From Chrysomallon squamiferum (taxonomy: Eukaryota > Animalia > Mollusca): DNA of 64,000 nt. Position 1 is the first letter of the stretch; each line of letters opens with the position of its first letter. The DNA is taken from contig CM022673.1 in the NCBI GenBank assembly GCA_012295275.1, positions 3,224,001-3,288,000 of the forward strand, written 5' to 3'. The notes under the pieces were generated by a model, which made no database searches, had not been told where the DNA came from, and was given only the letters and a program-made list of their open reading frames with translations. Below, in pieces: positions 1-64,000 of the stretch. Both the position numbers and the translations under genes were made by a program.

Positions 1-569
1 AATCATAATCAAGTGAAAAAAATAGATTTTTGGGTCCTGGAAATGTTTTTGATTAGTTTTGGTATCTTCCCAAGACACACACACGATCCTCTATGTTATT
101 TTAATGTTTGTTGGCAAGTATTGTATTATTGTTTTGAGTAATTGATATTGTTTATAAATTTATTTATATACTTTTTAAGTATACATATAATAGATATATA
201 CATTTTCTGATGGAATATTTAAATTTTGTAATATATTTTTGAGCGATTAAATTGAATCAAGTGTTGAACTGTTCTTTGTGGTGTAGATAATTTAAAAATT
301 AAACTTTTCAGGAATTAATTAAAAACTTGATTATTATTTATTTAGGCAGTGTGGTAATGCTGTTATTGTTCTTCCGATTCTTATAAATATTACTGAAAGT
401 GTTGGTTTGAATTTAAAAAAGTAAATCTGATGTATCAGATTCCATTTTAAGAATGGATTCTAGACACTCGGGTTAATTGTGGAATTTTCTCTTGCATAAA
501 ATATTTTAACAACAACCAACAAACTGAAACTAAAAATAAAAATGCAACAAAACATTTCATTATTTACAA

Positions 570-575
570 TTTATT
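570..575 (-). terminator. Candidate SF3B1 polyadenylation signal (AATAAA)
   Basis: AATAAA on the minus strand followed by a GT/T-rich tract (ttgttggttgttg). Several other AATAAA copies occur at about 1040-1170, so the real site is uncertain. Confidence 0.35.
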
Positions 576-1823
576 ACAAAAAAAAACTGACAAAAAAAAA
601 CTGACAACATGAGCTGCATACAAACTTATGTACACACTGAACAATATTAATGTGATGAAATGTACATAAAGATTATAGGAATAGACAATGCTGGAAAATA
701 ATAAAAAAAACAAAAACAAAACAACATCCATGACATTAACATTTCATGGGCAGATGGCCATAATTATTTATAATATTAACATTTACCTAAACTATACAAA
801 AGCAAGTTGGATTTTAAAAAAATCAAAATAAATTACTGAGTAAATTCTAAGGATTTATTAGTTTTGTGTGATATTTTCATGTGCCGAAGTTGTAGTGCTG
901 AATGTAATACTTTTAGTAAATCTGAAACACAATGGGAAGGACGAGAAACAGATTTGTCCTAATTCAAGAATGATATCACCAAAATAAAATAAAAATTCTT
1001 CTTTATATTAAGTATAGTTTCAGCATATTGCTCAAGCTTTATTTATAACATCTCCCAGCACATTAATAATATGGACACTTATGAGTGAAAAATATTTGCA
1101 AAACTATTAAGTTGAAAAGTCTTTATTTTAATTTTATTCCCCGTTTATTAATATTTATACCAGCCATTTTATTAGAAATACATATCAGTCACTTACAAAT
1201 TACAAAATATTCCATCATATATTAATTATCACTCGCATAAACAGCAACAAGAAATTCAGTGGATGTTATGTATGATAATCATCAAACCAATTAATTCTTC
1301 TTTTTGTTTTAAAACTTACAACATAAAATAAAATTTAGATAAACAAGTAATGAAATGAGTGAAGTTTTTAACTGAAAGAAACACTAATGAAATGTTTTTG
1401 TTAGGAGATGAATGAATGATTATTTATGATAAAATAACTTGTTGCAATATTTGTTTGTAAGCAATGATACCTTAAGCCTCACTCTCAATCTGACGAACTT
1501 GCTATTTTACAAAATTTAAAGGCGCCATCATGAAGTAATTCAAGTAAATTCGTCTTCAACTGTCATTTGTAAGCTTATAGATGACGATCACATATATATA
1601 TATATACTTCATATTATTTTACACTGTCTTTTTTCTGTTTTAATCACAACAGAAACCTAATTGTGTGGTAATAACTAAATTTAGCAAAGAATAACTAAGA
1701 TGATAACCTGAACAAAAATACCTAGCAGCACTGTTGGCACCAAAAAAATATTAATCTTTTTCCAGACACTGAAATTCCTCAACATTTATAACTACACTTA
1801 AATAAAAATGATAAAGAAACATT

Positions 1824-1982
1824 TTACAAGACATAATCCAGTTCATATCGAATATACTGATTTTTAACATCGTTGGAAATACGAGGATATGCTGGAATCA
1901 TGCCGTCCTGTGCACCAATATACACAGTGTTGTATACCTTCCAATAAACATCTCGCACTTTCCGAGCTGGGTGGAACAAACC
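1824..1982 (-). CDS. SF3B1: SF3B1 exon 21 (terminal coding part)
   Basis: ttttcag|GGT; [55 protein letters not shown]. Confidence 0.96.
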
Positions 1983-4027
1983 CTGAAAAAGCAGAATAAT
2001 GAATGTTTACCTGTTAAGTGTATTAGGTACTTCTGCAAAAAAAAAAAAAAAAAAAAAAAAATCCACGACCATTCCAAATGTATGAAACAAAGCCCGTTAC
2101 TTTGTACACTGAAAATGAGAAGCATATGAATAAACAATTAATAGGTGAAAAGTAAGATTTAAAAAAAGAAACAAAAGTAGAAAACATATTTTCTATTGGC
2201 ATACTAAAAATTACAATAACTCATGGAAACTGCTTGATACAGACAATATAACATAATACTGACACACCCTCCCAAAATAAAAGGAAGGAACTGTACGTAA
2301 AATATTTTAAAAACAAAAATAAAAACAGTCGACAGAACACCAATTACCTGCAGTGTGTACTGTAAGATCTTTGATGGACCAATAGCCACTCTGAGACCTT
2401 CAATGGCACCCATGAAAGCTTGCACAACATGAGGTGATGACTCGAAGATGTTAGGCCAAACGTAATTGAGGAGGTGAGTTAAAGCATCTTCACAACCAAA
2501 ACCATACACACCAAGAGCCATATGCTGAATAGCAGCCATTGATGTCTGTCTGTGCACCAGATCTCTGAAGTAATAGAGTACACTTAGTATGAAGCTAAGA
2601 GAATATTATCAAAATATTAAGATCAATCGTGATGGAATGATTAGCTTAAAAATATTGCTTTATAATTAGCTATTTCATATGAATGGTTCTTAGAAACATG
2701 AAATAAATATGCAGAATGAAACATGAGAGCTCAGATAAAAGGTAAATCCAATTTAGAAAGCCAACACAAAAAAATAAAAAAATAAAAAAAATAAACCATC
2801 AAGAGATTATTTAAACCAATAATTTTTTTAATATCAAGTAACTACCAAAAACTTACCTATCCATAAGGGCATCTTCAAACAGAGGTGAAACAGCATAGAT
2901 ATAATCTTTTCCCATCTCACCAATGTACTCAAACATGAAGGAGAGAGATTTGAGCACACCATTCTGTACGTTGAGTTCTGGAACCCTGTATTCGTTCATC
3001 AGAGCAGGCAGTACAGTGAATGGTGAACACGTCTCGGCTACAATAGCAATGGCCACAGTTGTACAAACACGGTTCTGTCGTTCCTGAACTTTCAAGTTAT
3101 TTAACAGAGTGGCCAGAACATCGTGTGGGCTGAAAAACAGAACAGATAAAATGTATTTATATACTGTACAAGTAAATAGAGTATAATAATAGTTTTGATA
3201 ATTGTTATTAATTATTTCAGATAATAATGACAATAATGAGTAGATTATAAATCATAATGGACACTCATGTAATAAAATTAAAAGACGAGTGTATAAATAA
3301 AATTTTAATTACTTAAATCATGTCTAATACATAAATAATAACAAACCTGAAATACAGATGCAATTTTAATAGTTCTCATTATTAATCTGAACATTCATTC
3401 TCATTATGAACCATAAATAATAAAATACAAAAAACCCTCAAAACACCACTTTAATTCTCCCATTATCTTTAAAATGCAGAAGAACAATAATAACATTAAT
3501 AAAAATAGTTATACTCTATGTATTAACAAAGTTTGTATTTCTTTTACCCAATGGCTTTAGCAATGTAACCAAATGTGTTAACAGTTGCTCTCCTGATGGC
3601 TTTTTTGTGTGCTTTGAGAAGTTCCAGAAGTTCAAAACAGATTCTCATCCACTCTCGGGCAGACACAAACTCAGCGCCTCGGTCAGCAATTCGACCAACC
3701 AAGTCAATACAGTTTTCTTGTACCTTCTCATGTCTGAAACATAAGCAGATAAATTTATTTAAAACATTGGTCAGAACAAAATGAATAGAAAATTACAAAC
3801 TCTAATTATTAAGTCATGGTAATAACAATGAAAATTCAAAGATTATTATTTACAGATTTTGTGGCATGTTTTTTTCCCCACCCACAGTAATGCTAACAAT
3901 TTAAAAATAAACTATGAAGAGGACATTAAATTCAGTCCTTTAAGTTTGATCTTCAGTCAATATTGTCAGGTAATAATTAAAAACCAAGGTTTAAAAGCTT
4001 TCAAATTATCTCTAAAACTGTACTGAC

Positions 4028-4075
<48 letters not shown>

Positions 4076-7000
4076 AGCCAAAAAAAAAGCAACAATATTA
4101 TAAAAAAAATAATAATAATCTTTATACGTAGTTTTAAACCTAAAGCAGATTTTACAATAAGATACCATAATAACTGAAAAATAAGACATCAGCTGTTACT
4201 TTTTAATGAGCACATAATAAATAAATAAAACATTCATTCTGGAAACCAGTGTTCTATTATACTGGTCATTAAAATTCTGTATTATTAAAGGACACAAATT
4301 CTTCAGCACCAACCTGTTTTTCAAGATGGGTGTCAACCGTGGCAGCAGATCTTTGATGGGTGGTGTCATCTTTGTCATACCAATGACATTTACAATGCCT
4401 TTCAGAGCACCAAGTATTGAACCAAGTACCTCTGGGTATTCCTCTCCTAGGTACTCATACAAGACCACACCCAAGTGACCCATCAATTTTTCCTGTAGGA
4501 ATGATAGAATATAATACTATTAAAAATCAAGAATTAAACACATAACCTTTAGCCATCACAACAATCAATGTATCATCTGGATATATGGACAAAGGTGGGG
4601 TGGAAAAAAAGAAGAAAAAAAAGGAAACATTCCCATTCAGAAAACCAAAAATTTAACAAAACTGAAAGTAAGGGGATTTAGATTTTTTTTTTTTTTTTCG
4701 ACTTCCCATAACAACAACAATGACAGGCTGCAAAATATAATCTTCAGAATAAAGAGACTTTTGAAAAATGTTCTCACCTCTTGGCATGTTTTCATTACAA
4801 TAGCAATTCTTGAAATGAGGTCAGCAGCTTGTTGTCTGACCTTGGCTGACTTGTTGTTCAGTCGCCACAGAATTGTACCACAGATCTGAGGCAGATATGG
4901 CTTTACCCGTTTTCCCAGTGCATTGATAACTGTTCCAAAACCATTCAGCATCACTACATCCTGTAAAAACACAAAGATTAATGTGTTTTTTTTTCTTTAA
5001 ATAAACACAAACAATTACAAAATGTATCAATACAGCTGATAAAAAATGCAGTAAGACAACACATCAGAATCACTGCTGAATTTTTCTTAATATATCTGAA
5101 ATAAAAACTATTTCAAGAGCTGGTGTCTAAATCAGAGATCAAAATAAATAAAATTTAAATTTAAATTTAATTACTTCCTACATCAGTAAAAAAAAAAAAA
5201 AAAGAAGTAAAAACAGAAAAGCAAAAACCAATTTTAAATATTTCACATTGCAATTGTCAGAACACAATGTAAAATGAAAAAACTGAATTAAAGACTAGTT
5301 ATTTCCTACCTCAGTAGTCTGTTCCTGGAAGGCGTACAGGATGCCATCAATAAGCTGTTCCTCCAGACGGGAGTCAATATCTGCAGCCCCGAGGTTGGCT
5401 ATGATCTTCTCTATTGTCTCCATCACCATCTTACGATACTGTTCTGCTTCATCCTTCAGGTCATCAACCACTCGGCCGACAATCTCAGCTGCCCCGACTT
5501 TGTTAGCTATTTCAACTGTTGTGTCAACAAGCTGGTAATAAAATTTAGAAAATTTAAATACAGAAAATACTGGCATTTGTATGTCGGGAATTTAATACGA
5601 ATGAAGTGAAATGAAATTCTGGCTAAACTGTAAACATGCTACAGATTGCAAAAATCAGGTTTAAATTTTAAAATAGATAGTACTGCAATTTGAGAAAATT
5701 AAATATATCCAGAATAGTTTTAAAAAATTCTAAGTGTTTACCTGTCGGTAATTTCTACGATCCAGAGCCATTCTTTGGTTCCAGAAATGTTTGAAAAATG
5801 CTGGCAAGATTTCATCTTTGATATACTGTGGTTCGACACCATCTGTAGCACAGCACTGCTTCACCACCTACAACAACAGCATTCTCTATAGTTTATGCAT
5901 TATGCATGTAACTAACAATATCTTTGTTACACATGTCTCGTTAATAATAATTTTAAAAATAAACAATTTTAGTTACATCAGACCTCTGCAAACACAACGA
6001 ATGCAATGTGAAGAAATGCAACAAACACTTTTGAAAATTAGCTTCAGGAAAATCAAACTAAATATCAAAAGTATCACTGAAACCTCAGTCACAGGAATGT
6101 CTAAACTTTGATAAAATAATTTAACATTAAATTTCGCCTGCCTCAGAGGTAGTGACGAAATGAGTTGTACATCAAAGTATTTCAGTCAGGTAAAATGCTT
6201 ACATCACTGGCAGCAGAAAAACACAGAAATTTAATATAATTGTTATTTCTAATTTATGTCTACCCAAAAAGTCCATTACTTAAAACAAACCTGTCAGGAA
6301 AACTGTAAAGTGATTTTTGATACATACTGTTTACATAAAAATTTTGAAGCAGTCTGACAGAAAGTTAATTTTACTGTTATGTTGTTTTAAGGAAGTCACC
6401 CACCTTTAAAACAATCTTCTTCATTTCTTCATCAGGAGACTGAAACTCACGGATGAGGATCAACATCACTTCCCTGGTGTAGTAATTAGCATACTCAGCA
6501 TCCATCAAAGGAATCAAATAACCAATAGCTTTCAAGAAAGCTGCCAAACCCTGTCAATTAAAAAACATTAAATATTTTATACTTGTATTATTTAGAATTT
6601 TTTTTAAATTATCCATTCCATCTTTTGAAATAAATATATACATGTCTTTGGTATAAGATACTAACCATACAACTTTATGAAAAAAATTTTTTTTTTTGTC
6701 TTCAAAGAAATCAACTGCATAAATTTAGTTCACAATCTTTTTGTAATATACGTATCAATACACACACACATATATGTACCTTGTTCTAAGTGATGGAAGA
6801 TGATTACTTCTCTTATAGTCAAATATATGCATTATGAATAATGATCCAGTAATGTATTTTATTTCTGATTAAAGATGCCTACCTTGCCTCTGTGCTGTCT
6901 GATACCCTTCCACAGTGGTTTCAGCACACTGTCAAATGACTCAATGCCGTATGGAGTAGCTGCTTCAGCTAAAGCAGCCAGAGCCAGGGCAGTAATAGTT

Positions 7001-10000
7001 CTAACTTTCTGCTGTTCATCAACCAGTCCTATTTAAAACAAAACAAAAATTCTACAGTTTAAAACAAAATAGAATATAGTCAAAATGGATGTTGTAATTT
7101 TTCAAGCATTCAGTAGTATCTTAATTTTTAACATTTGAAGTACACAGAAACAAAATGCTGCATATACATAATGGAAAGTTTCATTTGTATCAGCCTCTGT
7201 GTGGACTTGTATTAATTTTTCTTTTTAAGCTATTTAATTTGCACTTAATTTGAATTTTTCTTTCCCTTTTGTATTTATTACACCAAATATTTAAGTGAGA
7301 GAAAAATGGGAACCAAAAATAATTCCTATTTAAATACCGGAACAGCAATGGATAATGAAAATAAAAATGTATTTATTATTAAATATAAATAAATATCTAA
7401 CTGAAAAAATATGCCTCTATCTAATTCTGATCAAGAATATAAATGACAAACAGTAAAAAATATCAATATCTTTGGAAACTTAGAAATTATTTTTAAAAAA
7501 TCATTACAAACCATGTTCAATAATCTCCACCAAACTCTTCAAGTGAGGCAAAATGGCACAGCCCATTAGGATGGCAATCTGCTGCACAATCTTGATTCCT
7601 GTGTGCCTAGCCTGCCACGACTTTTTGCTCTTGCACACAGCTTTCAAGAAGGGAAGGAGTGACGGTATACCCAGGGCTGAAGCAACCACAGCAAAAGCAC
7701 GAGCTGTCGTGTTACGGACGTACTCATCCATGTTGTCAATGTCTGGCCTCATTGTGGAGATCATAGTGGCAAGACCTGCAGCCTGAACAACAAAAATTAC
7801 AATGACAATAACAATACCAATAGTGGTAACAGAAGTAATAATATTAATAATTGTAACCATAATAATAATGATAATAAGAAGAATATCAATAACAGTAATA
7901 ATTATTGTAATATTAATTGCAAAAATTATAAGAATTAAAAAAAGAGAATGTATTCAATTTTTTACTCAGTGTGTAATTTCAAACTGAAATGTTAAAACAT
8001 TAACACTTATTCAAATTTGAAAACTTAGAAAAGTAACAGTCAGAAAACCTTTGGCATGAAACTGTAAAATCAGTACCATACTAATTTACTCTAAAACATT
8101 CAGAAATAAAATATTCAACATCTGTTATTTGGCACCAGGCAATATTGTCAAAATATACTAAAAAAAAAGGAAAACATCATTTGTTTGAATAATCATAAAA
8201 AATTGTTACCTTTGCCAAATTTGAGATGATTTCTCGACCTTCAACTCGAGCATAGTAATCTTCATCAATCAACAGAGGTTCAATGACAACCAGTATCTTG
8301 TGTACGTAGGGTCGCACCAAGTCATCGAGCTTGTACAGAATTCTGTCAATGACCTTGACCAACAGATGCCTCTCCTGGTCTTCGAGAGTTGGTGACATCA
8401 GCAAAGGTAGAATCTGATTGAAGAGTGGACCAGCACCAAATTCTCGGGCTTTGTCAGTGATTTGTCGAAGAGCAGCCTACAAAACAAAAAAGATTTATAA
8501 AAAAAAAAATAAAAAAATGTTTGTGGTGAAAATGAAATCCTGTTTACCTTCCACTCTTTAACAAAGTTAATGGCATGCTACTGCAGGCGTATCAATGGTT
8601 CATACAAAACATCATTATCAGTGAACAATTCTGATACAAAATCTTTTTTTTTTTTTTTTTTTATCTCTACACAGTCTTCAACAATCATATAACTTCAAAA
8701 TTAATTAAAAGAAAATTATACCAAATTCTGCAAAGCAAGACACTGTTACAGTGTGATAAATTTGAATTTTTTTTTAAATTCTCACAGTTTTTAGAGGAAT
8801 TTTTTAAAATAAATTTATACTGATTTATAACAAGATGTAAAACAGGTTGTCACCTTTCTCATTGGAGGTGTTCCATTCTTGATTTTCAGCAGAAGCTTCA
8901 TGATCTTTCTTTCTTTCTGTTCTTCTGGGGTCAAACTTTCTTCATCTACATCCACCTAAAAAAGAATAAAATGGCCCGACACTAATAATGTATATCTCAG
9001 TATCAGTATAAAATATTCTATAGATAATAAATTTATTTGAAATTAAATATCTTTACTTTTAAAGTATAAAATAATATCAAACAATCCACAAAAATATTTA
9101 TTTATTTTGTTTTCTTTTAATAAAATTCTCATAAAACAATGAATTAAACAAATATATAAAAAATAAAAAAATAAAAATTACCAGAAGTTTATCAAAGTAT
9201 TGCATGTCATCCGGTTTCATCATGGGCAAATTTCCTTTCGGCTGCATGTCAACAATTTCTGTTTTTCTGTCTGGGGTCTGCATGCGGAATCCAGCTGGAG
9301 TCCCTGCCATGGGTGTGGGTGTTGCAATAAGCTTCCGAGCTGGAGTCCTGATAGGAACATAGCCTGCAGGTGGTTGCAAAACCTGAAGAAAAGAATAATA
9401 TGAAAGTATAACATATCTGCAAATACACAACGATAGTTTCAGCTAAACAATTTTTTTTTTTTTTCTAAATTCCCTTGGTAAACTGATACTGGTTTTAAAC
9501 AGATTTGTTCTACAGTGGTGCATATTATGAAATTTTAAAGCAAAAAAAATTAATCAGTCTTTACTAATAGATGCAAGGCTTGTAAAATTTGCTTTCTCTA
9601 TTGATAATAACATGAAAAAAAAAATATGAAAAAGTCATGCAATTGTGATCCAAAACACTTTTAAAAATAATCACCCAGCAACAGTTGACTGGAAATTTAA
9701 TTATATATCCTTTAATTAATTTTTACAAAAATGAATTATCTACCTTGTAGCCAGGTGGAAACATGCTGTCAAGTTCATCGTCACTCATTGGTCTGTTTCT
9801 TTCATCAATTTCTCTCTGCCAGGTGTAAGCCTGCAGCTGCTCAGGGGTCATGGACATCAGATGACCTGGAGTGGGGGTTGCCATATTCATAGCTTTGACT
9901 CCTGTTGGAGTTGTCCCACTAGGAGTGAAGCCGCCAGGGGTAAATCCGCCTGGAGTTAATCCACCTGGTGTCATCTGGCTAGGAGTGTGACCTCCTGGGG

Positions 10001-13000
10001 TATGTCCACCTGGGGTCAAACTAGGAGTTGCCCCTCCAGGGGTCATAGAAGGTGTCATTGCACTAGGAGTGGCTGCACCAGGAGTTTCATCCCATCGAGA
10101 TCTCCTTTTGCTGGCTGTTGGGGTTGGAGTGCTTTCTATCAAGTCACCCCCTCGATCAGTTCTTGGCGTCTCAGCCCAACCACTGCCATGTCCAGGTGTA
10201 CCATGACCTGGAGTAGCATGGCCTGGTGTTTCTGATAATACAAATAAATAAATAAATAAATAAATAAAAAATTACAGTAAACCCAAACAGGATGATATTA
10301 TTCTGTAAAATGCAGTAATATAAATTTATATATTTTCCTTTAACAGGGAAAAAAAAAAAAAAAAAAAAAAAAAAATAATGAAATGCTTTACTTATCAAAG
10401 AACTAGTTTTTAAATTAGTTATATTATCCATGGTCAGTATGAAAGAAAAGTATTAGAAATCACTGTTAATCACACCTCTTTCAGTCCTAGGTGTTTCATC
10501 CCATCTGTTTCTCCTAGCACTAGGAGTGGGCTGATGGCCAGGAGTACCGTCACTGCGAACTGGTGTAGCCATTCCAGGAGTTGCATGACCTGGAGTTGTG
10601 TCCCACTGTCTAGTGCTGCCACCAGGTGTAGCTCCAGGTGTCTGTTCTCCCTTGGATCGACCTGGGGTCTCATCCCATCTGCTGTTGGACGGTGTGCCTC
10701 CTGCTTCTGCTGCATCCCAGGAAGATGATTTCTTCTTGGCAGGGACGTCTTCCTGCTTGCTCATGTCCCATCTCTTCCGTTTTCTTTCTGGCATTTTCTG
10801 ATTAGCATCTCCACTGGCACCGTTCACAGCTCGAAGGTCTCCTGACTTGGCCTTCTCTGACATCTGCTTACGAAGTCCAGCCTAATAAAAATAATAGAAG
10901 AAATTTTTTTTTATTACAAGATGAAAGAAATGAAAAAAATTCGACTAAAGTGTTCAAGAAACAAAATAACAGTAAACCTACAAAACAAATAGATCTCTAT
11001 TACAGTTTACATGTAATGGTGTCAAAAAAAATATTTCATGCTTGTTTTCTAAAGTATTTTATTGAAGTATCATCTTTGTACATTACAATGTTTTATTTCA
11101 AGCTATTTCGTCAGCACCATAGTACACATACAGAAATATAGAACTATTTACAGTATAATCATTTCACTGCAACACCTTTCTTAGTGTTTTTTTCATAATG
11201 ATTTTTAACCAACATACCTGCTCCTTCCCCAGCTGCAACTCCGTCATAACATCTGCATAGGTTCTGGCATTCAACTTGGCATCAGGAGTTTTGCCACCTT
11301 CAAAAGAAAGAAGAAATAGTCACGACAAAATGTCGTGACATTTAAAAAACTTGAGTATGTTGAATAAATTTCTTTATTCTTTACTTGCATATCAGATATG
11401 CACCATCATTTATCCCCAAAAGAAATACATGCATTCTCATTCTTATAAAAGTACTCCTACATTAATATAAATTAATTATAAAACAGTAAACTTAAAGCTT
11501 GGTCTGTAGAAGCTGAGATATTTTTTCTAATAAGTAAGTTTGATTTTTGGACATTTTTCTTCTCATTTTTAAAAAAAAACAAAAAACACAAATGAATATG
11601 GGGACAATATATTAAATTGCTGCATGCATACAGAAGACAAGATCACAATTTTTATGGTAATGGGCACCACAAGAAAAGTAAATATTACTGTCATCTTCAA
11701 CAAACCTATGCTTTAAGAATTCACAAGTTAAAAAGTAATCAATGCATGTATTTCAATGGGCTTGGACAGAAATCAAACACTTAAATAAAATGAAAAATAA
11801 TTATTTGCTATTTCTGCAACATTTTTGCAATTATTAACAAGTGTCCAAAGTTCTTAGTTCATGAACTTTTAAGTTTTAACTTAGATGTTTTTTTCTTTCC
11901 AATATGCCAGAGTTAACATTCTGTTGTAACTAATATTATCTTAAATATATATCAATAGCTAACTGCTATTAGTTTTTTTTCCCGTTTTCTAGGGTGACAG
12001 TATTTTGTTAATTTATTTAATAATAAAAACAAAATAATAAAATAAATAAAATACATAAAAAAAGAAAAATTAAGTAGATCATAATGATAATTAATTTTTT
12101 TGGGGGGAATTAGAAAAATATAAATAAATAAAAATAAGAATTCAAATTCAACAATTCAAAAACTAACAAACTTTAGACATCTTTGTCATATTGCTCATCT
12201 ATCGAATACAAAAGAGAGAAAAACATTTAAATAAAAAATTCAAGAAATTTAATAATTTTTTATTGAACAATGAATCAAGTGTTGATTTCCATCCAAAATG
12301 GACAGTAAATATGACAAATATAAATTTGTTCATACACAAATTACGTACGTGCCAGGTCTTCAGGCCCCTCTCTCCAGACATCACTCTGCATAATAAGACA
12401 TCGCTAATCCTAAAATTAGTCTCAAATTAGTGCAGTTCGCCCACACATTTATATCATTCACGTTCACAACAGTTAAATTAAAACAACTAAATTCCTGTTC
12501 TACTGTACTCATTTCTTTACCACCAGATCTTGTTAACTATTGGGGACATTATTGAAACATGAAAAATAAATAACAAAAATAATGATACTAATAATCTTGC
12601 AGTAATATTGAAAAGATCAATGAGCCTAACCGAATCTTAGATGATAACAGCTAATATTAAACAGAACATTTTTTTGTGGAAAGATAAAATTATTTTATTA
12701 TTAGGATACTGATAAAATTATTTAAGGAACAAAAGGAAGTCAGCATTTTAGAAAACAACTTCAGAAAACAAAAGGAAAATAAGTATATCTTTAAAAATAT
12801 TTTTTATGAAATCAGTCATTATTTTTTCTAAAGCTCGTTTTCTTATAGTGCAAAGAATACAACCTTATTAAAGTACAGATAAAACTGTTTTATGGATTTT
12901 GTTTTAAATTTTTAATTCAGATTATAATTTAAGGTCTTGAAAAATTGCATGTTCCCGATCAAATTGTACTTTCACTGACTGTAAAACAATTCAACAGCTT

Positions 13001-16000
13001 TTTATTTTTAATGAATACAGTCAAATCGTTGTTTTTTTATTAAAACGTTTAACGTGAAATATTGTTTTAAATGATTTATTTACAACAGACTGGAAATCGG
13101 AAACACACTAACTTTCACAGGCCTTTTAAACTTAAACATCCATATATTTTTTTTTTTTTAATTACTTCTGGACCTGAAAAGATTCTGAAGTATCCCTAAC
13201 ATTTTAATGTTGCTGTTAAAATGGCTAAGTATTCTTTTAATCTGCTTTTTCTTTTTTAATAAAAAAAATTCTGTAGGATCTATAAATATATATATCCAGA
13301 ATGTTGAAGATGTCATTGAAGTTTGCACCTTGGGTGTTTCAAAAATCAACCTTTAATGATACTATGCCATTAAAGTTGTCTCCTGAGTCCATTCTGCTCA
13401 ACGTATGGATGCTAGAAAGGAAAGACAGGTCTATTAGTAGTGTTCTTCACTTTTGGTTCGCTTTTCACAGACTTTATTATGTGTGAAAATATGCTTGTTT
13501 CATGAATGTCAATGACCATTTTACTAATTAAACAGCCTGTGCCTTATGTTGTTAAAAACTAACAAAACAAACAAACAAAAACATGTTGGATGTTACTCTG
13601 GTTAACAACAGGACTTGTATCTGAACTGGTGAATTATGGAGTTCATCTGTGACAGTTTCTAGGAAAAAAAAGCTCCCGTCTCTTTTCAAATTTCAGACAA
13701 CAAATATTTACTGTAGTTAAAAAAAAAATCAAGAAATTAGAAAATAAAAAATAGAACTATTCACAAAATGCAGGATACTAATGTAAACCAGACACTGGCA
13801 GTTTAAAAATGTTTCTGTTCTGCTGAATAATTAAAAGATTTAGCAGCAAACATTTTTTTTTTGAAACAAACATATTTTCACTTCTAGTTGTTTTCACTGC
13901 TGTTTTGTTACATTTCAGATCACAGTTTTGACAGTCATAAGCACAAACATTTGTGTACTATTTGCAGTTTGAGTTTCCTACAATCAGGCACAAATGTGAT
14001 GTGGTCGGACAAATGCAGCACATACTCACTCAAATACCTTATAAATTGCAATTTTGCCGCTGGTTTAAATTTTCCTATTCTACAACAACTGATTTTTCTA
14101 ATAAAAATCACATTCTTGTTACTGTTAAAATTAATCTAGTGAGGTTCCCCAGTAATGTTTTTTTTGTTGAAAATATATACTGACATTAAGATATTTAACA
14201 AAAACATAAAAGTAATAACAACAGCATATTGTTTTTGATTTCTGCTCATGTAAATGTTTGTTACTTGTAAAAAAATTAAAACAAAAATTAAGAACAATGG
14301 TTGAATCGTAAAAAAATGTTAAAGGAATCTATCTATCTGGAGCCATTCCCTGCTTCAGTTAAAGTGGAACACAGAAATTTAGACTGCAATCTGATCTGGC
14401 TGCAGAATACAGAGAAAACCAAGTCATCTTATAAAGAAAAAGAAAAAACAAAACAAACAAAATGGTAAACATCACAAAATCTGGGCATCACCACAGTATT
14501 ATTTGAGACTGGCTGGATAGGACAAATTCTTATAATATTTTATTCAATGTCTTAAAAGTATAGCCAGCATAAGGAACATTTAAAATAAAGGAAGACAAGG
14601 CTTTTTATTGTCATTTAAAACAAAAAATGCATACATTGAAGATAATCAGTTCATAGAGAAAAATACTATCAATATTGTAACATGCATAGGTTTTGGCGTA
14701 ATCACTCCATTTATGAAAATGCACAAACATGTAACAATATATATCATACAAAAAAATAAAAATAAAAAAATTAATAAATAAATTAAAAAAAAAAATAAAA
14801 ATACTAACCGTCTGCAAATGGATCATATCGCTCGGGACTGATGATCATGTTACGTCTCCTGGCACGATATTCATCTTCTCTGTCGGAGATCTTTGGAATA
14901 CGATGTTCAGCAAGTGGGTCATAATCCTAACAAAAATAAAAATTCTCTTTATATTTACCAATAATCAAAAGACTACACCAGCATACATATAAAAATATCA
15001 CCTATATATTCAAAGATTATTATTAAAGTTATTTTGTTTGAACATAAACTGGAAAATAAAAGTCTGAAATATTTCCATGAATCATAAATAGTATCATTAT
15101 CATTTCTTTTCAGCAAGTAGAAATATATCAATATTTTTTCATTTTTAAATTTTAAAGAAATTATGTACGAGTGCAAAAAATATTACATAGATGGAGAACA
15201 TAAACTTAATTCCTACAAAAGGATTTACATGCCTATTTTGTTTTTGATGCTTTAATCAAAATTCAGAGATAAGATAACACAAATTATTTCTGGCATTTAA
15301 TTAGCTATATACACATTTGGTGAGACTGCAAAATCTCTGATGTAGAATTAAACTAAATACAAAACAAAGACTTACTTTGTCTGCAGAAGTTTCATGAAGT
15401 AAGTTCAATGGTGCTGTGTATGTTGATCTCTTTGGAAAAGAAGCTGGTACTTCTTCATCTTCCTATATAATAATAATAAAGTATAATATTAAACTGAAAA
15501 AAAACAGTACATTTACATATGAAAGCCGAAAAATAAATAAATAATGAATAAAAAAAGGAAAAACCAAGTATCTTGAAACAAATTTGTGCAAAATAAAAAT
15601 CATGGAGAGAAAAGGTAAAATTTTAATTTCAAAGGTTATTTTAAAAACGTTAACATATTTATCAAATTTATCACTCCTCAGCTTTTCAGAGTACATAGAT
15701 TAAAGAGATAAATAAAAGTCCAAAGTGTAGTTTGATTCAACACTTACATCAATTTCATCTGTTGCTGCAATAGAAGTGACATATCCATCGAAGCGACTGT
15801 CAGATCCACCGTAAATGTCAACATCATAATGTCCCTCGGCTCCCAGTCCTACTCTGTCTGTTTCCGGGTTTTCTTTTGGAGCCTGCTGAAGCTGTGCTTT
15901 TTTAGCCTGAATATTTCGCACTTGCTCCTCAATTTCTAAAATTTTATCACTTATACATCAATTATACATACAATGCATATTAAATGGTAAATAAATGTAT

Positions 16001-16717
16001 TATGCATTTACTGAAACGTGAATTATATTTTTAAGAATTAAAGATCCTATGACAATGAGGTTTTCTATGATACAATTGCGCAAATTAACATTTTCTGCAT
16101 CTTTTTACATGTATTTCATGCAGTACATACGAAGATTCGATCTGTTCTAAAATTTAAACTACCCGAGTACTTCCTAAATATATCAAAGCGTTATTTTCGT
16201 TATTTGCGCACTAACATAAAACTGATATACTCATATAATGTAAGTGTAAAACTAATGTCATGATACAGTAAGTTGAGTAACACTAATAGTAACACTGTAA
16301 CTATTATGAATACAGTGAGTAAGCTGAGTAGCAATGAATTCAGAGGAATGTTTATTATTATTATCTCAGTACCCATTAGTATTAGCTGTGGTATCAAAAT
16401 AAAAAGTTATATGAAGATATAAAATCTTGATTTCATTAAAGTATCATGAATTGACAAATATTTACAAGCAATGAAATCTGAAAATTAGAGAAATTATTAA
16501 TGTTATTCGACTGAAAATGCTGAAACTGAAAGCAACCCAGCACCTGCTATAGTCTGATAGTACTATATAAATTACTCGTTTACGAAATACACGAATAAAC
16601 TGATTATATAACATTAGGTTCATTTTCATCAATTTGGGTTTTATTGCACCATAAAATGTAAAAATTCTTAAGTTAAAGCTTTAATTTACCTTCTCGAGTT
16701 TTAGCTACGGTAGCCAT
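1824..16717 (-). CDS. SF3B1: Splicing factor 3B subunit 1 (SF3b155), complete gene, 21 coding exons, 4074 nt CDS / about 1357 aa
   Basis: Manually spliced exons give [22 protein letters not shown]... through RWDETP (ULM) and TP repeats and a HEAT region nearly identical to metazoan SF3B1 (e.g. [88 protein letters not shown]), ending IRYELDYVL*. All 20 introns are GT-AG and exon phases are consistent. Confidence 0.98.
2348..2564 (-). CDS. SF3B1: SF3B1 exon 20
   Basis: [73 protein letters not shown]. Confidence 0.96.
2857..3129 (-). CDS. SF3B1: SF3B1 exon 19
   Basis: [25 protein letters not shown]...[21 protein letters not shown]. Confidence 0.96.
3548..3733 (-). CDS. SF3B1: SF3B1 exon 18
   Basis: [63 protein letters not shown]. 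Confidence 0.96.
4314..4492 (-). CDS. SF3B1: SF3B1 exon 17
   Basis: [59 protein letters not shown]. Confidence 0.96.
4778..4960 (-). CDS. SF3B1: SF3B1 exon 16
   Basis: [61 protein letters not shown]. Confidence 0.96.
5310..5531 (-). CDS. SF3B1: SF3B1 exon 15
   Basis: [42 protein letters not shown]...[12 protein letters not shown]. Confidence 0.96.
5742..5867 (-). CDS. SF3B1: SF3B1 exon 14
   Basis: [42 protein letters not shown]. Confidence 0.96.
6404..6550 (-). CDS. SF3B1: SF3B1 exon 13
   Basis: [49 protein letters not shown]. Confidence 0.96.
6883..7028 (-). CDS. SF3B1: SF3B1 exon 12
   Basis: [49 protein letters not shown]. Confidence 0.96.
7512..7782 (-). CDS. SF3B1: SF3B1 exon 11
   Basis: [30 protein letters not shown]...[14 protein letters not shown]...LVEIIEH. 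Confidence 0.96.
8210..8476 (-). CDS. SF3B1: SF3B1 exon 10
   Basis: [42 protein letters not shown]...[11 protein letters not shown]. Confidence 0.96.
8854..8955 (-). CDS. SF3B1: SF3B1 exon 9
   Basis: [34 protein letters not shown]. Confidence 0.95.
9182..9382 (-). CDS. SF3B1: SF3B1 exon 8
   Basis: [24 protein letters not shown]...[12 protein letters not shown]. Confidence 0.95.
9744..10231 (-). CDS. SF3B1: SF3B1 exon 7 (TP-repeat and p14-binding region)
   Basis: [29 protein letters not shown]...[10 protein letters not shown]...[32 protein letters not shown]. Confidence 0.95.
10476..10881 (-). CDS. SF3B1: SF3B1 exon 6 (ULM region)
   Basis: [14 protein letters not shown]...RKRKRWD...SSWD...SRWDETP...RQWDTTP...[13 protein letters not shown]. 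Confidence 0.95.
11218..11297 (-). CDS. SF3B1: SF3B1 exon 5
   Basis: tttgaag|GTGGCAAAACT; [27 protein letters not shown]; donor CAG|gtatgt. Confidence 0.93.
12349..12409 (-). other. Candidate SF3B1 poison (PTC-containing) cassette exon in intron 4
   Basis: Two ACTAAT branch-like motifs, ttttag|GATTAGCGATGTCTTATTATGCAGAGTGA..., donor GGCAC|GTACGT; in frame after exon 4 it reads GLAMSYYAE*. Confidence 0.55.
13351..13411 (-). other. Second candidate stop-containing alternative exon in SF3B1 intron 4
   Basis: TACTAAT branch plus ctgtctttcctttctag acceptor; reads ASIR* after exon 4; donor AAG|gttgat is weak. Confidence 0.35.
14809..14926 (-). CDS. SF3B1: SF3B1 exon 4
   Basis: [39 protein letters not shown](G); donor G|gttagt. 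Confidence 0.95.
15376..15462 (-). CDS. SF3B1: SF3B1 exon 3
   Basis: tatag|GAA...AAA|gtaagt; [29 protein letters not shown], 87 nt in phase. Confidence 0.9.
15748..15935 (-). CDS. SF3B1: SF3B1 exon 2
   Basis: ttttag|AAATT...GAT|gtaagt; [13 protein letters not shown]...[23 protein letters not shown]. Confidence 0.95.
16690..16717 (-). CDS. SF3B1: SF3B1 coding exon 1 (MATVAKTRE)
   Basis: AAAATGGCT start context, donor G|gtaaat; resembles human N-terminus MAKIAKTHE. Confidence 0.9.
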
Positions 16718-16840
16718 TTTCGTTAATATGGCCGACGTTTTTTCAATCCCATAAACCTTTTCGCGACTTATCGGAAACGCACTGTGTTGGTTGAAAATGT
16801 GGATTTCTTAGCGATATTGCGGATGATTCAAAACTACAAA
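16718..16840 (-). promoter_or_regulatory. SF3B1 5' UTR / TATA-less housekeeping promoter region
   Basis: Locally CpG-richer. YY1-like AATATGGCCG (about 16724-16733), ZNF143/Staf-like ATCCCATAAACCTTTTCGCG (16746-16765) and an ETS-like CGGAA core (about 16772). Motif calls were made by eye. Confidence 0.45.
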
Positions 16841-17612
16841 AAAAGAATATAATTTTATAAAATTTTATTAGAATAATGAACAAAATAATAAAAAGTAAAA
16901 ATAATATTTACAAGAAATATATTTTAAAAAATAAATGAGGAAAAAATTAGTAACATGATTAAGGGCTCTATTTTGAAAATTACAAAAAAGGTAATCGATC
17001 CGTAACGGAACAAAAGTAAAGTCATGTACCATTCTATCAGTTTGACTTCTGAATTTTTTACTAAATGAATAATTAACACTGAACGATACTATCATCTCTC
17101 ATTTGCTTCATTAATATGAAATATTTTTTTCATAAAAATTAGTGAATATAAATCGATTAATTCATGGCATTTAGAATCCCACCTACATAATATCCAGCAG
17201 AGCTGTCATATTAGTGTTTTAAATATTGATAAAAAAAATTATGTTATGTATACATTTCTTCTTTTTTTTTTTTTTTTTTTGAACACGTATTTATATAGCG
17301 GTAAATATAAAATAAAACAAATGAATAAACAAACAAACAAACAAACATATAAATAAATAAATAATAATAACATGACTACAACGACCGCCACGACTACGAG
17401 CACGACCATCATCATCATCATCAACAGTAATAATAAGAATACTACATATAAGAAGAATTATTTAAACCCACCTTTTGATCATGTTAGTGTAAAATATATA
17501 AGAAGTATTTAAGATGATTATTTACATATTCTTATTTTCAAAACCTTTAAGTCGATTACATTTAAGTGACGATATTATGTATTTAAATATAATGTTACTT
17601 AGAAACACCTAC

Positions 17613-17619
<7 letters not shown>

Positions 17620-17694
<75 letters not shown>
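17620..17694. repeat. (AG)n microsatellite
   Basis: Seen directly. Confidence 0.95.
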
Positions 17695-17697
<3 letters not shown>

Positions 17698-20620
17698 TGA
17701 TTATAATATATATATTTTTAACATTTCAAAGCTAAAATGTTCTGCAAAGTCTGTTTTTTTCGATATATTAATTCAATAACAGTTAATTGGAATTTTTTCT
17801 TATTAATCGAATTTCAAAATATGGAATCAGAGATTTTGCTTCAAATCTAATTTGAATTTATTTTCTTTTTTTAATTTTTAAATTATTATTATTTTTATCT
17901 TTGAAAAAAATCCTTAAATTCAGATTAACCTGTTGTTGTAAGAATGACCTGTCTTACACGCAGTCTGTCCTTAGTTATTGTTTTTTAAAAACAAACAAAC
18001 AAAAACTAAGAAAACAAAAAATCGGAAAACAACAACAACAACACAAGCGATATTCAGTTTTATTATAAATCGAAATCATGTTAATGTTCTGGAGCGGCTG
18101 ATAATTTAAGAAAATCTGCAAACAACACAGCATTATTTAAATTTTCTTATTTTAAAACAAAAAAACAAACTTATATACTGTTAAAGTGAATATAATGATT
18201 ATAGTTGACTTCTCACACAATTAGTTCTAAGTGCTTTTCAACAAAGAATCAACATTCAGATTTATCATACGATAACATGACAGCATCAATAAATACACCA
18301 AAACACGTTACCAGGTAATCTTGCCAGTTCATTTTTGCTTTCCGCTATTTCTTCCTGAAGTCCATCAAAGATTTAAATTCATTGTTAATTTCAAACATAA
18401 TGGGGACAGATCAAAGTTCAGTTGTTAATACTTTATGTCAGTTAAACGAATGGTTTAACTCATGTATTCGTGTTTATGGGGAAATGGACATAGGTCTATA
18501 AATAATTATATTTGTATAGAGATGCTAATTTATAAACGTGGCCCTTGATCTAGTAACGCCGTGTTTCATTTTGAAATACTACGTTACAAACCATCGTTAC
18601 GGTACACGCACACACACACACACCCACCCACCCCCACCCCCCACACATCCCACACACAAACACACACACACACACACAGACGCATGTATATGACACTAAT
18701 AACAATGTTTTAACTTATTGAAATGTCGTGAATCAAATATTTATTCATTCATTTAATAATTTATTTTTGCCTGTCTTTCATATATTATGTTAAGGTTTGT
18801 ACATGTTAGAGAAATATACTGGTTTATTTGCTACCTAATATTAATCAAAAGGTTAATGCCAATACATTTTTTTTTTCCAGAGATAAAATTTGCCATACTT
18901 AAATTACAAGACAGATGTGTTTAAAAAGTTATGGTTCATTCTGTAAGTAAGAGAATTTTTTTATCATTATTATTTTTTTTTTATTATGCCGTAATTCCTG
19001 TTTGTATTGACAATTGTATGGTACAGAAATATATTCAGGCTCTGTGATTCAATCAACCATGAAGACGCCATTCATGTTTTTGTTAAGATATTGTTTAGTC
19101 ACGAGTACAGCATCATTTTCTGTTGACAGTCACTTCCTCTATTGTCTGTCACATCATAGAAATAGTCACCATTTTCAATATTTCTAGAGGTCAAATGTTA
19201 TAATAAGATTTACTGTTTCCAGTCTGTGCTTCACTAAGCTGTCATTTCTAATCAAAGCAGGTACCCGATCAGAGCTGTTGAGAATTTAATTTTCCGCGTG
19301 ACATGTGTATCGACGAATCCTAATTTCAAATAAATCATAGAACGAGGGGAGAAGAGGAAGAGACTGACAGATAAGACAGGTATATATAAAACATATAACA
19401 TTTTGATTTCATTAATGCATCATGAAATGACAAATATTTACATATTTTATCTCTCTGTGTATGTGTGTGTATATATATATAAAATGTGATAAAATGTGTG
19501 TGATTTACAGGAAGATTTACACGAAACCCATAAAAAGGTAATTTTTAAAAATGGATATATATAAATAAATAAATGTGGTTTGTGATATCGTATTTCTGCA
19601 AAGAAGACAAAATCCTTTTGTGAGAATCGAGTGGTGTAATATTACGTCTGTCATTTCATTTCAACTCGAAATTAACAATCGTTACAAAAAAAAAAAAAAA
19701 AAAAAATTCCCCAGGATACCACGTGACATAAAGATTAACTATTTTGTTTGTACATGCCATTCAAATCAAAGTACCTCACCAGACGTACAGTTAGAATTAT
19801 CTGACGCCATGTTATTAGAGTGAATCTACACATTGTCAGACAGTAAGTTTTCTGTGGTGTGTCAGTATGTGGCAGTGTTAACCGGCTTGTGGCTGACTGA
19901 AAGATACTGGAATCGCTACTCGATGACAGAATGCTCTCTTTCTTATGATAACTATAGTGAGCTAAAAATCAGTGGTTACATCATATTTGTGATGCTTGGA
20001 GGATCAACTCTCTTTTGTATATTCGTTAGACTAATTCCCGTTCCAGTCACTTTCGTAAGACTGATATAACATGTTGTGTTATATGCGTTACAATTAATCT
20101 ACAGAATAATTCATAATAATAGCCTATGAGAGAAGTCTCAGTGTTCGGTTTCCTCTGTCATTCCATCACAATGGTGCACACTAATCTATAACTATGTTTG
20201 ATTACCTTATAATCTAAGAAAAAGGATCTTAAGAAACAATCATTCATTTGTGACACAATTATACGGGTTTGGACAAACTGTCCAGGCCATAAAAGCAGTT
20301 TTTGACCCTTCAGTGGACGCTAGTGTATTTCAAATTATTGATTTATTGATTCATCGATCATTATCGTCTAATGATCATCGATGTGTCCGCTTTTCGGTGA
20401 AGATAGATTACAAGGAAACAGTGTATCGTGCGCTGCCTTTCTTTGATATTGATGAATGCTAATACGCCGATTTGTAACCAGATGTTCACCTTGTTTAGAG
20501 TTTAGGATAGTTAAGGCTGTTTGTCAGTGGTTTATTGAATGCGGGGGTTCTTTGTGAACAGAGCAAACTGGGCCACGTGTTGATCCACCTTGATTATTAT
20601 CTGAACTGATTCGCACAAAA

Positions 20621-20652
<32 letters not shown>

Positions 20653-20809
20653 GATACCAATACAATTTTTTGGGGGGCACAATGTTGTTATAAATCAGTC
20701 AAAACATGGACCAGACAAAACATACACAACAAAAAAGCAAGAATAAAAAAACCCACAATAATTAAGTGACTTGTAACCACATTATGCAAAAACAACAGAA
20801 AAAGAAACA

Positions 20810-20813
<4 letters not shown>

Positions 20814-20887
<74 letters not shown>
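20814..20887. repeat. (AG)n microsatellite
   Basis: Seen directly. Confidence 0.95.
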
Positions 20888-20889
<2 letters not shown>

Positions 20890-21449
20890 CACATAAAAAT
20901 AAAGAAAAAGAAGAAAATATCAAGCACCCATAAAACCCCAACAGAAACACCCACCAAACAAAACAAACATCAACAACCAAAAAAAAAAAAAAATTAAATT
21001 AAAAGAAAGAAAGAAAGAAAGAGAAAAAGCCACAAAAAGCTCGGACCAAAACGAAACAAAACGAACAACTTTTCACATTTAATACTATATGATATTACGC
21101 TTAGGATTAGAGTTGGCTTTAGACTTAGAAATTGAATTGGCTCAGTCGGAAATATTTCGCAAATTAGAATGAAATGACATTTTTTCATGACGGTCTAATT
21201 GACACTAAATAGCACTGCAGGATTTAAAAGATGATTCTCGTTTCCCAATTAAAACGGAACCGGAAAAAACAAATCGCCTTTTCGTTTCTCCCCGCCTTCC
21301 GAACACAGCCGGTAATGGCTGTTATTGACTTGGGGCCATTCTTCGTAATTGGGTGAAACAGATTGTCTCTGCGTAATTTTAATAAGTAATACGATCTTTA
21401 GAACGTGAAACCGATGACTAAAAAAAACCCCACAAATTCGCACAGTTTA

Positions 21450-21502
<53 letters not shown>

Positions 21503-21513
21503 TTAAAATAAAA

Positions 21514-21553
<40 letters not shown>

Positions 21554-21908
21554 CAAATTATTTAAATAAATTAATAAAAGATCAGTTCTGACATGGTGTA
21601 TGTTTTTAATAATGAGTTGCACGAGCAAAACGAATATCTCCGTTCCGAGGTTCGAACCAAAAACGTTTTCACTTATTACCTCATTTTAAAAAAAAAAAGA
21701 GATTTATTTTAAGCATAACGTATTTAAGCGGTTCAGTTTTCCTATAAAACTTAACTGCGAATATCAATGAAGTAATCTTCTTTCAAAAGTGGACTGAAAC
21801 ATCCGCCCAGAGATTGAGAAAATTAGTTTGATATCATCCTAAAATGACAAAATCAATAATTTTAATAACCACATTCTTTGTTGGCTAAGATATATTTCTT
21901 TTCTTTTT

Positions 21909-22008
<100 letters not shown>

Positions 22009-22759
22009 AGCAGGGGAAATAAAGGTAATATAGAAAGAAAGAGCAAAATACATATATCATTCGCACATACACAAATACATATATCATTCGCACATACACA
22101 AACACAGCCATATACATTAATGTAAAACGCAGAGTAGAAATGGGTTTAACATCTAAATAAAATATGGAAGAAACGGCAATTAACAAACACAAAAACTAAA
22201 AAGAACGAGAAGACAAAATCTGGATGTAAGAAATCCCTTTTAATTTAAATCAGTAAAAAAAAAAAAACATTCATCCTACATTTACAAAAGTCAATTATTT
22301 CATATTTGAATGATATGTTACATCCTTTTTCTAATACCTCTAAATGTCACTTCCGATATTAACATGCATCCAATTAGTTTTCAGGAAAAGTGCAGTCTTC
22401 TTAATAGTTTTTTCTAACTATTTTTTTCTTTCAACATTTATATTTAGGAAGGAAATAAAATTGTCTTTCACTGTAAATTAGGTGTCGTCTAATGGATAGG
22501 CCAGACAAAACCTTTGCTTTTAAAATGATTTAATCTTATTTGTTATGCTTCCTAGTCAATATATTCCGCAGCGTTTGATAATACCAGTAGTCCATATGGT
22601 TAGTTCAGTTAAAACATTTACTGCTTAAAGTCTATATTCTTTCATTTTTGCTTCACAGTTTCTGATATATAGTAAAACAAGAGTGTACAAATGGATACAG
22701 AGAACACAGAAGCAGACATTAAAAACAGGAATATCTATGAAAGAAAGACATAGGTATAC

Positions 22760-23025
22760 AGACAGACAGATAGACTCATCGACATATAAAGAAACAGATG
22801 GATGAATAGATAGGTAGGTAGGTAGGTAGACAGACATTTAGATAGATATATAGATAAACAGATGGATGGATAGATAGGTAGGTAGGTAGATAGACAGACA
22901 TTTAGATAGATATATATATATAAACAGATGGATGGATAGATAGGTAGGTAGGTAGGTAGATAGACAGACATTTAGATAGATATATAGATAGACAGAGATA
23001 TATATACACAAATAGATATATACAC

Positions 23026-23056
<31 letters not shown>

Positions 23057-23135
23057 CAGACAGATAGATAGATGAATTGATAAAAAGATAGAAAGATATA
23101 TAGACAGATAGATATTCAGATAAATAGGCAGACAG
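22760..23135. repeat. Compound (GATA/GGTA/GACA/GATG)n tetranucleotide repeat
   Basis: Seen directly, with a higher-order repetition of about 60 bp at 22790-22985. Confidence 0.9.
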
Positions 23136-24560
23136 ATCTGGATGAACTGGAGACCAACAAATGTATGCATATGTTTGAATGAGCGCGTATTTACCTCAGA
23201 CAACAGAACGCATATGACAATTTCAAAATCATTCGTCACTTCATTACGTCTAATTAATTATCTTTAAGATTTGCTTCACTAATCGTCACATGCTAACGGA
23301 AACTCATACAAACCAATTTCCTTTTATAAAGATTGTTACAAGGTGAGAAGTTCACCTTGTTGTTCCTTATAACTTTGGCTAAATTGGTCTCAATTCCAAG
23401 GGGAAGATAACTCTGCACCGAAGACACTACCTAAGACGCTGATCAGAGATTAAACAGTATATTGCAATTAACGGAAACTTCCTGTAACTTTTTGTCATAT
23501 TCTCCTATTCTGACAGACTTAGCCAAAAAGAATCAACGGCTGATTTTTTTGTTGTTTTTTTTTATCTGAAATTCGTTTGTTTCAGTCCGCAACATTAAAT
23601 ATATTTCTGACTGCGGATTTCACTTTATTAACATAATTTAGTGGGGAAATTAATCACTTTTTGTATTATCACAAATGGTGATGTATTTTTTCACTGATGA
23701 TTTTCTTTTTCTTCTTTTGTTGTTTTTTCTTTAGTTATAGTTGATAGTATATACAACTGTTTTTTTTTTTTTCATTTGGACAAATAATTTACGTTTTCAT
23801 ATTCTCCGAAAAGTTCCGATAATTTGTCATTGTACTAACAGCCCGGTTTGAAAACTTTGTTTCATTCGATGTAGAAATCTCATTACTGAATCGTATTTAA
23901 AATAATAATAATAATAATGTATAGTCTATATAGAGAGAGAAAGTATTCTTTTTATGATCAAAAATATATTATATCAGTGTCGAATTATATTTATGAACAT
24001 AATTTTTTATATATTTTTTTTTTTTTTTGTTCTAAACACCTCGGTATAATATTTCTAATAAAATGTTTAAATACTATTTCTGTGTGTGTGTGTGTGTGGG
24101 GGTGCATGTGTGTGTGCGCGTGCGTGCGTGTCTGTCTAGTCTACTGTAAGTTCATTGTCCAATTTTTTATTTATTTTTTGCTGAAAGCTGTGTATTATTT
24201 GCCCCGATGAGAATTATCATGTAGGACTTGGTGCGGATTGATCTTACAACCCGACGAAGAACTTAAGATAAACTGATAGTCTCGTAATATTTCATTAGGG
24301 AAAGGTAACAAATTGAATTTCTGTTGTTACTCACGGGAGGACAAAATAAACCATTAGATCAGTATTTACGTAAGGTGATAAGACATCTGACGCCAGTTTA
24401 AAACAGAAAGACTGTTAGGAGATTAATAACTGAATCGGCTTTGCAGACACTCTGGAGAAAAGAAGTCATAGTAACAAATAAAACTAAATACATTTAAATA
24501 AACAGTCATAGATGTTAAATAATTTAAAAAAATTTGGTTGCAGTTTATTTAAAGAATTCT

Positions 24561-24631
24561 TCGTCATCATCATCTTTTTCTTCTTACTCTTCTTATTATA
24601 ATTATCATTACCATCATCATCATCATCATCA

Positions 24632-24681
<50 letters not shown>

Positions 24682-24685
24682 GTTG

Positions 24686-24717
<32 letters not shown>

Positions 24718-24763
24718 GGTGTTGGTGTTGTTGCTGTTGTTATTGTTGTTGTTGCTGCTGCTG
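24561..24763. repeat. Compound trinucleotide repeat (CAT)(TAT)(TGT)(TGG)(TGC)
   Basis: Seen directly; source of the spurious poly-H/Y/C/W ORF. Confidence 0.9.
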
Positions 24764-25971
24764 ATTTATTAAGAAAAGTCTACTCTTGTACCAGTCGACA
24801 AAGAGAACGGAAATAGAAAGAAATTAACAGAAATGTAACAATAAACATCTAATCCACGATAGCACTCTGCCCCACAAATCATCACTTTTATATACATTTC
24901 CAGCCTTTGATAAACAAAACGAAGAAATCTTTGAACGTTAAGGTCATCACATCGCTTTCAGAAGAAAACTATGACCGGTAATGGATATATGAAGTCAACA
25001 CAAATACGCGAGTTAGTTTAATTCTCATTGCTGGTTTATAAACAGGAATATAAAATAAAGAAGTGTTGCATCTATATTCCTGACCCTGACCGTAACCTTG
25101 TTTTTCTATCTACCATGACTTCAGGAATAACCCATATCTGTATTTTACTAATAGTTTTTGACAGAAAGGTTTTTCCAAAGCAGATTAAAATGCAAGCGTT
25201 TACTGTGGTTATTGCAGTGTCTGGAATTTCAGATGAAACACTGGTTTCCATTTATCATGGACATCCATTAGTTTCGCTTGTAGCTAAACAAAATCTATTT
25301 TATTGAAGAAACCGCAGTCAGTTTTCAGTTCACTGGATTTAAACATACATCAAACATCTGATATATTTACAAAGTAAAAGAGGAATACGTCAGTTTTTAG
25401 GGGAAAAAAAGGGGGAAAAAAAGAAAGAAAGAAAGTAGCAAATAATTAAGATCAACAATTGAAAAAGGCCAAAATAACAGAATTCTATATATTACGATCT
25501 TTTGAAACTTTTAAAATAGGATTTGCTACATCTCCATTTATATTAACTAATATATATTCCAGACATATGCCTGTATCTGGTGCACACATGTTACATACAT
25601 TAAATGTGTATTTCTTCTTCTTTTGTTTTACGATGGTTACAGTTACAAGATCTATTGCGAGCATTTTGCGCGCACTCACACACGCACGCAAACAGACACA
25701 CACAAGCACTTTCACTCATTGTGTATTAAAGACCACTTTCTGCTAATCAGTGAGTACCAAAAAGGAAAGTGTCAGCGGGTTTCCTTTCTCTTATCATCAT
25801 TATACAGAAGACTTAACCATTAATATTAAAATGTTTTGAGATGTTAAACCAAAATTCATTCCTTCATTCGGTCATGCTTTCATTCGTTCGTGCGTAAGTT
25901 TAATCGCTCATTCTTCCTAATGTGTATGCTTAATTCGTTACATAAAAACACAAAGAGAATCATTAATTGTT

Positions 25972-25988
25972 TTTATTCGTGGTTTATT
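25972..25988 (-). terminator. Tandem polyadenylation signals of the prohormone gene
   Basis: Two AATAAA on the minus strand (25983-25988, 25972-25977) about 300 nt after the stop, followed by a T/GT-rich tract (ctctttgtgtttttatgt). Confidence 0.6.
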
Positions 25989-26283
25989 GCCAAATTATAA
26001 AGACAAACATAATTATGTCTATCAGCTTAGATTAAAAAAATTAACAGTTTTTCTGTAACTTAGCAATTTGTTTGGTATTTAACATTTATGGAGCGTCTTT
26101 AGAACTTGATTAAGACTGCTATGTTCTCGTTAATATTTCGCAAACTGTCAACATAAATCCATTGGCTAATTGAAAATATTGTCCTGTATTGTTAGTAGAC
26201 ATTCTGTTTCTTTGTTAGGTAATATTCATGTTCTGTAGCTGCTGGTAAAGACATAACAGTTAGCTGTTTGGTTGGTCGTAGTT

Positions 26284-27177
26284 TCAGTGTTTAGATGGCT
26301 GCCGCTTTGTGCCACTGAATGTAGTGCTCCAATCCTGAAGACCGTCAGTAAAATATTTTCTGTAGCTGCCGAAGTTAGGAGAGAAGCTTCGCAGTTGTCG
26401 TTTAGAAATGCCGTTAGCTAAGTTGTCCCATTTCATATATCTGGCGTAGTCGTCGAGGTAGCTACCAAGGTCGTAATTGGACTCTCCGAATCCGCGTTTC
26501 GTCAGCCAGTCACGCCAGGACTGTAATTTTGGTGCCTCAGGAACGCCAAAACCTTGACTGGAGCCGAAATCTCTTTTCACGAGCCATTCCTGCCATTTCT
26601 GTAGATTTGGATTTTTTCCTTGGCCGAAACCCAGCTGTGCTGAACTGAAAGAGCGCTTGCTTCTCTTCAAGGGAGACTCTTGGTTGTATTCGAAGTTTCG
26701 TTTACTCCACCAATCATTCCATTTCTGGAGGGTTTCTGGATCAGTTTTGCCGAAAGCTTGGCTGCCAAAAGCAGTTCCACGTTTCAGCAGCCATTTCTGA
26801 TAATGATCAGAGATGCCTTTTCCGAAACCATTGGTACTGTCCGGGCCAAATCCTCTCTTTGACATCCAAGCGTTCCAGCTTTGAAGATCATCTGGACTTT
26901 GTTCTCCGAAAGATTTTCCGTTGGAGTCGAAGCTTCCTCGCTTGGCCAAAAACTCGTGCCATTTTTGAAGAGTTTCCGGATCGTCTTTGCCAAATGATTT
27001 GTTATGTCCGAATGAACGCTTGCTGTACCAGTCGTACCATTTCTGAAAGGAATCGTGTCCCCCGTCGTGTCCGAAAGATTTATCAGAATGTGAAGATTTC
27101 AGGGAGTCGGCGTACGCTGCCGTCACAGCCACTGCCACTATGAGGCTGACGGAAATTATTTCGTGAAGTTTGTCCAT
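26284..27177 (-). CDS. Uncharacterised multi-copy neuropeptide/peptide-hormone precursor (297 aa), single coding exon
   Basis: Acceptor tgttttccag at 27192/27191, ATG at 27177. Hydrophobic signal peptide (IISVSLIVAVAVTAAYA|D), 11 KR dibasic sites, repeated FG...LQxWxxW peptides, TGA at 26284-26286. The first 17 aa of the 314-aa ORF-track protein are intron or UTR. Confidence 0.9.
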   Translation of the reverse strand: MDKLHEIISVSLIVAVAVTAAYADSLKSSHSDKSFGHDGGHDSFQKWYDWYSKRSFGHNKSFGKDDPETLQKWHEFLAKRGSFDSNGKSFGEQSPDDLQSWNAWMSKRGFGPDSTNGFGKGISDHYQKWLLKRGTAFGSQAFGKTDPETLQKWNDWWSKRNFEYNQESPLKRSKRSFSSAQLGFGQGKNPNLQKWQEWLVKRDFGSSQGFGVPEAPKLQSWRDWLTKRGFGESNYDLGSYLDDYARYMKWDNLANGISKRQLRSFSPNFGSYRKYFTDGLQDWSTTFSGTKRQPSKH

Positions 27178-28221
27178 TGCTAGTAGCGTTCCTGGAAAAC
27201 ACAAAATACAAAATAAATAAATAAACAAATAAAAATAAATAAAAGTTTAATAGCAGTAGTAGTAACCGTGTGTAGATGTACTAGTATTAGTATTAGTAGT
27301 AGCAGTAGTAGCAATAATAATAAAACATATAATGAAGACAATTATGATAATAATAATAATGATGATGTTGATTATAACGATAATATTTGCAAATACAACA
27401 ATAGCATCATTTAAATAAAAATATTCATATAATCAATAACAAAAAGTTATTTACTTCAATTTGGATTAATTTGTTGCAGCTCTGACATATTAAAATAACA
27501 TAAACCGCAGAGGCAGGACTAAAACCTCATTTTTCAGAAAACAAAGAGGATTTATTTTTCGTCATGCTGACTTTTTATACATCATGGCGAAAAGTCATAT
27601 AATATCAAAGCATTAGTATGTAAATATTGTTGACAGATACAATGCTTAGAAACATATTCAGTATCTGCCAGTCATAAAAAAGGGTGACACAAACACAATT
27701 ATAATTAAGAAAATGTTTTTCATCTAAATCCTTCTATGCTGTGAAATGACTAGCTGGAAATCTTCACCTACAAATAGTTATGGCGTTCAACGTCATAACG
27801 TCTGACCGAAATGAAACAACCACCTGCTTTTAACTGAAGCAACCATCTACTTTCAAGATGGACAGCAAACACATTACAGGTGTTGTTAACAAAATTCTGT
27901 GTTATTATTAGCATGTTTTAAGTCCTTGTAAGATTAAATCTTTGAAGAGTCAGGAACTTAGGTGATTAAATATTTATGAAGCAGAGGTAAAATGACTCAT
28001 TGGAATAAACGTCCGACATAAATTGCTATCGACACAATTCGAATCAGGCTGGATAAAATATTACCAAATGTATGTCGCCGATTCTTAATATTTCGTTAAC
28101 ATTTTTTTTTTTTTTACCTCTTGTCACTGAACAGTCGATCTATTTGCGGTATTTGAAATTCCTTATATTGATCACATATTCCAATTATTATACAGTAATC
28201 TATAATTTACTATTTATGTTA

Positions 28222-28225
<4 letters not shown>

Positions 28226-28305
<80 letters not shown>
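28226..28305. repeat. (CT)n microsatellite
   Basis: Seen directly. Confidence 0.95.
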
Positions 28306-28310
<5 letters not shown>

Positions 28311-28988
28311 GTGACTCCGTGTGTTTTCCTCGTATTATCTCTGTCCACTTTTACCAAATAATAATGAGAATTAGGACCTCTCTCATATTTATATTTCTGT
28401 GTCGGAATCTTAAACTAAGAATGTTATTCGTCAATTGAATTAGCACAGTGCTGGTCTTACTTTGTTGTTGCTGACATGCTTGAGAAATGAAAGGTCTGGC
28501 CACGGGTAATCACTTTACTAAACCTCTGCTGAATTGTAACAAGTAGCCGTTACTCCCTAAACACCCCAAACAGAACTAATAGACAAGAAATGAATAGCAA
28601 GACTTTCATATTCCTTTGACAAAACAATAATTCGTTCGTGTTGGCTGTCGAAGAAATGTAGTTATAATGTCTGTTGACTTTCAGAATTAGTCGAAAAGGT
28701 ACAAAACAGGGCGATGTTCTATGAATTACCGTGAAGTGCGACAAAGTGAATTATACTTCGTCGATTGGTTACATGTCTAAATGCATTTAGCTCACAGTGT
28801 TTGAATAAGCTATTATTTCTATCGATTTCTGTCGATTAAAAAGGAATTTCTGGTAATACGAGTTAGGAGAGGATAAAAGAGGCATTCCTCATGGCTAAAA
28901 AGATTGTCGAAAAGCAAAAATGTAATGAAAGAGCTTTTTAATTAACGACATTCAGGTGTAAATTCTATTAACAGACCTAACATAAAGT

Positions 28989-28991
<3 letters not shown>

Positions 28992-29079
<88 letters not shown>
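28992..29079. repeat. (CT)n microsatellite
   Basis: Seen directly. Confidence 0.95.
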
Positions 29080-29082
<3 letters not shown>

Positions 29083-30884
29083 ATCTGTTAAAATTGTTTC
29101 GTTCTTTGTTTCTTCTTTCCACCATTCTTTATTTCTCTCTCAGTCTTTCTTGCTTTGTCTATTTCAGACATGCATTATTTTTCTTTATTTATTCTGCTTG
29201 GAAATTTATTTTAGGAGCATTCGAAAGACTGATAAAAAAAAAATAATAATAGTAATAAAGAAAAATAAAACAAAAATTAAAAAATTAAACGAAAATAACA
29301 CCAACGCGCCAAAGTGACATTTTGAGATATTTTAGCGATAGTGAAAACATCTCTCTTTTTTGGAGGTGGTAACCACTTTTTAATACTTGGACAGCTGTCA
29401 CAACGTCGCCGAGAAGATAGAAAAAGATAATAACGATGCTGTTCATTTACATTTTGTCAAGAAAAAAAAGTTTAATTTGATTAAAAAAAGTGGTCGAATT
29501 TTTTTTTTTTTTTTTTTAAAGAAAATTGATTTATTGCAATATGTAGTTTTTTGGGGTGTTTTTTTGGGGGGGTATTTCACTCATACATTTTCTTTTAATT
29601 CTTTTTTCTTTTTCTTTTTTCTACAAGTAATTTGAATAATAATAATAATAACAATAATAATGATGATGATGATGATGATGACGACGACTATGATGCTGAT
29701 GATAATAATGATGATAAAAACTGATAGCAAAAAAATAACATCATCATATTTGAGACTGGTCAGTTTTGGATTCACGTTCCGTACAAATTTCTATCCATGA
29801 AAGATTATTTTTTTCTTATGAAAAAATACAGATCATTCTTCGTTTTATGTTTAACGAATCACACAAGTACTGATATAGCTTCATTTTTTAATATTACGGT
29901 TTACAGTTACATAAAATATACTGAAACACAATAGATTACAAAAAGAAAGAATAAAGAAAAACTCCGCAGGAATAAACAGATATAGCAAAACAATCAACAA
30001 AGACAAAACTGTCTCATGTGATTTATGGACGCCTAAACGTTCGGGAACAGACGGCCAAATAGCACAGTGATTAAAAAACCTCTGCTCAAAGGTATTTGTC
30101 GCCGTCTGGTGTTAGAACTGCTGCAATCCCGCAAGCTAATTACTGTGAATGCCTGAGCATATTATTATAAGGCTTCATTAGGGAAATAATGTTCATTTCA
30201 AAGCAAACGATGTTAATCAATTCCAACACTGTCTTGTTTTATATGTGTCACCTCATTAGAATGAATTCATTACGACTGTAATTTGCTCCAAGTCGTGTTT
30301 TTTTTTTTGGCAGACAAGTAATCGTAGAGTCTCCGAGAAATCTAAATTTGATAGACACATTTGCATACGTAATTGCCGTCCGGTATTTATTTTCTATTTA
30401 AAATATCTGAAATAGAATATAATTCGAATGCTTAAGACATTGACTGCTACGTACAGCATCGCCTGAACAGTTCTGAATCACGTCTGTGAAAAGAATGCTT
30501 CAAATGGTCTGTTTGAAATGCAGCTGAGAATATTCTAGTGACTGAAGTCTGAAATAAAGAATGCTTTGCATATCAGAAGTTTGCCTTCACGTAAGAATCA
30601 AGAGTCAGTGCATTTTTAAGAATATGCTAGGCACTCTCTGAATATCGCATAATTAGTCATCGAAATCTGGGTAGAGAACTGAAAATATGTGATAACGAAT
30701 GCACATCGCAGTCTTTGTGAAATGTGAATACTGCTGGCTCTCATATCTGCATAAAGAATATTATCTTTAATAGGAAACATTACTAGAATATATTTGGCTC
30801 GTAGCTCTACTCTTAAAGAATGTATAATATTTCCTACATTAGAAAATCTGTTTTAATACTCTTAGCGCTAAGATGGCTTTATGC

Positions 30885-31058
30885 CAGGCATGTCAAACTG
30901 AAAGTACTTGTGGGCCGCAAAATCTCTACATGTTTTTAAATGCGCCGGATCATTTTTGATTCTGCTATACATTTAATTTAAAACAGACTACACATACACA
31001 ATTACAGCTTAACGTCCTTGGAGGACCACTATCCAAACCTTCGAATTTGACACCCATG
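30885..31058. mobile_element. Non-autonomous hAT-type (Charlie/SPIN-like) MITE, 174 bp
   Basis: Imperfect TIRs CAGGCATGTCAAAC / ATTTGACACCCATG; 8-bp TSD CTTTATGC (30877-30884) / CCTTATGC (31059-31066) with central TA. Confidence 0.75.
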
Positions 31059-32287
31059 CCTTATGCTATATCTTCAGAAACAGGAATCGAATGCATTCAA
31101 CACAACAGTTACTGGTGAGAATGCTTCGCATGGACTGTGTTGTTAACATCACCAGGTTTCCCTTTGCGTTAAATGAAGAACACTTTTACAGCGAGTAATT
31201 AAACATCACTGTAGGTAACAATTCAGTTAATGCGATTTAATGCGTCTCATTATTTATTTAAAATCGTGTTAATGAGGCTCGTTATTTTCAGTAATGAGTG
31301 TTAATATTGCTATTAAGATCCTGGTGATATGTTATTTTGGAAAGACCACAATATAATTAACCTTGAAACAGCCCGTCATAGTGGCTGTTAAAGTATTCAC
31401 ACAGGAAAAGTCAAACCGCCATTCTTGGTTTTCTTAGCTTTAAGCTACTTTTAATAAACAGACAATTTGATTTTATTATAGAAAATTGTTTGCATTTGGA
31501 AGTCATTATTTTGGAAAATTATCGAAAATTGCTTCATATTAACCTGTTTACGGAAATCACTTTACATCTTATAGAACACAATGAACTGTGGATGTTCGAC
31601 AAACACAGTGTTTTGACTTTATTTGACAATTTTCTAAATTCAAGCAAATTCACTGATTAGCTTGAAAAGGTATGTATACAAAAGAAGTGCATTGACTTTC
31701 TGGAACATAAATCACGTTAAATAAATAATGAATCATAACAATGAAGAAAAAAAAAAACCAATAGTAAGTGAGAATACCTTGATCTTCTTTCAAATTTTAA
31801 CACATCGTTACAAATTTTTAATATTTTAGAATTAATATAGTTTCGGAGACTTGTACAATTGGGAAATAAAATAGGTAGTAGTAGTCCATTTGCAAACATA
31901 AATGAACGTATAATGGTAATTTGAACTGAATTAAATTCAAGATAGCGCAAGTCTAGATTCAGAGGAGATCACGCCATCAGGTTAAATGTAGATACGTCTT
32001 TAAATATTATATTCATATGCAGGATCAACTATTCAGACAGAGAGAAGAATATTTATTTTGAAATAATAATAATATTCACCATTAATCGAAGTTCTTGTCT
32101 ACGAAGCAGTTTGTTACTTGAAGAATAGGATATTGGACACGCCAAGACACCTAATAAATGCGGAAAAAATTATTATATTTATATAGGCATTTATACCACG
32201 TAATTTATTTCGCCTCGGGTTATCAGTCTTCTGTCCTTGTATTACTTATAAAGAAAAGAAGAATCAGGCTGCACACGTCTATACATT

Positions 32288-32376
32288 CATGGCCGTAGCT
32301 AGACTCGTTTTCGTCCATTTCAGTATGAGACATTTGCCTCATTTGCCTCATTTGCCTCAAGGTAGTTACTGCCATG
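32288..32376. mobile_element. Short TIR element (89 bp MITE)
   Basis: TIRs CATGGCCGTAGCTA / TAGTTACTGCCATG (12/14 match), flanked by the direct repeat ACATT on both sides; internal (CATTTGCCT)x3. Confidence 0.6.
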
Positions 32377-35300
32377 ACATTGCAGGAAGTGAATTGCTAA
32401 AAAGTACTTATCTTTTCCATTCTCACAAAGGTTAACAGAGAGGTATGTTAAAGGTATGTGCTGACTCAAGTAAAAAGTAATTAAAAAAAAAACACAGTTT
32501 TAGAACTAAAACTAGACTGTAGTGTTACAAAGTTAACAGTACACAGCTATATTCAAGGTATGTTCTGTAGTGAAGCAAAACTGAAAGAATGTTCATAGCT
32601 TATTAATAAAACACTGACTTATGATTTTTTTTCTCTGATTCTAAAGATAATCATGGTCCATTGTAGATACAGTAAGCATTTAAAGGCTTATTTCTTTTAA
32701 GGCGCTTTACATATAAATTTGAGTAAGAAAGTAGTTTTGTTAATAACTTACGTTGATGTGTTATGAATTTGGATTATAATAAAATGAAAATTAAATTAAT
32801 TACTCTTTGTCTTGTATTAGCTTACTGATAAACATAATGCTAATATTTCGTTTGAAGAGAAGCAGAGAGAAGCTTACGTCAGTTACTCATAATAACAGAC
32901 AACATGCCGTTAAAACTCATTACTCGTTTCTTCTTCTAATGATTCTCCTGTGAACCATAAAACGTACCGGAGATTAAGTTATAACAACAAATTTACTTCT
33001 AATATTAAATGTTTATCCAGCGTATGAGAGTCATTCTTCAAAGTACGTGAAGCCTTCTGAATTCTAATGAAACAAATATTCCGTTATTTACCTCCTTGAA
33101 AAGACAGTTCACAATTAACAAAGCTCATTATTAAAATCTACTAGCTATGATAATTTAATGTCTTCTTGTTAGTTACATACTAATAACATGCAAGTGCTCA
33201 CAAGTGCTAAACATAATGCTCTATCCTTTACGTAATCACCACGTTCATTCTAATGTTGGTCATAAGGTCTTGAGAATGTCACAATTAAAGGTTTCCTAAT
33301 ACAGAAGAATGCTAAAATGTCTTTAGGGAGGTCATCACCCAGACTTTTCTGTTAATAACTGAACTGTTGTAGACAAACTCTGTGTCTCTGCATATTTCAT
33401 TTTGTCACGATCTCGACTGTTAGGCAATAATAACGATTTATTCGTGAAATTTCTCTTTCGGTCACGCACCGTTCAGCGTTACGTATAACGTAATCAACCG
33501 TTACAGATGCGCAGAAGGGCTCTAAAATATTTTCCGACATGAAAGGAAATACAGAGATCACAAGTGGCAAAAGTACATTTCGTTGTTTGGGCCAGAAGAT
33601 GAAAAAGAAAATCCCCGTGTTAATCTGATTTTGAAAATAGAAAAAATAAACAAACCAATGTCTTTGATGAGGTTATACAAACGAAAGGTAATTTAATTCT
33701 GATGGAAAGAACGAATTCGTATTTGTTTAGTTACACTTCAGTTTCTTTTTAATATTAACGGCCATAACACTGACAACCCTCTTCAAAATTTTTAGTTTAT
33801 TACAATAATGATCTTATTATTCAGGCTGAAGCTAACATGATTTCTTAGCGTTCGATTTCTTGTGTCAGAAAATTAACTTCTTTCTCTTCCTACAGTTTTT
33901 TTTATTCCACAAACACTAAACAGAAATCTTAAAAAACTAGTGAACCAATAATAAAATTAGTCTGCAAAAACCCTTTTTAATTCAGCTATTACGTTAAACG
34001 AAAGTTAAAATTTTGTTTGATGAGATCTAAAAGATGTCCGCTGTTGTTATTCTGTTAGGTATTCAGCCAACAAGAAGTAATCTTCTGTGATATCCTTCGG
34101 TAAGACAAGATACATACCATCGCTTCAGTACACCACTGAGTACTTGCAGACTAACAGGAATGCACTGCCATTTGCATGCACACAAAGAGACGACATTAAC
34201 ACCGGAATACAATTTAATATTAACAATATCGGCATGTAGAAATTGCTAATACAAACCGGAAACATACAGTAGAGGTTTCTTATTCTCTTACGTCTAAATA
34301 AAATTGGATTTTAATCCTTTCAGTATTGACTGATTATCAGCATATTTAGATATGACTGAAGAAGCTAGTGTAGTCAGATGTGATGGTCCCTGGTTCGGTT
34401 CTCGGTAGATCCGTAACATTATTTCTCGTTCTAACCATTATTACAAACATGTCGTTTTATATTAAATATTAATGACAGGTATGTAGTGGAGGAAGGGGAG
34501 GTCCTGGTGCCCTCTCTCTCCGAGCTATTTGTTATATAAGATAACTTTGTGGGTCTTACGTAGATCAGTGACATACAGATATTTCTGAAAGAAAGAAAGA
34601 AGAAAAAGGTACTGAAATTGAGTTAAATATATAAAAAAAGTAATGCGGGACAGAGAGTGAGAGAAAGAGACAGACAGATAGATTGAGAGAGGGAGAGAGA
34701 CTGAAAGAGAGATATTCTTTACAACGTGTATTCAAATCTTTGTAAATTCCATGTACACAGTAGCTTTGAACGAGAACTAATGGTTTATGTTATAATTACA
34801 CAGACCCCAACCTGCATTAATTTATCACACAAATCTTAGGCGATCTTTAACCGCTGTTATATACATGGGAGATATTTATCTGTTAGTTAGCTGCTCATTT
34901 CTTTGAAGAACTCGGAAATCTCTTAAAGAACGTCAGCTGAATAAGCAGTTAAATAATATTAAAATATTTATGCAGTTTCGACTCGGAGGTCTTTCATTTT
35001 CGCTGGCAAATATGAAACCAACTCGCAGTTCATTTCTTGCCATCAGAGTCAGTTCACGAAGCCGATGTCGAGGGTTGAGATAAGGAAATGTCGATAGATT
35101 CTCTTTCTAGACACCCGTGAGACCTCAATCTCATCGATTATCGTGTTTGACGACAAATATTAATTAAGAAATTTTCGCAGCAGTGCCAGAAGGATTAGCA
35201 AATGTGATGTTTAACACTTTTAACTGCTGTGTCAACAAGACAGTCGTTAATCCCGTCTTCTGCTTCATTTAATTCACACCGACAGATTCATATATCAATA

Positions 35301-37048
35301 TACGTACTCACTATACGTTTAATTTAATTAATATCTGTACTCATACGTGTAATTAAATACATGCGTAACCTCGATTCATGACTAAAATAAAGAGGTGTTA
35401 CTGAAAAAAACATTAAAAACAGCTACTGAAAATGTAGAGTTCAGCATTGTTCTTTAGAAATATATGTCAGAACGGTAATATATTCTTGACTTTAATCAGC
35501 AAAACAAATAATTAGGAAGAGAAAACTAGTGACTGAGAATGTGTTGGTGAATGAAAGAATGAAAAAAGAAATGAAAAAAGAAATGAAAAAAGAGGGACGA
35601 AAAAGGTAATAAGCGATTTTCAGAATTTCATAACGACAGAATCGGAGGGGAAAAGGAGATTTAACACAGGATAAAATAAAATACATAATAGCATCTCTAT
35701 TACAGATTAGAAAAGCAGCAAATGGTTTAATTAGCAGCGTTAAGCATTTTTCCCCTTAACAGTTAACAACAGAAATTTGTTGTATAACATGTTTTTGTTT
35801 GTTTCTTAGAAAAGCGGTGTAGAAACCTGATCAGTGAGAATCGTAATCGTTAAAAGTGCCCAAGAAGCCCCACCCACCTAAAAGCAAAACAGTGTTTTTC
35901 CAGTTTATAACGAATACGATCAGAAACTGCCTTTTTTGTGAGCAATAAAATATTTCATTTTCACGTAGCAGTTAATAGCAGTAGCTCAAAAGAAAATCAC
36001 AACATTACGTTTCATCGAATAACCAGGCAACTTAAGAAAAAAAAAAAGTTATGCATTATTTCTTTCTTAATGTTATTGATGTTGCTGTTGTTACTACGAC
36101 TACTACTACTACTACTACTTCTTCTATCACTACCATTGCTTTCATTTCAGTTGATAATATTAACCTTACTGGGCCTCTGCAGTCTTGCTTGGCTCACGGC
36201 ACCGCTAAGTTTAAGTCTGACTGTTTAAACACACAGTCGAGTCTTCGCTTTGGATTTAATTGCACTGTTACATTCAAGACCAATTATTACGTCTGAGTGT
36301 GCTGCAACCAGCTTAATTCACACCAAGGTCATTTATTAATCGCATTTTTCAAAGGCTCTTGTTACTCAAGAACATTTTTCATTTCTGTTTTTATAACGAA
36401 AACGTATTTTAGATAATGCATTCTTCCTTTGATCTGTACCGAACAGAGAATTAAGGTAATGAAAAATAGCGAAATATCTTTGACATTAGGTTTAAAAGAT
36501 TTAACTTTTGATTAGAAAAAACAACAACAAAAAAACAAAAACGAACACCAAATGACGTAAATTAAATGCGTGGGTGTGTATCTGAGTCGTGTGCGTGCTC
36601 ACGGGAATCGAAAGCGTGTGTATCGAAAACGTTCGCGTGTCCGCGTGTTTGTCTGTGCAAAAATTATACACCGATATCTGAGAATCCAGAACGACGACAG
36701 AATGATTAAAAGACGGAGTACATTCTGATAAGAAATGTCATTTCTTGTGTAAATTTATACAGGAGTAGCTTGTATCTTTTGCGAAGTAAGACGTGCGGAG
36801 ATAATTAATTTTTGTTCAATTTGGAACACAATATCAGCGCATTTTACTACCAGAACGAAACAGAAAAAAGCAATTTTACATCCTACGAAAACTGCGATCA
36901 CCAGTGAAACCTTGTAGATGTCGTGCACGAACGTCATCAACAGAACGTTTTCAAGATAAATCAAAACAAACGCGAAATGATGTCACTTACGGAACGTTGT
37001 AAATATATCGAAATAGCTTTCTCACTAGAAGATTGTAAATGCAACTAG

Positions 37049-37195
37049 ATAACATTAGCAATGGAATGTTGTAGATATAACGAGATAACATCATCTATGG
37101 AATATTGTAGATATAGCGAGATAACATCATCTATGGAGTATTGTAGATATAGCGAGAAAACATCAATGGAATACTGTAGATATAGCGAGATAACA
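37049..37195. repeat. 36-bp minisatellite, about 4 copies
   Basis: Unit ATAACATCATCTATGGAATATTGTAGATATAGCGAG repeated head to tail with few changes. Confidence 0.85.
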
Positions 37196-40100
37196 GCCAA
37201 AGATATCTAGAATTTTCACGTATTAATAATTGCAATTTTCTAGAAAACGTAAAAACCTCTGCAGCGAAAAATATTTGAGATATTTTCCAAAATTCCAAGA
37301 TAACTTCACAATGAGCATCAGTTGATTTCATCATTAACGAAATATTCTAGATATCAGGTCCACATAAAAGAAAGAGCCTACTCATTTTCGCTGTGAGCGT
37401 GGGTTAACTTCAAATTTAGAAATAAATTAAACGAAAAACAAACATTAACGATTGATTTGGTATTATATTGTATTTGACGAAGAGTGAAAGTAATTAAAAA
37501 CGTGCTTTAAAACGAATATCATGAAATCGCAGCAATGAGCAGTTTAAAATGTTACAGTTGTTCTTGAATTACAAAGACTTTGCTAGTATTTTCAGAGAAA
37601 AAATAATAGAAGAGAAACGATTATTATGTGGACATAACTGTCAAGATAAAATGAGCTTAATTCTAAATAATGATGATTATGATGATTAGAATAATGATAA
37701 TAATAATAACAACAACAACAACAATAGTAAAAAACAAACATTTGTCAGTAAGAAATAAATAATTATTCCCCACCAAAAAATCACATATCCAATATTAGAA
37801 TTCTCTTGAAAGTACGTACGTACGTATGTGCATGTATCTGTGTGTATATGTGTGTATGTATATATATATAGATATGTGAGTTGGTATACATATATCTACG
37901 TAAGTATATTTGTAGATGAATAAATAAAAATATATACTGTATATTATAAATACAGATTTTATTTATCTGTTCGTATAGAAACGTTATTCATACTACATTA
38001 AAAGAAACATATTTTTCTCAAATCTTATCCAGTTGAAATTAAAACATCTGCAGTTCATCGATGCAAGAAAAATAAAATTAAAAAAATGTCTTTATTATTT
38101 TATCACTCCTCCAGAGAATAATACAAGAAATAATTTTTAATACTTTACATTTTGACTTTTTAAAAAATTCGTCTTCGTTTTTTTTTTTTTTTTTATTCTT
38201 TTTTTTTTATTATTGAAGCTACATTGACTCTAAAGAATAATTTGTTTGAAAACTGAAATCTTTTGAAAGTTTAACTTTGAAGAAAACTTTATTCATGACA
38301 TGAAAACTGAAAATCTTGTCGATGAGATGTGTAATCATGTTAGTGTGTCGTGAGTCATTTTGAAAACCGACTTGGAAATTGTTTAAAAGCTTAGTGAAAA
38401 CTCACTTGATGTAACTTCGCCACTGTAATTAATTTTGTTTCGTTGACACGAGAAACCAAGATTTACAAGGGAAATTAAAGGGAAAAAAAAGAGAAAAAAA
38501 CAACCCCCCAAACAAACCCAAACCCCACCCAACTGAATGTTAATGTAAAGAAGAAGATGAAGTCAGAGATAAAGAAAAAAAAAGAAAGAAAAAAAAAGAA
38601 AAAAAAAGAAAACAAATTATTATACTGGATAAAAAGAAGAAGATAAAATTAGTGATTGATGAAGAGAAGAAATAAAGACAATAAATGATAATGACAAGAA
38701 GAAAAAGATAAAGACGATAAAAAGAAGATGACGAAAAGAAGAAGAGGAAGAAAAAGATAAAATGATGATGAGAAGAGAAAACGAAGATAAAATGATGATA
38801 GACGATGAGAAGAAAAAGAAAAGGAAGATAAATGATTATGAGCGATGAGAAAAGAAGATAAAAAGATGATGATGAATGAGGAGAAGAAAACTAAGAAAGA
38901 AGGTGATGAGTGGATCTGGAAGAAAAAATTATGAAGATAAAAAAAAATTGGTAGACATAAACATGATGAATATTAATGATAAAAAAGAGGAAGCCTTAAG
39001 CCATTACTCCACAAACTACTCTTATCATTTAGAAACAAAGTATTTTACTGCAGATGGGAAATTCGTGCTATCCTGTTCATGGGAAGACATATGCTAAACA
39101 TTACTTACTGCTGGATAGTAACCTTTGGAAAGGCGGCAGTTGTACTTTTCTTTTATAATCATTTTATAGAAACATATGAATTACATTTATAAAATTTATT
39201 TTTTTTAAATTTAAAAAATTAGTAAAAATTGCTTTCTAAATACGTTACTGAAGCTACTCCAGATGAGAAACATTTGTTGTTTTTATTTTTGAAACCAGAC
39301 ACGACAGTGCGTCACACACATCTTATCTCTGAGAAATCACGACATCGTGGACATCTTCAGAAATTTATTTCCTTTACTTCCTATCGTCTGCATCAACTCA
39401 AGCCGTCAGTTTTGAGCGACATCGCTAAAACGATTGAAAATCGTGAATAAAATCGGCAGATGTACTCGAAGACGTCATATTTTATATTAATGTATTACTG
39501 CAGCTGTGGATTCCGCTATTGATCTGATCATCCGGCTAATTTTCCATATCTCTCTCTGCTTGAAGAGACCACTTCATCAGTCCGTCTAGGAATATGTCTG
39601 TCTCTTTTATCGGTCTCGCTGTATCTGTCTGTCTGTCTGTCTGTTTCTGCCTGTGTGTCTGTCAATATGTTCATCGCTCTGTATTTTTCTGTATTTGGAA
39701 ATAGTAATAGTAGTGAATTCATATGATTGCCTTTTGAAATATAAAACAAATCTTGTTAATATTTCCGTAGGGATTTGATTCGTTCAGGGCCATATTTTTT
39801 ATAATTTTTTTTTTTTTTTGCTGCTAAAAGCGCAAATTAAGCAGCTGGCTTCAAGTCACCGCTGCGAAAGCGCATCACAGTTTCAGCTGGCAGCTAATTG
39901 CCGTTACAGCAAATAAAACCGTTTAATGAATGTTTCGAAATTGAATCTCGAATCTGAACAGATTTCCCTTGTGGTCTAAATAGGGCCAGAAAAGAATAAA
40001 AAGATATAAAAATTCAGATGCAGATTTCATCTTGGATTTGATGATTGCGCTTTCATAGTAACGAAAAAAAAAAAAAAAAAAAATAAAAAATTACTTCGCT

Positions 40101-41306
40101 GTTCACACTATATGTCGTGACTAGACTCCCACATAACGCTTCGTGAACAAATATAGCTACTAGCAACGTTCAGTTTCATTCACTCTTCACTGTGCAGTTA
40201 GTGATATCTCCTTCGCCCGCTGTTCAAACACGCTGAGTGTAAAGTATGGTGTTAGTTGGAAAAGCGTCGATGTAAATTCAACGAGAAGATATCGATATTG
40301 CTAATAAAGACGCTAGAGACCACTTACAGTAATGGGCTGTATGTATCTATTAGAAGTCACAGAAAAGTACATTAATAAAAATGTCCGGGACAGAAAATTT
40401 ATGTATGATTATCTTACCATTCCGAGTGTATATTTATTGATAAGTGTAAACATGCATGCGTGTACAGATATGTGTATATTATGTTATTGTGTGTTTGTTT
40501 CTTCTCAGTCTTTTTGAATTACGCCAAACATCGGATACTTTCAAGGTAGCTAATTAACCTTTAGGGAAGCGTATATCCTATTTTATGATCGATATATTTT
40601 GAAAAGTTAAAGTGTGAACTGAAGATGAAACTTATGATGTGACATTACCTCTAAGTTCACACTTCAAACAATGTGAATAAAACGTGAATTATTTGTATAT
40701 TTTCAAAAAAAAAAAATCGTTTATTTATTTATTTTTTAATTAAAAACCCCAAAACAAAACAAAACATAAATAAAAAAATCGTTACAGCAAAAATAAAGTC
40801 TTACTTATTTATATCATTAAACGAATTTACTTCGTTTTCAGAAATGAAGCTATACGTGTTATTCAAGTCACAAAATAATGTTGAACGACTTCGAGCGATC
40901 ACTTACGTGAAAGTATCAACGACAGATCACGCATCACAGAATACAAGATTTGTCTTCGACTGTCCGCGCATTTCTTAGACTAGTTCCCATTTGTGTTACG
41001 CCAGTTTGCTGTCTTCTGCAATTCTTATTCGCTTAATCCGCACGAATGGAAAAGTCGTTTGTTATCAATGGTTTTTAGCCTTACGTTTCAAAATATATTA
41101 ACTGATAATGAAAGCAAGTTCACTGGCGTGTCAGGTATCAAAATACTGATGATTTATATTAAAATGAGAACCAGCATCATTGTACGATAATAACGAAATT
41201 GGTTTCAGCGTCATTGTATGGCAGTACCTTGGGTAAATTTATGTGTATTTGTGTAAATCCAATGATTTCGTCAATTGGTAGAATGGTAAAGTAATGTTTT
41301 CCTATG

Positions 41307-41420
<114 letters not shown>

Positions 41421-41983
41421 TATTATTATAATGTATCCCTGCTTGCTAAAGCATTACTGGAATCCGCTTCTTTTTAAATGAGTCTAATGCGATGCGCCTT
41501 GTTCAATTCTCACAAGGAATACGCATATTAATTTCAGTTATTGCTATTGGAAAACGATAACATTATACTTCGCTTTTTAAAAATATCTTTTTTTTTACAT
41601 CTATACAGTCTTTATGCTATAATTATGGAAAGACACAGCGCGGGATATCTTTATACATGTCACCTTTGATCCTATCTGCTCACAGATGTGGTTTAATTGC
41701 TTGTTTTTATCCAATTAATTCTCGCATAAAAATTTAATGGCCGGGGTTGATATAGTATTAAAACCATAAAAACGTCCCGGTGAAAACCACACGTTTCAGT
41801 GAAGAGAAAATGTTTCGATTTTTTACTATAATTTTTGTTAATGATTTGTTTGTAATGCTGAAACACTGACAGATGGGAATCAGTTTATGTTGATTTAATG
41901 ATTGTGTCTTATTCAAAGCTAATATTCTGAAATAAATATTAATCATAATTCTAACATACAACCATAACAACAACAACAACAGC

Positions 41984-42016
<33 letters not shown>

Positions 42017-42297
42017 GAAAACTGAATGATGATGATGATGATACTAATAATATTTTTCTGCATCTTTGTAAACCTAATATAGCAAATTATAGAACAGTAT
42101 ATATTAATCACGTTTTCAAATCAGTCCTTAATGATAAAAATATTATTCTGTTTATTTTAAATTTAAAGTGCTTTACTGTAATTATAGTTAAGGTTTTGAA
42201 AATAGTACACGGAGAAAGAGAAAGAGATCGGAAAAGTACTCCATTTTTCAGTTGTGTTTGCCTTTTCTAAAGTGACTGAAACTTACCAACGTTTAAG

Positions 42298-42339
<42 letters not shown>

Positions 42340-42961
42340 CACCCACATCTGCTACTATTACTACTGCTGCTATACTACTACTTCTAACAGTGATATCCAA
42401 TACAGATTATTCTTTTTATATACCTCTTTACAATGACTTTTCTTTTTCTTTTTATATACCTCTTTACAGTGACTTTCTAATAAAGTATACTCAAGCGCAA
42501 ATATTAAGACAAAAGAGTAAATAAATTTTACTTTATAACAGAATTTAAAACTTGCGAATTCATGCAACTAAGATTACATATTAAGGAAAATCCTTCTTAA
42601 ATAAAGCGATATTAGTCAGTTTGGCTATGCTCATAATATTAAATAACTTTTGAGCTCCCAAACCAACTACAAAGGTGAAGGCTATACACATAATTCTGTA
42701 AGTAAACGATAGATCATCTGTTTCAGTCTATATTATGATTCCGTAAAAACTGGATGATATTAAATTTGAAAAAAAAAAAAAAAAAAAAAAAAAATAAAAA
42801 AGTAGAGACAGAATATTAAAAAAAAGAGAGAGAGGAAAGAATAAGAAGAGAAAAGAGAAGAAAAATAAGATGACATAATGATAATAATGAGAATAGTTAG
42901 ATGACAAAGAAAATGAGAAAATATTATTATTATTTTTATTATTGTTGTTATTGTTATTGTA

Positions 42962-43012
<51 letters not shown>

Positions 43013-43295
43013 CTGTTACTCCAAATATGTATTTATAAATGGAATACAGTAGAGTCACTAGTAAAGTTTGCAAACTGTGTTATAGTATTAAAAACAAATG
43101 CTGTAATAATCTCATTTATTTGAACTTGCTGAGATTTGGTAAAAAGTAAATTTAAGAACATTTGTATTCGTTATTTGCCCTAATTATCTATATGATATGA
43201 ATGAACAGTGTTATATAATTTGTTTTTTTCTTTCTAAAAGTTAATTATAAGTATATATATTATAAAACAAAACAAAATAACAATTTTCTTTTCAG

Positions 43296-43299
43296 TATG

Positions 43300-43333
<34 letters not shown>

Positions 43334-43389
43334 TGTATGTATGTATGTATGTATGCATGTATGCATATATGTATATATATATATATATG

Positions 43390-43428
<39 letters not shown>
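43296..43428. repeat. (TATG)n/(TA)n microsatellite
   Basis: Seen directly. Confidence 0.9.
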
Positions 43429-43554
43429 TTCGTTAAATTATTTTACAATAATTTTATCCATTAAAAGACAAACAAACAAACAAACAGATGAATAACACCG
43501 AACCAAACAAGCAAACAGATGAAACAATATAAACTTTACTAAACGTTAACTTAC

Positions 43555-43630
43555 CAAAACGAAAAATGAAGAGTTATCCAGGTGAAGCCTGGCTGGAATG
43601 CTCTGCCCAGTGTATTCTTACTATAAAACA
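43555..43630 (-). other. Probable non-coding first exon (5' UTR) of the prohormone gene
   Basis: Ends in a consensus donor TTTTG|gtaagt, contains no ATG, and starts about 30 nt downstream of a TATAAATA box. It would splice across about 16.4 kb to the acceptor at 27191; this link is inferred. Confidence 0.6.
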
Positions 43631-43652
43631 GAGAAATCTTCAGGTAGTTCAG

Positions 43653-43845
43653 TATTTATAGCGACAATCTACAGGTTCATATTCCGCGATGTGGCACCAA
43701 AGACACGCCTATGTCTCCCGTTAGTCTCAAACCAATGGAAGACGGGTTCCTTGAAAGCAGGGGCGGTACCTCTTGGGATTTGAATGGCGTTGTGTTAAAC
43801 TGGTATTAACTACCGGCGTGTGAGGATAGGGAGATCGAGTATTGG
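43653..43845 (-). promoter_or_regulatory. TATA-box core promoter with CCAAT and GC boxes
   Basis: TATAAATA on the minus strand at 43660-43653, CCAAT at 43732-43736 (+) and 43841-43845 (-), GGGGCGG at about 43760-43766; locally GC-richer island. Confidence 0.6.
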
Positions 43846-44878
43846 TTCAGATCGATACAAAATGTTGAAGATAACAGCTTTATTGGGCGAGGAGAGATTG
43901 TCGAGGGAGTAGATTTTCAGCGAAGAAAGAAATGATTTATTTACATTCGTTTTTCAATACAGTTTATACGATTTTTGCAAAATATTTTCATACGAGAACC
44001 TTCTCATAGACAGCAAAACAAATATAATGGTTTTAAGCCTTGTGTTCATATTGAGCATGATAAATTAAAGACAAGAACGATGTAAAAGTCTGACGCTTAT
44101 CAAAATTGTTCTGAATGGTAAGAGAAAAAAAGGAGAAATCCTAAAAGTTATCATCATTAAGGGAGATAGTTTAATCGTCGAGTTCAGGGTTTAAATGAAA
44201 TAAAAGAAAAAGTAATAGGAATAACGAAATGTCATTTACGACAATATAAAGTAAAAAAAAAAGAACTAGAAAGAAACATTTTCAAGAATTCTACGCTTTC
44301 TTTCTTCAGCTAACTTTCTTTCAATACTGGCTGCTTTCACTCGACTATGTCGTTATCAGTGTGTTAGAAAGTCAGTTAGAAGAATATGCGAACACGACCT
44401 ACCAGTGTTAAAACAAATATCGTAATGCGTCTCCAAAACGACAACGGCTTTCATCGCCATCTTATATAACTTCGTAAAAGTAATTTCTTTCCCTTAATTA
44501 AGCATTACAGAGTTCTTGATCAATATGTTCTTTTAATCGGGTTACAACTTAGAATCGTAAACTCCATACGTTAGTCGCAGAGCAGTTTCACTACAATCAA
44601 CGGGTCTGTAAACTGTAAGGTGCTAAAAAAGTGACTCGCTTAGATTTTATGTGAAAAAAAACAAAATAAAATAAATTGATAAGATTTTGTAGAATCTTTG
44701 CTTTTTATTCTGCCCATCAGCTACTCACAGTTCCTATCAATTTCCCTGAAAGGCTTTAGTTTGTGGTTTACCTAAGTAGAAAGGTTTCTGTGAAGAATTT
44801 GCAAAGGTTCATTTATATCACATTCCACTATCATGTCAGCATTATGATAGAACAGTTAATTAATGTGGAGCAAAAAAT

Positions 44879-45073
44879 ACAGAATTAATATTCCATTAAA
44901 TGTTAAAGGTCTATCTAAGATTTAACATTTGTTCTCAGCAATATCTTTAAAAAATGATATCATTTTTATATATTATTTTCACACGTAACCTTTCAGAACC
45001 AAGAAGCATACAGAATTAATATTCCATTACGTGCTAATGGTCGACCTAAGATCTAACATTTCAAGCTGCAGCA
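44879..45073. repeat. Diverged direct duplication of a segment of about 62 bp (period about 131 bp)
   Basis: ACAGAATTAATATTCCATTA...CTAAGAT.TAACATTT...CAGCAA at about 44879 and about 45010. Confidence 0.7.
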
Positions 45074-45378
45074 AGGTGTTCATTAGTTAATAATGCTGCA
45101 TCACGATCATCAGAGTTTTGTCATACGCAATGCTCAGGTGGTTAATTATAATTAAGTGGGAATTATCGTTGCCAACGGACTGTTCAATTATCATTAAAGT
45201 GTGAGCTAATTCAGTTAATATTCAAAAAGAACTGATTATTTCTGTCACGGTGAAATTACTAATTAATTAACTGTTGACAGCCGCCTGTTTACGCTGAGCT
45301 ATTTTGATATGTGTATACGGGAGCGAGTGTGCAGTGGCAATAATTCGGGAGGACAAACGTTCTCATATACAGGAAAAA

Positions 45379-45651
<273 letters not shown>

Positions 45652-46409
45652 GAGAAAAATGAGAGAAAAATAAAAGAAAGAGAAAATTCATTATATATTA
45701 CCAGTTCTGGTGACAGTTTTTATTAACATTAATCTTTGATATAATATTTGATACAGTTTGCAGGAAATACATAATGAAATAATCGATACTGTTAATTGTA
45801 TTACTGGCATTGATTTTCCATTTAAACTGGATGTTTATTCTATACTTTGAAAATCACATTCGTTTTTGCAGAAAAAACAAATAAAATACAGTAATAAAAG
45901 GAAAAGGAAAGTAAAAAGGGTACCGAAGTGCGAAATACAAACAAAATTTGTTCTATTAAAAAACAAAACAAAAAAAAAAAACAACAATAAAATAAAAAAT
46001 GACTGGTTTATAACCATTTTCAGTCTGTATGTTTGTGTGGGAGGGAAATCGCGTGAAAGAGAATTAATTGAAAATGTTTGTATTTCACGCAACTTCTCAG
46101 TTCATCACGTTACAACGTTGTCACTTTAAATGTTATCTCTGGGCTCCGGCAAATACACACAGACAGGAATATACACTTTGTGTGTAAACCAACCAGTGAT
46201 AAATTAATCTACAATCTGCCGATTTTCTCCATTTCTCTTCATTTTGGTATCTGTAAATCCTGTGCTTTTGTTACTGAGCTATTGTTCTTGCTCTTGTTGC
46301 TAATGTTGTTGTTATCGTTGAAATTAATTGTCGAGGAAAAAAAGTCTTGTATTGTGGATAGTAATATCGACGTGGGTTGGAAAGGACTCGAAACAAATTT
46401 AAAATTTAA

Positions 46410-46486
46410 AATAATAATAACAATAACAACAACAACAACAACAGCAGCAACAACAGCAAGAATAAAAAAAAAAAACAAGAACAACA

Positions 46487-46536
<50 letters not shown>

Positions 46537-46566
46537 CATAATAATAACAATAATAATAATAATAAT
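46410..46566. repeat. (AAT/AAC)n microsatellite
   Basis: Seen directly. Confidence 0.9.
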
Positions 46567-46971
46567 CAGTTAATTAATATTTCAAACGATATTTAGTGTT
46601 ATGCTTGTAACATTTACAATTTTTTAAGTTTTAAAATACTCAAGGTCTTTCGGGACACACTGTATTATGTTTGTTATGTCAAGACACCTAAGTATTAATT
46701 AATTTATTTGAACACACGAAACATATTGTTTGAATCACGTGTCGCCCATAACGTTAAACCAAATCAGTAAAAAAATTTCAATTAATTTTTACAAGAAAAC
46801 AGTTAACGGATACAAAAAGGTTTGGTTTATATTCCGTGAGTCGGTGAAGACACAAAGAAAACAACAAAACATGAATCACTGACGTAACAGAAGCTGAGGT
46901 TTTCTCATCTAACAATTTCCAAGATGGTGCAGCGACTATTTGTATTCACGTTAGGTAATGTGCTGCGTATA

Positions 46972-46973
<2 letters not shown>

Positions 46974-47045
<72 letters not shown>
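46974..47045. repeat. (CT)n microsatellite
   Basis: Seen directly. Confidence 0.95.
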
Positions 47046-47048
<3 letters not shown>

Positions 47049-47414
47049 TTGAAATTCAGATACGTAATATAATATTTATAAGACAATGATATTGTTTAAA
47101 TCAATCTTTTAAATGTTATTTTGGAATCCTCCCGAAATATACTCGTATTCATATGAATGGTAACATTTAACTTGAAAGACGTAAAATTAATTTACATAAG
47201 GTTTTGCTTTCAGTAATTTCTTAAAACTAATTATTAGAGTAAAACATTACTGCATTGTTTGATAATAATTGTTCTTTAAGGTTGTTTTAAACCTCTTTGT
47301 AGACAATGTTCTGAGTTGTTTTTACAATTTTTTTTTTTAATTCACATTCCTGAAAAATATTGATATTTAATGTGGTGTGTATACTCTACAATTCACTCCA
47401 TTCAAGCCAAGAAC

Positions 47415-47585
47415 AAAGGAAATAAAACTGTTTATTTAACAGTCCGTTCAAGACGCACCATTTAAATACCGGTTGTTTGATATCATTCAAATATTTGTTC
47501 TCGTACTGAAGTCTTACAGACCCTTCCCACTGTCTTTTCTTAAATCAATGACAGCAATGTAGTTTTTATTTGCACATTCTCGTAC
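47415..47585 (-). mobile_element. Possible degenerate SINE remnant
   Basis: aaggaaat...tttatttaac...agcaa...tttttatttgcacatt resembles, from memory, the reverse-complemented 3' part of gastropod tRNA-derived SINEs; unverified. Confidence 0.25.
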
Positions 47586-48718
47586 CCTTTATTTGAGCAT
47601 TCCCAAAGGCTATGTAAAATCATTTTCACAGTGGCAGGGATAGGAAACTGTTAATCTTGAACCATTGATTTTTTTTTTTTTAGCTAGCAAATTCCGATAG
47701 AAAAAGTAATATTTAGTACGTAAAAATATATAACAGTGAAAAAAAAAAAACATTTTCTTTAGCCTTTTAGAGTCGCAATTTCAGAAGCTGTTAATAATAT
47801 TAATACTTTTGACTTCGGACCAATAAAATAATGTAATAATTCTCTGTGTAATTTCTTGAAATTATTTTTAAATAAAATAAATTGATGGTTGAAGATTTGA
47901 ATTTGAATTTAAAACACTGTTCTGAATGTAGACGAGAAAAGGCCACAGAAAGTTTATAAAATACTGTTCACTTAATAAAGGATACGGACTATTGACTTAA
48001 AGATAGGACAGAAAGGATGTTGTCTTGTAAGGTGCGGTTAAGAATGACCAGGCTTTCTTTTTATAAAATAGTATTACATTACCTGAGGTATACTGTGCCA
48101 CTATTTGTCTAACAGTATTATTTTTCCTTCAAATCCATCCATCCATCCATCCATCCATCCATCCATCCATCCATCCATCTATCCATCCATCCATTTATCC
48201 ATATCCCGCTCCGTGTTTTTATTTGTGGGTGGGTATCTCAATGTCATCTGTCAGATTTTAGTTTGCCTACGGAAACCAATTATATCCTCTTTAGGCGTTG
48301 AAAGAAAAGTGAAAAATAAAAAATTATAAAAGCACCAGACATGATCAAAATGAAGGATGCTTGCTGCTACCATTGCAAATGCCAAGAATGCCGCACGGCC
48401 AGATTTGAAGACATTAAATCCTTTATGTCAAAAGATGAGCAGCGAGATGTTTAAAAATCTTAGTCAAAGACGGTCTTAAGGCAGAAAAAAAAATAACCCA
48501 GCCGAAGCAGATATTTTGATGTGACTTGATGAAAATCTCAGAACTTTGATTTGCCATGTTGTAAGGACGACAGAGATATTAGAAATGAAATAACACAATG
48601 GCGTGTGTCATCAGCTCTTGTCTGTTGTTGAAAAAAAAAAGTATTAGCTGCAGGATAAATTAATAATCTACAGCTAATACTGGTTTGAGTATCCACTGAT
48701 CTCCTTTCGATCTTGTCT

Positions 48719-48749
<31 letters not shown>

Positions 48750-49997
48750 CTGTCTGCCTTTTTTTAGTAGCTGGGATGAATTATGATAAATAATGGTTTT
48801 CGTTTCTCTTTCGTTCCTTGTCACGTCATCGTTTCATAAATAGTTCATCTTTATTTTTCCACTTCTTTCCTACATCCAGCTTTTATTGATTTCCTCTCCT
48901 CCTTTCTCTTTGATTCCCTATTTATTCCTTCTGTGCTTCTTCTTTCTGGCGTTTATTCGTTCATTCATTCGTTCTTTTTTCTTTTATCCAGCCTCTTTAA
49001 GCTACTGATCCAGTCGAGATATATTGTCTTTTATTGGTTTATTATCTTTACGTGCATGTTTTATGTATTCATGTACACCGAGTGTGACTGCTTTTTTAAA
49101 ATTATGTAAAATATTTAACTAAGAATTATCTCAGTCTACATACAAAACTAAACTTACGAAAACAGAGATGCCATATCCTTGTTTTGATAATAATTATATG
49201 TTTGTACGTAAATGTGATTGTATGTGTTTTTAATTTCTTTATGTACATGACATAATACATACCTAAATATCTGTTGTTTTGGCTTTTTATTTTTCCTTTT
49301 TTCAATGATATATATATATATATATTCCTTATTTGATTCCTTATTTATTCCTTTATATATATAAAATCATCTAAAAACAGAAAACAAAAAAAAAAAAAAA
49401 AAAAAAAGAAATCAGAACAGAAAACAACCCATCAAAAGGAACCAATATGAAAGAAAGAAAGAAAAATCAATAAATAAAATAGCAATAATATATATATATA
49501 TATATCTATAAAGATAAAAAAAAGATAAAAAAAACAAACAATAACAAAATGACTACAACCCAGATTACAGCTTACTGCATATGTTTCAAAACGCAGAAGA
49601 TTATCCAGTGCCAATGATTTCATTTCACCAGAACATTTTCTGAACATCAGGACTAGAAATCAATAACAAAATTTTAAATGATATTTACCAAAGACGACAG
49701 CGTTCTGGAAAGTGTCATTCGAGAATATTTAAGTTGTTAATGGATTAAGAAAATAGTGTCAAGTGATCATCAATAATTAATTGTATGACAAATACTTCGT
49801 TTTGTGTCTTGGCGTTTGCACAGTAAATTTTTAAATTCACCTGTGAAAATTAACTATAGAGTATATTTGTGTTTTAGGATGAATAAAATTCTTGCAACGA
49901 TTGGTAGTTATTTCCATTAATTAATTTGTTTCGAAAATAAAGATACAATAAATAAACTATATAACAAGCAAATAAACAAACAACAACAAAACAGTTG

Positions 49998-50040
<43 letters not shown>

Positions 50041-51082
50041 ATCAATTACCCATAGGTCCTGGCTGTTAAGTTCAACGGGCGATTAAGCCGAGGTAGTTTT
50101 ATTAGGCCTAAGATATCACGATTTATTTGTAGAACTGTCCATTAAGCCGACATAAACCTTTCCCTGCAGTCTTTTTAGGTTGTACCAAAGAAACAGCAAA
50201 GATACATCGCTGTTGTGAACAAAGACCTATTGTCAATGGAACAGTGAAAAGTATCAACGACGAACTCGCATTGCACATACTTTTACGAAACCAAGATGTC
50301 TACCGGTATGCCGCCAAGATCCAAAAACAAGTGAGATACGTCGCTGTCCTCAGATTGAAAGTTGTGAAAAGCGCCACAGAGACTAACAACAGTGTTGTGC
50401 AGCAAGAGTTTATGGTGTAAGTAAAAAATTATTATTAATCATCTTGTTTCACTTGTATTTTCACTTCGTGACTGCGTGAATTTAAATGACAGTGTTGTTG
50501 ACATTCTTCGATTACGACTTGACGTCCGTAGGCTGCTAACGCCATGAAATATCGCTTCTGTTGACTCGATTTCTTGACACTGAAATAGCCGACGTGAAAA
50601 AACAAGAAGAGTGAAAATACTGACTCAAAGTATAGGCTCAAAGGCCGAGACCTACGGTAACTAAATGATCAAAAAATGAAGTTACAAGAAAAAAAAAAGT
50701 AAAAAAAAAACAAATAAAAAACTAACAACAAACCAAACAAAAAAACAAACAAAAAAAACAAACAAAAAACAAACAAAAAAACAACAAAAAAAAAAAAAAA
50801 AACAAAAAAAGACAACCCACACACGTTTGTTTATATTTAAATATAGAACGTGCTTGACATTTATAGTTTTGAAATTGTGTTTATTTTAAACACTACCATC
50901 ATCATCATCTCTTTGACTTTGCTACCGTTACCATCGGCTTTACACCATCTTCTCGTTTCAACATATTTTCTGTCTAAAAAACATTCTTCATATCTGTATT
51001 CAAAAAAACCTTTGTCTTCAAACTGAATTATCAGTTAACAACTTTTATTACCGACTTTGCTCTGGTATAAACATTAAAGTTA

Positions 51083-52090
51083 ATGCATGCTCTGGTTTCT
51101 CTGGTACACTACTAGCCTGGATGAAATGATACCTACTGATAGGTATCAGACTGTGTGTGTGCTAATGGTGAACTCTCTACGCCTGTGTATAAGGAGTACA
51201 GCGTGCCCTCGGATGTGTTCTAGGCCAGAAGAACTAAGTCATGTACAGCAAACCACCTGACAATATCATCAAGAGACCATCAACTAGAACACCATTTCTA
51301 AGCTGACACGCAGTTATACCTGGCATTAAAACCAAGATACGACGTCATTCAACTTGATGCACTAGCCTGTGTATCACAAGCTGACTCAAAGACATGGAGA
51401 CCTGGATGCATTGCAACATGCTGAAGCTGAATGCTGACAAGACCTAAGTGATGATTTTCTATTCTAAGCATAACCCAAACGACGCTGACACCATATCAGT
51501 TACTGTGTGTGGTGCCTCCATAACTTTTGTACCGTGTGTGAGAAATATTGGTGTTGGATGCAGTACAAGCTGCTGATCAATACACACACTGTAGTCCCGC
51601 AGAGTATATCAAGGAACTGTACAGACGAAGCAGGACTCTACGATCTCGGAACTCTCTAAGATTAGTAACACCAAGAATAAAAACCAACTACATATGGCCA
51701 GAGATATTTCTGTTATGCTGTACCGACTTTGTGAAACTCACCCCCAAGTAACACCAGGGAGGCTGAAACAACGACTACATTCAAAACACTACTAAAGACG
51801 CATTTCTTTGAAAAGCACTTTGTTAATGTCGAGAGATGTGTTTTATATTTCCAGTTTTAAAATGTTCAAGCTAGTCTATTAATTATGATGTACAAATTTT
51901 GAATATGGCTCATTTATTTTGACCATTATTTTACCATGTTCACTATTATGTTTACATTTATTTTAATATGTTTATGTCCATGTGTTTTTATATTTTAGTT
52001 TATTAGTTTACACTGTAAAGCACCATTAAACTTACCTAATATGGAAAAAGTGCTATATAAATATGGTAAAATAATAATAATAATAATAAT
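51083..52090 (+). mobile_element. Decayed, 5'-truncated and internally deleted L2/CR1-clade LINE
   Basis: Frameshifted RT motifs: SGTLLAWMK-YL-DRYQTV, VP-G-VLGP, HHF*ADTQLYLAL (degenerate YADD at about 51290-51320), WMHCNMLKLNADKT, VRNIGV, then RTLRS...TFKTLLKTHFF. The 3' end gtaaagcacc...gtgctatataaat is followed by a (TAA)n tail. Confidence 0.85.
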
Positions 52091-53118
52091 ATGCTTATTG
52101 ACATTTAACAATGTCACGAACATTTTGGCATTGATGCCTTCTCTGTTAATTTTATATACATATATATCCACATTAACAAATTAGGCTTCTGCGCAAAATT
52201 TCAGTATGTTAGAGATTTCGACTTCCAGTTAAAGTCTTAAACTCCAAGTACATTTGCATTCACAAATAAACACCCACACATCTATGCAGAAAACTTCATA
52301 GAATTATCCATTCGCATGTCACTCAAACACGACATAAGAAAAGGGCTGAGAATGAAACCACACTGCAACTGCATATTTCCAATGTCGCAGTTCCGTTCAA
52401 ACTGTAACCACTGACTTTGATGACTTCTGGGCTAAGGGGAAAAATATGATTTAATTTATGACAGACAAATATATTTTATTGACGTCTCGCCTAGTTTATA
52501 ACTATATTACAAGAAATTATTGTGCATACAATGTGTGTCTGTGTATGATTGTATTTGTGTACGTATGTATGCATGTTTGTCTGTATGTGTTTGTATATAT
52601 ACATATAGTAAAAACACATATATAGATAAATGGATGAAAAAGTAATTCTTACGAAATAATAATAAAGGTCAGTCTTCATAAAGTTATGAAATAAAAAAAA
52701 AACATACAGATATATAACTCAGTTTTTTATATGAACAAGTCTATGTTTACGTTCTTATCTTTGAACATTCAATCATTATATACTTGGAAGCCTCATATTA
52801 TATAAAACAGTACTCTACATGTTTTTCTTAACATACAAGTTTCCAGTCTGCATCACGTGACTGCAAACTTGGTGAAGAAAGCTAAGTAATCTAATTGTTG
52901 AACAAATCGAAGTTGTTTTGGTAATGATTAGTATATAGGGGACATAACTGGATGTAATGGGATGAAAATTGTTGTGATTATGTTGGATGTAAAACTAAAT
53001 GATAGATCTGAAGTGTGAACAATTGAAAATATAAATCAAATATGTTTACATAAAAACCAGCAAACTAAAGCAGAAACAATAACGTCAAAACAAAGTTAAA
53101 AAAGAAGAAGGAAAAGTG

Positions 53119-53121
<3 letters not shown>

Positions 53122-53216
<95 letters not shown>
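53122..53216. repeat. (AG)n microsatellite
   Basis: Seen directly. Confidence 0.95.
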
Positions 53217-53217
<1 letters not shown>

Positions 53218-56200
53218 ACAAGTTAGTATAATAGTCTGGTAAGAATCTTTTTATCAGAACTGTTGCATTTGGCGCCAAGTAAAACTCAGTCAGCTGCCAT
53301 TAAACAGACTTTCACTGTCTCCTCTGCTCAGAAGTCCTCAAAGTCGACGGTTACAGTTTGAACTCAACTTCGATATTGGAAATATGCAACTGATGTGTGT
53401 TGTCATTATTAACCCTTTTCTTATATCGTGTCTGGATGACACGCGAATCGATAAATCAATTACTTACAAACCAGGGCAGATCGTTAAAACCTTCCAAGTA
53501 ACCCGCGCTCTCTTGAAAGCGCTAGATATATCCAGCGTAAATTGAGTTCACGCATCTATCTGCGATCACGATTGATCATGTTTCTGCCCTAGATAGCAGT
53601 CATCTGCAGTTCTTTTATATGCATACGTAAAACAAAGATTCTGATATGCATTTCATTATCTGCAATCATAATGTCTGTCACTGTTTTATTACCTATACTC
53701 TGATAACAACAAACGATTTTTCTCGTTCTATTCTTTGTATTTGAAAGCATCGAAGCGGAATTCTTCTCTGGCAGCTTGCATTTGATTAAGAAATCTATAG
53801 CTTGATCATTTGGCCGTTGATGATGTCTTTGCTAAAAGAATATTGTCTTTTATATCTTAGTTATTTTTGAGTTGCTGTATATTAGTATTGCGGGTAAAAT
53901 GAAATTCGAGGTAGATTGTGTTAAGTACAGACATAAGTACTCGCATCAAAGACAGTGTTACTCTGTCTTGACCGCCTTCACAAACATTCTTGGTTATTGT
54001 ACCTAACCACCTCGCTACATTCTGGATGAAGAACAGTAATCCTGTATTATTATGTTTCACACTGTTCTGTGAAAACACTTAAAACAGATTTGCTGGTGAA
54101 TAATTTTACATGAAACCACACGCATTTGTGTCTACCGGCTACGTAATATAAGTTGATTCTTCTAACACAAGACAACAGCTTTTAATACGAAGATATAGAA
54201 TCCAGTGGCTGTAAAAGAAAATTATTCTTGCCTTTGTTGGAACACTGGATTTTAAATTAAGACAACTGCTTCATGTTATCAAGTTGTTTTGAATCAGACT
54301 GTTCTTTCTTTGATCGGCAGAGCAGATGACATGTTAGAAAGACCAGAGTACTTGTTTCCTGTTCTCTCCAGAAAGACGTCTCCAGTTTGGCGAATAATAT
54401 TCGTGGAATTACTGGTCAGAGACGACTTTCACTACTGCGTGTCCGTTTCTTTCACGTACAGAATAACGTTATTAAATAATGATGAAACTGTCGAAAATAT
54501 GATTCTCACCAAGTTTAATATAACTGCGATTTGATTTGGTAAAAACAAACTCCATGAACATCACTTAAAATATAAAAGACAAAAAAAGAAAGAAAATGAA
54601 AGCCTGCAACAAACAAACCTGATATTGTTCATGATGTTTATTTATTTATTTATTATTTTAAAAAAAAAGTCTTTATGCTTAAAATAACATCAAATTAGAA
54701 CGTCTTATATTTATTCCAAAAAGATTATTTCATTTCATTTTATCATTAATTTATAGTTTCTGTATCAGACCACGTCTTCTGTGAATAATGCTGTAATTGT
54801 TTTCGTTTCTTTTCTCTTCTCTTTATTTATTTCTTCTAAGCTTTCTTCAAATTCTGCTTACAAGGGCTAAACTTCACTGTATTTTCTTTCTCTGAAAAAC
54901 TAACAATAATGACAAAAAAAAAAAAATATAATAAAAATCAATAATCCGGATTATTTCCCGTTATAACTCGTGCATAATAAAGTCAACATATCTGTTTTCC
55001 TAATCTTTTAATGTAATGGTTCATTTAAAATCTCCTTTGAAGTTGATCGAAAAGATTAGAACACAGAGTAACCGCAGCAAAACATCATCATTAAAAATTA
55101 TATAGCTGACACCATATAATCACTAATATTAAATTATTTTGATATTTAGTCAAGTAATCATTCATTCGCCCACTGACTCGTTTATTCATTCATCCATTGA
55201 TTATTTAAAAAGAATAATATAGCGTAGCACTACTGAGTTTCTTTTCACTTTTTTTAAACAGAGGCCCAGCCTTATCATGTATTTTAAAACGTTTGTTTTT
55301 CAGAACCTGTCATCTAACAACCACTCGTTTGCCAGTAAACATTGTTTTGCTTTCTGTGAAGCCACCGATTAAGAGATCGTCGTAAACGAGAGAGACATTT
55401 CCTAAGAAACCTATTTCCACATCTACATATTTAGCTCTCCTTGGTGCCTTAGGACAACGGTCGGGAATTAAAAAAAAAAAAAAAAAAAAAAAAAGAAAAG
55501 AATCTTGAAAATAAAACCTTTACGTTTCGCAGAATGCTAATTTCGTTGATGGAAATGTTGGCAGCTGTTGTTTTATCTGTTCCATTAGAGAGCGAAAATG
55601 AACAGTGATTCCGAGTCGAACACGACAAATGGAAATGGCCCGCAGACACACTTTTCACTCTCATCAAAAGCCGATCGTTTTGTGTAGCCCTCTGTGCAGA
55701 CAGAAGGTTTAATGTGAAAAGCAAGATGTATGCGTCTGTATTCCACAGATGTAGATAAAGACAAAAAGAGGATTCGTGGAGTTTCCTGGTAATTTAAGTT
55801 CAAAATTTAAGTAAACAAAAAAAAAAAAAAAAAAAAAAAAAATGTTAGATAATTTTGAAGTATGTTCGTATGAAAGCAGAACAAGAATAATAATTTTAAA
55901 AAAATCAATAAATGAATTTTTTTTTTAAAAATCAGACATTAACGTACATATAAACAACTGAAAATATTAAGTAACAAACAAATGAACAAAAAAACAAAAC
56001 AAGAAAAGAACACAACCCCACAAGCATTAACAAATACTAATTAAAAAAAATCCCATTAACAATGGAACTATTGTATTTCAGTCTTTCGTTTTGAGCTATA
56101 AGCTGTTTACTAAAACAGCAGTGATGAAAATATGACGACAACAACAACACAAAGAAAAACAAGAATAACACAAAATTTACTACTATTACTGATAACAATA

Positions 56201-58149
56201 ATAACGAAGGTGACGAGGACGCAAAACGACAACAATAACAACAACAACAACAGTAAAGATAACGACAACGACTGCGGTAACACAAATGAAAACGACAACA
56301 ACAGAAATAAGAAAAGGAGATGAAGAAGTGAATTAAAATGGAGTCTGATGCTGTAGCTGCTGCTGTTGCAGCACGAATGAGACACGAGACGTGTTGGAGA
56401 ATCTTGTGTGTCGTGCAGAGTTGTGAGTCAAACACTTGAAGGGTCCGGTAGCCTATCTAATTTACTCTGATATATTAACTCTGGCTATCCACCGAAATCT
56501 TGTAAGTGCTGGAATAACAGGATAAACATAGCTGTCTCTGCTGTGAAGTCTGACACAAATAGAAATAAGAGAACATCTGGGAATCCGTTACAGTCAGTGT
56601 TAAAATAGTCGTAGTAGTTTTGAGTGAAGAAAAACAAACATTAAAACAAATACAAAAAGCTCTGTGTGTAAAAAAGAGAGAGGTAGAGAGATAGAAGATC
56701 GATAAATAGACGGATTTATGGATGGACAGATCGGTGGATTAATATTAACAGATAAAGACAGAAATAAAATAAAAATAAAATAAAATAGAACAAAATAAAC
56801 AAACAAACAAATAAATAAAATTAGCAAAATGCACAGATTATCCATACATTGTTACATTTGTTTGGGTTGTAAATGTTAAACGTAATATTTTTCAAAGGTC
56901 TGGAATATGAATGGTAAGTACAGTCTGACAACAAACGAGTTATTTTCAAAATACAGCAGCAGACAACGTATTCCTCACGTGAAAAAAATAAAAAAATAAA
57001 TGAGAGTATGTTTTCTTCCTTTTTTCGCTTGTTTTTCATTTTATTTATTTGCGAAATTAGAAAGTAATCAGATTTCCTGGTCGGTAAAAAGTCAATTGTC
57101 TGCACGTAACCTACTTTGAAAAAATTATCTGGGTTAATTGTAATAAATTTTACATTTGCTGTCGTTCACGATATATTAGTAAGTGCTCTTGCACTAGTGC
57201 TTTTTACAATGACATTTTCCTATCATTTTATTCGGTATCATTCGGAAAATATACGGAAAATGACGATCCCATTTTTCTTCAAAAATCGGTTATTACTGTT
57301 TTAAATTTTTATATTTTGTTATCTTTCTTCTTCTTCTTCTTCTTCTTCTTAATATTATTATCATCTGCATCGTCATCGTTATCGTTGTTTTCTCTTTGTC
57401 ATTATTATAATTATTGTCATTGTGGCTAATTAATAAATTGTCAACACAGTTATTTTTAGGAGGACGTAGGCTTCTTGATTTTGCTTTTTCTTTATTAACA
57501 ATCCTGTGACGAGTGGTTAGTTATATTCGTTTTAATTATGTATTGGAATAATGTTTGATTTTCGGATTAGATATTTCAAAATTACCTTTCTTTTATCTTA
57601 ATTCTTTTCATTAATTCTTGGTTTTAGTATTATTATTGTTATTGTTGTTCTTGTTAGTGTTGTTGTTATTCTTATTGTTGTTGTTATTATTGGTGTTGCT
57701 GTTGTTGTTGTTGTTGTTGTTGTTGTTGCTGTTGTAGTTTTTGTTGAAGAACACTGTTGTATTGGTTTGACAACTATATTTATTTTGTTGTGACGATTAA
57801 AACTGATCTAATTTAATAACCTTTTTTTTTTCTTTTTAAATTGTTGCTGTTGTTCTTACTATTTAGTTCTAAAAGAAAATATCGAATTTAAAATTTCACG
57901 AAATTACGACCAAATGGAAACATTGAAGAAAAAAAAAAAAGACAAACAGAAAAAAAAAAAATCCTGACAACAAAAAATCCTAAAAATCCTAACAAAAACA
58001 AATCCTAACAACAAAATCCTAAAAAAAACATAAAAAAAAAACAGGAAAGGAAAAAATAAAAATAAATTGGGGAGAGACACACAGAGAAATAAAGATAGAT
58101 GGCTCAGGAGAAAGTGAGAGAAAAATACTTTGTGAGAGTGCGAATTAGA

Positions 58150-58153
<4 letters not shown>

Positions 58154-58245
<92 letters not shown>
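58154..58245. repeat. (AG)n microsatellite
   Basis: Seen directly. Confidence 0.95.
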
Positions 58246-58248
<3 letters not shown>

Positions 58249-59814
58249 TGTATAAGATTTTTGTTTGTTGATAGCATGGACAGTTTCAGAATTTAATTAA
58301 CAATCTTCTGGACTTTGTTTCTCCTTGACAGGTCGACGAATATTTAATTTTAAAATGTTATTTTGCTTCTAAATGCATTTGTCAAAGCACTGAAATTCCA
58401 CCACACTTGTTTAACTGTGGACGTAGAACTGAGTGCTAGAGACACAGATTTAATCCATTGATTCACTCCTCAGTTTTGTTGTTTGCTAATAAACACCGAT
58501 GTCCCGTTCACTGTCATTTGTCAGTTGGCCTCCCATGACGGGGGGAAGAAAGACTTTGTCGACTTAATATAATTATCTCAATACGGATTTTTGTTAAGGT
58601 CGAAGGAGTCACTGGATTACATTTTAGAGTCCAAAAACAGTGGACTTGCAAGAAAGAATATCATTTTGAGTTACAAACGCCCCAACTCCCCCAAAAAATG
58701 AAATAAGATTTGATCCTTTGAATTGTTGCAACTGAGAACGGTTCTTCTGATGTTCACTGTCAAAAGTATTCTTTTATTTTGCTCAAGGTTTTTCCAGTTC
58801 TTGTAAAATACAATATGAAAACACATATTCATTCCAGTACATTTCTCACTTATTTAGTTATGCCTGCATGTGTGGTTAAATGGCTTAGACGAAGAACCAC
58901 ACTGTACTACCAGTTTCTATCCAATAATAGTCTGCTGACACATCATTCTATTTCCCGATCCAAACAGTTCCCCGCCGGTTTTTAAAATTGTCTGATGAAT
59001 GTTTAATTGTAGACCGAAATGTGTATACAAACAGTTCTTAACCGTTAATGCATAGCAATAACACATAGAAAGACTCTTCTTAAATAATAACATTTAAACA
59101 CTTCTACGTTTTATTAAACTGATATTAGATTGTTTATTTCTAACTGTTGTTACGTCCATTGATCACTCTAATAATAATCTTGACTGCAGGGTTGGTAAAA
59201 CGCACAGGAAATTGAAATGACAGAGTATTATAAACATGAAAACAAATCTTCACAGTACGATTTTTTCCTAAAACTATTCACTAATTTGACTTCATGAAGA
59301 CAGAGTGAGATGTACCAGCTTTTCTACCCCAAACCCCTTTGTTGCAGTAATTTCATTTCAAAAACGTATATATGTATGTATCTTTATCTGTATTTATGTA
59401 GGTGCGTACGTGCATTTAAATATGCATGTATATATGTATGTATGTATGTATGTATTGTGTGTTTGTGTATGTGTTCGTGCTTGTTGTATGTATGTATTAA
59501 GGCAGCACAAGATGTATTTTTAAATATTAACTCAGGAATTTTTTTAAAACATATTATCCTTAACTGTTGTAAAATATCAGATATATTATTTTTTAATAAC
59601 TATAGCTCAAAAGTGGAAACTCGCTGCAGGAAAATCTATTCTTATTGATTAATTAAAAGTTATCTTTTATTTTCACCGGTTCACTGATAGGAAATCACTC
59701 ACCAAGTCGTTGATGATAAAGAATTGTCAGCACGGAACAGGAATAAGCTTAGGAAGAAAGATAGAATTGGAAATCTCGTTTTTTTTTATTTATTCTTTTA
59801 TTATTTTATTAATA

Positions 59815-59852
<38 letters not shown>

Positions 59853-60780
59853 AAAAAAAAAAAAAATGTTTTAGAAAAATAAGTGGAGAAGAAAGAACAA
59901 AAAATAATAATAATAAAAATAAAATGAAAAAAAAAAAAATATAATAAAAAAAAGATAGGAAAAAGAAAAACGAGAAAAAGAAATTCATAAAAAAGAAGAA
60001 GAGCAACATGTAGGCAAAAGAAAATTTAAAAGAAGGGGAAAAAAAAAAAAGGAATCAATTGTTCTTTTGAATAGATTTTTTCGATGTAATTATTGTGTTT
60101 CTTTTTCTTCAACATACCAATCAATAGAAGGAACTGAGACAAGTGTTGTTTTGAATAATAACGTTATTTATCACATTTGCAATGGAGATTTCCACTTGTC
60201 TCTTACAGCAATACGATTGCGTTCCGCGTCTGTGGCGATTCAGTGTGTTAATAGAAATAGCGAAAAAAAAAGATATAGTGTCTACGATATCTGTACAGAT
60301 ATTTACATCTGAAACAATATATTAAACAAACTCAATCTAAATCATTTACGTTTACAAGTTTCCTTAAATACATATATTTTACTTACAGGCTATGATGGAA
60401 ACACATAAAACGCACACACGCACGCACACACATCTTTGTCCTGCGGTGAGAGTATGTAATGGCAAGATATAATAAAAAAAAAAAAAAAAAAAAAAAAGCT
60501 TTATTGGTCAGAACTAATTTATTAAAATTATTCAGTTATTTCTTTATTTTCTATTGCTCGTTTAGATCGCAAAAGTCTATTCAGAAAACGGTTTTGATTT
60601 AAAAAAAATAATCGTTGTTATTTAAGAACCGTTATTTTGTTTTGGTGTGTAGGCGACAACGAAATTAACACGCGTGAATCTATTACGTTTGAGAGCCGTG
60701 GTTTGAGAGATGAAAAAAGAAAATTATTTAGCCTTTGTATTTTTTTGATTTGCAGGATACAAAGAAATAACTTGTTATTG

Positions 60781-60832
60781 TCTTACGATATCAGCTTTAT
60801 TCTTGGCAGCATAAAGCTGATATCTTAAGAGT
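60781..60832. ncRNA. Candidate pre-miRNA-like hairpin
   Basis: TCTTA-c-GATATCAGCTTTAT / 10-nt loop / ATAAAGCTGATATC-t-TAAGA: 19 of 20 positions paired, with a partial lower stem out to about 60767/60844. Confidence 0.3.
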
Positions 60833-61337
60833 GAAACTAGTTTTCCCCTCTAATTAATTATATATATATATAGCAACAGTAGCAATATATGAGCGGTAGA
60901 AGTAGGAAAAAAGTAAGAGTAGAAATCACTGATCAGTGTTTTCAAGCCACTGTACGATATAATAAACCATTATAATTATGATTATAGATAATTTAAACCG
61001 TTTTGCGGTATGTCGGTATGTGACAAAATTTTCAAAGTTATTATTTTCCTAATGCATTATACATAATTACAAAGAGCAAAAAAGTGCATTTTAAAATGAC
61101 AGCAAGATCACTGACACGAAAAAAAGTTACGAATTTTTATCGGAATAAAATTTACGGGTACTTTTCCTTCATAATCTTCCGAGAAACTAATTCGTTTCTG
61201 TCATTTTGCAGCAGCACAAACACCGATTAACTTATATAGTTTTAATCCACTATACATGTAATACGTGGCAAGTTGCTAATACTCATGAATTTTAATTAAT
61301 TAATTAACCGAATTAATTACATGAAATTTACCGTACG

Positions 61338-61411
61338 CCAATGTTCGTCGACATCGGCCTGAGCCAATCAGAAAGCGCTGTTGACGTCACGTGACCTGAA
61401 CTGACGCGTCA
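61338..61411. promoter_or_regulatory. CCAAT + CRE + E-box (CLEAR-type) cis-regulatory module
   Basis: CCAAT at 61338-61342 and AGCCAATCAG at about 61362-61371; TGACGTCA at 61382-61389 overlapping GTCACGTGAC at 61386-61395; palindrome TGACGCGTCA at 61402-61411; (TAAT)n array just upstream. Confidence 0.55.
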
Positions 61412-63402
61412 TTGTCAATCCTCTGAAGCGCGGGCTTTGCACATGCAGTTTTTCGCAATCATAGAATCAACATTAGCAATAATAAAATTTGTTGAAATTA
61501 AGCAAAACAATAGGTAATTAGCAGGTCCTTAAGGAGTACATATTTTGATTGATATTTCCAGTGATCGATGTTTTTTGCTGACATTTCCAGAAAGATTTCT
61601 TTCATCAAAAATGCGATAAACCTCTTCTTGATCAATAGTCAAAAACCGAAAGAGAGGCTGTAGAAAGGTATGTATACTACATCATCAACCTAAGTTTAAA
61701 AAAAAGAAGAAGAAGATATTCCAGATGGCCCGACAGAAAGGAATTTTCGAAGACCGAACTTTATTGATGCTGGGCACTCTGGCGAGTTCGAAATAGGTTA
61801 TTTGCACAAACCTACTTTATGTCGTAGGTCTATTTTAATGTTATTTCCATGTGAAGATTTCAGTCGTTTTAGTAAACCATATAAAAGCTTTGTTAAATCG
61901 TTTTCACATGAGATATTCTTTTCACTTGACAACCCCCCGGATATTCTGGAGTTTTGTATTAAAATTTAATGCGGTGAAACTACAGCGGGTTTAATTTTTA
62001 AACTTAATGATCAGTTTGCGAGGTAATCAAACCAACTTTCGCACTAAGTGACGCCATTAACGTTGAGAGTAAACAACACCGATACTGCTTGGACGTAGTT
62101 TGAAAACTGCCTCGAGGCCGGCTAGAGTTAAACGTGAAAGCAATTTCAGAAAGACCTGGGTGATTTACTCTTTAAAGTTGACGTTGAACACGACAGAATT
62201 CTGGCATTTTGCTGTTCTTGTTGTTGTTTTTTTTGTCGAACCCAGTCTTTGAAAACAAGCACTAGAACGTCTTTGAACTGAGAGCTTATTTTCTTTGTTG
62301 TAACAGAGCTTTACATGCGTTAATTAATCAGACTTGGATTCTTGTTTTAAAAAAACTGTTTAACGAGAGAGGTTTGTAAATTTCATTAGTAATGATCAAA
62401 GTAGCGAGAAACACTCAAAGACAGCAGGAAAATAATATGTCAAGAGGCAAGTGAAAAGCAAAACAAAACAATATGACAGTTATTACAGAAAAGCAAATGT
62501 ACAGACAGATAAGCAGATAGATAATAATTACATAGATCTACGCGTAAGTTAAACAGAGGTATGGGAATACCAAAATATATTGATGGTCGTAACTTATTTA
62601 GATAGGCAGATATACAGAGAGGCAAATGGATAGATAGTTATATAGATAGATAGATAGATAGATAGATAACGAGGTCTACAAACATAGGATCATACAGACA
62701 TACAAAGAAGGTCTCGTGAACAGACGTATATATGTAGAAAAAGACGCACACTCGTATCTCAAATTGGTCAGGCAATAGAAAAATAGACAGACAAATAAAC
62801 TGACAGATAAATAGATGGAAGGTGGAACTGAAAACAGAGAAAGAGAGAAAGTAAAAAAGAGAGAGAGAGAGAGATACAACCACAGAGAAAAGTTTAGCAT
62901 CAGACTGTCACAATACACGTAACATTATTTTAAATAAATTACTGTTGAGTCATTTATCACTTAACTACAGCCCAGTGCCAAGACAAACGAAACAGAATTA
63001 TTACTTAAAAGACTGACTTAGTGTATTGAAAACAAACAAACAAACAAACAAACAAACAAAAATACTCTTCTAAAAGTTCTCTTATCATTAAATTAAAGAA
63101 GTATTTTAACATGCAGAATGGTTGCTTATAAGCTGAGAACTGAAAGATCAAAGAGTCCACTTTCCAAGATAGCATCTATTTTTTCCTTTCAGTCGTTGAA
63201 ACGCCATGTTAGGAACGTATCTCAGAACTGAAGTATTTACCCGCTTGCTTGTGTAAACGTACTGATATTTGGGTGTATGAGATAAAGTAATAAGAAAAAT
63301 TAAGAAAAAAAATTAAGAAATTTAAAAACGATTTAACAATATGCAAAGATCTAGATTTAAAAAAAAAAAAAAAAAAAAATGTAAAATATCTAAAAAAATA
63401 AC

Positions 63403-63548
63403 TTAACAATATGCAGAAATCTAGAAATGATTTAACAGTTGCAGAAATCTAAGAATGATTTAACAATATGGAGAAATATAAAAATGATTGAATAATATGC
63501 AGAAATCTAAGGATGGTTTTAGAAATTGTAGAAACCTAAAAATGATTT
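63403..63548. repeat. 29-30 bp degenerate minisatellite, about 5 copies
   Basis: Unit approximately TTAACAATATGCAGAAATCTAGAAATGAT. Confidence 0.75.
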
Positions 63549-64000
63549 CTGGGGTAGATTGCTTAAATCGAATGATTTTTAAAAATAATTTTTGACAGAA
63601 TAATTAAACCAAACGATGTAACAAAATTAACTTTTTTGTAAATAGAAAACGCTTGATAATTATCAAATAACATTATTTTTGAAAGATTTACAAAAATAAA
63701 TTTTAGGTTACATAACCTCAAAGAAAGCTGATATTATACGATAATAAATGAATAAATAAAGGAATGAATCAATGAATGAATAACTAAGCGAATAAATAAA
63801 TAAATAAATAAGAAATAAATAAAAAAGAATGATACTATACGAAAATAAATGAATAAATAAACGAAAGAATGAAAGAATAACTAAATAACTAAGTAAATAA
63901 ATACATAAGTAAGAAATAAAAAACAAAAATTAAATAAAAAATAATAATGAAAAATACCAGAAAAAATGACAAAAAACAACTAAAAAAAATAGTGAAAATC

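Follow-up and report, generated by a model that had tools for sequence, protein, structure and literature searches.

Among the described peptide systems that lie closest to the locus reported here, achatin precursors contain unamidated, KR-bounded tetrapeptides of the form GFxD (GFGD or GFAD), and position 2 of achatin-type peptides is isomerised to D-Phe. Pedal peptide/orcokinin (PP/OK) precursors are multi-copy and yield mostly unamidated peptides with an N-terminal Phe and Gly/Ser-rich middles, which in protostomes have a D-x-[IL] core. Wamide/MIP/allatostatin B (AstB) peptides and the WI peptides of Platynereis, again multi-copy, carry two Trp per peptide, one towards each end, with a W-x6-7-W spacing, and the WI peptides are unamidated. 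Tachykinin precursors have a multi-copy prohormone layout as well and their peptides end in FxGxR-amide. Finally, the ligands of the secretin class (glucagon/PACAP, DH44/ELH and iPTH/QSGamide) are built in two parts, a flexible N-half and an amphipathic C-helix, and DH44/ELH and QSGamide are amidated. The Platynereis achatin precursor described in PMC3890597 consists of GFGD repeats, and PP/OK peptides are defined loosely in PMC5814872, by hydrophobic residues (F/L/M) at one N-terminal position and at two C-terminal ones.

The locus lies in a stretch of 64,000 nucleotides of the Chrysomallon squamiferum genome (contig CM022673.1 of assembly GCA_012295275.1, positions 3,224,001 to 3,288,000), hereafter the window, which is AT-rich with an animal-type intron layout. 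Its features are collected in Table 1. The longest ATG open reading frame of the window encodes the precursor P0001, at the very position where the initial annotation, made from the letters alone, had placed an unassigned prohormone; that annotation omitted the strand, which is minus. When P0001 is split at KR, nine related peptides 23-30 aa long come out, along with a spacer of 10 aa, a KR-S-KR site and a tail of 5 aa; every peptide listed initially was found letter for letter in the translation. We counted 11 KR sites, no Gly before a dibasic site and no Cys, in agreement with the earlier statement that the peptides lack both an amidation signal and cysteine. None of 100,000 residue shuffles reached the counts observed in P0001 for [LFY]Q[KSD]W (8 against a shuffle maximum of 2), KR (11 against 8) or FG (13 against 9). 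The signal peptide proposed for residues 1-23 is backed by a 9-residue Kyte-Doolittle peak of 3.1, by an A-x-A at residues 21-23 and by a helix predicted over residues 2-27 in the AlphaFold model (pLDDT 83-87 over residues 1-20). The description of the repeats had to be relaxed, however. A double FG had been ascribed to each peptide and is present in four of the nine, the other five having one FG; similarly, the L-x2-W-x2-W-L pattern ascribed to each comes down to W-x2-W in five of the nine, while an [LFY]Q-x-W core is found in eight. Two features had gone unmentioned, namely the RSKR site and the conservation of the last peptide, which exceeds that of all the others. A six-frame motif search detected no second copy of the precursor in the window.

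Table 1. Features of the precursor gene, in window coordinates.
Feature	Position	Strand	Basis or remark
Prepropeptide ORF P0001, 297 aa	26284..27177	minus	translation
Predicted signal peptide, aa 1-23	27109..27177	minus	hydropathy, A-x-A, predicted helix
Peptide 1, 29 aa, one FG, FQKW core, W-x2-W	27022..27108	minus	
Peptide 2, 24 aa, two FG, LQKW	26944..27015	minus	
Peptide 3, 26 aa, LQSW, W-x2-W	26860..26937	minus	
Peptide 4, 23 aa, two FG, YQKW, short tail	26785..26853	minus	
Peptide 5, 25 aa, two FG, LQKW, W-x2-W	26704..26778	minus	
10-aa spacer, then KR-S-KR; includes RSKR furin-type site, aa 172-175	26653..26697	minus	
Peptide 6, 25 aa, LQKW, W-x2-W	26578..26652	minus	
Peptide 7, 24 aa, two FG, LQSW, W-x2-W	26500..26571	minus	
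Peptide 8, 30 aa, divergent, tail like that of the Patella relative	26404..26493	minus	1.0 bit against relatives-only profile
Peptide 9, 30 aa, N-terminal Gln, GLQDW core, most conserved	26308..26397	minus	identity to relatives; Biomphalaria counterpart in MS
Last exon, with 15 nt of 5' UTR, the entire coding sequence and the 3' UTR	25967..27192	minus	contigs of runs X7/X8
Polypyrimidine tract and AG splice acceptor	27193..27260	minus	sequence; genome-size runs continue to 27200
Two AATAAA polyadenylation signals	25972..25988	minus	sequence

We compared the peptides of P0001 with each of these systems. Like achatins they are unamidated and KR-bounded, and many units of the family described below begin with G-F-G; unlike achatins they are 23-30 aa long with a Trp-rich C-half that is predicted to be helical, and membership of the achatin family was rejected because the mature peptide is not a GFxD tetrapeptide. 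They share with PP/OK peptides the multi-copy arrangement, the mostly unamidated ends, the N-terminal Phe and the Gly/Ser-rich middles, but they are longer, have a predicted Q-x-W-x2-W helix and have no D-x-[IL] core in their N-halves. They do fit the PP/OK hydrophobic positions loosely, although this criterion is too permissive and their C-terminal positions are mostly Trp. The Wamide/MIP/AstB family was rejected as well: two Trp per peptide and multiple copies are common to both, and the WI peptides are also unamidated, but here the spacing is W-x2-W, the Trp pair does not occupy the two ends and P0001 contains no Gly-dibasic site of the W-G-K-R type. The ESM Atlas neighbours of P0001 were all neuropeptide precursors of no single family, with tachykinin precursors at the top (cosine 0.91). 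This likeness is generic, since P0001 has neither FxGxR-amide nor an amidation Gly and no Pfam hit, and tachykinin was rejected. Length and the two-part build are shared with the secretin-class ligands, and we take the F-x-x-W stretch of the P0001 peptides to resemble the glucagon-family helix; DH44/ELH and QSGamide differ from them in being amidated. By these comparisons P0001 fails as an achatin, a Wamide/MIP or WI, a tachykinin or a glucagon-type precursor, and a PP/OK assignment is unsupported.

The exact P0001 sequence was absent from the protein collection searched. Whole-protein word-index searches with P0001 retained none of 373 candidates at E ≤ 0.01 and none of 17 shorter candidates at E ≤ 10, and a Pfam search at E up to 10 gave no family. 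These blank word-index searches reflect a limit of sensitivity, because a profile of the repeat unit did find the family. This profile, built from nine units (alignment A1) and run against 1.84 billion representatives at E ≤ 0.001, returned 12 matches, 10 of which are precursors or fragments with the same KR-bounded repeat grammar. The initial annotation had suggested a search with an HMM of the repeats, and none of the ten carries a family name. The two others, P0010 (TPR-containing, acidic and Pro/Ala-rich; blastp 27 bits) and P0012 (a low-complexity repeat; blastp 25 bits), were dropped as spurious. Pfam searches on the 12 hits gave unrelated or weak matches only.

The named matches are all gastropod, which by itself makes a gastropod source for the window likely, and all recorded as 'uncharacterized' or 'hypothetical': Aplysia LOC101861311 (XP_012942544.1), Biomphalaria LOC106078654, Candidula CAG5124208.1, Plakobranchus GFO40830.1 and a fragment from Patella, KAK6165895.1. 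They are 28-46% identical to P0001 and, like it, have a signal peptide (except the Patella fragment), KR-bounded unamidated repeats, an F/L-Q-x-W core and a conserved terminal peptide. Unlike P0001, they vary in repeat number and internal sequence and lack the mid-precursor RSKR; the broader R-x-[KR]-R, also absent from the named gastropod relatives, occurs mid-precursor in P0011 and P0017-P0020. In the reverse direction, 51 units taken from nine relatives, with P0001 itself left out, were made into a profile that gave P0001 57.6 bits; the best of 1993 scored shuffles (of 2000) reached 9.9 bits. Four more members, the unnamed ENA proteins P0017-P0020, came from the family profile. The unnamed ENA proteins P0017-P0028, nine of which are near-identical in one cluster, share the core L-[VI]-D-W-S and have, as P0001 does, an RSKR spacer in mid-precursor. 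The 90%-cluster twins P0015 and P0016 were excluded from alignment A2, and the near-twins P0018 and P0020 from the unit counts. Judged by eye, the supplements of PMC6425005 also contain look-alikes: three chiton records, a scaphopod sequence and CapteP199148 of the annelid Capitella. We labelled P0013 as annelid-type because of its close likeness to the C-terminus of CapteP199148. As the annelid-type proteins P0011 and P0013 were matched at E = 1e-5 and 3e-4, values no stronger than those of the two spurious hits, the extension of the family to annelids, suggested by architecture and pairwise scores, is likely rather than firm.

The core of the family, defined over 70 units chosen by a hydrophobic-x-x-W pattern, reads [LF]-Q-[DNS]-W-x-[DSNE]-[WLM]-[FMY]. 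The Gln is present in 46/70 units, a Trp at +3 in 26/70, an upstream F-G or L-G in 50/70 and two FG in 18/70. What defines the family is [FL]-Q-x-W-x-[DE]-aromatic preceded by a single F/L-G, not a strict double FG. Gly makes up 20% of the residues in the N-halves, Ser 12% and Phe 11%. For the C-halves the mean hydrophobic moment at 100 degrees is 0.46, against a shuffle mean of 0.31 (maximum 0.38). The moment peaks between 100 and 120 degrees, and the pattern by which the units were chosen accounts for some of the excess. In the AlphaFold model of P0001 a helix covers most C-halves, at low confidence (mean pLDDT 48). A single Gly-dibasic site was counted among 15 family proteins.

Peptide 9 of P0001 is 67, 50, 60, 70, 60 and 37% identical to its counterparts in P0002, P0003, P0004, P0007, P0006 and P0009 (the Biomphalaria protein), respectively, and the other P0001 peptides reach at most 42% identity to relatives. 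No clear counterpart of peptide 9 was seen in P0005, P0008 or the annelid-type proteins. GLQDW is found in six of the seven distinct gastropod-type terminal peptides. We had considered the last two peptides as degenerate and dispensable, which is wrong for peptide 9, the most conserved of all. The N-terminal Gln of this peptide, a possible pyroglutamate, is common to most gastropod relatives. Phe occupies position 2, the site of the D-Phe in achatin-type peptides, in five of the nine P0001 peptides.

Peptides of the Biomphalaria relative appear in Table S1 of PMC5455113, which reports LC-MS/MS of Biomphalaria CNS peptide extracts; such extracts include sheath and gland tissue too. The table contains the complete KR-flanked terminal 30-mer in two rows, corresponding to two transcript isoforms, with a mass of 3639.7437 against 3639.7436 computed for the unmodified free acid. 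Because the mass equals the unmodified free-acid value, the 30-mer is unamidated and its internal RR is uncut. The match itself is weak (-10lgP 39 and apparently one spectrum, the column meanings being inferred from the layout), and its offset of -24.5 ppm compares with -24.2 ppm for a strong match on the same sheet. The peptide that follows the signal sequence is present on both the uninfected and the infected sheets, with -10lgP of 108 and 200 and values of 8 and 11 in the last column among the rows listed. The motifs of the other Biomphalaria repeats have no match in Table S1, and the motifs and the locus number are absent from the other four text files of PMC5455113, which include the lists of known and novel neuropeptides. 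The peptides of the Biomphalaria relative were detected in that study yet left unnamed in these files, and KR cleavage with a free-acid C-terminus is shown for two of them. Together with the KR-bounded repeats of the 10 relatives and the mRNA-like contigs described below, these CNS peptides support the initial reading of the precursor as a convertase substrate, and P0001 is very likely a processed prohormone.

The AG acceptor and its polypyrimidine tract sit 15 nt upstream of the ATG. Runs X7 and X8, which represent one sample, each gave a single contig without differences from the window (25999-27192 and 25967-27192, respectively). Both stop at the acceptor, at 27192, where genome-size runs align onward to 27200. 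In X8 the first AATAAA is followed by 16 nt before the contig ends, and past the acceptor this contig carries 175 letters without match on the stretch. These two runs hold 45 and 59 million letters, against 400-740 million for the genome-size runs. Because the contigs stop exactly at the acceptor and that of X8 ends near an AATAAA, they look like the product of a spliced, polyadenylated mRNA; this is a strong hint, from one sample, that the whole coding sequence lies in the last exon of such an mRNA. Ten public runs contain the stretch or part of it, none of them recorded as RNA; eight of the 12 listed were compared, and run X10 (one contig, depth 3.5) was left out of the evidence. The non-coding upstream exon implied by the 175 nt of X8 may lie in 27200-64000, and these ~37 kb upstream of the gene contain no ATG open reading frame longer than 130 aa except simple-repeat frames.

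A shorter genomic form of the locus joins ~25751-25756 to 26458, 26489 or 26507 (three breakpoints) and is without 700-755 bp within 25751-26507. It was present in all five genome-size runs compared (three studies) at a depth similar to that of the long form, and the X7 and X8 contigs show the long form only. From codon 240, 230 or 224 onward the coding sequence is missing in this form, which leaves little or nothing of peptide 8 and removes peptide 9 and the stop entirely. A deletion allele that is common, a paralogue or second copy in decay, or fixed heterozygosity may account for it. Coding differences were also observed in X3, X6 and X9, at 26817-26836, 26538, 26581 and 26332; at least six are synonymous and at least three are replacements (T115N, G121S and E214Q), and none of those listed falls in a Q-x-W core. 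Upstream, at 27450-27659, two intronic haplotypes that lie 14 letters and 11 gap positions apart in ~215 bp occur together in X2 and X9, so that the region is either highly heterozygous or present in two copies. About 10 kb downstream of the precursor, on the same minus strand, a multi-exon gene at ~1800-16000 with TPG/RWDETP repeats and HEAT-type exons presumably encodes the splicing factor SF3B1 and offers a synteny marker for finding orthologues.

In all, this analysis identifies a real, conserved family of probable neuropeptide precursors for which no name was found. We hold with good confidence that the locus is a multi-copy peptide precursor gene of an apparently unnamed family, present in gastropods and likely in annelids, and that it encodes nine unamidated peptides that are likely neuronal and likely act through a GPCR. 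The explanation that best survives beside this one keeps the same biology but supposes that the family has already been named in a paper or figure (such as the catalogues of Lottia, Capitella, Deroceras, Sepia, Charonia or Berghia). We regard it as unlikely though worth weighing, as text searches do not reach figures or most subscription catalogues and a species-specific 'FW' precursor is described in Urechis (PMC7737342). Against it, all the named database records of relatives are free of any family name, and literature text searches for LQKW with neuropeptide, and for four of the relatives' accessions or locus identifiers, CapteP199148 and GLQDWR, found no paper. In the portions of the PMC6425005 supplements that were searched, the mollusc look-alikes were found solely in the raw secretome file; in file 3 CapteP199148 stands unlabelled among Gly-rich proteins, adjoining an achatin-labelled entry, and file 4 contains no LQDW, LQNW, FQNW, LQKW or FQKW despite the prevalence of GLQDW in the terminal peptides. 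No family member was found among 10 of the 22 motif occurrences listed from the supplement of PMC8557429, in the Platynereis files of PMC3890597 that were searched, in the supplement of PMC8735849, or in the text and supplement of PMC7737342, where a sequence figure is likely not text. The omission of the Biomphalaria locus from the neuropeptide lists of PMC5455113 points the same way. As far as text and supplement searches reach, the initial description of the system as undescribed or poorly annotated is thus supported, all named relatives being uncharacterized, and the family is probably unnamed in print.

It is doubtful that the peptides represent a divergent, C-terminally extended offshoot of achatin GFxD or PP/OK peptides that shares the receptor of that family. 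G-F-G starts are frequent (22 of 65 units have G at position 1, 21 have F at position 2 and 24 have G at position 3), the Capitella look-alike has an achatin-labelled neighbour, and the PP/OK definition of PMC5814872 is loose enough to admit such peptides. On the other hand, the length and the predicted Trp helix set them apart from GFGD tetrapeptides, Gly-rich non-neuropeptides are reported to have clustered spuriously with achatin in the dataset of PMC8557429, and no achatin- or PP/OK-named protein was among the 12 profile hits. We give equally little credence to an ancient mollusc-and-annelid hormone system in which the two-part peptides would be ligands of secretin-class receptors such as the lophotrochozoan Cluster B GPCRs, the protostome working counterpart of glucagon/PACAP-type ligands. 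Two Cluster B receptors are expressed in the Lymnaea CNS (PMC11551080), but QSGamide is the proposed ligand, and PDB sequences, searched three times at E up to 10, gave 3, 0 and 1 chance-level hits and no glucagon-family chain, so that a glucagon-like origin is without support from PDB sequence searches or Pfam. Least probable of all is a role in defence or as pheromones, with membrane-active peptides secreted from skin, mucus or reproductive glands, which the Trp-rich amphipathic C-halves and the fast divergence of the internal repeats would suit, but antimicrobial peptides are typically cationic whereas the KR-bounded pieces of P0001 have net charges of -3 to +1 and 55/65 family units a charge of zero or below, the peptides of a relative were found in CNS extracts, and the family, which is not species-specific, is conserved in marine, freshwater and land snails. 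Of the neurohormone, pheromone and defence functions offered initially, the CNS extracts, the charge and the conservation favour a neurohormone or neuropeptide over the other two.

For such a neuropeptide precursor, the mRNA would be made in neurons, a site of production that we consider likely, and the predicted signal peptide would take the product into the secretory pathway. By analogy with prohormone biology, a furin-type enzyme would make the first cut at RSKR, followed by PC1/PC2 cleavage at KR and carboxypeptidase trimming. Each peptide is predicted to consist of a flexible N-half rich in Gly, Ser and Phe and a short amphipathic Trp helix. This helix may dock on a receptor or membrane while the F-G half would activate a GPCR; signalling through a GPCR is on balance the better supposition. 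Among the ligands the conserved last peptide would likely be under the strongest constraint; the variable repeats may act more weakly or on a second receptor.

Molluscan neuropeptide catalogues comprise about 65 families (PMC6425005), and several lophotrochozoan GPCRs are still without ligands (PMC8557429). A conserved family that spans limpets, sea hares and pulmonates, likely extends to annelids and is missing from these lists would add a signalling system to the best-studied invertebrate circuits. Mass spectrometry surveys that proceed by library matching are blind to such an unannotated precursor because the libraries are built from known UniProt prohormones (PMC9396074). Should the peptides prove to be Cluster B ligands after all, a hormone system would have been missed by decades of peptide work on Aplysia and snails. 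With the Aplysia and Biomphalaria genes identified the family is directly testable, and the conserved 30-mer is the obvious candidate ligand. As Biomphalaria is a schistosome host, any signalling system newly found in snails is relevant to vector biology as well.
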